Shown here: piece by piece, positions 1 to 38,480 of the stretch | How the letters are laid out: each line of letters opens with the position of its first letter | Position numbering within the stretch: the stretch's first letter is position 1 | Virus record (IMG/VR): IMGVR_UViG_3300037424_002232 | Location: 1 to 38,480 of that record | From: a virus | Taxonomy: Duplodnaviria; Caudoviricetes | Reading direction: 5' to 3' (one strand) | DNA length: 38,480 nucleotides | The notes under the pieces: model-generated | What the model was told of the DNA's origin: nothing | The model's input: the letters and a program-made list of their open reading frames with translations, nothing else | Databases searched by the model: none | Position numbers and translations under genes: made by a program

Positions 1-196
1 TGCTTATATTAAGCATTTCCGGCTCAAAATTGTCACTTTTCAGGTAATTTGAGATAATAGTACTGGTCATAAAAACAAATCTAAGTATTTGAAGTAAAAA
101 AGCAAAACGGCCAAAAAAACGCGCGGAATCAATTTGAGAATAATTGCCGGTTTTGCCGGAAAAGTGCCTCGGATTGACGATCAGTTTGAGAAATAT
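1..196 (+). repeat. Probable left end (attL) with repeated transposase-binding-like boxes
   Basis: 5' TG; direct repeats AATTTGAGATAAT (47-59), AATTTGAGAATAAT (131-144), AGTTTGAGAAATAT (183-196) in AT-rich non-coding DNA. Confidence 0.6.
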
Positions 197-297
197 CGTC
201 AGGCTTCACATATCATTCAAATGCTATTAAACCCGCGCGAAATGGCTGTTTATCTCGCCTCATAAGCCTATATAAACTGTCCCCACCCCTGCGACAA

Positions 298-361
298 TGT
301 CGCACCCTCTGTCGCACCCCCCGTGCGTCACCGTCGCACCCCCCTGCGTCATTGTAGCACC
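298..361 (+). repeat. Cluster of GTCGCACCC direct repeats
   Basis: TGTCGCACCC at 298 and 310, GTCGCACCC at 333, TGTAGCACC at 353. Confidence 0.65.
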
Positions 362-381
362 TAACCACTCTTTAATATCCC

Positions 382-729
382 TTATAGAGGTTTTATCCAC
401 TCATCCGGCACATATCCTGCGCGGCCTTTTTGCGCGCCCTCAAGGACCCTGATCTTACGAACATACATTGATCCGTGTTCCACCACCAAAACCTTCGTAC
501 CATTCGGCACGCTGAAAGCCCGTCCGGTTACGAGCAATTGAATCATACCATCCCGGTCCTTTACGCGGAACGAGGTGAGTATTTCCTTCAAGGCGGCATC
601 GTCGACCCCGACGGGAGTCAATACCCCGGTCGTTCCTCTGAGCGAACCGTGGCCGCCGATCGGGACCGTCGGCGTTTCGCTACAACTCCACAACAATAGG
701 GCGACCACAAACAGTACGACCTGTTTCAT
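382..729 (-). CDS. Lipoprotein, possibly superinfection exclusion
   Basis: Signal peptide with lipobox LLWS-C; directly downstream of the repressor; SH3-like C-terminus. Confidence 0.65.
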   Translation of the reverse strand: MKQVVLFVVALLLWSCSETPTVPIGGHGSLRGTTGVLTPVGVDDAALKEILTSFRVKDRDGMIQLLVTGRAFSVPNGTKVLVVEHGSMYVRKIRVLEGAQKGRAGYVPDEWIKPL

Positions 730-730
730 C

Positions 731-1144
731 TTATCCCGCCTCCTTCTTTCTCTCGCGCTTCAGATCCGCGAGGAGTTTTTCCTTCTCAGCGTATTTTAAC
801 ACATCGCGCCTGGCCTCCTGATCCATATCCATAAGCATTTGGAGTATCTTCGAGGTTGTGTCATCCAGGCCGTAGGGCGCGTGAACTTCAGCTGCGCGAT
901 CCGCACCGAAACCTGGATCTTTGGGGATACGATTCAGTATGCTATCTCCGGTCAATATATAGTCTTCCGGAACGCCGCACACCGCTGCAATTCTTGAAAG
1001 ATCCTTTCCCTTGGGAACGCGATCACCGGCTTCATAATACTGATATGCACGAACCGAGAAATCTAATTTCTTGGCAAATTCTTGTTGTGTTAGGCCACCT
1101 CGAAGCAATTTTAAACGATCCCCGATAACGCGATAATGGCCCAT
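731..1144 (-). CDS. XRE-family HTH prophage repressor
   Basis: IGDRLKLLRGGLTQQEFAKKLDFSVRAYQYYEAGDRVP HTH; divergent from ner. Confidence 0.9.
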   Translation of the reverse strand: MGHYRVIGDRLKLLRGGLTQQEFAKKLDFSVRAYQYYEAGDRVPKGKDLSRIAAVCGVPEDYILTGDSILNRIPKDPGFGADRAAEVHAPYGLDDTTSKILQMLMDMDQEARRDVLKYAEKEKLLADLKRERKKEAG

Positions 1145-1152
1145 TTTTGATT

Positions 1153-1205
1153 ATGCACAAAACGTGCATTTTCTCCTTGACACGCACACTTCGTGCGTGT
1201 ATAGT
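1153..1205 (+). promoter_or_regulatory. Early sigma70 promoter with two operator-like palindromes
   Basis: TTGACA (1177-1182), 17 bp spacer, TATAGT (1200-1205); dyads ATGCACAAAACGTGCAT (1153-1169) and CACGCACACTTCGTGCGTG (1181-1199). Confidence 0.8.
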
Positions 1206-1249
1206 TGTATTTAAGATTATTAATTCTAACCTACAAAGGACCTAAAAAA

Positions 1250-1477
1250 ATGGCCTCCAGAGTAAATCCGAAAGCCGAATACATCAAATATCGCCTGAAA
1301 CTGAAAGGATCCTCGCCCTCGAAGATCGCCAGGGAACGGGGCATAACGTTCACTGCTGTTTGGAACGTCATCGAAGGCCGGTCCGAATCAATGCCGACTA
1401 AACGTATGATCGCCAAGATCACCGGAGAGCGAATCGAGGATCTCTGGCCGGACGACAATGAGCAACGGGCTGCGTAA
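1250..1477 (+). CDS. ner: Ner-like HTH regulator
   Basis: IKYRLKLKGSSPSKIARERG...IAKITGERIEDLWP, typical Ner/Nlp pattern; AAGGA RBS before ATG 1250. Confidence 0.85.
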   Translation: MASRVNPKAEYIKYRLKLKGSSPSKIARERGITFTAVWNVIEGRSESMPTKRMIAKITGERIEDLWPDDNEQRAA

Positions 1478-1540
1478 TCTCCGAGATCGTGCCGGAGAGT
1501 GTAGTCCTATTTTTTTGTCTTGTCAATAGGAGGATGAGCG

Positions 1541-1990
1541 ATGAAAAAAGGCGCTGAGTTTGTTAAAGGTCTTTGCCGGGAATATTTGCTGGCCCATACG
1601 GGCATGACAATAGAGGAGATTGATGCGGGGCTGATACGGATACGGCGCGATGGAGCTCTTAATAACGCGATGAAGGCCCTCAGCGATAGTGCTGCCGCTG
1701 TCATCGAGCGGTTGCACGCCGCATCCAAACAGGAATGTCCTGTAGATGCGGCATCGTGCGACTGTGGCTATCACGAAAACATGCGCGCGGCGGAAAAATC
1801 TCATGAAGCGAACGATGAAGCCGACGCGCTACTACAGGCGCGACAGATATTGGTAGAGCGGATCGTTTCGGCGGCGCTCAAAGGCATGGAATTCGACCTC
1901 GATCCGGTGGACCTCCTTCGCGAGGCTATCGAGAAAGTAGACTCCGACGCAATGGTGATCGTGAACAGGATGCCGGAGATCTTCGCATGA
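1541..1990 (+). CDS. Hypothetical protein
   Basis: AGGAGG RBS; ATGA overlap with the transposase start. Confidence 0.7.
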   Translation: MKKGAEFVKGLCREYLLAHTGMTIEEIDAGLIRIRRDGALNNAMKALSDSAAAVIERLHAASKQECPVDAASCDCGYHENMRAAEKSHEANDEADALLQARQILVERIVSAALKGMEFDLDPVDLLREAIEKVDSDAMVIVNRMPEIFA

Positions 1991-3981
1991 TCGAGACGGT
2001 GACGCTGCGGCGGATCGCAGAGAAAACAGGTATCAGCAAGCGCACCATTGAACGCCGGGCGCTACGCGAAGCGTGGCCTTCCTGCGGCACTACGATCAAC
2101 AACCATAACGAAACGAAACTATATGCAGTCAAGGACCTGCCGGAGGATATCCGGGTGAAGTTTGAGGCCTGTTCTCACTCAAACGGCGACGCGGTCGCCT
2201 TGGTCCATAATGCGGCAGCAGACCCCGCAGCCTCCGCGGGGGATCCACCAAAGGCGTCGGGGTTGCTCACCCCGGCGCCGCTTCTTAAACTCAGCCACAC
2301 TAAACCCATCCCCACCCCGGCCCTCCCCGAATCCGTGACCGAACTCAAGGCCTGGCAGCGCGACGTAATGACGGCGCGGCTGGCGATCATCGGCGCGGTC
2401 GAGAGCATCGCCGCCGCCGAGAGACTCACCATCAACCGCGCGATCGAGCGCTTTCTTGAACTCCTCGGCGGCGGCATGATCGAGGCCGCGATATCCGACA
2501 TGGCCGAGACCGCGAACCATCGCAAGGGGAACGACCGTTCACTCTCGCGCGGAACGATCTACCGCTGGATCCGCGATCGCAAACAGCAGGGCAATCTCGG
2601 CCTCGCGCCGGCGGACAAGGACCCGATGGCGGTGCCGCCCTGGTCGCGCGAATTTCTCGCCACCTTCCGGCTGCCGTCAAAGCCCACCGTGCCCCAGGTG
2701 CTCGAGTCCATGGCGGACCACGCGCCGTCCTACGGCCAGGCCCTGCGCTTTCTCAAGAAGTTTTCCCGCCTCGACGTGCAGCGCGGCCGCATGAGCGGCT
2801 CGGAGCTGCGGTCCATCCGGGGCTACACGCAGCGGGACAAGAGCGACCTGATGCCCATGGACGTGGTTGTCGCCGACGGCCACAGCTTCAAGGCCAAGGT
2901 TGCGCACCCCGCGCACGGCAAGCCGTTTCACCCGGAGATGGAAGGCATCGTCGATGTCGCAACGCGCGTTTGCATCGGATGGTCCGTGGGCCTCGCCGAA
3001 TCCAGCCACGTCGTGGCCGACGCGCTGCGCCACGGGGCCACGGTGAACGAGCAGAAGCCTTTCGGGGGCGTGCCCGCCATTCTCTACGCCGACCAGGGCG
3101 CGGGCAACACGGCCAGGGATATCTCTCATGTGGAACTCGGCGTGCTCGCGCGGATCGGCACGCAGTTCAAAACCGGCATAGCCGGCAACCCCCAGGGCCG
3201 CGGCGCGATCGAGCGCCTCCAGGCCAGCCTCTGGATCCGCGCCGCGAAACAACTGCCCACTTATACCGGCAAGGACATGGACACTCTCAGCCAGCGCCGC
3301 ATCATGAAGATCTTGAACAAGGACATAGAACTAAAAGGCACGTCCGATCAGTTGATAACATGGTCTCGCTTTCTCGGCTTCTGTGGCGAGCAGGTCGCGG
3401 CGTATAACAACCGGCCGCACAGCGCGCTGCCGAAGGTCCTGGACAAAATCACCGGCCTCCGCCGGCACACGACGCCCGCGGAGATGTGGCAAGCCTTCGT
3501 GGCCGACGGCTGGCAGCCCACGCTCCTATCCACGGACGAGATCAACGACCTCTTCAAGCCGCAGGTCCTGGCAAAGACCCGGCGCGGCATGATCACCATC
3601 TTCACCAATACCTATTATCACAAGATCCTTGAACATTACCACGGCGAGGACGTGTACGTGAACTACGATATCCACGATCCCAAAATCGTCTGGGTGCGCG
3701 ACAGCGAGAAGCGACTGATCTGCGAGGCCGTGTTCGAGGCCAACAAGCGGGCTTACTTCCCGGTGCCGGTGATCGAGCAGGCGCGGCAGAAAAGGATGGA
3801 GGGCCGCCTGAAGAGGCTCGAAGACAAGGCGTGGGAGGTACGACAGGAACGAAAGGGGGTGATAAACGCGGCGCCATTGCAAGAAGATCCGATCATCGCG
3901 GCCATGCGGCCGCTGGAGCCGGAGCCTGAGCAGGAACTTGTGATGCGCCTGTACGAGGACACGGATGAACAGGCGGTATAG
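1987..3981 (+). CDS. A: Mu-type DDE transposase A
   Basis: N-terminal Mu HTH; DDE motifs VVADGH, LYADQG, GRGAIER; YNNRPHSAL; Mu-transposase C-terminal domain. Confidence 0.95.
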   Translation: MIETVTLRRIAEKTGISKRTIERRALREAWPSCGTTINNHNETKLYAVKDLPEDIRVKFEACSHSNGDAVALVHNAAADPAASAGDPPKASGLLTPAPLLKLSHTKPIPTPALPESVTELKAWQRDVMTARLAIIGAVESIAAAERLTINRAIERFLELLGGGMIEAAISDMAETANHRKGNDRSLSRGTIYRWIRDRKQQGNLGLAPADKDPMAVPPWSREFLATFRLPSKPTVPQVLESMADHAPSYGQALRFLKKFSRLDVQRGRMSGSELRSIRGYTQRDKSDLMPMDVVVADGHSFKAKVAHPAHGKPFHPEMEGIVDVATRVCIGWSVGLAESSHVVADALRHGATVNEQKPFGGVPAILYADQGAGNTARDISHVELGVLARIGTQFKTGIAGNPQGRGAIERLQASLWIRAAKQLPTYTGKDMDTLSQRRIMKILNKDIELKGTSDQLITWSRFLGFCGEQVAAYNNRPHSALPKVLDKITGLRRHTTPAEMWQAFVADGWQPTLLSTDEINDLFKPQVLAKTRRGMITIFTNTYYHKILEHYHGEDVYVNYDIHDPKIVWVRDSEKRLICEAVFEANKRAYFPVPVIEQARQKRMEGRLKRLEDKAWEVRQERKGVINAAPLQEDPIIAAMRPLEPEPEQELVMRLYEDTDEQAV

Positions 3982-4000
3982 CAGAAACGGGAGAAAAGAC

Positions 4001-4786
4001 ATGTTAATCGATATTTTTTATCAAGTAGTGGGCGCAGGCTTTCCGCTGCCAGACGCAGTTATTAATATCAGCAACGTAGCGGCATACGTATACAACACGT
4101 CATCAATGACCACGCTGCCAGAATTGGCAGATGCAATCAGTCTTCGGAGGCCATTCCCCATCACGTGGTTTGAATTCTTGTACAACGGATATCGCATGGG
4201 AATTCTCAGCCAAGAACGTGGCACCCAAGATGGATTGATCGAATGTGAAGATATATTTCTGGTCAAAACAGCCGGCCGCGACGACTTCATCCTGTGCGGA
4301 CGAGAAGTATTCCTATATGACTCTTTGGGCAAGTGGCATAGCGGCGCGAGAAATCAGCGGGTATTAGCCGGGAATCAAGGGCCCAACACGCCACCATCGG
4401 CGCAAGAACAATTAAACATTTTTGACAGGGCCATAACCCAAGGAACCGGCATTCTCTGCGTTGCCCTCAATTTCCTCCACTGCAAAAACGTCGAACTGGT
4501 TGAGAATCGCCTACTCGCCATGGAGGTAAAAGCGAGAAAAAAAGAGAACAAGGACTATTACGAGAAGTTCTACACCCTCAAGATAGGCGGCATCAGGAAA
4601 ATATTGGACACGGAGGGGGAGGCCCAGACGAAGGGACTGAAGCATGCATTGCATGTCTGTCGAGGATACTTCCGCACCACGAACCTCTTCGGGAAATATC
4701 CGGGCACATATTGGATTCCCGCGCACACTCGAGGAGACGAGGAGATCGGCAAAATTCACAAGGATTATCGAATCGAACCACAATAA
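4001..4786 (+). CDS. Hypothetical protein inserted between A and B
   Basis: More AT-rich ORF; C-terminal HVCRGYFR...WIPAHTRG motif; GGAG RBS before ATG 4001. Confidence 0.7.
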   Translation: MLIDIFYQVVGAGFPLPDAVINISNVAAYVYNTSSMTTLPELADAISLRRPFPITWFEFLYNGYRMGILSQERGTQDGLIECEDIFLVKTAGRDDFILCGREVFLYDSLGKWHSGARNQRVLAGNQGPNTPPSAQEQLNIFDRAITQGTGILCVALNFLHCKNVELVENRLLAMEVKARKKENKDYYEKFYTLKIGGIRKILDTEGEAQTKGLKHALHVCRGYFRTTNLFGKYPGTYWIPAHTRGDEEIGKIHKDYRIEPQ

Positions 4787-4797
4787 CGGAGGAGAGC

Positions 4798-5700
4798 ATG
4801 AGCGATCTACGGCAGCAGTTACAGGAATACATAGATGAGAAAAGAGCAAGTCAGTCTGCGATCGGCAAGGCAATAGACTACAGCGGGTCCGTGGTCAGCC
4901 AGTTCCTGGACGGCACGTATAAGGGCGATCTATCGGCCGTCGAAAAGGCCATCAGCGGATTCTTGCTCAGAGAGCGCGAGCGCAAAGCCGCCCCTGAAGA
5001 GAAGATCCCGTTCATCAAAACGTCCATCTACCAACAGGCGTATGACGTTATTCGCTCCTCGGACCTCGTCGGCGAGATCGGCGTCATCTTCGGCGACGCG
5101 GGCCTCGGGAAGACGGAGGCCCTCAATCACTACGCCAGGAGAAACACCAACGTCATTCTGATCGAGGCGCACGTCGGCTACACCGCGCGGGTGCTCATGA
5201 GAAACCTGCATAAGTTCTCCGGCGGAGACGGCATCGGGAACATCACCGATCTGGTGGATGACATCTGCAAGCGGCTCAAGAACGCCACGCGCTGCATCAT
5301 CATCGACGAGGCGGAACACCTGAACCTTCGCTGTCTGGAACTGCTCCGCCATATCCATGACAGGACCGACTGCGGCATGGTGCTCGCCGGCATGCCGAAG
5401 CTGATGGCAAACCTGCGCGGCAAGAACGACAAACTGAAACAACTCTACAGCCGCCTCGGAGACGCCGTCCACCTCGACAAGCTCACGGCCGAGGACACGG
5501 AGAAGATCGTCAGGGCCGCGGTCCCGAACGCGAACGGCGTCTGGAAAGCATTCCACGAACAGTGCAGCGGCAATACCCGCATCCTCGCAAAGTTCATCCG
5601 GCGGGCCAAGCGTATCGCGGCCCGAAATAACTCGGCGGTCACCGAGGTGATCGTCAACAAGATAGCGAGACATCACAAGGAAGTGCTGGGGCTCGCGTAG
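4798..5700 (+). CDS. B: MuB-like transposition AAA+ ATPase
   Basis: N-terminal HTH, Walker A GDAGLGKT, Walker B IIIDEAEHL, QLYSRLG; GGAGGAG RBS. Confidence 0.95.
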   Translation: MSDLRQQLQEYIDEKRASQSAIGKAIDYSGSVVSQFLDGTYKGDLSAVEKAISGFLLRERERKAAPEEKIPFIKTSIYQQAYDVIRSSDLVGEIGVIFGDAGLGKTEALNHYARRNTNVILIEAHVGYTARVLMRNLHKFSGGDGIGNITDLVDDICKRLKNATRCIIIDEAEHLNLRCLELLRHIHDRTDCGMVLAGMPKLMANLRGKNDKLKQLYSRLGDAVHLDKLTAEDTEKIVRAAVPNANGVWKAFHEQCSGNTRILAKFIRRAKRIAARNNSAVTEVIVNKIARHHKEVLGLA

Positions 5701-5714
5701 ATAAGGAGAGAACG

Positions 5715-5963
5715 ATGAGAAAAACAGGAATGAGAATGGATATCGCGTCATTTTTGGCGATCGTGGGCGCATCCGGGCCGCTCCGGCGGTCCTTATTTAA
5801 GATCAATCGCAAGGACCGGCCCAAGGCGAAGCTTATCCGCATCGAGCGGATCACGGCGGGCGGGCATCACGCCTGGTGCGAGTCGAACGTCGGACTGATC
5901 AAGAAGCCGTTGGCGTCGGTGCCGGATGACCTGATCGCGGAATTCAGGAGGAGGGCGGTATGA
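5715..5963 (+). CDS. Hypothetical protein
   Basis: AAGGAG RBS; operon continuity. Confidence 0.6.
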   Translation: MRKTGMRMDIASFLAIVGASGPLRRSLFKINRKDRPKAKLIRIERITAGGHHAWCESNVGLIKKPLASVPDDLIAEFRRRAV

Positions 5964-6139
5964 ACGTCGTCTCGAGAAAAGACCAGCGGGCGCTTCATGC
6001 GATCCGGGTGCGCGAGAGGCGGCTCAGAAAGAAATTACTGCGCGAATTGAGTGAGACGATCAAGCAATCGAACCGCGAGGCGATGTTTATGGATTCGAAC
6101 ACGGCACGGACAGGCGACATCGGGCGGTGCACGTCATGA
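5960..6139 (+). CDS. Hypothetical protein (59 aa, not in ORF track)
   Basis: AGGAGG RBS; ATGA overlaps at both ends; MNVVSRKDQRALHAIRVRERR... Confidence 0.6.
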   Translation: MNVVSRKDQRALHAIRVRERRLRKKLLRELSETIKQSNREAMFMDSNTARTGDIGRCTS

Positions 6140-6375
6140 AGCGGAATAAAAGCACGCTCGATACCAAGCCGCTACAAGCGATCGCGCGGAAACTCGTGTC
6201 GCTCAAGATACAAATAGAGCAAATGGTCCCCGTGGTATTCGATGCAATCGAGGCCGTAGAGAAGAGCCACAGGAACATCGTGGCCGCGCACAAGGCGCAT
6301 CTGACGATGGCGAAACAGGGAAAAGGCATTTCACCGCAGAGAACGCAAAGATCGCAAAGGAAAGCGAATGACTGA
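6136..6375 (+). CDS. Hypothetical protein
   Basis: ATGA coupling to upstream ORF; C-terminus encoded by a repeat arm. Confidence 0.6.
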   Translation: MKRNKSTLDTKPLQAIARKLVSLKIQIEQMVPVVFDAIEAVEKSHRNIVAAHKAHLTMAKQGKGISPQRTQRSQRKAND

Positions 6376-6958
6376 CACTCCGCGACAAGACCGCCCCTCA
6401 CCCCGGCCCTCTCCCTCGAGGGGCGAGGGTGGAAAGAAGAAAGACCTCCGAGCCATCAAGCTCGGCCGGCTGTTCTCTGAGGCGAAGAAGCGGGGCATCG
6501 ACGCTGATCAGCTCCGCAATGAGATCGCGCCGGGGCAGATCGGGAAGAGGCTGTCGAAGGCGAGCGCTGTGGAGATCGAGACGCTCACGAGATACATCGG
6601 GGCTGCCCCCTCACCAACCTCTCCCTCCAGGGGAGAGGCTACAGCCGAACGGCCGCGCATGAGTGGCTTCAAGGAACGCTACGACGAACTCGGGTTCCGC
6701 GACGGGTTTGCCTCGCCGGGGCAGCTCCGGATGATCGAGGCCATGTGGATGGGCGTGTCGCGGATGCCGAATAGAGCGGCCAAGGAAAGGGCTTTACAGG
6801 GCTTTTTAAAGCGCATTGCAGGGGTCGAGGATATGCGGTTCATCGAGGGCTGGATGGTGCAGAAAGTCGTGAAGGCGATAAGGGCGATGCAAGAACCCAA
6901 GGCTGCCACGAAGGCACCAAGGCACGAAGAAAAGCAGAAAAACAAAACTCCTTTTTAG
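6368..6958 (+). CDS. gemA: GemA/gp16-like (DUF1018) protein
   Basis: ASPGQLRMIEAMW...ALQGFLKRIAGVEDMRFI...KVVKAIRAM; position in the early region. Confidence 0.75.
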   Translation: MTDTPRQDRPSPRPSPSRGEGGKKKDLRAIKLGRLFSEAKKRGIDADQLRNEIAPGQIGKRLSKASAVEIETLTRYIGAAPSPTSPSRGEATAERPRMSGFKERYDELGFRDGFASPGQLRMIEAMWMGVSRMPNRAAKERALQGFLKRIAGVEDMRFIEGWMVQKVVKAIRAMQEPKAATKAPRHEEKQKNKTPF

Positions 6959-6972
6959 CCAGGAGGCACGCT

Positions 6973-7488
6973 ATGGAACAGCAAACATGGAACGCAATAC
7001 GAAGTGGTTATTATCGGCTGCAACGGCGGCAACAACGCGAGGCATCGGCGTATCGGGCCGCGAAGCTGGCGCTCATTGCGCTCCTGATCGGGTTGCTTCT
7101 GATCGCGCTCGTTATTCCGGCGCATGCGGAGACTTCCGCGATGGACGAAAAAACTCAGACGATATTGGCGCTCGCCGCCTTCGCCGCCATCGACTACAAC
7201 CAGAGTTGCGACATGTTCTACAGCAGGCAGGGCTACTACGAGATCAATCCCGTCCTCGGCAAGCACCCCAGCCGACGGGGCATGCTCGTCTTCGGTACCG
7301 CGGGCATCGGCCTGCTCTGGGGCGGGGCCGAGATATTGGAGCGCGCAGGATATCCCCGAGCTGCTCGGGTGCTCGTTGACTCCGCGCTGTCCTCCGAGCA
7401 ATGGAACATCGAAGACAACGTGCTCGTGGCCGACGGCAAGCATCGGCGTATCGATGCGATCCCGATCGTACTCACCTGGAGGTGGTAG
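6973..7488 (+). CDS. Hypothetical membrane/exported protein
   Basis: AGGAGG RBS; hydrophobic helices; EINPVLGKHPS motif. Confidence 0.65.
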   Translation: MEQQTWNAIRSGYYRLQRRQQREASAYRAAKLALIALLIGLLLIALVIPAHAETSAMDEKTQTILALAAFAAIDYNQSCDMFYSRQGYYEINPVLGKHPSRRGMLVFGTAGIGLLWGGAEILERAGYPRAARVLVDSALSSEQWNIEDNVLVADGKHRRIDAIPIVLTWRW

Positions 7489-7541
7489 GTCCCAGTGCGG
7501 AATGCGGAGTTCGGAATGCGGAATAAAAGGAGACACAAAAA

Positions 7542-7772
7542 ATGGTAGCTGAGGCATATACCAAAGAGGACGCCGACGCGGTCCTCAAAGAGATCTCCGG
7601 CCTGAGCCGCGCGGCGCGGGAATATGTCGAGCATATCCTGGGCAACGGACTCATGCGCATCCAGCAGGCGTCAACGATCAATCCCGGCCGCGTGGGGGAT
7701 GAGATAGACCGGATCGTGAAGGAACTGACGACCGCGGGGTTTTGGGAACTGCGCAGGTTGAGGGGCATATAG
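7542..7772 (+). CDS. Hypothetical protein
   Basis: AAGGAG RBS. Confidence 0.6.
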   Translation: MVAEAYTKEDADAVLKEISGLSRAAREYVEHILGNGLMRIQQASTINPGRVGDEIDRIVKELTTAGFWELRRLRGI

Positions 7773-8003
7773 ATGAAGAGCAGGGATAAAAGAAGACGAA
7801 GGACAAAGGAGCTGCGGCGGGGGAATGCCCCCTTGCCTCAGTCCTCTCCCTCAAGGGGCGAGGATGGTTACGGCCAGCAGAATACCAACGGCAAGCGTAC
7901 ATGCAAGTGGGACCAGCGGCTGCTCGATATCAGCGTGTGCATCGTGCGGCAGCACCGAAGCAGCCGGACGTGCTTCGGATGTCAATGGCTCAGGAAGCAG
8001 TAA
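7773..8003 (+). CDS. Hypothetical Cys-containing protein
   Basis: Abuts upstream stop; C-terminal CxxC; contains a translated palindromic repeat. Confidence 0.45.
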   Translation: MKSRDKRRRRTKELRRGNAPLPQSSPSRGEDGYGQQNTNGKRTCKWDQRLLDISVCIVRQHRSSRTCFGCQWLRKQ

Positions 8004-8017
8004 AAACAAGGAGGACA

Positions 8018-8518
8018 ATGATGAAACTCTATGACGCAGTTTTGAAAGGCCCGCCCCAATGGACCCGGATAATTTTCTGGACGCTCATCATCCTGATCGC
8101 CGGGATCCAGATCGGCATGTACAAGGGAAAGCTCCTGGCGATCAATGAATCCATCGGGCAGGTGCTCCAGGTCAAGGACCGGGAGATCCAGAAGCTCAAA
8201 GAGGACATTTATGTAGAGCGCGCGAAGCTCAAGATCGTTCTCTGCGAGAGTGACGGCAAGCACGACAACGTCTGGGGCGACGGCGGAAAGTCATACGGCA
8301 TTTGTCAGTTTCAGAAACCCACATTCATCTGGATGCGCGAGCTGGCCGGGCGGCCCGATCTCCGATGGACGATCCGGGACGATCAACTGGCGCTCCTGGA
8401 CTGGGCGCTGCGGAACGGGTATGGGAAGTACTGGACGTGTTTCGGAAAGGCACGAGGGACGAAGGACGAAGGACGATGGACGAGAGAAGCAAAAGCCGGG
8501 AAGGAGGTGAAGCGATGA
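8018..8518 (+). CDS. Membrane-anchored lysozyme-like/transglycosylase protein
   Basis: TM helix, coiled coil, then CES...SYGICQF..PTF...W..C motif; AAGGAGG RBS. Confidence 0.65.
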   Translation: MMKLYDAVLKGPPQWTRIIFWTLIILIAGIQIGMYKGKLLAINESIGQVLQVKDREIQKLKEDIYVERAKLKIVLCESDGKHDNVWGDGGKSYGICQFQKPTFIWMRELAGRPDLRWTIRDDQLALLDWALRNGYGKYWTCFGKARGTKDEGRWTREAKAGKEVKR

Positions 8519-8667
8519 AGCTGAAAGACGCGATGCTCTGCATGGACTGCGACGAGATCGGCCTCGAGGCCACGCACTGCATGGTTTGCGGGTCCCGCGT
8601 GGTGACGCCGCTGGCCCGGTGGGTCCCGCCCAAGGACACGGTCCGGATCCAGGGCATCATGGACTAA
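8515..8667 (+). CDS. Small zinc-ribbon protein
   Basis: CMDC...CMVC; AAGGAGGT RBS; ATGA overlap. Confidence 0.7.
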   Translation: MKLKDAMLCMDCDEIGLEATHCMVCGSRVVTPLARWVPPKDTVRIQGIMD

Positions 8668-8739
8668 GGCGCTCGATATGGCAGGCAAGGCGATGACGAA
8701 ATGATCGCCATAGCGTTCGGATGGACCGTGTATTTATTC

Positions 8740-8797
8740 GCATAACGCTGAGCTGTGGGGCGCGTCCCCCAGCGGCCCCACGAGCGTTTGGTTAGAA
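8740..8797 (-). other. attC-like integron recombination site 1
   Basis: Minus strand TTCTAAC-CAAAC-GCT(C)GTGGGGC...GCCCCACAGC-TCAGC-GTTATGC; 58 bp with R boxes, L stem and an extrahelical base. Confidence 0.75.
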
Positions 8798-8839
8798 ATG
8801 AATTTTGCGCATCGTGCGAAGCACGATAAGGGGTAGACC

Positions 8840-9841
8840 TTGAATGAATTATCTCTCTTCACAGGAGCAGGAGGCGGCGTACTTGGAACAACACTCCTTG
8901 GATGGAAGCACCGGGGATATGTCGAATGGGACAGTTATTGTCAACGAGTCATCCGACAACGAATCCTCGACGGAATCCTTGACGAAGCCCCGATCTTCTG
9001 CGATGTCCGAGCATTCATCAGTGAAGGGTACGCCGCAAGTTATACGGGAATGGTTGATGTCATTACCGCAGGATTCCCCTGCCAACCATTCAGCGTCGCC
9101 GGAAAACGAAAAGGCGTTGACGACGAAAGAAACATGTGGCCAGCGACAGCAGACGTTATTCGGATTGTCCGGCCTCGATTCGTTCTGCTTGAAAACGTGC
9201 CCGGAATACGCGAGTACCTGCCCGTGGTCATCCGAGACCTGCGGCGACTTGGTTACTCCGTTCGCAGACCCCTCATCCTTGGGGCTGGAGATTGCGGGGC
9301 GCCGCACAAGCGAGACCGAATCTGGATTGTGGCTCGGGACACCGAGAGCAACGCAGGCGATCAGGTCGGAACGGTTTGGCAAGGGCAGGACTCCATCACC
9401 GGAAGAGTTTGTGCAACAGTTCCCGACGCCGAAGGCAACGGAACACAAGGGGGGATTTTCGAGCCACGGAGGAACGCCGAGTCTCGGGTGCATGGCGACA
9501 CACGGAATGTGGCCGACACCGAGAGCGGGGAAGACCACGGACGAGAACGAAGAAACATGGATGAAGCGGTACAACGAGGGCAAGGTGAGCACGCCGCCCT
9601 TGACTCTGGCCGTGAAGATGTGGCCCACTCCGACAGTGCAGGATGCGAAGAACAACGGGGCACCATCACAGATGGAACGCAACACGAAGCCCCTGAATGC
9701 CGAGGTTGGTGGATCGTTGAACCCGACGTGGGTAGAGTGGCTAATGGGGTGGCCTCTCGGGTGGACAGACTTAAAGCCATTGGCAATGGACAAGTTCCGC
9801 GAGTGGTTGCGGCAGCATGGGAGATTTTAGCGCGAAATTGA
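8840..9841 (+). CDS. C5 DNA cytosine methyltransferase, alpha-type chain (motifs I-VIII and X)
   Basis: LSLFTGAGG, GFPCQPFS, LLENV, HKRDRIWIVA, RLKAIGNGQVP. Confidence 0.9.
   Translation: MNELSLFTGAGGGVLGTTLLGWKHRGYVEWDSYCQRVIRQRILDGILDEAPIFCDVRAFISEGYAASYTGMVDVITAGFPCQPFSVAGKRKGVDDERNMWPATADVIRIVRPRFVLLENVPGIREYLPVVIRDLRRLGYSVRRPLILGAGDCGAPHKRDRIWIVARDTESNAGDQVGTVWQGQDSITGRVCATVPDAEGNGTQGGIFEPRRNAESRVHGDTRNVADTESGEDHGRERRNMDEAVQRGQGEHAALDSGREDVAHSDSAGCEEQRGTITDGTQHEAPECRGWWIVEPDVGRVANGVASRVDRLKAIGNGQVPRVVAAAWEILARN
8844..9830 (+). CDS. Overlapping +1-frame methyltransferase beta-type chain (motif IX)
   Basis: 328 open codons; (W/F)PTP repeats; LNPTWVEWLMGWPLGWT. Confidence 0.7.
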   Translation: MNYLSSQEQEAAYLEQHSLDGSTGDMSNGTVIVNESSDNESSTESLTKPRSSAMSEHSSVKGTPQVIREWLMSLPQDSPANHSASPENEKALTTKETCGQRQQTLFGLSGLDSFCLKTCPEYASTCPWSSETCGDLVTPFADPSSLGLEIAGRRTSETESGLWLGTPRATQAIRSERFGKGRTPSPEEFVQQFPTPKATEHKGGFSSHGGTPSLGCMATHGMWPTPRAGKTTDENEETWMKRYNEGKVSTPPLTLAVKMWPTPTVQDAKNNGAPSQMERNTKPLNAEVGGSLNPTWVEWLMGWPLGWTDLKPLAMDKFREWLRQHGRF

Positions 9842-9842
9842 T

Positions 9843-9902
9843 TTCTAACGCGCGGATGAGTCGCGCAGCGAAGCGGAGTCGATCTCGATCCGCTGGTTAG
9901 GC
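9843..9902 (-). other. attC-like integron recombination site 2
   Basis: Minus strand GCCTAAC-CAGCG-GAT(C)GAG(A)TCG...CGACTCATC-CGCGC-GTTAGAA; 60 bp with both canonical extrahelical bases. Confidence 0.8.
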
Positions 9903-9931
9903 TGCACGGGGAAACGGGAGGAGGTGACGGT

Positions 9932-10204
9932 ATGGGAATGAAAAACAAACTGATTGATCTGAACGATCATTTGTTCGCTCAGATGGAACGCCTATCGGAT
10001 GAATCGCTAACGGGCGAGAAGCTGAAGGAGGAGATCGACAGGGCAAAGGCCGTGGGAGGCATCGCCACGCATATCATCGGGAACGCGCAGCTTGCCCTGG
10101 ATGCACAGGTAGCGATCAATGATGGCCTTATTAAACGGCCGCCTGCAATGTTGGGGATCACACATGAGCACGACGAAGACAAAAAACCTAAAAAGGTACA
10201 CTGA
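9932..10204 (+). CDS. Conserved phage hypothetical protein
   Basis: [19 protein letters not shown]...EEIDRAKAV; GGAGGTG RBS; this type usually precedes an HNH gene. Confidence 0.75.
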
Positions 10205-11000
10205 TAAGCAGCTTGAATTTCTGCGTGCCGGCTATGCGAGGATGCCGATTTGCAAACTCCTGCCGGCATTCAACAGGAAGTTCGGTTTATCCAAGACCGC
10301 CGATCAACTTCGGTCCACATTCAAGAACCATGGGATCACGTGCGGCCGAAAAGGCAAAGATCGGATTCATCCGGGCGCGCGATTGTATACACCTGCACAG
10401 GTGCGGTTTCTACGGTCCAATTATGCGGGTCGAAACGTGGAGAATCTGACCAAGCTTTTCAATCAGCGATTCAGGGCCAATAAGACGCGCGGACAGATCA
10501 AGACCTTTGTCCATAATCGCGGCATCACCTGCGGGCGCAGCGGCCACTTTGAAAAAGGCAACAGGCCATGGAACACTGGAACAAAAGGGCTGTGCAAGCG
10601 AAACTCCGGATGCTTTAACAAAGGAAACATGCCGGGAAACACCAGACTACTCGGCTCGGAAAGGATCTGCTCTAAGGACGGGTTTATTCTGATAAAGATA
10701 GCGGAGCGCAATCCGTATACCGGGGCACCCACACGATACAAGCACAAGCACGTTTTCTTATGGGAACAGGCGCATGGACCCGTGCCGGCTGGTAAGGTGG
10801 TGGCATTCAAAGACGCAGACCAGACGCACTGTGTTATCGAAAACCTGATGCTGATTTCGCGGGCGGTATTGCTTCGGCTCAACTGGAAACAATATAAAAA
10901 AATGCCGGCAGAGTTGAAGCCGAGCATATTAGCGTTGGCGAAGCTGGAAACAAAGACGGCTGCTCTGTCAAAAAGGTACGACGAAAAGGAGAATGGATAA
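10164..11000 (+). CDS. HNH-type endonuclease domain protein
   Basis: Two N-terminal helical repeats, [34 protein letters not shown]...ENL. Confidence 0.8.
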
Positions 11001-11543
11001 ATGGCAACCATGCAGGACATAGAAAAACAGACACGGGAATTCGCCAAGGCGAAGCGCGAGCTCAACGACATCATGGCGGAGATCGCCACGGAGACGGAGG
11101 TGCTCAAGAAAAAGTACCTCCCGCGGATCCGCTCGGTGATGAATCAGGTTACGGCGCGGCACGGGGACCTCTATCGGGAGATCGCGGAGAACCCGGCGCT
11201 CTTCGATAAGCCCCGGACGCAGACCTTCGACGGCGTGCGGGTCGGCCTCAGCAAGGGCAAGGGCACGCTCCAGATCGAGGACCCGGAGCTCACGATCAAG
11301 CTCATCAGGAAGCACCTGGCCGAGCAGGCGGATATCCTGATCAGGAGCTTCGAGGAGCCGGCAAAGGCCGCGATCAAGAAGCTCGATGAAGCGCTCATGA
11401 AAAAGATCGGCTGCTCCATCGAGGGCAAGGAGGACCGGGTCCTCATCGAGGAAACGGATACGCAGATCAATAAGATCCTCGGTTCGCTGCTCAAATTCCA
11501 GGTCGAGGAGCTTTCCGAGGAGTACCGGGAGGAGGCGGCATGA
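11001..11543 (+). CDS. gam: Gam-like host-nuclease inhibitor
   Basis: ENPALFDKPRTQTFDGVRVGLSKGKG...EEPAKAAIK; early-region position. Confidence 0.75.
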   Translation: MATMQDIEKQTREFAKAKRELNDIMAEIATETEVLKKKYLPRIRSVMNQVTARHGDLYREIAENPALFDKPRTQTFDGVRVGLSKGKGTLQIEDPELTIKLIRKHLAEQADILIRSFEEPAKAAIKKLDEALMKKIGCSIEGKEDRVLIEETDTQINKILGSLLKFQVEELSEEYREEAA

Positions 11544-11764
11544 AACTGACGAGCGACCATAAAAAGGCAATGGCCAGCGTGAAGAACGGCGGTGATGTCT
11601 TCTCATACGAGACGGGCCGCCTGCTTCGGCAGGTCGAGGAGTGCCATCCCGAACTGATAACGATCGGACCGGCAAGGAGCGACATTCCGGGCGAACAGCA
11701 GCAGCCGTACTTTGGGGCCAGATTGACCGCGGCCGGCTGCAGGGCGATCCAGGAGGCCGCATAA
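11540..11764 (+). CDS. Hypothetical protein
   Basis: GGAGG RBS; ATGA overlap. Confidence 0.65.
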   Translation: MKLTSDHKKAMASVKNGGDVFSYETGRLLRQVEECHPELITIGPARSDIPGEQQQPYFGARLTAAGCRAIQEAA

Positions 11765-11943
11765 TGAGCAACGGCAAAGTAGTCACCATGGACGAAGCCA
11801 GGGCCGAGCAATGCCACAACGCGATAGCGGCAGTGCTCGAAAAATATCAGTGTAACCTGGTGACGGAGCAGCGCGTCATCAACGGGATCTGCATGGAGAC
11901 CCGGATCTATTCCGTACCGAGGAAACCGAAACTGCAGCAGTAA
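11764..11943 (+). CDS. Hypothetical protein
   Basis: TAATG coupling; AGGAGG RBS; MSNGKVVTMDEARAEQC... Confidence 0.6.
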   Translation: MSNGKVVTMDEARAEQCHNAIAAVLEKYQCNLVTEQRVINGICMETRIYSVPRKPKLQQ

Positions 11944-11956
11944 AGGAGGCGGCATC

Positions 11957-12148
11957 ATGAAAATGGGAGACGTTAATAAGGTCCAGGATGCGGGATTCCG
12001 AGTGTTTAAGGTGGAATATCAGAAACACCGAATCATGGAGAACTCCGGCCATGGTTCCTGGAAGATGTACAGCACATACGGCTCCATGGCCGCCACGCAA
12101 CGCGCCTGGAAGAAACTCATGGAAGACCCGAAGAACATCGGGGATTGA
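11957..12148 (+). CDS. Hypothetical protein
   Basis: AAGGAGG RBS. Confidence 0.65.
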   Translation: MKMGDVNKVQDAGFRVFKVEYQKHRIMENSGHGSWKMYSTYGSMAATQRAWKKLMEDPKNIGD

Positions 12149-12152
12149 GGGC

Positions 12153-12674
12153 ATGACCTTCGACATCGACAAGACGCCGGAGACCCAGGCGGAGATAGAT
12201 CAGGTCCGCGAAATTCTATGGGCTCAGGCCTGGGAAGTGATGTCCTGCAAAACAAGGGTCACCTGCCCTTGCGGTTTTAAGACGACAATGAACTATGCCT
12301 ACAGGTGCTTTTACTGCGGCGTTTATTTCTGCCGGAAGTGCGCTGAAAGGCATTTTAAAAAGGAGGTGAAACAGATGGACGAACCGATAGATCGTAAATT
12401 CACGTTCTGCGCCACGTGCACAGAACATAGCCACGAGCACAGCCATATGGACGCGATGGTATTCCTGGCGAAGGATAAGGCGCTGCCGGCGACGCTGAAT
12501 TACTACAAGGTCGCATGTGAGGCACGCGGGGCGAAGCCGGAACAGATCAAGGGCATCGAACTGTTGATCCAGCGGGTGTTGCGATACCAGGAGGGGCATC
12601 CGGAGCTGATCAAAGTCGCGGATGTGGATATCCCGGATGTGGCGGGGATACTGGATGAGAACGAAAAGCTTTGA
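12153..12674 (+). CDS. Zinc-finger-containing hypothetical protein, apparent fusion with an internal start at 12375
   Basis: CPC...CFYC..FCRKC...H N-terminal half; in-frame AAGGAGGTG-N6-ATG at 12375. Confidence 0.6.
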   Translation: MTFDIDKTPETQAEIDQVREILWAQAWEVMSCKTRVTCPCGFKTTMNYAYRCFYCGVYFCRKCAERHFKKEVKQMDEPIDRKFTFCATCTEHSHEHSHMDAMVFLAKDKALPATLNYYKVACEARGAKPEQIKGIELLIQRVLRYQEGHPELIKVADVDIPDVAGILDENEKL

Positions 12675-12724
12675 ACCGCGGAGACGCAGAGGCGCGGAGA
12701 AATTTAAAATCGATAGGAGGTCAC

Positions 12725-12955
12725 ATGCACTACAAAAATGGCAGAGAAGCAAAGAACGGGGACAAGGTTATTTTGATTCCCACGTATGGCCCACCGGTCG
12801 CGGGGATCCTCTACGATGCCACGCCGGGCAACGATCACTGCAACGGAAGGATCGCCATCACATCCGCGAATGACCCGTGCCCGAATCTTAAGGAGTGCCT
12901 GCATGCTGATGATGTCAAGGCGGCAGACGTACCGGACATAACAAAGACGGTCTAA
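12725..12955 (+). CDS. Conserved phage hypothetical protein
   Basis: MHYKNGREAKNGDKV...PGNDHCNG...CLHADD; AGGAGGT RBS. Confidence 0.7.
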   Translation: MHYKNGREAKNGDKVILIPTYGPPVAGILYDATPGNDHCNGRIAITSANDPCPNLKECLHADDVKAADVPDITKTV

Positions 12956-12956
12956 A

Positions 12957-13064
12957 GGCCGAAACGGGCGCGCATGGGAATGCTCAAATACTGATAGAGC
13001 GGCGTTTAAACGCCTTGTGAACCATGCAGCCCGTTGATCCGTCACGCGGATCCTGATGATGGCC
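12957..13064 (+). ncRNA. Hammerhead ribozyme, type II
   Basis: GGCC-GAAA-CGGGC...GCCCG-UU-GAUCCG(UCACG)CGGAUC-CUGAUGA-U-GGCC; all three stems and core present. Confidence 0.8.
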
Positions 13065-13256
13065 ATGATTAAAAAAGATGCGCTGGGACGATGTTCATAT
13101 GTCTGGGGAAAATGCACGGAAGCCGAGTGCTGTCGCTATTGCAGCGTTCCAATGTATTGCGACATGGTCTGCTTCAGTTGCCCGCTGGGGTACGATCCGC
13201 TTACCATCGTTCCCGAAAAACCGCTAAGGCTGATAAGCGATGAACGAACAGACTAA
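13065..13256 (+). CDS. Small Cys-rich hypothetical protein
   Basis: Eight Cys in ~63 aa; start 13056, 13059 or 13065 uncertain. Confidence 0.5.
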   Translation: MIKKDALGRCSYVWGKCTEAECCRYCSVPMYCDMVCFSCPLGYDPLTIVPEKPLRLISDERTD

Positions 13257-13632
13257 AATAGATTTCACCGATCGGAAGGCGCCGATCTTGACCGATGAAG
13301 AACGGCGGGTGTGGCTGCATCTCGAGTTCCGGCGCGGCAAAAAAGAGGCAATCCTCGGGCCGGTGCTCTCGAGGATCACCGAGATCGATTACGACACCGT
13401 CCGGGCGATCATCTCGCATCTCGTGAACTTCCACGGCTACCTGATCGCCTCTTGCTCGCGCGGGTACTACGTGCCGGTGACGCCCGAGGAGATCGCCGCC
13501 GCGACCAGATCGCTCAGACATCGGGGGATCATGATCCTGAGGCGGGCGGCCAGGCTGCAGAACAGCAGCCTGGAGGATGTGTTCGGTCAGGGCGTACTCG
13601 AGTACCGCAAGGAGGGCAACGATGCCGCGTAA
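13240..13632 (+). CDS. Winged-helix-like phage protein
   Basis: RRGKKEAILG..L...YDTVRAIISHL...GYLIASCSRGYY. Confidence 0.65.
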   Translation: MNEQTKIDFTDRKAPILTDEERRVWLHLEFRRGKKEAILGPVLSRITEIDYDTVRAIISHLVNFHGYLIASCSRGYYVPVTPEEIAAATRSLRHRGIMILRRAARLQNSSLEDVFGQGVLEYRKEGNDAA

Positions 13633-14086
13633 GAAAATCCTCATCACGGACAAAAAGAAGTACCTCGACTTTGTCTACCTCGCGGAGGAGGAGTATGCAC
13701 TGCTCTGCGCGCTGATCGGAAAGGAAGAGACTGATCATTGGATGGAGGAGCTGAACGGGGCGCTCGGACAGCATGGCTACAAATACGAGAGCCACTACTG
13801 GACGATCAGGAACTGGGCGAGGAAAAAATCAATGCGGAATGCGGAGTGCGGAATGCGGAGTAAAGGCAAGGGTGATGCAGAACGGGCGGCGGAGATCGTG
13901 ATAGAGGCGCTGAAGGACCCGCGCTATCGCAGTATGCCGGAGTTCACGAACAGCGCGCACCAGGCGGCGTATACGGCGCTGGCCAGGATGGGGCTCTCCT
14001 GGCCGGAGCTGAAGCGGCGGATCGGCGTCGAAGGGCCGGAACCGCTGGACGAATTTAAGGCGCAGTTTTTGAAAGGATATAAGTAA
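13622..14086 (+). CDS. Hypothetical protein
   Basis: AAGGAGG RBS; YKYESHYWTIRNW motif resembles phage replication-protein C-termini. Confidence 0.6.
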   Translation: MPRKKILITDKKKYLDFVYLAEEEYALLCALIGKEETDHWMEELNGALGQHGYKYESHYWTIRNWARKKSMRNAECGMRSKGKGDAERAAEIVIEALKDPRYRSMPEFTNSAHQAAYTALARMGLSWPELKRRIGVEGPEPLDEFKAQFLKGYK

Positions 14087-14178
14087 ACCACAGCCCGCCA
14101 CTAAGACACAAAGACACGAAGAATTGCCTTGCTTTTCTTAGAGCCTTAGTGTCTTCGTGGCAAGATTGGGAGTGCGGA

Positions 14179-14469
14179 ATGAGTATCACAGACGGGATCA
14201 TGGCCGCTCTTTTTGTTGGAACAGCATCTTATTGGATAACCGCCTCGGTGAAGCTTTTCAAAAACACTCGAAGGGCGAGGGTGAAACGGGACCCCGAGAG
14301 CGCGGAGATCTGGCGCCGCCTCGAGGCGGCGCAGACAAGGGCTTGTTGTAAAGCCGTGAGGATGGCCCGAGACGAATGGGACATAGCCTGGCTGGATGTA
14401 TCGTTCGAGAAGCGAACGGTGCAGCGGGTGCAACTTAATTACTGTCCGGAGTGCGGGAAGAAATTATAA
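14179..14469 (+). CDS. Hypothetical protein with TM helix and C-terminal NYCPECGKKL zinc knuckle
   Basis: Sequence motifs. Confidence 0.6.
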   Translation: MSITDGIMAALFVGTASYWITASVKLFKNTRRARVKRDPESAEIWRRLEAAQTRACCKAVRMARDEWDIAWLDVSFEKRTVQRVQLNYCPECGKKL

Positions 14470-14617
14470 AACCACAGACGCCACACCCTGCACTCGCGCG
14501 AGGCACTCGTAAGCGCTGGGTGCAGGCAAAGACACCAAGACACAAAGAACTGCCTCGCTTTTCTTGGAGCCTTCGTGCCTTCGTGGCAGGACCTTGGTTT
14601 GGAGTCGGAGGGACACG

Positions 14618-15010
14618 GTGAGCAAAAACAGCATATCGGAACGGCAGCAGGTGCGGGAGAAGCTGGACTGGATCCTCGACATGAAGCGTAAGGACGTTGA
14701 CGCCATCATGCGGACGGAGCTGAACCGGGAAGACCCCTCGATGAAGATGGTCTATGAAGACCTTGGGGTCGAATACTGCATCGGTCTCTGGCGGACGATG
14801 AAAAGCATGCAGCTCTACATCAGCGAGACGCGGCTGAACAATTTGCGCCGGCTGTATGTCCGGCAGAATTTCAATGTCACGAACCCGCTGGGGAGCGCGA
14901 AGGAGCTGGCGGTGCGGCTGGGCGTGTCGGAGAAGTTTATCTATGAAGCGCTCAGTGATGAATCGAAAAGCGATCCACGACAGATCGATGCTTTTGAGGA
15001 AAAACGATGA
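14618..15010 (+). CDS. mor: Mor/C-family transcription activator
   Basis: LGVEYCIGLW...QLYIS...FN...SAKELAVRLGVSEKFIYEAL; end of early region; GGAGG RBS before GTG. Confidence 0.75.
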   Translation: MSKNSISERQQVREKLDWILDMKRKDVDAIMRTELNREDPSMKMVYEDLGVEYCIGLWRTMKSMQLYISETRLNNLRRLYVRQNFNVTNPLGSAKELAVRLGVSEKFIYEALSDESKSDPRQIDAFEEKR

Positions 15011-15018
15011 TAAAGCAG

Positions 15019-15048
15019 TTGACGGCCCCGAGGACGCTGTGCTATATT
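15019..15048 (+). promoter_or_regulatory. sigma70 promoter of the C4-like operon
   Basis: TTGACG, 18 bp spacer, TGcTATATT (extended -10). Confidence 0.7.
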
Positions 15049-15134
15049 AAAAGCGTCGAAACAAACGTAGGGGGCTGTCCTGTGTCTTCGCGTCACGGAT
15101 GCGGAGAGGAGGGTGGTCTCTATTCAGGTGCGAC

Positions 15135-15207
15135 AGCGCACCGAGTGTCCTTGCATCGTAAGGTGCAGGGCAGTTCCCCTACGAACTGCGACAACGCTCG
15201 GTGCGCT
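15135..15207 (+). ncRNA. C4-type antisense RNA
   Basis: 14 bp closing stem, GUAA-capped hairpin, CCCUAC-loop hairpin and CGAC linker, complementary to sites at 15055-15080 and 15225-15249. Confidence 0.75.
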
Positions 15208-15249
15208 TTTTTTGTGTCCGCGCGTGTCGAAAACGTAGGGAGGGCTGTC

Positions 15250-15477
15250 ATGTCTACATTATGGTATCTGCCACAAGACCGCCGCGATGCGGCGGACTGC
15301 ATCGAGAACACCGCAACCGTCATTTCCTTCATTGCCGAGAGCATCGCCTTTTCCAACGAAAAAGAATACCACCTATCCGAGATCAGCTCCGCAGGGCTCT
15401 GCAACATTCTCAGGCTCATCGAGGGCGTGCTCGAAGACTGCAATGAAAAGCTATTGAAGGAGGTGCATCATGGGTAA
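15250..15477 (+). CDS. Small protein under C4-like control
   Basis: ATG directly after the downstream target site, which contains the GGAGG RBS. Confidence 0.65.
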   Translation: MSTLWYLPQDRRDAADCIENTATVISFIAESIAFSNEKEYHLSEISSAGLCNILRLIEGVLEDCNEKLLKEVHHG

Positions 15478-15979
15478 TCCGGATATTTTAAAAGCAGGTG
15501 GAAAAGGCAGGGGCCGCAGTGAATTAATAGCAGCGCTCAAGGGTAAAAAGATGTCTCGGGGCCAGGCGATTAAGGCGAAGTGCTACGAATGCATGCTGGG
15601 TTACGCTGACGGAACGATGGATTGTATGGTTCCGCATTGTCCGCTCTATTATTATATGCCCTATCGGGACAAAAACGCTGCGCGTATACCTATCGTCGGC
15701 AAGCACCATATCGTCCATGGCGGAAAGCTTGCAAAAGGGCAAATGGAATTACGGACACATGTTCTCGAAGGATATAATCTACAGCCAGCCGAGGCCGTGC
15801 TGGCCAAGTGTTATGATTGCATGGGTGGTTACGTCGACGGGAAGTGCGACTGCGCCATCAACGATTGTCCGCTGTATCCATGGATGCAGTACAAGGACAT
15901 CATCTATCCGCATGAAGGTGCGGCGGAGGAACTGGATCCCGGATCAAGCCCGCCCACCCTCACCCCGCCCTCTCCCTGA
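15470..15979 (+). CDS. Protein with a tandemly duplicated Cys4 domain
   Basis: Two copies of AKCY(E/D)CM-GY-DG--DC----CPLY; AAGGAGGT RBS. Confidence 0.75.
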   Translation: MGNPDILKAGGKGRGRSELIAALKGKKMSRGQAIKAKCYECMLGYADGTMDCMVPHCPLYYYMPYRDKNAARIPIVGKHHIVHGGKLAKGQMELRTHVLEGYNLQPAEAVLAKCYDCMGGYVDGKCDCAINDCPLYPWMQYKDIIYPHEGAAEELDPGSSPPTLTPPSP

Positions 15980-15998
15980 AGGCGAGGGAGTAAATGAC

Positions 15999-16034
15999 AA
16001 AGCCCCTTCTCAAAGCATCGAGAAGGGGCTTTTT
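15999..16034. terminator. Probable bidirectional intrinsic terminator
   Basis: 13 bp stem AAAGCCCCTTCTC/GAGAAGGGGCTTT with T tail, between convergent genes. Confidence 0.75.
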
Positions 16035-16461
16035 ATTGCCTCTTAAAGAGGTATTCCATGAGCTTTAATTTGATCTCGCCGATGTCTCTGGCGGTGAGGG
16101 TGCGGACGGGGCGGGCGGGGATGCCGCGTTTGGTGCCGAGTTCGTTATACACGGCGATCAGGTAGTTGCTGCCCACCCTGGCGGCATGCGGGGCAAAGGC
16201 GGACACCCAGGAGTTGTGGGTCTTGCCGCTGACGTGAAGCAGTTTCCCCGGCCAGTGGCCCTTCTTCTCCCGCGCACGGATCGTCGCGGGCGCGAGCGCG
16301 GGCCAGCGGGGGCGGCCTTCCATCTCGAAAGTGTTCTCCACGGCATGGTGCATGATCCCGGCGATCTCTTTCATCACCGGGGTCATGTCGTCGAGCTTCG
16401 CCTCGAGTTGATGGAGGAGCTGGCGGACTTCCTGGTCTATGATTCTGATGGATTCAGTCAT
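16033..16461 (-). CDS. Mu gpG-like virion morphogenesis protein
   Basis: FEMEGRPRWPALAPAT...VGSN...GT..GIPARP. Confidence 0.85.
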   Translation of the reverse strand: MTESIRIIDQEVRQLLHQLEAKLDDMTPVMKEIAGIMHHAVENTFEMEGRPRWPALAPATIRAREKKGHWPGKLLHVSGKTHNSWVSAFAPHAARVGSNYLIAVYNELGTKRGIPARPVRTLTARDIGEIKLKLMEYLFKRQ

Positions 16462-16574
16462 GATAAAACCACACCGAAAAGCGAAATCATTTATCCGCAG
16501 ATTACACAGATTACACAGATTAAAGATTTAAACTCGGGTTTTAAAAATCTGCGTCAATCGGCGAAATCTGCGGA

Positions 16575-17537
16575 TCAAAACAGTTTTGCAATGTCCTTAT
16601 CGTACTGCTTCAAGTCCGGCTGCCAGCCGGTCATGCCGGGGTTGTAGGACCAGCCGGGGTCAGGCGAGATCTTCATTCCCGTTTGCGGGTCCGTGTAGAC
16701 GGCGACTTTGTCCATCAGGCCCGACGTCTTAGACACCAGCGCGTCCTTCTCGCTCAGCGTCCCGTCGCTCGTCTCAATGGTGATGCCTCGTCTCTTCACA
16801 TCGCGCTCCGACAGAGCGCGTACGCTGCAGCGTCAGCCCCAGCCGTTCGGCGGTCCGAAGGACGTCCAGAACGGATCGTCGAGCGGGAACACCTTGCCGT
16901 GGAGCGCCCGGTGCGCGGGCCGCGTGGCCGCGTCGAGCACGGCCAGGTACATGCCGTAGGGCCGGTCCGCGGCGTTGTCCTCGAAAAATTTCCATCGCGC
17001 GGCGGCATAGCCGGTCTGAAAATTTGTGTTATAGATCGTGGAAAGCCGCCAGGGCGAGCCGAGCTGTACGGTAGCAGCTCCGGTCTCGTCGCCGATCGTG
17101 GACTTGCCCCACCAGCCGAGCGCTTTGAGTTTCGGCTCCAGCTCTTTCCGAAACGTATCGAGCGTGATCCCCTCGTCAAAAACTTTCTGCATCTCATCCC
17201 TGATCGTCTGGAGCACATCCAGGCGCATGGCCTTGGCCACGGTGAACGCGAGCGTGTGCGCTTCCTGCCAGACGTCGTACCAGTCCCAGGAGAAGGCGTA
17301 GCCCTTGCTCTTGAAATATTCGACGACCTGCTCGGGGGGGAGGCCGAGGGCGTAGAGGAGATCGATGTTGTCGCCCCTCGCGGCGAACGAGTGCGGAGTG
17401 CGGAGTGCGGAGTGCGGAGTGAACCCACCCTCACCCCGGCCCTCTCCCTGAAGGAGAGGGAGGCGGGGAGCGCCGCAGCCGGGACAGCACCGGCCCCTTT
17501 TGAGAAGCGCGAGGCGATTTTTGAGAACGAGGTTCAT
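16575..17537 (-). CDS. Mu gpF-like (SPP1 gp7 family) head morphogenesis protein with in-frame UGA at codon 235 (candidate selenocysteine)
   Basis: AFTVAK, RLSTIYNTN, D..TRPAH.ALHG, PPNGWG*RC, PDPGWSYNPG; ORFs 16833-17537 and 16575-16799 are in the same frame. Confidence 0.85.
16802..16820 (-). promoter_or_regulatory. SECIS-like hairpin 3' of the gpF UGA
   Basis: CGCGCUCU-GUC-GGAGCGCG starting 12 nt after the UGA at 16833-16835. Confidence 0.65.
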
Positions 17538-17839
17538 CAGCTCACCTTGGAAAGATTTTTGACGAGATATTCATACTCGTCCGCGCCGTTCTTGTCCGTG
17601 CCATAGGTCCACTTCACGGTCACGATGCGTCTCTCCGAGGGTTTTGGGGACGACAGAATCCTGTTCTCGTTCGCCGTGATCGTGATGTCCGGCGGGGTAA
17701 AGGCCGTTTCGGCCTTGATACTCGTTCCGCTCTCGTCATCTATCTGGTACGTGGCCGCCGTGGGCGTGACCGGTGCGCCGGTTTCATCCTTGAACGTGCA
17801 GGTGAGCACCGAGGTGTTTTTTTCTCTCACGACGATCAT
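17537..17839 (-). CDS. Small beta-rich virion-associated protein
   Basis: TCTFKDETGAPVTPT..TY...RIVTVKWTY; TGATG coupling to gpF. Confidence 0.7.
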   Translation of the reverse strand: MIVVREKNTSVLTCTFKDETGAPVTPTAATYQIDDESGTSIKAETAFTPPDITITANENRILSSPKPSERRIVTVKWTYGTDKNGADEYEYLVKNLSKVS

Positions 17840-19875
17840 ATGGTTTCTCCCGGAAGCGTGAAGATGGCTGTGGGCTGTTTTACGGCCACGGACAGCGCCG
17901 GCTGTTTTATGTCTTCGAACAACGCGGACGGCTGCCGCATCTGCGAGAACGATACGGTGATCGAATCAGGGTCCGCCCCGCCGGACCAGGTGAGCGCCGC
18001 GGCCTGGCCGACAAGCGCGAACGCGCCCGCCTCCGCGGAAAGGACGGCATGCGCCTGATACGTCAGGGTGGCGACAGACCCCTCTTCCGAAAAAAAACCG
18101 GCATCGCACGCCAGGATGTACGCGCCCAACGGCGTATAGGTAAGCGTGATGTCCATACCCTCTGAATCGAAAAAGCCCTCATCCGCGATGATTTTATAGG
18201 ATGCCCTGAGAGACGCGGATATTCCGGTCTCGGTAAATCCCCCAGCGATCGCAAAGAGCCTATGCCCGACCGTGAAGAGAGCATCCATGCCGGTCGCGGC
18301 AAAACTGCCGGAATCAGCATCCGCCATACGTCCGGCCTTGAGCGCGGCATTCATACCGCTCAAGGCAAAAGAGCCTGACCAGCCCTCCATGTGTGCAGAC
18401 GGAGGATGTAAATGAGCATCGGTTCCAATGAGCGAAATAGCTCCTGAGTCGGCGATCACCTTGCAGCCTTTTTTGAGCGAGGCTGCAACGCCGGTCTCCG
18501 CGAAGCTCCCGCCATCACACGCGAGCGTGCGCCCTCTCGAAAGGGTCGCGGCTGTCCCTGTCGCGGCAAAGCTGCCTGAATCAGCAACGACCTTTCGGCC
18601 GGCTTCGAGGTTTGCCGCTGTTCCGGTTTCTGCAAAGGAACCGGAGTCACAGACAAGAGAATACGCAACAACTTTTATAGCCGTGATGCTCGGCGTGGAG
18701 GTATAGCTGTCAAGAACCGTTCCATCATCCCGGACAACTTTGATTTCTATTACATCGTTGTTCGCCACGTCCGCGCCGACGATCTGGAAACAGCCCTCGA
18801 CCTCGGTCTCGTCGTTTCCGGCGAAGTCGGCAACGGCCCCGGTCGCGCCGTTCTCGTCCATGCCGTCGTTGTCGGTGATGAACGTCCCGGCCCCGATGCG
18901 CTGGACGCAATCCACGCCGTCGGTGAAATTCGGCGAGAGCACGGACTTTACCACCGACGAGGTCGTGGTGATGTCCGTCCATGACCCGGCGTTCAGCCTG
19001 TACTGAAACTTGAATCCTTCATTCGTTACCGATCCGCCCGCGGTCTCCTGCACGACAAAGCGGCAACGGAAGTTCTCGTCAACATTGAGAGATGTGTTTT
19101 GGTTCGCCGCGACCTTCCACGTGGCCGTTGCTTCATCGCCGTCATCGTTGCGCAGGCGGAAAGAGTCTTGATCGAAGGCGGGCAAGACTTCCCGGACCCT
19201 GATGAAAGAGCCGCCGCCGGTCTGCGCTACGGATAGCGTCCATCCGCCGACAGGCGCCGCGCTTGCGTTGCCCGCCGTGCAGAGAGCGGTAGACGCGGAC
19301 GCCTCGCAGTCCAGGCCGGTGCTGCTGCTGCCCTCAGTCGCGTAGTTCTCCGTGACCGTTCCTATCGTGGCCCCGGTCGCCGACATCGTCGGAGTTCCAA
19401 ACGTCGTGTTGTTGCCTGGGGCGAATGTGTAGTGAACAAGCGCATCCCCCGTCGTAATGCCGGGGTTCGCATCCATCGTCGCACTGTATCCGGTCCCGCT
19501 GGTGTTGTCGTAACCCTTACAGGCAACCGGGGGAAGAATAGAGTACCCAGCCGTGGGGCGGTATCGTGTGGCACAGCCGAGTGCGGTGTTGCCCGACGTG
19601 ATCGAGACAGTGACGTTGCCGTCACCGGACTGCCACTTTCTCCTGAAGGAGGCCCAGCACACCGACCCGACATCCGTCCCGTTTGCCACTGTCCCGTTCG
19701 AGCCGTTCGAGCCAGGGACAAGCTCCCAGCCGGCGGGCGTGTTAATCACGGCATTGTACGGCTTCGCGCCGACAAAGATCGTATGCCAATCGCCCGCCGC
19801 CGGACTGGCCGGGAGCGCCATGATCACCGACGTCGCGCCGGAGGACCACGCGCCGCCTGTTGTTACGATGGACAT
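17836..19875 (-). CDS. Large Ala/Gly/Thr-rich fibre-like structural protein
   Basis: C-terminal ~25 aa repeats (A/C)DSGSFAxTGxAAxL; beta-rich N-terminus. Confidence 0.7.
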   Translation of the reverse strand: MSIVTTGGAWSSGATSVIMALPASPAAGDWHTIFVGAKPYNAVINTPAGWELVPGSNGSNGTVANGTDVGSVCWASFRRKWQSGDGNVTVSITSGNTALGCATRYRPTAGYSILPPVACKGYDNTSGTGYSATMDANPGITTGDALVHYTFAPGNNTTFGTPTMSATGATIGTVTENYATEGSSSTGLDCEASASTALCTAGNASAAPVGGWTLSVAQTGGGSFIRVREVLPAFDQDSFRLRNDDGDEATATWKVAANQNTSLNVDENFRCRFVVQETAGGSVTNEGFKFQYRLNAGSWTDITTTSSVVKSVLSPNFTDGVDCVQRIGAGTFITDNDGMDENGATGAVADFAGNDETEVEGCFQIVGADVANNDVIEIKVVRDDGTVLDSYTSTPSITAIKVVAYSLVCDSGSFAETGTAANLEAGRKVVADSGSFAATGTAATLSRGRTLACDGGSFAETGVAASLKKGCKVIADSGAISLIGTDAHLHPPSAHMEGWSGSFALSGMNAALKAGRMADADSGSFAATGMDALFTVGHRLFAIAGGFTETGISASLRASYKIIADEGFFDSEGMDITLTYTPLGAYILACDAGFFSEEGSVATLTYQAHAVLSAEAGAFALVGQAAALTWSGGADPDSITVSFSQMRQPSALFEDIKQPALSVAVKQPTAIFTLPGETI

Positions 19876-19885
19876 TTGTGCGCTC

Positions 19886-20170
19886 CTACGAGAACTTCCT
19901 CAGCGCATAGAGATAGTCGCCCTGCGCCACGACTTGATTGTTCGCCTTGTCGTAGAGCGCCTTGAACGCCGCGAAGCAGGCGGCAAGCTCTGCGACCTGC
20001 GTCTCGGTCTTGCCGAGCGCCGTTGCTATTGCCAGGTTGGTCCTGCCGGCCTGGAAGCTCAGCCACTCGTTGTATTGTTCATTGCCGATGATGAGCGCTG
20101 TGTTGAGATTGGCGGCCTGGTTCGACGCGATTCTGCTCAGGTCGGCCCACGCCATATCGTCGTTGTACAT
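19886..20170 (-). CDS. Hypothetical protein
   Basis: GGAGG RBS; operon continuity. Confidence 0.65.
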   Translation of the reverse strand: MYNDDMAWADLSRIASNQAANLNTALIIGNEQYNEWLSFQAGRTNLAIATALGKTETQVAELAACFAAFKALYDKANNQVVAQGDYLYALRKFS

Positions 20171-20461
20171 TTATGCCTCCTCCAGTGGTTCAAGCCGTTC
20201 GTAAGCATCGAGCGCGGCCTCGTACCGCTCCTCGGATTCCGCGCTCGGCTTGGGGTTATGCCGCGCCGCAATGACCATGCCGGCCAGCCGAAGTCTCGGC
20301 TCTTCGACGGCGACGATCTTGTCACGGACGGCCTGAAGCTTTGCCCGTGTCCGATCGTGCTCGTCAATCAGCAACGCTTCCTCCGCCCTGAGAGGTTTGA
20401 GGCTCTTTAGAATAGCCTCTTTTTCTTTTACCGCCCGTGCGTATAATTTGAATATCGACAT
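20171..20461 (-). CDS. Hypothetical coiled-coil protein
   Basis: AAGGAGG RBS; operon continuity. Confidence 0.65.
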   Translation of the reverse strand: MSIFKLYARAVKEKEAILKSLKPLRAEEALLIDEHDRTRAKLQAVRDKIVAVEEPRLRLAGMVIAARHNPKPSAESEERYEAALDAYERLEPLEEA

Positions 20462-20462
20462 C

Positions 20463-20645
20463 TCACGCCTCCTTGGATTTGAGCATATTCGACAGATCGG
20501 CTATCATTCGATAGTGTCTCCTGCCGCACACGCGGCACTGCTTCACCGTGCTGCCGGGCTTCGCGTCCGGCGGCGTGGCCCCCACAAGGTTTTCCGGCTT
20601 CTGGCAGCACTCGTGTATTTTCCCGTTCACAAACGTCCTGTCCAT
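20463..20645 (-). CDS. Small Cys/His protein
   Basis: ECCQKPENL...CRVCGRRHY. Confidence 0.6.
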   Translation of the reverse strand: MDRTFVNGKIHECCQKPENLVGATPPDAKPGSTVKQCRVCGRRHYRMIADLSNMLKSKEA

Positions 20646-20646
20646 A

Positions 20647-21069
20647 CTACGTTACCTGGACGACCGACGTGCCGAAATCCACGGTGAACGTTTCTCCGTC
20701 GTTGCAGGAGATCGCGGAGCCGTAATCCCACCAGCCGATGAGCGCGTCCGCGGGGGCCGTGGCGGTGTCGTTGTAGACGGGCACAAAGCGGAAGGGGCCG
20801 AACGCGCCGCCCGCCGCCGTGAACACCACATCAACGCCCGTCATCGACGCGACGCCCGCCGCCTCCGACACGTCGTTCTGGATATCTGTTCCGCCGGCGG
20901 GATAACCGAACTGCGCGGTAATCTCCACCATATCCGCCTTCACCGTATCGGCGGCCAACGGCTGCTCGTTGGTGAGAAAAACTTTCACCATGTCACCCGC
21001 CGCGTGAAGATGATGGACACCTTTCATTAACTGCTCTACGAAATCCTGAAATTTATTGAACGTGGCCAT
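20647..21069 (-). CDS. Virion structural protein
   Basis: MATFNKFQDF...GPFR..VYNDT...LIGWWDYG...GETFTVDF; AAGGAGG RBS. Confidence 0.75.
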   Translation of the reverse strand: MATFNKFQDFVEQLMKGVHHLHAAGDMVKVFLTNEQPLAADTVKADMVEITAQFGYPAGGTDIQNDVSEAAGVASMTGVDVVFTAAGGAFGPFRFVPVYNDTATAPADALIGWWDYGSAISCNDGETFTVDFGTSVVQVT

Positions 21070-21162
21070 AGATCACTCCTCCTTTTAAAATAAGAACCGG
21101 CCCTGCCACAAAGGCTCTAAGAAAAGCAAGACAGTTCTTCGCGTCTTAGCGCCTTCGTGGCG

Positions 21163-22689
21163 TCATTGGTTCTTCGCGTTGATCCTTCCCCACATCTCGC
21201 TCACGAAGATCGCCCGGGCCAGCATCTCTTCGATCGAGGTTGAATCCATCTTCGGATATGCCTCGACGAGGTTCTTCATGATCTCTTCATACGAAGAGCC
21301 GGAATTAATCAGGTCTATAACGGGCTTTAAAACCCCTTCCATCTGCTTTTGAAGTTCGGCGGGATCGAGATTGGCGAGGGCGTCGTCGATGGCCGCTTGG
21401 GACGCATCCGCAGATTGCGCAGATTTCGCAGAGAACTGCGCACCCCTCACCCCACCCTCTCCCCCAAGGGGCGAGGGAGCAGGAGGCGCCGGCGGCGGAT
21501 CGATGACATCGATGTCTTCTTCCTCGAAGCCGTAGGTCTTCATGAAATACGGCTTCTTGAACAGGACCTGCTTCGTGTCCGCGAGGTTCTTGTCCCGCGT
21601 GGATTGATCGAGGTCCACGTCTTCTTCTTCGTAGAGATAGAACCGCGGCCGCTCGCCGCGCTCGGCGAATTTGTATTCCGCGGTCCAGTCGATCAGCGTG
21701 TTAAAGCACTCCTCCACGATCTTCGTATCGCCGTCCACGATGTCGTCGCGCACGCCCACGGCCTGGTCCTCGCCGCCCAGCTTCCCCGGGGTGGACAGAG
21801 CGCCGCCGCTGTGCCCCAGGAGCGCCACGGAGATCTCGCTCTTGCACGCGGTGATCAGCTTGTCGTAGAGATCGGCCGATCCCGTGATCTTCGTCTCGGG
21901 TATTTCCACGCTGGCGTCGTCGGGGATCACGGCGATCGCGTCCGTGATCATCAGCTCCAGCATGTCGGCAAAAGCCTCGGTCTCATCCTTCGATGTTCCG
22001 CGCGGCTGCTTGCCGACGATAAAGGGCATGCCGAACTTTTCCGTGAAGGTGACCCAGAACTTGAAGCCGCCCTTCCGAAACGTCACGGGCCAGAAGCACG
22101 TGGAGAGGATCGGGAACCCGTAGGGGTTCTCGTAGTCCGCGTCGTTGCGCGCGAGGATGAACTTTTTCTCGGGCAGCTCCTCGCCCAGCGACCAATTCGA
22201 TTTCGTGCGAAAGCGAAAGTTGTTGCTCTCATCGAACAGGAACCAGTGCGGCGGCTTGGCGACAACGTCGGCGGGCGTGTAGTCCGCGTTCCACATCACC
22301 TCCATGGGCTGGTAACCGTAGAGCGGGGCGTTCAGCATCTGGCCGATGATCCGGTCCACGGGCAACGCTTTGATCGCGTCGGTGAGAAATTTCGCCTGGC
22401 GGGATTTTGCCTTGCCCCGGTCGATCTCCCAGAGGAGCTTCTTTGTGCCCGCCTTGCGCGAGGTAATGCAGCCGTGCACGATCGGGTCGGACCGCAGCTC
22501 TTTGTAGATGGTGATGTCCTTGCCCATCTTCTTGAGGACCGGGTCCGGGTTCGGGAGCTGCATGCCGATGGAGTAAAAGTCGATCGACCGCTGCCGCGTG
22601 GCGATCTCTTCAGAGAGAGACCGGGTCTTGTCCACGGCTGCGAAGGATCGGAATTCGGTGGGTGAGACATAGAGACCTTTTCTGCTCAT
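21163..22689 (-). CDS. Portal protein (Mu gp29, DUF935)
   Basis: LPNPDPVL, YGYQPMEVMW, NPYG..ILS.CFWP, EKFGMP. Confidence 0.92.
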   Translation of the reverse strand: MSRKGLYVSPTEFRSFAAVDKTRSLSEEIATRQRSIDFYSIGMQLPNPDPVLKKMGKDITIYKELRSDPIVHGCITSRKAGTKKLLWEIDRGKAKSRQAKFLTDAIKALPVDRIIGQMLNAPLYGYQPMEVMWNADYTPADVVAKPPHWFLFDESNNFRFRTKSNWSLGEELPEKKFILARNDADYENPYGFPILSTCFWPVTFRKGGFKFWVTFTEKFGMPFIVGKQPRGTSKDETEAFADMLELMITDAIAVIPDDASVEIPETKITGSADLYDKLITACKSEISVALLGHSGGALSTPGKLGGEDQAVGVRDDIVDGDTKIVEECFNTLIDWTAEYKFAERGERPRFYLYEEEDVDLDQSTRDKNLADTKQVLFKKPYFMKTYGFEEEDIDVIDPPPAPPAPSPLGGEGGVRGAQFSAKSAQSADASQAAIDDALANLDPAELQKQMEGVLKPVIDLINSGSSYEEIMKNLVEAYPKMDSTSIEEMLARAIFVSEMWGRINAKNQ

Positions 22690-22906
22690 ACGGACCCCTC
22701 AAAGTGTTGCTTTTTTGCAACAGAATGCCAATATCATCATTTCCAAGTGCCAAATCAGTCAGAGACCTGCCCTAAAAATCGATTCTACGCTTTTAATCGT
22801 GCCACTATTTTATAGCGTGGGGCACATAACACCCGCCGGGAGGGGTACGGTAGCCTCCCGGGGGGGATATAAGCCCGGGCAGGGCATTGGGATGCCCGCC
22901 AGACGA

Positions 22907-24553
22907 TCAATCGTATCCCTTCATCAGCGCCACCGTCGCCCTCTTCATCCGGGACACGATATTGACCGGGCCGGAATATTTGCTCCTCGCCTGGACGCAC
23001 AGGGCCTTGGCCCAGAACGCATCGGCGTGTCCGATCTGTTCGGTGCGGTCCGCGTCGAACCGGTGATGGCCGGTGTCGGTCGTTGTCTTCTTCACGGAGT
23101 GCAGGCTCTGGCGGATCCGCTGATCGGCCGGGATCCTGTCCTTCCGGTCCTCGAAGCTTTTCTTGATGCCCGTGGCGAGGACCTCTTTGTTCGCATTGCT
23201 GAAGTCGATGCCCTCGACGCGGCTCGCGCCCTTGAGTTCGATCGCGCGTTCGGAGATCTGTTCGCCGATGCCGGTCTTGTCGATGCAGGCCCGCCGGAAT
23301 TTGCGGATATCCATCAGCGCAAAGAGAACATTCTGCTGAACGCCGAATGGCTGTTTCTTCAGTTCTATCTCCGCGCGCGTCCAGTACAGCCCGTCAACTT
23401 CTTCATCGAGCCAGATCACCGAGAAGTCGCGATGCCGTGCAACGTCGAAGCCGATATACAGATCATTTGTAAACGGGACCTCCGTTTGCAGCCAGTCGGG
23501 CTTGAATGCCGGCGGGCTTTTTTCTTCCTTGTGCGCGGCATGGTGAATGATCGCCTCGTCCAGCAGCCGCTCCACCCATGAAGGCTCCGCGAGTATCTTC
23601 ACATCCTCCACGCCTTCGATCAGATCGTACGTGAGCCAGGCAGTGGTCTCGTCCAGAAACTCGACGAGCGCCTCCTGGTGCCAGGCCTCATCGTCGTTCA
23701 ACGCCTCGCGCAGCGTCTCGGGATCGGACGGGTTGCCTTCTTCATCCTTCAGCTCCAGGCCCATGTCAACGGCCTGGTAGATCGTGATCGTATGCTTGGA
23801 CCAGCCGCCCTTCTCGCCGACGTAGTTGTGCTCCTTGCCGTCGAACATCTGGAGCGTCTTCGCGGTCCACTGTTCATAGAAGCGGTTCTTCTTTCCCTGC
23901 GGCGTGGAGATGATCCGGATCTTGTAACCGCGCGTGACGGTGAAGAAGAGCGCCTTCCAGATCTCGCGGCTGTCTTTGTGGAATGCGAATTCATCAAGAA
24001 GAATGTGCGCGCTGTGGCCTCTCGCGGTCGAAGGGTTCGCCGGCAGGCCGATGATCCGGCTGCCGTTCGGGAAGATGATCTCGAGTTGCTTGTACTCGGT
24101 CTTATCCTCGGCCTTGAACGTGTCGGCCATTTCGAGAATGGCCGCGTTGATCGCCCGCGCGTGGATCGCCGCGGTGCGCATCAACTCCTTGGACTGCCGC
24201 TCGCCGGCGGAGAGGAACACCCAGGTCGTGCCCGGGTTCTCGAAGCAATCGAGCACGGCTTCGAGCGAGGTGGAAAAAGACTTCCCGGTCTGGCGCGACC
24301 ACTTGCCGATCTTGAAGCGCGATTTGTCCAGTACCCAGCGCTTCTGATACTCGGTGAGCTTGACGATGGGGTCGATGGTGGACTGCGACGTGAGGACGGC
24401 CGCCGGCTGCTGGTCCCCGGTCTTCATCACGCCCTTCGCCTTCGTCGGCGTCGGCATGGCCCACACCGGCACCGCGCCGACGATCAGGAGCAGCCCGGCG
24501 GAGAGCAGGAGCGTAAGGATCCAGCGGTTCATGTTTGATCTATTTGAGGCCAT
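22907..24553 (-). CDS. Terminase large subunit (Mu gp28-like)
   Basis: SRQTGKS, LPANPSTARG, LLDEFAFH, ISTPQG, IGFDVAR, GHADAFWA; start codon uncertain. Confidence 0.93.
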   Translation of the reverse strand: MASNRSNMNRWILTLLLSAGLLLIVGAVPVWAMPTPTKAKGVMKTGDQQPAAVLTSQSTIDPIVKLTEYQKRWVLDKSRFKIGKWSRQTGKSFSTSLEAVLDCFENPGTTWVFLSAGERQSKELMRTAAIHARAINAAILEMADTFKAEDKTEYKQLEIIFPNGSRIIGLPANPSTARGHSAHILLDEFAFHKDSREIWKALFFTVTRGYKIRIISTPQGKKNRFYEQWTAKTLQMFDGKEHNYVGEKGGWSKHTITIYQAVDMGLELKDEEGNPSDPETLREALNDDEAWHQEALVEFLDETTAWLTYDLIEGVEDVKILAEPSWVERLLDEAIIHHAAHKEEKSPPAFKPDWLQTEVPFTNDLYIGFDVARHRDFSVIWLDEEVDGLYWTRAEIELKKQPFGVQQNVLFALMDIRKFRRACIDKTGIGEQISERAIELKGASRVEGIDFSNANKEVLATGIKKSFEDRKDRIPADQRIRQSLHSVKKTTTDTGHHRFDADRTEQIGHADAFWAKALCVQARSKYSGPVNIVSRMKRATVALMKGYD

Positions 24554-24947
24554 AGAGTGATTTGATATAGTCCAGCGTTTCCGGCGGCAGCGCCTTTTTC
24601 ATCGCCTGCTGCTGGTCCGGCGAAAGGTCTTTGCTGAACAGGCTCGTGTCGCCGTATTTGTCCACGGCCGCGAACATCACGAGCATGCGTTTAAGATTTT
24701 TCTGCGTCGGGTTCGCCTTCGCCTCGTTGAAGACCTGCTGCGCGAGCTGGATGAGCTGGAGCTTCAGGTCCTGATGCTGGTCGAGAAACGCCTTCCGCTT
24801 GTCGTCCCATTCATACTGCTGCTTCCAGTTATAGAGCGTCTTGCGGCTGACCTTGTTCGCCAGGAGGCCCACGATCGCGTCGAGGCTGAGGCCTTCCTCC
24901 ACGTAGCGCCGGCGCGCCTCGTCCATATAGATCGCCTGCTTAGCCAT
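24540..24947 (-). CDS. Terminase small subunit-like HTH protein
   Basis: ARRRYVEEGLS...VSRKTLYNWK...WD; immediately upstream of the large terminase. Confidence 0.75.
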   Translation of the reverse strand: MAKQAIYMDEARRRYVEEGLSLDAIVGLLANKVSRKTLYNWKQQYEWDDKRKAFLDQHQDLKLQLIQLAQQVFNEAKANPTQKNLKRMLVMFAAVDKYGDTSLFSKDLSPDQQQAMKKALPPETLDYIKSLYGLK

Positions 24948-25188
24948 TGAGATCTCTCTCCATCGCGGCGATCTGCTTCTTCAGTTCGCACATCTCGTCC
25001 CAGAGCATCGACAGCGCCGCCCACTCGGCACGGCCCATGTTCATCCTGAGCGACGTGTGGTCCTGGGTGTAGGGGTCCAGGATGTTCCGGATCTCCGCGA
25101 CGTGGCTCCGCGCCCGGAGGTTCATTTCCTCCAGCGTGCGTTTCTTGTCCGCGAGCTGCGCGCGGCGAAAGGTCAGTTCGCTACCCAT
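24940..25188 (-). CDS. Hypothetical protein
   Basis: GGAGG RBS; overlaps both neighbours. Confidence 0.65.
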   Translation of the reverse strand: MGSELTFRRAQLADKKRTLEEMNLRARSHVAEIRNILDPYTQDHTSLRMNMGRAEWAALSMLWDEMCELKKQIAAMERDLNG

Positions 25189-25633
25189 TATTGTTTGCCT
25201 CCGGTCTCGATAGTTGTCGCCGTTCCAGGAGCGGACACATGACGGGCTGAGAGAGTTTTACTTCGAGGCGCGAGAGCGTGCCCGCGAGAAGACTGCTTTG
25301 TTCCTGCGAATCTTTCTGTATCTGGAGCAGCGTCTCGATGTGCTTGTCGTATTTCTCGAACGCCGTGGATGTGATCTTGTTCGACGCCTCCAGGTGCGCC
25401 GTCAGGAGCGATACGACCACCTCGTCGCCCTGTTTCGATTTCTTAAATTGATAGAGCCACACCGTGAACATGATTCCGCCGATGCCCCACTGGATCGCCA
25501 TGGGCCAGATGTTTTTATACTCACCGCCTGCGTCCTGGGCGAGGACCGCCGGAGAAAACAGCGCCGGGGCAAGCAATAGAAAAAAAGCGAATGACAGCAT
25601 GAGCAGCGACACGCGGCGGGAAATGATGGGCAT
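25181..25633 (-). CDS. Membrane protein with coiled coil (holin-like)
   Basis: Signal/TM segment, second TM segment, coiled coil; AAGGAG RBS. Confidence 0.6.
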   Translation of the reverse strand: MPIISRRVSLLMLSFAFFLLLAPALFSPAVLAQDAGGEYKNIWPMAIQWGIGGIMFTVWLYQFKKSKQGDEVVVSLLTAHLEASNKITSTAFEKYDKHIETLLQIQKDSQEQSSLLAGTLSRLEVKLSQPVMCPLLERRQLSRPEANNNG

Positions 25634-25645
25634 CTTGGTTCTCCT

Positions 25646-25855
25646 TTACTCGTTCCTTGCGATCGCGGCATTCGCCCACATGACGGCCTGTTCCAGGTTC
25701 GTCATGGCCAGGGCTTTCTCGCGGGACGCAGGGCAGAACTTATCAATGACGTTCGCCAGCTCTTTCGCGCCGGCGCGGATGGTCTCATAGCGTGCCTGCT
25801 GGTCGCCCTTCGGCGGGTGATAACTGAAGTTGTTCTCGATCTTGTCTTTCTCCAT
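25646..25855 (-). CDS. Acb2/Tad1-like helical hairpin protein
   Basis: NFSYHPP...CPASREKALAMTNLEQAVMWANAAIAR; AAGGAGG RBS. Confidence 0.65.
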   Translation of the reverse strand: MEKDKIENNFSYHPPKGDQQARYETIRAGAKELANVIDKFCPASREKALAMTNLEQAVMWANAAIARNE

Positions 25856-25893
25856 GAGCGCCCTCCTTCGATTGACCACACTGCGACGCCCCC

Positions 25894-25964
25894 ACCTTAC
25901 GCGAGGTCGCCCCGGAACTCTCCTGAACGGTTCAGGAGAGAAGCTTTTTCAATTGGAGTAATCT
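25894..25964. promoter_or_regulatory. Divergent late promoters sharing a central palindrome
   Basis: CTCTCCTGAAC-G-GTTCAGGAGAG (25918-25940); -10-like TAAGGT (minus) and TAATCT (plus), each 30 bp from the centre. Confidence 0.6.
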
Positions 25965-26027
25965 TCGCACGTTGAACAAAACCGAAAGCGCGCCACTAAG
26001 ACACAAAGGCACGAAGGAGAGCAAAAC

Positions 26028-27038
26028 ATGAACATTGAAACGTGGATCCCGTTCATGAGGCTCGGCAAACACACGGACTCGAAAGGCCGTCCCTTCGAGG
26101 CGGATGATGCCGTGCTGAACAAGATCATCGAGATGAACAAGGGCCGCGAGTATCCGCTCGCCATCGGGCACCCGAAAACGGATTCCCCGGCATACGGCTG
26201 GGCCGATACGATCAAGCGCGAGGGCGACATGCTCTACGCGAAATCGAAATCCATGGTCGCGGAATTCGCCGACTGGGTGAAGAAGGGCCTCTGGAAAACC
26301 ATCTCCGTCGCGCTCAACCCGGACATGACGATCCGCCACATCGGGTTCCTGGGCGCTACGCCGCCGGCCATCGAAGGGTTGACCGCGGAATTCAAGGCGG
26401 ATGACACCGGCATGATCATCGAGTTTTCCAAGCTTGAAAATCAAAATCAGAATAAGGAGGAAACGCACATGAAAAAGCTTTTGGCGCTGCTCGGGCTCAC
26501 CGAGACAGCAACGGAAGACGACGCGATCGCCGCGGTGAACGGCATCAAAACCTCGGCAAGCGCCGTCTTCGCAAGCAAGGCCGTCCTCGACGCGCTCGAA
26601 CTGAAGCCCGAGGCGACGGAGGCGGAGGTGGTCGGGCTGATCAAGACCTTCAGCCAGTCCCACGCCAAGGTCATCGATCTTCAGAAGGACAACGCGAAGC
26701 TGGAGAAGGCCATCCGCGACGGCGAGGCCGAGGACGTGGTCCGGTTCGCGCGGACCAAGGGCAAGATCACGCGCGAGCAGGAACCCTGGGCGCTGGAGTA
26801 CGCGAAGAACGATATCGACGGCTTCCGGCTCTACGTCAATAAGGCCCCCGTGGTCCTCGATCCGGAGTTCACGGAAAGGGGCGGACATGCGTTCGTCTCT
26901 CCCGGCTCCGACGTGGACATGGACACCGTCCAGGCGATCGCGAGCAAGGCGATCGAGTTCCAGGCAGCGGCCGAGAAGAACGGCCGCACCGTCACCATCA
27001 GCGAGGCCGTGGGCGCGGTGATCAAGAAGAAACGGTAA
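26028..27038 (+). CDS. Mu gpI-like prohead protease/scaffold, with internal scaffold start at 26469
   Basis: IGHP...PAYGW, IRHIGFLGATPPAIEGL; in-frame AAGGAGG-N8-ATG. Confidence 0.9.
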   Translation: MNIETWIPFMRLGKHTDSKGRPFEADDAVLNKIIEMNKGREYPLAIGHPKTDSPAYGWADTIKREGDMLYAKSKSMVAEFADWVKKGLWKTISVALNPDMTIRHIGFLGATPPAIEGLTAEFKADDTGMIIEFSKLENQNQNKEETHMKKLLALLGLTETATEDDAIAAVNGIKTSASAVFASKAVLDALELKPEATEAEVVGLIKTFSQSHAKVIDLQKDNAKLEKAIRDGEAEDVVRFARTKGKITREQEPWALEYAKNDIDGFRLYVNKAPVVLDPEFTERGGHAFVSPGSDVDMDTVQAIASKAIEFQAAAEKNGRTVTISEAVGAVIKKKR

Positions 27039-27129
27039 AAAATCAGCTCATGGCTCATGGCTCATGGCTCATGGTTTAAAACTATCAGCTATCAGCTATA
27101 AACTATCAGCTATAACCGGAGGTTATACC

Positions 27130-27873
27130 ATGTGGAATCCAGCACTCAAACAGTACATCGCCGAGACGGCCATCGCAGTGTACCGCATCGTGAAGTTCGG
27201 CTCGACCGATGACTACATGGTCCAGGCCGCGGGGGCCACGGACGGACTCATCGGCATCAGCGGCGGCATCGCCGCGATAATCGCCGAGCGTGTTGATGTT
27301 ATCAAGAGCGGCATCGCCGACGTTGAATACGGCGGCGTGGTCACCCGCGGGGACCCGATTACCAGCGATGCCAACGGCAAGGCCGTGAAGGCGGTCGCGG
27401 GCCAGAACATCATCGGCTTCGCCGAGGCCTCGGGCGTCTCGGGCGATATCGGCTCATGCCTGATCAGCCCGCACGTCCTGGCAGCCGCCCAGGGAGCGGA
27501 CGGCCTGACGGTGAAGGGCGTGCTGCGGGTCGATTATGACTTCGCCGTGCACGGCGGCGGGGTCGGCGCGATCCCGCTCGGCGTGATTCTGCCGAACAAG
27601 GCCGTCATTGCCAAGGCCTTCGGCGACATCATCAGCGCATTAAGCTCCACGGCCGGCACGGGCACCATCGCTCTCGGCTGCAATACGGCCAACGACCTGC
27701 TCCTGGCGGTGGATGCCGACACGCTCTCGGGCAGATTCGACCTGATCCCGGTCGGGACCGTGGCCACGATGGTCAAGGCGACCGCGGCGCGGGAGATCAC
27801 GCTGACCGTAGGCACGAACGCGATCCTCGGCGGCAAGGCCGTGTTCTTCCTCGAGTACGTGATAAGCGACTAA
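27130..27873 (+). CDS. Capsid cement/decoration protein (DUF2190-like) with a C-terminal extra domain
   Basis: YRIVKFG...GIADVEYGG.V.RGD.ITSDANGKAV; position before the capsid gene. Confidence 0.75.
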   Translation: MWNPALKQYIAETAIAVYRIVKFGSTDDYMVQAAGATDGLIGISGGIAAIIAERVDVIKSGIADVEYGGVVTRGDPITSDANGKAVKAVAGQNIIGFAEASGVSGDIGSCLISPHVLAAAQGADGLTVKGVLRVDYDFAVHGGGVGAIPLGVILPNKAVIAKAFGDIISALSSTAGTGTIALGCNTANDLLLAVDADTLSGRFDLIPVGTVATMVKATAAREITLTVGTNAILGGKAVFFLEYVISD

Positions 27874-27891
27874 CCAGGCAAGGACGAACCG

Positions 27892-28383
27892 ATGCCAAAA
27901 GTCATTGAACTGCAACAACAGCTTGAGACGCAGACAGCGGAGTTCGCCGCGGAGCGCGCAAAGCTCACGGCGGACCTCGCTGCCGAGCGCATAAATAATT
28001 CGCAGCGGGCGTTTTTCTCCGCCGAGGAGATGAAACGCAAGATCTCTCCGGCCGTGGAAATACGGATGCTCGCCATCATGGAGTTCATGGCAGGCACGGA
28101 GAGCTACGAGTTCTCCGCGCCGGATCCCGCGGACGAGACGAAGACCATCAAGGTCAAGCAGGCGCCGGTCGAGCTGTTCAAGGAATTCTGTCGTACATGC
28201 CTGCCGGACATCATCACGTTCGAGGAGCTGGCCACAAAGAAGAAGGCCACCGGCGGCAATAAGACCGACATGACGAACGCCCAGGACATAGCGGCAAAGG
28301 CGATCGAATTTCAGAATGCCGAAAAAGATGCAGGCAGGGTGATCACCATCACCGAGGCAGTGAACCACGTGACGAAGCAATGA
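27892..28383 (+). CDS. Second scaffold-like protein
   Basis: C-terminus resembles that of the protease/scaffold (KAIEFQ..AEK.GR..TI.EAV..V). Confidence 0.65.
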   Translation: MPKVIELQQQLETQTAEFAAERAKLTADLAAERINNSQRAFFSAEEMKRKISPAVEIRMLAIMEFMAGTESYEFSAPDPADETKTIKVKQAPVELFKEFCRTCLPDIITFEELATKKKATGGNKTDMTNAQDIAAKAIEFQNAEKDAGRVITITEAVNHVTKQ

Positions 28384-28461
28384 ACCAAGGTCTCGCCACT
28401 AAGGCACTTCGTGGCAAGATTTGAGGTTTAAGTTTTAAAACTTTCATAAGGAGGACATACC

Positions 28462-29412
28462 ATGGGAACAGCACCGTTTCCGATTACCCCAGAAATGATG
28501 GCGATCACCATCGCGTACCGCAACCCGAAGTTGATCGCCGACGACGTGCTCCCGCGCGTGCCCGTCGGCACCCAGGAGTTCAAGTACCCCACCTACACCA
28601 AGGCCGACAGTTTCACCGTGCCCGACACCAAAGTCGGCCGGAAGTCGAAGCCGAACGAGGTCGAGTTCAGCGCCACGGAGACCACGGCCAAGTGCGACGA
28701 CTACGCGCTCGATGATCCGGTACCCCAGGAGGACATCGACAACGCCGAGGCCGTCAGCCGGATGACCGGCAAGTCCTACGATCCCCTCGGCCGCGCCAAC
28801 GAAGGCGTCACCGACCTCATCATGCTCGCCCGCGAGATCCGCAGTGCGGGCCTGGTGTTCACCGCCGCGAACTATCCCGCGGGCAACAAGGCCACGCTCT
28901 CCGGCACCACACAGTGGTCGGACTACGTGAACTCCGACCCCGCGAGCGCGATCATGACCGCCCTGGATGCCCTGATCTTCCGCCCGAACATCATGGTCCT
29001 CGGCCGCGCGGTCTACACCAAGCTCATCATGCATCCCAAGATCGTCGCGGCCATTTTCGGCAACAACCAGAGCTCCGGCATCGTGGCGCGGCAGCAGCTC
29101 GCCACCCTCTTCGAGCTGGACCAGATCCTCGTGGGAGAGGGCTGGGTCAACACCGCGAAAAAGGGCCAGACCCCGACGATCTCCCGCGTCTGGGGCAAGC
29201 ACTGCTCGCTCCTGTATCGGGACCTCCGGGCCGACACCAGGGGCGGCACGTCGTTCGGCTACACGGCCCAGTGGGGCAACCGGATCGCCGGGGCCATGCC
29301 CGACGCCACGATCGGCATGCGCGGCGGACAACGGGTGCGCGTGGGCGAAAGCGTCAAGGAATTGATCACCGCCAGCGACCTCGGGTACATGTTCGAGAAC
29401 GCGGTGGCGTAG
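28462..29412 (+). CDS. Major capsid protein
   Basis: AYRNPKLIADDVLPRVPV, QWSDY..SDP, RPNIMVLGR; position; AAGGAGG RBS. Confidence 0.9.
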   Translation: MGTAPFPITPEMMAITIAYRNPKLIADDVLPRVPVGTQEFKYPTYTKADSFTVPDTKVGRKSKPNEVEFSATETTAKCDDYALDDPVPQEDIDNAEAVSRMTGKSYDPLGRANEGVTDLIMLAREIRSAGLVFTAANYPAGNKATLSGTTQWSDYVNSDPASAIMTALDALIFRPNIMVLGRAVYTKLIMHPKIVAAIFGNNQSSGIVARQQLATLFELDQILVGEGWVNTAKKGQTPTISRVWGKHCSLLYRDLRADTRGGTSFGYTAQWGNRIAGAMPDATIGMRGGQRVRVGESVKELITASDLGYMFENAVA

Positions 29413-29522
29413 CGCGGCGCAGCCGCGCAGCTCATAGCTCGTGGCTCATGGTAAAAAATAACCCCCAGAGAAGGGGCCGTGTCCGGTGCACAGGGCACGG
29501 CCCCGCGATTAAGGAGAATGCT

Positions 29523-29804
29523 ATGCCCAAGTACAAAGTACGGGAAGGCGAGAACATCGTACATGACAACGAGCAGTACGGCCCGGGCGACGTGCTCACC
29601 TGCACCGAAAAGCAGGCCGCACTCCTGCGCGTGGATCCGGTGGAGGATGATAGCGGCCCGACCGCCAAAGAACTGGTCGAGCAGATCAAGACCATGACCG
29701 ATATCGAGGAGCTGGGCAAGCTGTTTCAGGGAGAGACCCGCACCACGGTCAAGGACTCGCTCAAAGCCCGGATCAAGGAGTTGAAGGCTACGGAGAAGAA
29801 ATAA
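29523..29804 (+). CDS. Small head-associated protein
   Basis: HDNEQYGPGD...ETRTTV; AAGGAG RBS. Confidence 0.7.
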   Translation: MPKYKVREGENIVHDNEQYGPGDVLTCTEKQAALLRVDPVEDDSGPTAKELVEQIKTMTDIEELGKLFQGETRTTVKDSLKARIKELKATEKK

Positions 29805-29871
29805 AAGCATTTATCACAAAGGCACAAAGACAGAAAGAAGTTCTTAGTGCCTTCGTGGCGGAAGGGGTTCT

Positions 29872-30309
29872 ATGCCGTATTCAACCGACGCGGATCTCAC
29901 CAACGACGTGATCACCCCGGCCGAGCTCGTCCAGCTCACGGACGACGAGGGCCTGGGCAGCGTGAACGCGGCGCGCACCACGGCGGCCAGGGCAAAGATC
30001 GATGAGCTGATCGACGGGCACCTTCGCGGCGGAGGCTACACGCTTCCCCTGACATCAACGCCGCCGATGCTCAAGACGATCTCCATCGACGGCACGGTCT
30101 GCTATCTCTACGAGCGCCGGTTCAAGGCGCAGATGCCGGAGTCGATCCAGAAAAAGCTCGATGCAATCCTGAGGCTGCTGGCGAAGATACAAAAACGGGA
30201 GATCCTGATCGGCGCGGACGCCGCGGTGGAGGCGGCAGGCGGCAATTATCAGACGAACAAAACAGCGGATGACCGGAAGTTCACAAAAGATGTGCTCGAC
30301 ACGTATTAA
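29872..30309 (+). CDS. Head-tail connector (Mu gp36, DUF1320)
   Basis: MPYST..DL...ELVQLTD...IDGHL..GYTLPL. Confidence 0.85.
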   Translation: MPYSTDADLTNDVITPAELVQLTDDEGLGSVNAARTTAARAKIDELIDGHLRGGGYTLPLTSTPPMLKTISIDGTVCYLYERRFKAQMPESIQKKLDAILRLLAKIQKREILIGADAAVEAAGGNYQTNKTADDRKFTKDVLDTY

Positions 30310-30351
30310 TAGGCCCTATGCGACTTATAGGACATATCGAAGGAGAACATC

Positions 30352-30549
30352 ATGCAAGGCAAAGTAAAATGGTTCAACGATGCAAAAGGCTTCGGCTTCA
30401 TCACCCTGGATAACGGCCAGGACGCATTCGTCCATTACTCCGCCATCGAGGGCGACGGGTTCAAGTCGCTCGCCGAGGGCGATGATATCGAGTGCGACAT
30501 CGAGACAAAGCCCAAGGGCTTGCAGGCGATCAACGTGAGAAAAGTTTAA
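30352..30549 (+). CDS. cspA: Cold-shock domain protein
   Basis: [22 protein letters not shown]. Confidence 0.95.
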
Positions 30550-30639
30550 AACCACTCATGCCACAAAGACACTAAGACACGAAGAAAAGCTTTTGACCTT
30601 CTTAGAGCCTTCGTGCCTTCGTGGCAAAAAGGTTGCGAT

Positions 30640-31188
30640 ATGAAAATCCTGATCATACCCGGACACGGCGGCAAGGACCCCGGCGCGGTACACCCGGAGC
30701 TCTCGGACGAGACCAACGAAGAAGAGGATTTCAATCTCGACGTGGGCCTGGAGCTGGCCCGGATCCTGCGCGACCGCGGCCATGATGTGAGCCTGACTCG
30801 AGACCGGGACCTCTACGTGTCCCCGGTCGATCAGCTCGCCATGATACGCCGCATCAAACCAGACTGCGTGATCGCGATCCACTGCAACGCGAACAAGAAT
30901 CCGGATGTGCACGGCATCGAGACGTTTTACCGGGATGCATATGATATCGAGCTTGCCGGCGCGGTGCATGAATCGCTCGTGGCGGTCACGGGGCATGCGG
31001 ACCGGGGCATCCATAAGGACGTCGACTACCTCAAACGCAAGCTCGCCGTGCTCTCCGATCTCGAGACGCCGGCATGTCTCGTTGAAATCGGGTACATCAC
31101 GAACGAGGAAGAGTTCGAATACATCGACCAGAATTACCAGACGATCGCGGAAGCGATCGCGGACGGCATCGATGCCTGGGCGTCATAA
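30640..31188 (+). CDS. N-acetylmuramoyl-L-alanine amidase endolysin (Amidase_3)
   Basis: PGHGGKDPGA, E, IAIHCNA, LVEIGYITN. Confidence 0.92.
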   Translation: MKILIIPGHGGKDPGAVHPELSDETNEEEDFNLDVGLELARILRDRGHDVSLTRDRDLYVSPVDQLAMIRRIKPDCVIAIHCNANKNPDVHGIETFYRDAYDIELAGAVHESLVAVTGHADRGIHKDVDYLKRKLAVLSDLETPACLVEIGYITNEEEFEYIDQNYQTIAEAIADGIDAWAS

Positions 31189-31238
31189 CTAATTCCCCTC
31201 CCATTCAAGGGGAGGGCCAGGGTGGGGATGGGCCTTCA

Positions 31239-31517
31239 ATGGGTATCGTAATTTACAAGGACCGCACGGGCAGAAACAGCCTCAAGCGCGTGATCGCGTT
31301 TCTCGGCTTTGTTTTTCTGAGCCTGGCTTTCGGACTTATGGCGTGGAAGGGAAAAATCACGCAGCAGATGTTCTACACCTACCCCGTCGGGATCCTGCTG
31401 CTCTACGCGCCGCAGCTTGCGATCACGCTGCTCAAGATCTGGAAGGGGCAGTGCGTCCCCGCGGATACGCCGCCGGCGGCGGCGGACAAAAAAGCGGATT
31501 TCGGCGGTGATGTATGA
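31239..31517 (+). CDS. Holin-like membrane protein
   Basis: Two TM helices; follows the endolysin. Confidence 0.6.
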   Translation: MGIVIYKDRTGRNSLKRVIAFLGFVFLSLAFGLMAWKGKITQQMFYTYPVGILLLYAPQLAITLLKIWKGQCVPADTPPAAADKKADFGGDV

Positions 31518-31930
31518 AGTTTTTCCTTCGCGTCCTTTGCGCCTTCGCGGTGATCAGCGCTTTCGGCTGTCATTCAGCGATCATCCATCCCATCTCGACA
31601 AAGACCGAGCTCGGCCAGCCGGTGACAATGACCGAGCCGCAGCGGACCGGTGATCCAAAGAACATCCCGGCCGGCGTCAAGCGGAAAGACATCAAAGCGC
31701 ATTGGAAGACGAAGTCCGGCGCGGAGAACTGGGTGGACAAAAAAGGCAACGTCTATCAGAACGAACAGGCGCAGCAGGAAAATGCAACGCCCCCGGATAT
31801 CCCGGCGCGGCCCTGGTATTTCTGGCCGGCGTGGGGCCTGGCGTTTTTCCTGACTGGAGCGCTTATCATCCTGCTGCTTTATTTACGCGGCCTTTTAGCG
31901 CCGGTTTTAAAGCTCTTCAAACGCCCTTAA
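31514..31930 (+). CDS. Lipoprotein with C-terminal TM helix (unimolecular spanin-like)
   Basis: Lipobox-like AFG-C and a C-terminal hydrophobic helix. Confidence 0.55.
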   Translation: MKFFLRVLCAFAVISAFGCHSAIIHPISTKTELGQPVTMTEPQRTGDPKNIPAGVKRKDIKAHWKTKSGAENWVDKKGNVYQNEQAQQENATPPDIPARPWYFWPAWGLAFFLTGALIILLLYLRGLLAPVLKLFKRP

Positions 31931-31969
31931 CTTCGTGCCTTAGTGCCTTCGTGGCGAAAGGGTTTTGCC

Positions 31970-32395
31970 GTGACCACTGAAATAGAACAGGTTGAAGACA
32001 AGATCATCACCGCCGTCAAGACCACGATCGGCATTGCCGACTGCGATACCTGGCAGGGCGGAGATCTGGAAGAGATGCTGGCCGCGGTTCTCTCGCCCAT
32101 TGCCGTGCGCGTGATCTATGCCGGCGGCAAGCATGGAGAGAAGAAAGTGATCGGCGTGAACCGGAGCGACCGCGATATGACGTTCCGCCTGGCGCTCGTC
32201 GTCTCGAATCTGCGGAGCCCCAAAGACGGCAGCCGGGGCGCATATGCGTACATCGAGAGCATGCTCACGACGTTCAGGGGTTTCTCGCTCACGCCGCTGG
32301 CCGGCTACCTCTGGCCGATCAGCGACGAGCTGCTCCTGATCAGGACCGGCAGGTTTGTTTATGGATTCGAGTTCGAAAGGAGAACAACGGGATGA
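31970..32395 (+). CDS. Mu gp37-like tail terminator
   Basis: IEQVEDKII...VVSNLRS...GAYAYIE; position before the tail tube. Confidence 0.75.
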   Translation: MTTEIEQVEDKIITAVKTTIGIADCDTWQGGDLEEMLAAVLSPIAVRVIYAGGKHGEKKVIGVNRSDRDMTFRLALVVSNLRSPKDGSRGAYAYIESMLTTFRGFSLTPLAGYLWPISDELLLIRTGRFVYGFEFERRTTG

Positions 32396-32592
32396 AAAAA
32401 GTCTATTACGAAAACGGCCCCGACGAGATCAACGTCGGTCCAAAGAACAAGCAGGTACTCATGAAGCGGGGCGAACCCGCGCCGCTCGACGACAAGATCG
32501 CGGACGCGCTTCTGGCAAAGCCGCTGTTCAAGGAATTAAAAGAATCCACCACTAAGGCACAAAGACACGAAGAAAAGAACAGCCGTTCTTAG
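32392..32592 (+). CDS. Hypothetical protein
   Basis: AAGGAG RBS; ATGA overlap. Confidence 0.65.
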   Translation: MKKVYYENGPDEINVGPKNKQVLMKRGEPAPLDDKIADALLAKPLFKELKESTTKAQRHEEKNSRS

Positions 32593-32629
32593 TGACTTAG
32601 TGACTTCGTGGTAAAGAGGAGGCCCTATC

Positions 32630-33598
32630 ATGCCGCAAGCCACAGGCGCAAATGCGCAGGTCATCTACCAGGCCGAGGCCACGTTCGGCGTTACCAATCC
32701 GTCTCCGGACGCGCTCATGCTGCCGATCATAAACGAATCGATCGGCCAGAAGCGCAACCTCGTAAAATCCAATGTGATCAGGAGCAACCGCAACCCGGTA
32801 AAGCCCAAGCAGGGAAACAAGGACGTGAGCGGGAACATTGTGACCGAGCTGAACCCGTTCATGGGCATCATGCTCCATCACCTCATGGGCGCGAACGTGA
32901 CGACGGGCGCCGGCGGGAACAAGACGCACACCATGAAGGTCGGCGCGCTGCCCGTTTCTCTATCGATCGAGAAAGGCTTTCTCGATCTGGCCGTGGATGA
33001 ATATTTCCTGGCCAACGGATGCAGGATCAATAAGGGCTCATTCGAGATCACGCCCGAGGGGCCCCTTCCCGTGACCTTCGAGTATCTCGGGAAAAAGATC
33101 ACGGCCTCCGGCGCCTCATTCGACGCGACGCCCATCGATTACGGACACCTCGGCTGGGACATGTCCGAGATGGTAATGCTCGAAGGCGGCAGCGCATTCA
33201 GCGTGGGATCGAATCTCAAGTTCGACATCACGAACGACTGCGACGGCGGCATGTACGTGATCGGCGGGGGCGGAGAGCGGCGGGCGATCCCCGAGGGGTC
33301 CACGCTCATCGAAGGGACGCTCGTCGCGTTGTTCGAGGACATGGCGCTGTTGACCAAGGCGATCAACTTCACGGAGACCTCGATCTCGGCCACGCTCACC
33401 CGCGGCACCGGTGACGGCACGGCCGGAAATGAATACCTCCAGTTTCTCCTTGAGGAACTGGTCTACGGCGAGGCCACGCCGCTCATTACCGGACCGAAGG
33501 GCGTTCTCATCGAGCTGCCGTTCTCCGCGTTCTACGACAACGGCGCGGCCGCAAGCGCGGTGCAGATCATCCTCAAAAATACGCAGGCCATTATATAG
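32630..33598 (+). CDS. Major tail tube protein
   Basis: EATFG.T, V.G.I.TEL, SLSIEKGF, I.GP.GV..ELPF.A; no sheath gene present. Confidence 0.85.
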   Translation: MPQATGANAQVIYQAEATFGVTNPSPDALMLPIINESIGQKRNLVKSNVIRSNRNPVKPKQGNKDVSGNIVTELNPFMGIMLHHLMGANVTTGAGGNKTHTMKVGALPVSLSIEKGFLDLAVDEYFLANGCRINKGSFEITPEGPLPVTFEYLGKKITASGASFDATPIDYGHLGWDMSEMVMLEGGSAFSVGSNLKFDITNDCDGGMYVIGGGGERRAIPEGSTLIEGTLVALFEDMALLTKAINFTETSISATLTRGTGDGTAGNEYLQFLLEELVYGEATPLITGPKGVLIELPFSAFYDNGAAASAVQIILKNTQAII

Positions 33599-33667
33599 GC
33601 TCTTCCCACCTTATTCCCTCTCCCCTCGCGGGAGAGGGGCGGGGGTGAGGGGGCATCAAGGAGAAAT

Positions 33668-34153
33668 ATGGAACAATTCAAATACGAAATCGGCGGCACG
33701 GCGTATGTCCAGCGTCCGCTGGTGCTCGGACAAGTGCTTTTGCTCGCCGGGTTGCTCAAGCACCTTCCGATCGTTCAGGACATGGGTGTACAGGCGATCA
33801 TCGCCTCGCTCGGGCTCAAGTTGCCTGACGCGCTGGCGATCGTATTGATCCCCCAGGACGGCAAGGCGATCGACAAGATCGATGACGACAAACGCTTCGA
33901 ACTCGCGACGGAGATCTCTTTCAGCATCGATCCGGAGACCGTGGCCAAGGTGATCGAGGATTTTTTCGACTGCAACCCGATAGCTTCTCTTTTGGAGAGG
34001 TTCGCGGGAATGACGGAAAAACTCAGCGGAAAGATAAAGACGATGAAGGAGCCTGGGTCGAGCAAGCCATCCTCCTCCTCACCGGCGGAGATATCACCAA
34101 GAGAGATGGGGTCCTTTGGGGATACACCCTCGCGGAGTGCAAGCCCTATCTAA
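33668..34153 (+). CDS. Tail assembly chaperone (gpG-like)
   Basis: Between tube and tape measure; slippery T TTT TTC at 33961-33967. Confidence 0.8.
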   Translation: MEQFKYEIGGTAYVQRPLVLGQVLLLAGLLKHLPIVQDMGVQAIIASLGLKLPDALAIVLIPQDGKAIDKIDDDKRFELATEISFSIDPETVAKVIEDFFDCNPIASLLERFAGMTEKLSGKIKTMKEPGSSKPSSSSPAEISPREMGSFGDTPSRSASPI

Positions 34154-34329
34154 AGCATCGCACGCGCGACCTGATCTTCCGCGAGGCGGTGCTCGCGCTG
34201 CTCGGCTGCGGCGAGGGCGCAGCGCCGGAAGATAAATACTGCAAGGCATGCAAGGCGGCGAAAAAGAACGACTGCGAGAACTGCGATAAGAGCATTGAAG
34301 TTGTTGCCACTAAGACACCAAGACACTAA
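33967..34329 (+). CDS. -1 frameshift extension of the tail chaperone (gpGT-like)
   Basis: Open -1 frame: WVEQAILLLTGGDITKRDGVLWGYTLAEC...; no independent start. Confidence 0.75.
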   Translation, partial: RLQPDSFSFGEVRGNDGKTQRKDKDDEGAWVEQAILLLTGGDITKRDGVLWGYTLAECKPYLKHRTRDLIFREAVLALLGCGEGAAPEDKYCKACKAAKKNDCENCDKSIEVVATKTPRH

Positions 34330-34396
34330 GAACTGCTTAAAATTTAAGAATTGTTTTTCTTCGTGACTTCGTGCCTTCGTGGCGAAAGGCCTTACC

Positions 34397-36289
34397 ATGG
34401 GAATGGACGAAAAAAAAATCCAACTGATCTTCGAGGCGCTCAATAAGACCAAGGGCGCGTTCACGGAGCTGGAGAACAGTTTCAAGGGCCTGAACGACGG
34501 CACAAAGAAGAACCAGGGCTTTTTGAACAAGCTCCGGGCCTCGTGGCTCGAATTTACCGCGGCCACCGCCGGAGCGGCCGTTGCGGTAAAGAAGGCCTGG
34601 GACTATATGGAGCTCGGCGCACGGGCCGAGCAGGCCGAGGAGTCCTTCCGCCGCGTGGCCGCTTCCATCGGCGAGAACGCCGACAGTATCCTCGCGGACA
34701 TGAAACGCGTGTCCGCCGGCACGGTGGACGACAGCGACATCATGCAAAAGGCGGTAAAAGGCATGATGCAAGGACTGTCCGGAGATCAGATAGTCAAGAT
34801 CCTGGAGGCGGCGCGAATTGCCGCGCGCGTCTCCGGACAGGACATCGGCCAGGCATTTGAAACGATCACCGATGCCATCGCCAACAAGATGCCCCGATCA
34901 CTCATTCAATATGGCCTCATTACCAAAGAGCAAATGAAGCTTTTCAACGCTGCCCTTCAGGCGGGAATAGAAGAGGCCGATCTCTTCGGGCTCGTTATGG
35001 ACAATGCCGCGAAACACTCCGCCGCGTTCGGCGACGTGGCCGAAAATAACGCCGAAAAGATGCAGAAATGGAAGGTCGCCATGCAGGAATGGCGGGAAGG
35101 TTTGGGCAAGGTATTTAACAGCATTTTGAACTGGCTCATGGAGGCAGGGGCGACGATCGAACGGCAATATGCAAAGATCACGGCCAACATCGGTCTTTGG
35201 GTAGACAAGCTCCTGAACAAGGTCGGCCTGCTCTCCGATAAAAAGCTCCAGGAGTCTCTGGCGCTTGTGGCAGTTTTGTCTTCGAACCGTCCGGAGGCGC
35301 CGGGACCGCCGGCAGCCGGCACGGGCGGGAAGCCCGCGAGCGGCGGCGGGGACGCGGAGACGAAGATGAGAAACATCCTCGCCATGAAAACGAGCGAGGC
35401 CGCTATTAACCAGCAAATTCTCAATATCGAATTTCAGGAAAAGACGCATCAACTATCGACTACCGACGCGATCATGAAGCGGCTCGATCTGGAGAAGGCG
35501 CTCCTGGATATTCAGGAGGAGAGCCTCTCGCACATAGACAAGCTCCAGAACCCGCAGGGCTGGATCCAGCAGGCGGCCGCCGTCAACGCGACGCGCAAAA
35601 CGATCGGCGATCTGAACCTCGCGCTCATGGAACAGAGCACGGATATATTGCCGGGCATTGAAGAGGGCTTTAAACGGTATTTACAAACAGCGAAAACGGC
35701 CTTTCAACAGGGCATAGAGCTGGCCCAGCAGACCGCCCAGGCCATGGAGCAGGCGTTCAGCGATTTCTTTTTCGACGCCATGACGGGGAAGCTCAAGTCG
35801 TTCTGGAGTTACATCAAGAGCTTTCTCGAGGCCGTGGTCCGCGCCATGGCAAACGTGATGGCGCAGCAGGCGGCCGCGGGAATCTTCAGCGGCTTGGGCT
35901 TTGGAGCGTCCGCGGCATCAGGCCCCGCCGTGTCTCCCTATGGCCCGGCGCCGCAGCTCCACTCCGGCGGCCTCATCATGCACGCCGGCGGTTACGTGCC
36001 GCGCTTTCATATCGGCGGTCTCTCGTCCGACGAACGCGCGGCGATCCTTCAGACGGGCGAATACGTCGTCTCCCGCAAAGGCGTGGCCGCGCTGGACCGG
36101 ATCAACGAGGGAAATGTGTCCGGGGAGAAAACCGTGGTCGTTCAAATAGAAAATAAATCGAGCCAGGTGAACGCGAAGCAGACCGGCACGAAGATCGAAG
36201 CCAAGCAGATCGTCGTCGGCATTGTGCTCGAAGACATCGAGGGCAACGGCCCCATTCGCAGCGCCATCACCAGCCTGGGAGGCAGATAG
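34397..36289 (+). CDS. Tail tape measure protein
   Basis: Helical, Ala-rich; FSDFFFDAMTGK, FHIGG..DER.AILQTGEYV. Confidence 0.9.
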   Translation: MGMDEKKIQLIFEALNKTKGAFTELENSFKGLNDGTKKNQGFLNKLRASWLEFTAATAGAAVAVKKAWDYMELGARAEQAEESFRRVAASIGENADSILADMKRVSAGTVDDSDIMQKAVKGMMQGLSGDQIVKILEAARIAARVSGQDIGQAFETITDAIANKMPRSLIQYGLITKEQMKLFNAALQAGIEEADLFGLVMDNAAKHSAAFGDVAENNAEKMQKWKVAMQEWREGLGKVFNSILNWLMEAGATIERQYAKITANIGLWVDKLLNKVGLLSDKKLQESLALVAVLSSNRPEAPGPPAAGTGGKPASGGGDAETKMRNILAMKTSEAAINQQILNIEFQEKTHQLSTTDAIMKRLDLEKALLDIQEESLSHIDKLQNPQGWIQQAAAVNATRKTIGDLNLALMEQSTDILPGIEEGFKRYLQTAKTAFQQGIELAQQTAQAMEQAFSDFFFDAMTGKLKSFWSYIKSFLEAVVRAMANVMAQQAAAGIFSGLGFGASAASGPAVSPYGPAPQLHSGGLIMHAGGYVPRFHIGGLSSDERAAILQTGEYVVSRKGVAALDRINEGNVSGEKTVVVQIENKSSQVNAKQTGTKIEAKQIVVGIVLEDIEGNGPIRSAITSLGGR

Positions 36290-36645
36290 TGCCCACGTTC
36301 CCGACGCTCTCATCTCCGCCGCTTGTGCAGCCCTATAAACATTCCGCGGCGTTTGATCCCACCATTCGCGTTCCGAACTATGAAGCAGGCTATCGCCAAA
36401 CTCGGCCGCGCTTTACCCGTGTCCCGAAAAAATGGCACATCGCCTATCCGGGCATTATGACGGACACGGACCAGACAACGCTTGAGGCATTCGAGGTAAC
36501 GGTGAAATACGGGGCCGACTCGTTCACCTGGACCCACCCGAAGACAGCGGTACAGTATACCGTACGCTTTGCCTCGCTGGTGGAATATAGATTCGGCATC
36601 AGCGATTCATACTGGGCGTTTGAATTCGACCTTGAAGAGGTCTAA
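36289..36645 (+). CDS. Distal tail protein (lambda gpM-like)
   Basis: GYRQTRPRFTR...GADSFTWTHP...VRF...LEEV. Confidence 0.8.
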   Translation: MPTFPTLSSPPLVQPYKHSAAFDPTIRVPNYEAGYRQTRPRFTRVPKKWHIAYPGIMTDTDQTTLEAFEVTVKYGADSFTWTHPKTAVQYTVRFASLVEYRFGISDSYWAFEFDLEEV

Positions 36646-36776
36646 ACCAAGGACTCGCCACTAAGACATACCCTGCACTCGCGCGAGGCACTCGTAAGCG
36701 CTGGGCACAGGCCAAGACACGAAGAACGGCGTTGCTTTTATTAGAGCCTTCGTGCCTTCGTGGCAGAAAAGGTATT

Positions 36777-37388
36777 ATGAAATCTTTATCCGCCGCCCTC
36801 ATACTCGAAAAAAACAAGCTCGCCACGCCGAACCCGTGGATCGTCCTCCTCGATATTAAATTGCCGGATGACTCGATGATCTACGTTGCGCGAAACACCG
36901 AGGACGTCGTCTTCAACGGGCACACGTATACGGCATTCCCTTTCGAGATCGAGCCCACGAAGGAATCGAGCAAGGGCGAGATCCCGACGGTCACGCTCCG
37001 GGTCTCGAATGTGACGCAGATCTTCCAGGGCTACGTCGAGGCCCAGGACGGCGGCATCGGCTCGACGGCGACCGTGCGCGTGGTGAACGCGGCGCTCCTC
37101 TCCGAGAGCTACGCCGAACTCGAGATGGTCTTCGATATTCTGGCGACGGCCTGCGACGCTTACTGGATCAGCTTTACCCTGGGAGCGCCGAACCCGCTGC
37201 GGCACGCCTTTCCGCCGCAGCGCTATCTTGCGTCGCACTGCCGCTGGAAGTTCAAGAGCGAAGAGTGCGCGTATACCGGGGCCTCGACCATTTGTAAGCG
37301 CACGCTCGACTATTGCCGCCAGCTCGGCAACTCGAAACGCTTCGGCGGCTTTCCGGGACTCTCCGGAGGAGGGGTAAGGCTTGCGTGA
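36777..37388 (+). CDS. Minor tail protein (lambda gpL-like)
   Basis: YTAFPFEI, P.VTLRVSNV, four C-terminal Cys, RFGGFPG. Confidence 0.85.
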   Translation: MKSLSAALILEKNKLATPNPWIVLLDIKLPDDSMIYVARNTEDVVFNGHTYTAFPFEIEPTKESSKGEIPTVTLRVSNVTQIFQGYVEAQDGGIGSTATVRVVNAALLSESYAELEMVFDILATACDAYWISFTLGAPNPLRHAFPPQRYLASHCRWKFKSEECAYTGASTICKRTLDYCRQLGNSKRFGGFPGLSGGGVRLA

Positions 37389-37452
37389 TAAAGCAGCTCA
37401 TAGCTCATCGCTGATAGCTGATGGCAAAACCATGGACCAAGAGCCACGAGCC

Positions 37453-37839
37453 ATGAGCCGCGAACTTTTTTCCGATCTTCTCGGGAAAAAGTTCGCCTAT
37501 GGCGCTCGGGGTCCCGAGGCCTACGACTGCTACGGCCTCTGCATGGAGATCTACCGCCGTTTGGGAAAAAAGCTCCCCGACTTCGGCAGCGCGGTCATGC
37601 CGTCGCTCATAGACCGGATGGTTTCCGATCGGCGGCCGCTCTTTCAGGAGCTTCTCGTGCCTGAGCCGTGGTGCCTCGTGCTTTTTAAAGTCAGGCCGCC
37701 GTACGTGTCGCACATCGGCGTAGTACTCGATGACAAAACTCGTTTTATCCACATCATGAGAAACATCAGCGTCGCGATCGAGCGCCTCGATGCTCCTGAA
37801 TGGAAACGCCGCATTGCAGGCTTTTTAAAGCTACCTTAG
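37453..37839 (+). CDS. NlpC/P60 tail protein (lambda gpK-like)
   Basis: GARGPEAYDCYGL, SHIGV, FIH. Confidence 0.88.
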   Translation: MSRELFSDLLGKKFAYGARGPEAYDCYGLCMEIYRRLGKKLPDFGSAVMPSLIDRMVSDRRPLFQELLVPEPWCLVLFKVRPPYVSHIGVVLDDKTRFIHIMRNISVAIERLDAPEWKRRIAGFLKLP

Positions 37840-37935
37840 AAGTTCTTCGTGTCTTCGTGCCTTTGCCTGCACCCAGCGTTTACGAGTGCCTCGCGCGAGT
37901 GCAGGGTGTGGCGGCTTTTGTTTTGACTTCATCCT

Positions 37936-38480
37936 ATGAAAGAGCTGACCCTCATAAAAATCACCAATCCCTTTGTCCGCACCGAGCGGGAGATATCCAC
38001 TATCCCGCTCCTCGAGGATAAGACCCTTCTCGATGTCCGGAACGAATATTTCCCGAAGGACGTCGACGTCATCGTGTCGATCAACGGCGAAGTGATTCCC
38101 ACGGAGAAGCTCGCGCTCGCCCGGCCCATGCCGAACGACTGCATCCTCTTTATCCCCGCGGTCCACGACGGCGGAGACGACAAGAGCATCCTCCGCATGG
38201 TCGCCATGATAGCGCTGATGGTCGCGCTCCCCCAGGGCATGGCGCTCTGGATGAAGATGGGCATCATGATGGCGGGAAGCCTCCTGGTAAATGCCGTGCT
38301 GCCCCCTCCCAAGCCGGAATTGCCGCACCTCGATAACGCGCTCGATTCACAGTCCTATTCCTGGAACCCGCAGTCCGTGCAGCAGCAGGGCGTGGTGATC
38401 CCCAAGGTCTACGGCGTGAACAAGCTCTTCGGCAACATCATCACGGCGTATCTTTCGAGCGACGGGACAAAGCAGTACGC
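37936..38480 (+). CDS. Tail tip/host specificity protein (gpI/J-like), truncated by the window end
   Basis: Ubiquitin-like N-terminus, hydrophobic segment, SYSW...GVVIPKVYG...GNII; no stop before the end. Confidence 0.8.
   Translation, partial: MKELTLIKITNPFVRTEREISTIPLLEDKTLLDVRNEYFPKDVDVIVSINGEVIPTEKLALARPMPNDCILFIPAVHDGGDDKSILRMVAMIALMVALPQGMALWMKMGIMMAGSLLVNAVLPPPKPELPHLDNALDSQSYSWNPQSVQQQGVVIPKVYGVNKLFGNIITAYLSSDGTKQY

What the first reader, a model, noticed from the sequence alone, without database searches (positions are those of the whole stretch)
8740..9902. Integron-type gene cassette (two attC sites) inside a Mu-like phage, with the gene in reverse orientation and no integrase
Seen: two attC-shaped sites (8740-8797, 9843-9902) flank the methyltransferase exactly. 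Extrahelical bases place their top strand on minus, so the gene is antisense to the usual cassette polarity but co-oriented with phage early transcription. The inner R boxes are perfect complements (GTTAGAA/TTCTAAC), as expected for one excisable cassette (8746-9848), and extend to an 18/20 inverted repeat (8791-8810 vs 9830-9849). The outer boxes (GCATAAC/GTTAGGC) match 6/7, like a pre-existing solo site. Inference: the phage keeps an attC landing pad and borrows a host IntI to swap accessory genes.
Basis: partly seen in the sequence, partly recalled or inferred. Interest (0 to 1): 0.8.

Follow-up and report, generated by a model that had tools for sequence, protein, structure and literature searches.

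The report
Reversed integron cassette in Mu-like phage
A bacterial virus carries a DNA-methyltransferase gene between two integron-type recombination hairpins, facing the opposite way from genes in bacterial integrons; related viruses show the same reversed layout, so these viruses likely swap accessory genes with an integron enzyme, which this one lacks and would have to borrow from its host or another virus.

Summary
Confirmed. Both sites are attC sites with the top strand on minus (model from bacterial arrays: 43 and 33 bits), so the C5-methyltransferase lies antisense in a 1103-bp cassette. The contig has no intI and no attI match.

The layout recurs. Site 1 sits in three other phage contigs with flanks changing at the R boxes. 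In 29 loci around a phage-associated IntI clade, 37 of 87 antisense ORFs match phage families, against 2 of 86 top-strand ORFs. In bacterial controls, 31 of 32 cassettes are canonical. Three duplicated cassettes break exactly at the predicted AAC.

A close Mu-like relative carries its own intI and attI. Another, a prophage in a Nitrospirota genome whose host has IntI, lacks intI and ends its array with a near-copy of site 2, an attC type also found in host chromosomal arrays.

No exact empty allele or circle was found, and the enzyme's source is unproven. Phage CALINs with methyltransferases are published (Qi 2023), but the one I checked is canonical; ten searches found no report of reversed arrays. 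This scan noted reversed phage arrays before on other DNA.

The parts
8740..8797 (-). attC site 1 (top strand on minus; the predicted recombining bottom strand is the gene-sense plus strand). Its body, from 8746, belongs to the methyltransferase cassette.
   Evidence: 33.3 bits. The 44-nt body recurs with 2-3 mismatches at 4 places in 3 other phage contigs, each with other flanks.
8746..9848 (.). Predicted excisable cassette, 1103 bp: hairpin, leader, methyltransferase gene
   Evidence: Complementary inner boxes; length; crossover position from three duplicated cassettes in other phages; same cassette family in complete phage integrons L140 and L136.
8791..8810 (+). Left arm of the 20-nt terminal inverted repeat (starts with the inner R box)
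   Evidence: 18/20. The homologous cassette of L140 has other letters but 13/13 pairing beyond the R box.
8811..8827 (+). Small 7-bp hairpin in the cassette leader, followed by a ribosome-binding-like run at 8828-8833; possibly an eroded attC tip (inference)
   Evidence: Sequence; a hairpin at the same place in L140 and L253.
8840..9841 (+). C5 cytosine DNA methyltransferase, main chain (333 aa, TTG start); antisense to the attC top strand, same strand as the phage early genes
   Evidence: PF00145 E 1.3e-33; M.HhaI match E 3e-14.
8844..9830 (+). Overlapping +1 frame, 328 aa; likely a second chain of the methyltransferase, as in M.EcoHK31I
   Evidence: Open +1 frame with a conserved C-terminal motif in 51 of 66 unique homologues; conserved in L140; no Pfam hit.
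9830..9849 (+). Right arm of the terminal inverted repeat (ends with the inner R box)
9843..9902 (-). attC site 2, the last site of the array, in the position that attI holds in complete phage integrons; a Nitrospirota chromosomal attC type
   Evidence: 43.1 bits; 31 identical nt with the terminal site of the G077 prophage array; arms shared with host sites.
8515..8667 (+). Upstream backbone gene (50 aa, two CxxC motifs); outside the cassette
   Evidence: homologues in related Mu-like phages.
9932..11000 (+). Downstream 90-aa gene plus HNH gene; formally the cassette to which the body of site 2 would belong, but no matching right boundary is left
   Evidence: PF13392; no box matching at 6/7 or better in 9902-16100; a single attC lies just before a homologous gene pair in L101.

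Best explanation
The methyltransferase gene lies between two integron attC sites with its coding strand on the attC bottom strand, and it is likely a mobile cassette that an integron integrase (IntI) supplied from outside this phage would cut out and insert at the AAC in front of each hairpin. Shown: the two sites, their polarity, the complementary cassette ends, the absence of intI from the contig, exchange of flanks at the R boxes in relatives, and IntI plus attI next to arrays of the same polarity in related phages. Inferred: (1) the plus strand folds at both sites when single-stranded, and IntI joins site 1 to site 2, releasing a 1103-nt circle and leaving one attC; (2) site 2, a host-type attC, stays as the anchor into which new cassettes insert by attC x attC; (3) the reversed polarity exists because these arrays sit inside the early operon (intI, where present, is an early gene behind the array), so only genes antisense to the top strand are read, and no internal promoter is needed; (4) the methyltransferase likely shields phage DNA from host restriction. 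Source of the enzyme, my odds: host chromosomal IntI 45%, IntI of a co-resident phage 35%, own intI lost and the element now frozen 20%.
For: Model hits on minus. Site 1 body with other neighbours in 3 phage contigs. Contigs of two sediment runs leave the window sequence at 8742/8743, 8794 and 9850, and what follows 9850 looks like another attC arm (run X1 may be the window's source). Run X2 holds cassette-like DNA (11 differences in 253 nt) but almost none of the phage flanks. Three duplicated cassettes share 60/60 nt after the left AAC and 7-13/30 before it, and 53-60/60 before the right AAC and 8/30 after it; one copy abuts attI. The IntI beside a reversed array in Mu-like phage G003 passes TIGR02249 (271 bits, cut-off 265). 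68 of 88 cassettes have perfect inner boxes. PHROG hits: 37 of 87 antisense ORFs against 2 of 86 top-strand ORFs; control arrays have the longest ORF on the top strand in 31 of 32. The G077 prophage has an intI-less reversed array ending in a site-2 copy, and its host has IntI. Phage attC sites are IntI1 substrates (PMC9892861).
Against: No exact empty allele and no circle junction were found. Close relatives have no attC at this slot at all (L452/L135, L453, L465, L466). In place, the sites have low computed probabilities of the recombinogenic fold (site 1 0.003-0.008, site 2 0.01-0.09), and Loot 2017 found poor excision with low-pfold sites. In V. cholerae, insertion prefers attI over about 180 attC sites (abstract). 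The G077 anchor is partly decayed (15.9 bits). Site 1 was not found in 401 Nitrospirota genomes, so only site 2 ties to the host pool. The host is inferred, not known.
Confidence: 0.72

Rival explanations
1. Frozen relic: an ancestor carried a complete phage integron at this slot; intI and attI were lost by mosaic exchange and the cassette no longer moves.
For: A close relative (transposase 69%, terminase 81%, portal 73%) carries attC-cassette-attI-intI in its early region. The same cassette family is first in line at attI in L140. The unit downstream of site 2 has lost its right boundary. Low pfold in place.
Against: Both sites keep R boxes, L boxes and the extrahelical base, and the inner boxes are 7/7. 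No intI remnant. The relative's integron is at another slot. The G077 prophage repeats the intI-less layout with the same terminal site at a third slot.
Confidence: 0.2
2. The hairpins are used by a recombinase other than IntI (for example an Xer-type enzyme), or cassettes move by homologous recombination between shared attC bodies.
For: No IntI in the contig. The intI-less array of G002 lies in a contig whose only tyrosine recombinase is an ordinary phage integrase. attC bodies are shared between phages.
Against: Breakpoints fall on the AAC, not inside the shared body. Near-identical site-1 bodies lie in an array headed by a TIGR02249-positive IntI and attI.
Confidence: 0.05
3. An ordinary cassette: the top strand is plus and the gene has the usual polarity, or the hairpins are terminators or chance.
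For: The gene stops just before an AAC box, as in ordinary cassettes; the sites are near-palindromes and both strands fold with similar energy.
Against: Minus scores 43 and 33 bits, plus 13.6 or less; 0 strict hits in 60 shuffles; duplicated units carry the hairpin in front of the gene, not behind it; neither site is terminator-like.
Confidence: 0.03

Closest known systems
Phage CALINs (clusters of attC lacking an integrase), Qi et al. 2023, PMC9892861 (main text and supplement part 1 read)
   Same: Two or more attC sites in a phage without intI; DNA methyltransferase genes as cargo; their sites recombine with IntI1.
   Different: The CALIN of phage TJE1 has its genes on the attC top strand, here the gene is on the bottom strand. 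The paper's text does not describe reversed genes as a rule, a phage IntI clade or a host-type anchor. I did not check PH101, P12002L or MW202573; the figures and the Dryad file were not seen.
Canonical integrons (IntI, attI, Pc, attC cassettes); Nivina et al. 2016, PMC5027507 (passages read)
   Same: Same attC anatomy and AAC crossover. In the related phages intI, attI and attC have the usual relative geometry.
   Different: Genes face intI and would be read from the phage early operon rather than from Pc. The window has neither intI nor an attI match. Single antisense cassettes with their own promoter are known in bacterial arrays (recalled); here antisense is the rule.
SALINs and attG off-target insertion, Loot et al., bioRxiv 10.1101/2022.09.11.507474 (passages read)
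   Same: IntI can drop a cassette into a genome outside an integron and leave a lone attC, a plausible origin for site 2.
   Different: Described for bacterial chromosomes. Reuse of such a lone attC as a collecting point in a phage is not in the passages I read.
M.EcoHK31I two-chain C5 methyltransferase (PMC2836561, passages read)
   Same: A second polypeptide encoded in another frame inside the main gene; the main chain has motifs I-VIII and X.
   Different: That the +1 product supplies motif IX is my reading from recalled motif likeness; Pfam gave no hit and the target sequence is unknown.

Membership tests
attC site | R'' AAC / R' GTT boxes, 5-6 nt spacers, paired L boxes with an extrahelical base at position 4 of L'' | tested here: met
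   both sites, on minus; L pairing 7/7 and 6/7.
attC site | Covariance-model hit on one strand | tested here: met
   43.1 and 33.3 bits with a home-built model from 23 bacterial-array sites; IntegronFinder's own model was not available.
attC site | Bottom strand recombined by IntI as a folded single strand | not testable with these tools
   Needs an assay. Computed pfold 0.003-0.09 in place and 0.18-0.27 for the predicted circle junction.
integron gene cassette | Unit bounded by complementary core sites, one gene, no promoter | tested here: met
   7/7 inner boxes; no sigma-70-like promoter in 8400-10300.
integron gene cassette | Mobility with breakpoints at the core triplet | tested here: met
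   For the family. For this exact slot no empty allele or circle was found.
integron gene cassette | Gene on the attC top strand (usual polarity) | tested here: not met
   Gene on plus, top strand on minus; the long minus ORF has no PHROG hit.
CALIN | At least two attC sites within a few kb and no intI | tested here: met
   the contig's right end is missing.
complete integron | intI gene | tested here: not met
   PF00589: 0 candidates in G000; tblastn best E 6.9.
complete integron | attI site | tested here: inconclusive
   A pattern from the phage-IntI clade finds nothing in the window but recovers only 19 of 39 clade loci.
Mu-like transposable phage | DDE transposase, MuB-type ATPase, GemA, Gam, DUF935 portal | tested here: met
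   (Gam-like hit just under the Pfam cut-off).
two-chain C5 methyltransferase (M.EcoHK31I type) | Second chain in an overlapping frame, needed for activity | tested here: inconclusive
   Frame open and motif conserved in 51 of 66 homologues; need for activity not testable here.

The most novel reading that the evidence does not exclude
Temperate phages of Nitrospirota and Desulfobacterota run their own mirror-image integron economy. They turn ordinary early genes into cassettes by putting a shared attC body in front of them, trade them through phage-encoded IntI/attI platforms, and integrase-less members such as this one domesticate a captured host attC as a landing pad and borrow IntI in trans. 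Phages would then be a place where cassettes are made, which opens the question of cassette origin to a direct test.
Probability: 0.35. Interest if true: 0.85.

Novelty: new variant of a known kind. Interest (0 to 1): 0.7.

Why it matters
Integrons are treated as bacterial platforms, and recent work casts them as stores of anti-phage genes. Here the same recombination grammar is used from the phage side, with cargo typical of counter-defence (13 DNA methyltransferases and a Lar-like protein among 37 annotated cassette genes). The reversed polarity keeps phage cassettes readable in phage operons and predicts that they would be silent behind a bacterial Pc, which would separate two cassette pools that share enzymes and attC types. 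The same attC body fronts unrelated genes, and the methyltransferase family is mostly not in cassettes elsewhere (an attC hit at 1 of 79 homologue loci). This gives paired cassette and non-cassette versions of a gene for studying how cassettes arise, a long-open question. It also predicts that coding-strand cDNA cannot be the direct source of the recombining strand in these cassettes (inference).

Tried and rejected
Rfam: nothing meaningful (3 hits, E 2.8-6.6). Strict attC scan of 115 loci around methyltransferase and 9932-gene homologues: 0 hits; with model R2, 1 of 79 methyltransferase loci. A single-protein scan for the G003 IntI returned only itself; the alignment worked. A gapped pattern for site 2 was too loose (about 2400 estimated matches) and was not used. 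Empty allele at this slot: not found in L452/L135, L453, L454-457 or five Nitrospirota prophage stretches; these are too distant (about 70-78% nucleotide identity at best) for a base-level comparison. Circle junction or joint 8745-9849: not among the listed joints; only contigs were available, 73% of run X1 was read, and most of the methyltransferase was uncovered there, which proves nothing. No RNA holder listed. Site 1 not found in the 401 Nitrospirota genomes searched. No promoter-like site; one terminator-like match, fewer than in shuffles. Pfam gave nothing for the +1 frame even at E 10. GenBank phages: 7 records with an IntI match, all under 38% identical to the clade query; no record covers the cassette. 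The IntI tree is the quick tree only. No structure or complex prediction was run. Rejected: canonical polarity, terminators, chance.

Full report
1. The observation. The window is a whole viral record of 38,480 bases, a Mu-like phage by its transposase, MuB-like ATPase, GemA, Gam-like and DUF935 portal genes; its right end is cut inside a tail gene. My anatomical scan gave four relaxed hits in the window, of which site 1 alone passed the strict rule, met by 0 hits in 60 shuffles; site 2 has a 6/7 L box. As an independent test I picked 23 short sites from loci around bacterial-type IntI genes and built a covariance model. In those control loci the longest ORF lies on the top strand in 31 of 32 cassettes. 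The model scores site 2 at 43.1 bits and site 1 at 33.3 bits on minus, against 13.6 for the plus strand of site 2 and 8.2 for the best other place. The gene between them is a C5 methyltransferase on plus, so it is antisense to the top strand. No tyrosine recombinase is in the contig, and no promoter-like site lies around the cassette.

2. The site is mobile and recurs in phages. An 18-mer of site 1 occurs in three other viral contigs. The 44-nt body appears at four places with 2-3 mismatches, and the flanks differ left of the AAC and right of the GTT every time. Two of these contigs hold arrays of five and eight sites, all of one polarity, with methyltransferase and other small genes mostly antisense to the top strand. 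In sediment runs, contigs leave the window sequence at 8742/8743, 8794 and 9850. A 52-nt unit of the site-1 core has depth 42.5 against 12-14 for the phage flanks, one contig joins the cassette's head (to 8838) to its tail (from 9815) across an unknown middle, and another methyltransferase start follows the same leader. Run X1 may be the window's own source and these are contigs, so this shows shared ends, not rates. No empty or circular junction was listed.

3. Polarity from breakpoints. Three duplicated cassettes in three phages are identical for 60/60 nt after the left AAC on the gene-sense strand and unrelated before it (7, 10, 13 of 30). At the right end they match up to the AAC (53, 60, 60 of 60) and not after (8 of 30 each). 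In G003 one copy abuts attI and the other an attC. The hairpin therefore travels in front of its gene, as expected if the gene-sense strand is the recombining bottom strand. This fixes the window's cassette at 8746-9848.

4. Some related phages carry the enzyme. Mu-like phage G003 has a 344-aa tyrosine recombinase directly behind its array, on the early-gene strand; it passes the integron-integrase model TIGR02249 (271 bits, cut-off 265). An alignment of it and 68 relatives fetched 40 viral, 80 metagenome and 80 genome loci. A conserved attI-like stretch starting at an AAC precedes these intI genes. From model hits I delimited 87 cassettes in 29 such loci, 86 of them unique; I left out duplicate loci, hits in intI-less contigs and lone hits without a partner, and several attI boundaries were mis-called. 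With the window's cassette, 68 of 88 have perfect inner boxes; 74 of 87 have their longest ORF antisense to the top strand. Of the best antisense ORFs 37 of 87 match PHROG families, 13 of them DNA methyltransferases; of the best top-strand ORFs 2 of 86 do. For 15 genome or metagenome loci I scanned 33 of 113 candidate flanking proteins: 12 loci have head or packaging genes, 3 only primase, integrase or RecT. The genome loci are titled Geobacteraceae, Pelobacter, Desulfobulbales or Deltaproteobacteria. In a quick tree of 105 proteins these IntIs fall in one 46-row clade (SH-aLRT 94) that also holds one long-branch outsider; they were fetched by likeness to the query, so the clade is partly built in. 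The window's cassette family itself (same leader, same tail) sits in two complete phage integrons, L140 and L136, with different attC bodies.

5. Close relatives and the anchor. L135/L452 (transposase 69%, terminase 81%, portal 73%) has attC-cassette-attI-intI behind its Mor-like gene and no attC at the window's slot; L453 has none. Of 94 portal relatives 8 bear an organism name: 6 Nitrospirota, 2 Deltaproteobacteria. Five of 401 Nitrospirota genomes hold a homologue of the 13240 gene, and 3 of the 5 have an IntI over the cut-off on other contigs. One of them, G077, has a related Mu-like prophage with a reversed array of three sites and two cassettes, no intI in the prophage contig, and a last site that shares 31 identical nt with window site 2 but is followed by other genes and is partly decayed. 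A 17-mer of site 2 hits 11 of 401 genomes (control pattern 4); six hits are attC-like. Four of them share both arms with site 2 and belong to host cassettes in the usual polarity, among them toxin-antitoxin cassettes and an eight-site array. Site 2 is thus a host-type attC that two related phages keep at the end of the array, where complete phage integrons have attI. Against a simple host origin of everything, site 1 was not found in those 401 genomes, and a Nitrospirota prophage (G373) carries a reversed array with its own IntI of yet another lineage.

6. How it most likely works. By established integron chemistry (Nivina 2016, passages), IntI cuts the folded bottom strand at the AAC. Here that strand is plus. 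Pairing site 1 with site 2 would release a 1103-nt circle and leave one attC. The 20-nt inverted repeat extends the stem of the circle junction (-27.0 against -15.3 kcal/mol; pfold 0.27 against 0.18), and L140 keeps this pairing with other letters (13/13), so it may favour re-insertion (inference). In place the sites fold poorly (0.003-0.09), so excision would be rare. The reversed polarity follows from position: the arrays lie in the early operon, so genes must face the way of early transcription. It also puts the recombining strand on the lagging-strand template when replication runs with transcription, which raises excision (Loot 2017, passages); the direction of Mu-type replication is recalled, not tested. 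The cargo is likely anti-restriction. An overlapping +1 frame is open with a conserved end motif in 51 of 66 homologues, which suggests a two-chain enzyme like M.EcoHK31I.

7. What is known. Qi et al. 2023 found 17 CALINs and 3 complete integrons in 10,705 phage genomes, with five methyltransferase cassettes, and showed IntI1 activity on five of six sites. Phage CALINs with methyltransferases are therefore known. TJE1, which I re-examined, has the usual polarity. Lone attC sites by off-target insertion are known in bacteria. Ten full-text searches (one was on the methyltransferase) gave no paper on reversed phage arrays or a phage IntI clade; I saw most hits only as listings, the library lacks most subscription papers, and Qi's figures and Dryad file were unseen. 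Seven notes of this scan describe reversed arrays in other phage genomes (read after I had formed this reading); they are unchecked and are not counted as evidence.

8. Verdict. A real CALIN with one intact cassette, member of a phage-side variant of integrons in which genes are antisense to the usual polarity. It works like an integron cassette but fails the usual polarity and is not a complete integron. New variant of a known kind; interest 0.7. The open steps are activity, the enzyme's source and whether site 2 still accepts cassettes.

Noticed in passing
window 8844-9830 (+1 frame inside the methyltransferase gene): A 328-aa overlapping frame, open with a conserved end motif in 51 of 66 homologues; likely a two-chain methyltransferase family common in phages.
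   Followed up: partly
L458 (GenBank KX853513, Virus Rctr41k) 4680-10101; also L155-L158: An IntI-like gene annotated as xerD with about 130-nt attC-like sites downstream of it, top strand on minus and genes on plus; a second IntI lineage (close to a Chloroflexi genome hit) with reversed cassettes. Heuristic hits only; model R2 missed these long sites.
   Followed up: partly
L494 (G373:C42), IntI at 10779-11720: Nitrospirota prophage with its own IntI (39% to the G003 enzyme) and a reversed array of about seven 90-nt attC sites: a third lineage.
   Followed up: partly
window 12381-12674 and 12707-12955: Two early genes are homologous to cassette genes of L262 and L175 but have no attC here: the same genes exist in and out of cassettes.
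   Followed up: partly
L101 2211-2258: A single reversed attC with the same outer boxes as window site 1 lies just upstream of a homologue of the 9932 gene and a frameshifted HNH gene.
   Followed up: partly
L117 4914-4320 and 2212-1635; L118 3776-4438 and 5222-5884: Duplicated cassettes that carry their own sigma-70-like promoter and small helix-turn-helix-like genes; in L118 the gene is on the top strand, an exception to the reversed rule.
   Followed up: no
L174 573-1202: A reversed cassette that encodes a short tyrosine recombinase (209 aa); a homologue lies outside the array in the G373 prophage.
   Followed up: no
window 8701-8745: A 14-codon ORF ends with the TAA of site 1's left box, as 57 of 87 cassette ORFs end at their right box; it may couple translation up to the array.
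   Followed up: no
window position 8806: Contigs of both runs have C for T here, which turns a mismatch of the terminal inverted repeat into a pair.
   Followed up: no
L001 4744-5294: The nearest methyltransferase homologue (60%) has no attC and is interrupted by an inserted ORF with HNH-like cysteine motifs.
   Followed up: no

Follow-up and report, generated by a model that had tools for sequence, protein, structure and literature searches.

The window analyzed here, i.e. the whole 38,480-base stretch of viral DNA, encodes a Mu transposase, an AAA ATPase, a terminase, a Mu portal protein, gpF, gpG and a Mu-like protease, as well as capsid, tail tube and tape measure proteins (Table 1). The gpF gene is located on the same strand as the terminase and portal genes, downstream of both and upstream of gpG. 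This terminase-portal-gpF-gpG block (16033-25879, minus strand) is inverted relative to the remaining late genes, and the same inversion was observed in a prophage of the Nitrospirota genome G483. Five genes, possibly for head decoration or fibres, lie between portal and gpF (17537-21069, minus strand); one of them encodes a 679-aa Thr/Gly/Ala-rich protein without a Pfam or NCBIfam match, and the three that were compared with the G483 prophage had no match there. On the plus strand, 15470-15979 encodes a 169-aa protein with a duplicated C-x-x-C...C...C-P-L-Y repeat, likely a double zinc finger (weak PF14260 match). Dispersed intergenic palindromic repeats of the form GCCAC-AAG-CAC-AAG...CTT-GTG-CTT-GTGGC are unusually numerous for a phage (6890-6939, 14095-14163, 14521-14589, 21095-21163, 30545-30630, 32546-32614, 34291-34388 and 36698-36766, among others), and CCCTCTCCC/GGGAGAGGG, TCCGCAC, GCTCATG and ATCCGCAGATT are also repeated. 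We take the palindromes to resemble REP-like elements of the host; such repeats might aid host identification.

Table 1. Positions of the gpF gene, its internal UGA codon and associated features in the window
Feature	Position	Strand	Basis or remarks
gpF/MuF (SPP1 gp7-like) minor head protein gene	16575..17537	-	320 codons with internal UGA read through; PF04233, TIGR01641, Cys homolog P0003
In-frame UGA, codon 235, first Cys of CRC motif, likely selenocysteine	16833..16835	-	Homolog alignment
Second Cys of CRC motif	16827..16829	-	TGC in window; TGA in L213, L214, and jointly with the first in L082
D-x-x-T-R-x-x-H motif (D202, H209), candidate additional metal ligands probably near U235/C237	16911..16934	-	Homolog conservation
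SECIS-like upper stem-loop CGCGCUCU-GUC-GGAGCGCG	16802..16820	-	bSECIS criteria; loop 16812-16810 begins with G
gpF N-terminal extension with CCPGC motif and in-frame palindromic/TCCGCAC repeats	17376..17537	-	Same start in homologs
gpG-like virion morphogenesis gene, downstream of gpF	16033..16461	-	PF05069
Mu-type portal gene, likely gpF binding partner by analogy with SPP1 gp6-gp7	21163..22689	-	PF06074
Terminase large subunit, in inverted packaging block	22907..24553	-	PF03237, PF17289
Mu-type transposase, marking a transposable (Mu-like) phage	1987..3981	+	PF09299

Translation of the gpF region confirmed what a sequence-only reading of this DNA had described, namely a 320-aa minus-strand frame with one UGA. 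The codon lies in the context FWTSFGPPNGWG*RCSVRALSERDVKRRG...PDPGWSYNPG, in which the motif stretch reads PPNGWG*RCSVRALSER, and the frame ends on TGA at 16575. When read through, gpF matched PF04233 (Phage_Mu_F) with 75.7 bits (cut-off 29.6; E 6e-21) and TIGR01641 with 57.2 bits (cut-off 39.65; E 1.8e-15), the query in these domain searches being the read-through protein from residue 55 onward (P0002). A full-length Cys homolog (P0003) is 74% identical to gpF and ends where the terminal TGA of gpF lies; since these ends coincide and TGA terminates many other genes of the window, UGA serves as an ordinary stop codon in this genome. The ATG at 17537 is backed by homologs that share an initial M-x-L-x-LKNRL stretch, and the same start together with a CxxC-like motif occurs in P0003, P0040, P0125 and P0126. 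The CCPGC extension, which contains in-frame insertions of palindromic repeats, is common to P0040, P0125, P0126, P0134 and P0135; it is frequent among stop-type genes of the window clade and also present in the Cys-type P0003. A separate GTG start at 16799 for the C-terminal 74 aa was considered and rejected, as it overlaps the 3' base of the hairpin described below and aligned relatives have no common start there.

The residue replaced by UGA is almost invariant among homologs. Among 287 full-length homologs, Cys was found in the codon-235 column (C181 in P0002 numbering) in 286 and at the second motif position (C183) in 282. Two further positions were similarly constant: an Asp (D148) in 286 homologs and a His (H155) in 284, the remaining 3 having Cys. 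His/Cys exchange is typical of metal ligands. An AlphaFold model of gpF had a pLDDT of 81 overall and of 91-97 for residues 131-210 around the motif; a PDB sequence search gave 0 matches at E <= 1, and Foldseek with the model gave nothing at E <= 0.001.

The sequence-only reading had asked whether TGA might be unique to this copy, and it is not. We scanned DNA for the motif pattern and kept matches scoring >25 bits with an HMM built from Cys homologs, which yielded 25 non-redundant gpF genes (window included; exact duplicates and the near-duplicate L233 removed) with TGA at the CRC cysteines: 22 of URC, 2 of CRU and 1 of URU type, i.e. 23 genes with TGA at the first-Cys codon. All 25 remained open for 55-300 codons past the motif. 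TGA-containing gpF accounted for 14 of 20 pattern matches in the first scan, 5 of 110 in GTDB (the other 105 were not gpF by the HMM), 8 of 10 in metagenomes and 16 of 34 in IMG/VR, and for 2 of 5 matches when the second Cys was targeted; the 14 genes of the first scan were only 29-37% identical to the query. A portal match adjoined gpF in 18 of 19 TGA loci. For Cys-Cys gpF, the same pattern gave approximately 8300 stretches in IMG/VR (an estimate from 1/64 of the collection) as compared with the 16 TGA genes. Thus, the TGA form is rare (~0.2%) yet specific to the two CRC cysteines. Control scans of IMG/VR found 0 gpF in 1 match for TGG at the first Cys with the same pattern, and 0 of 8 matches above 25 bits for TGA at an upstream Trp, one of these being a weak, probably broken copy. 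Nonsense mutations elsewhere in gpF comprised 2 TAG cases among 43 matches, which were ordinary broken copies. A search for Cys-read gpF returned 80 related loci, with TGY in all 79 in which the pattern located the motif, an outcome biased by the Cys codons in the seed pattern, and 420 INPHARED records had a gpF match, all below 60% identity.

Some of the TGA genes had features of their own. Locus L082 from IMG/VR (motif 3001-3027) contains TGA at both cysteines (U-R-U) followed by 55 more open codons, with a hairpin 24 nt past the first UGA, and is a candidate double-Sec protein. L094/L119, L097, L111, L128 and L168 are TGA-type MuF genes with long C-terminal extensions of 230-300 aa past the motif; should these prove to be cargo domains, making them would hinge on UGA read-through.

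Protein databases truncate genes of this type. Three protein searches gave 307 database homologs, 24 of which end before residue 235 of P0002, 11 of them just before the first Cys and 6 just before the second; these include the product of the window itself and two genes also known as DNA, the others being known from their protein ends. The second-best match to truncated gpF (P0040, 85% identical) stops at the codon of the window UGA. In the cultured strain Desulfovibrio cuneatus DSM 11391, the database protein has 160 aa and ends at the TGA codon.

Codon evolution showed that the part of the gene beyond the UGA is maintained. In all 10 pairs of TGA genes, dN was far below dS downstream of the motif, as it was upstream; between the window and its relative L231, for example, dN and dS were 0.36 and 1.38 downstream and 0.28 and 1.38 upstream. 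A FastTree tree was built from about 150 residues upstream of the motif for 229 of 306 sequences after dereplication, leaving out genes with fewer than 120 upstream residues. In this short, unrooted and partly weak tree, 31 stop-type tips (8 of them known as protein only) fell into 17 patches, giving a Fitch count of 17 against a shuffled mean of 29.5 and minimum of 24. Several patches form supported clades whose members have diverged; therefore, the TGA codon has been inherited within them. The window joined P0040 and then the Cys-bearing P0003, apart from L231, and URC and CRU genes were sisters twice (L168/L213 and L253/L214). Repeated origin of TGA from Cys appears to be the simplest reading of these sequence relationships, with gains and losses left unseparated by the tree. 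The rarity of the codon fits a near-neutral or mildly favoured drift from Cys to Sec where hosts decode Sec efficiently, and Cys-to-Sec conversions are described as common in anaerobes (PMC13188914).

A second line of evidence comes from the RNA following the UGA. The 8-bp hairpin claimed in the sequence-only reading was found as described, with a 12-nt spacer and a loop starting 20 nt past the UGA, and a 4-bp lower stem may lengthen it to 16825-16798. It was present in both MFE and centroid folds of 43-nt and 61-nt pieces; the MFE fold of a 101-nt piece used other pairs. By itself the hairpin was within chance expectation (shuffle z = -1.45 and -0.31), and its significance lies in the contrast with Cys homologs and not in the single fold. 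To make this comparison, bSECIS criteria from PMC13188914 (loop 3-9 nt, stem 4-16 bp, G in loop positions 1-2, spacing 16-37 nt, MFE <= -7.5) were applied through our own script. The window hairpin passed all of them (loop GUC, 8 bp, spacing 20, -16.2 kcal/mol; closing-pair probability 0.81). The model was satisfied by 14 of 25 TGA genes, the other 11 failing, and by only 17 of 184 Cys genes (Fisher p 2e-7, which is optimistic as the sequences are related); GC-matched Cys genes gave 8 of 127, and the other TGA stops of the window 0 of 14. Perfect hairpins of <= -6 kcal/mol occurred in 16 of 25 TGA genes versus 12 of 184 Cys genes. Hence, a hairpin equally present in Cys versions, which would have told against a function in decoding, was not what we observed.

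The position of the hairpin differed among lineages. L231, L111 and L088 share the register of the window, L231 with A-U in place of a G-U pair; other lineages use other registers. In the window, L231 and L111, the G of the loop falls on the free third position of a Leu codon. When one register, picked from the data, was imposed on 14 TGA loci, 59% of cells were paired and 11 double changes were seen (reached in 4/500 and 13/500 shuffles, respectively). A single SECIS register for the whole family was rejected, and because lineages use different registers the stem looks convergent instead of common to all of them. One Cys gene (L425), among nine Cys loci chosen for a similar downstream peptide, contains a 6-bp version of the window stem with a TCC loop lacking G. 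The peptide RALSER thus predisposes to this stem, which may be the reason why a SECIS arises easily here.

We then considered the hosts. Five GTDB genomes carry TGA-type gpF: a Pseudomonadales MAG (G001), D. cuneatus DSM 11391 (G002), Ca. Bilophila faecipullorum (G003), a MAG in the phylum sample of G002 (G004) and a Nitrospiraceae MAG (G005), and in all of them selA, selB and tRNA-Sec scored over the cut-off. The closest TGA relative of the window gene (65%, 1 TGA, the same stretch as L231) was found in G483, among 401 genomes of the phylum of G005. This genome carries selA, selB, tRNA-SeC(tca) ending G-CCA, and a selD that itself contains a TGA. Its prophage shows synteny with the window that extends to the inverted block, and 19 matches contained 0 stops. 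Accordingly, the search for sel genes proposed in the sequence-only reading found selA, selB and tRNA-Sec in 6 of 6 carrier genomes of relatives and selD in 5 of 6. For comparison, 21.5% of bacteria use Sec (PMC5029168). Among gpF-bearing genomes, selA was present in 9 of 58 in Pseudomonadota and in 37 of 46 others in Desulfobacterota and Nitrospirota; because of the latter share, the host link is weak within these two phyla. The pooled contrast, 6/6 versus 46/104, has a p near 0.01 by hand calculation over phyla of our own choosing. The share of TGA among gpF matches in the three phylum samples was 2/43, 2/20 and 1/72, 3 of these 5 being the centre genomes, and Cys forms predominate even in Sec-using hosts. 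One genome (G004) contains both Cys-type and TGA-type gpF on different contigs (G004:C9:18927-19538 and G004:C24:5987-6529). Neither a tRNA (ARAGORN) nor an Rfam match was detected in the 38,480 bases of the window, and tRNA-Sec was found in 0 of 4 TGA-bearing virus records, which are incomplete. Judging from its closest prophages, the host of the window phage is probably a Nitrospirota anaerobe.

On the basis of recurrence, hairpin enrichment and host sel genes, we infer Sec incorporation by host machinery, in support of what the sequence-only reading had claimed. The UGA of gpF is very likely read as Sec by host SelB, which would make gpF a phage selenoprotein that arose repeatedly from Cys forms, with Sec probably in a metal or thiol site. 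Applying the established pathway, host SelB-GTP-Sec-tRNA would bind the hairpin as the ribosome meets the UGA and insert Sec, giving a full-length 320-aa gpF with U-R-C replacing C-R-C. Such Cys-to-Sec changes would have occurred independently and repeatedly in phages of Sec-rich anaerobes (Desulfobacterota and Nitrospirota), each lineage presumably recruiting a hairpin through synonymous changes in the helix-coding stretch past the motif.

Cysteine could also be the residue inserted, if the UGA were recoded mainly as Cys by a SelC*-type tRNA-Cys(UCA) with SelB*/CysRS*, or as a mix of Sec and Cys. This would also account for the specificity for Cys positions, and selC* tRNA-Cys with a UCA anticodon has been described in anaerobes (PMC5389517), among them the groups to which the hosts likely belong (Nitrospirae, Thermodesulfovibrio and delta-proteobacteria). 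However, the sole strong tRNA match in G483 was its tRNA-SeC(tca), whose G-CCA end lacks the U73 of selC* (PMC5389517); complete Sec systems are reported in all selC*-containing genomes (PMC5389517), so that Sec would still compete, and a TGA copy is also present in the Pseudomonadales genome. We regard such recoding as very improbable. A similarly low probability applies to leaky, SelB-independent read-through, in which a near-cognate Trp or Cys tRNA, the UGA-C context and the 3' hairpin would set a low ratio of full-length to short protein, apt for 1-2 copies per capsid. The copy number of gp7 (1-2; PMC5576092) would suit it, C follows the UGA in 83% of TGA genes, and conserved in-frame stops with low dN/dS are described as common in bacteria (PMC7918605). 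However, C at this position is also found in 83% of Cys genes, being part of the Arg codon; no TAA/TAG-type stop was found at the CRC cysteines in three phylum searches; stops occurred only at the two Cys and interrupted none of 243 Trp or 582 Gly positions in the 25 TGA-bearing frames; and both the loop G and the spacing are as expected for SelB binding.

A nonsense mutation in a dispensable gene (a pseudogene or tolerated truncation), or a sequencing error, appears very unlikely. It is true that SPP1 gp7 is dispensable (PMC6316719), that 43% of siphoviruses in one survey were without MuF and 57% with it (PMC5576092), that TGY to TGA is one change and gpF nonsense alleles exist, and that the TGA form is as rare as estimated above. 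On the other hand, TGA is inherited within clades with synonymously saturated members, the downstream part is under purifying selection, stops cluster at the two Cys and the control substitutions were absent. The neighbours of gpF were intact in 18 of 19 TGA loci examined and in G483, which argues against a pseudogene. As to an error, a second assembly agrees: a Logan contig of run X1 (depth 11), an assembled contig possibly from the same sample, covers 15500-17315 with 0 differences. For the family, this explanation is largely refuted. In these GC-rich loci, tables 11, 4 and 15 could not be told apart by coding coverage, and the census of Trp/Gly and terminal codons was used in its place. Finally, an altered genetic code of table 4 or 25 type with UGA as a general sense codon has next to no probability despite the known reassignment of stop codons in phages, and a phage with genome-wide reassigned UGA was rejected, as gpF and many window genes end on TGA, 13 of the 25 TGA-bearing frames terminate on TGA and none uses it for Trp or Gly.

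With decoding as Sec preferred, the role of the residue can be considered. The Sec/Cys pair and the conserved Asp and His may form a metal (Zn-type) or a redox thiol site, and from sequence conservation we lean moderately towards a metal site; that Sec is tolerated at either Cys suits a common metal site or a dithiol. In SPP1, gp7 is a portal-binding protein of which the virion holds 1-2 copies (PMC6316719, PMC5576092), and about 25% of virions without gp7 are still infectious (PMC6316719). By analogy, 1-2 copies of gpF would bind the portal and aid DNA entry. Under selenium shortage, the UGA would terminate translation and yield a truncated, probably inactive gpF; since gp7 is dispensable, infectivity would be lowered, not abolished, and growth would not be blocked. 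A host-range filter or environmental switch, as suggested in the sequence-only reading, is weakly supported, and we judged a strict filter to be weak because TGA is rare, gp7 is dispensable, Cys forms predominate in Sec-using hosts and G004 has both copies. As a tentative wider picture, temperate phages of Se-rich anaerobes might repeatedly have made a core virion protein a selenoprotein (URC, CRU, URU), with the SECIS arising de novo by synonymous change, Sec in a portal-bound metal site and infectivity tuned by host Se supply.

Prokaryotic selenoproteins known to us are cellular and mostly redox enzymes. If a phage virion protein has indeed gained Sec, selenoproteins would extend to bacteriophages and to a structural role in DNA entry. 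Moreover, Sec marks functionally active cysteines; the CRC motif of the very widespread MuF/gp7 family is therefore pointed to as a metal or redox site. Having arisen independently many times and in differing hairpin registers, the TGA-type genes would also constitute a natural experiment on the emergence of bacterial SECIS elements. Among the 119 prokaryotic selenoprotein families in Table 1 of a 2026 catalogue (PMC13188914), neither MuF (PF04233/TIGR01641) nor a phage protein is present, and its main text never uses the word phage. Term searches of deep-Sep (main text plus 4 supplements) and of BSepDB (main text plus 1 supplement) likewise gave no MuF or phage selenoprotein, NCBIfam (June 2026) gave no seleno-MuF model, and passages of SelCysML and of the Haft preprint (10.1101/2022.07.06.499078) contained nothing relevant. 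No phage selenoprotein appeared in the literature searched, which was covered as titles and abstract openings with subscription journals largely outside, and the Mu gpF and SPP1 gp7 literature searched to this extent offers no description of a role for the CRC motif.

Compared with known systems, the gpF gene very likely works like a standard bacterial selenoprotein gene, and what is new is a native phage virion protein with repeated origins. Like bacterial SelB-dependent genes with an in-ORF SECIS (E. coli fdhF type), it has UGA at a Cys-homologous site with Cys orthologs in most lineages, a hairpin 20 nt on with a 3-nt loop starting with G (bSECIS consensus, PMC13188914 Fig. 2A), a concentration in anaerobic Sec-rich hosts and database truncation at the Sec codon. 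Unlike known bacterial selenoproteins, it is phage-borne and not an oxidoreductase, its family has Sec at either or both CRC cysteines, and the hairpin register depends on the lineage. With Mu gpF and SPP1 gp7 (MuF1, PF04233), window gpF shares the domain match, a packaging-block site downstream of the portal gene, the PPNGWxCRC motif and the short form without a C-terminal toxin domain; it differs in UGA for Cys, the CCPGC N-terminal extension and a distance of approximately 3.6 kb, filled by other genes, from the portal gene. SelC* tRNA-Cys(UCA) recoding (PMC5389517) resembles the gpF case in host groups and in UGA being read at Cys positions, and it is a host-side decoding route, the tRNA of G483 being instead a canonical tRNA-Sec. 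The two poxvirus peroxidases, molluscum contagiosum MC066L GPX and fowlpox GPX4, were the only proven viral selenoproteins as of 2019 (PMC6769590) and, like gpF, are virus-encoded and use host Sec machinery. However, they are host-derived glutathione peroxidases with a eukaryotic SECIS, whereas gpF is a native virion protein that likely gained Sec at its own conserved Cys, and did so repeatedly.
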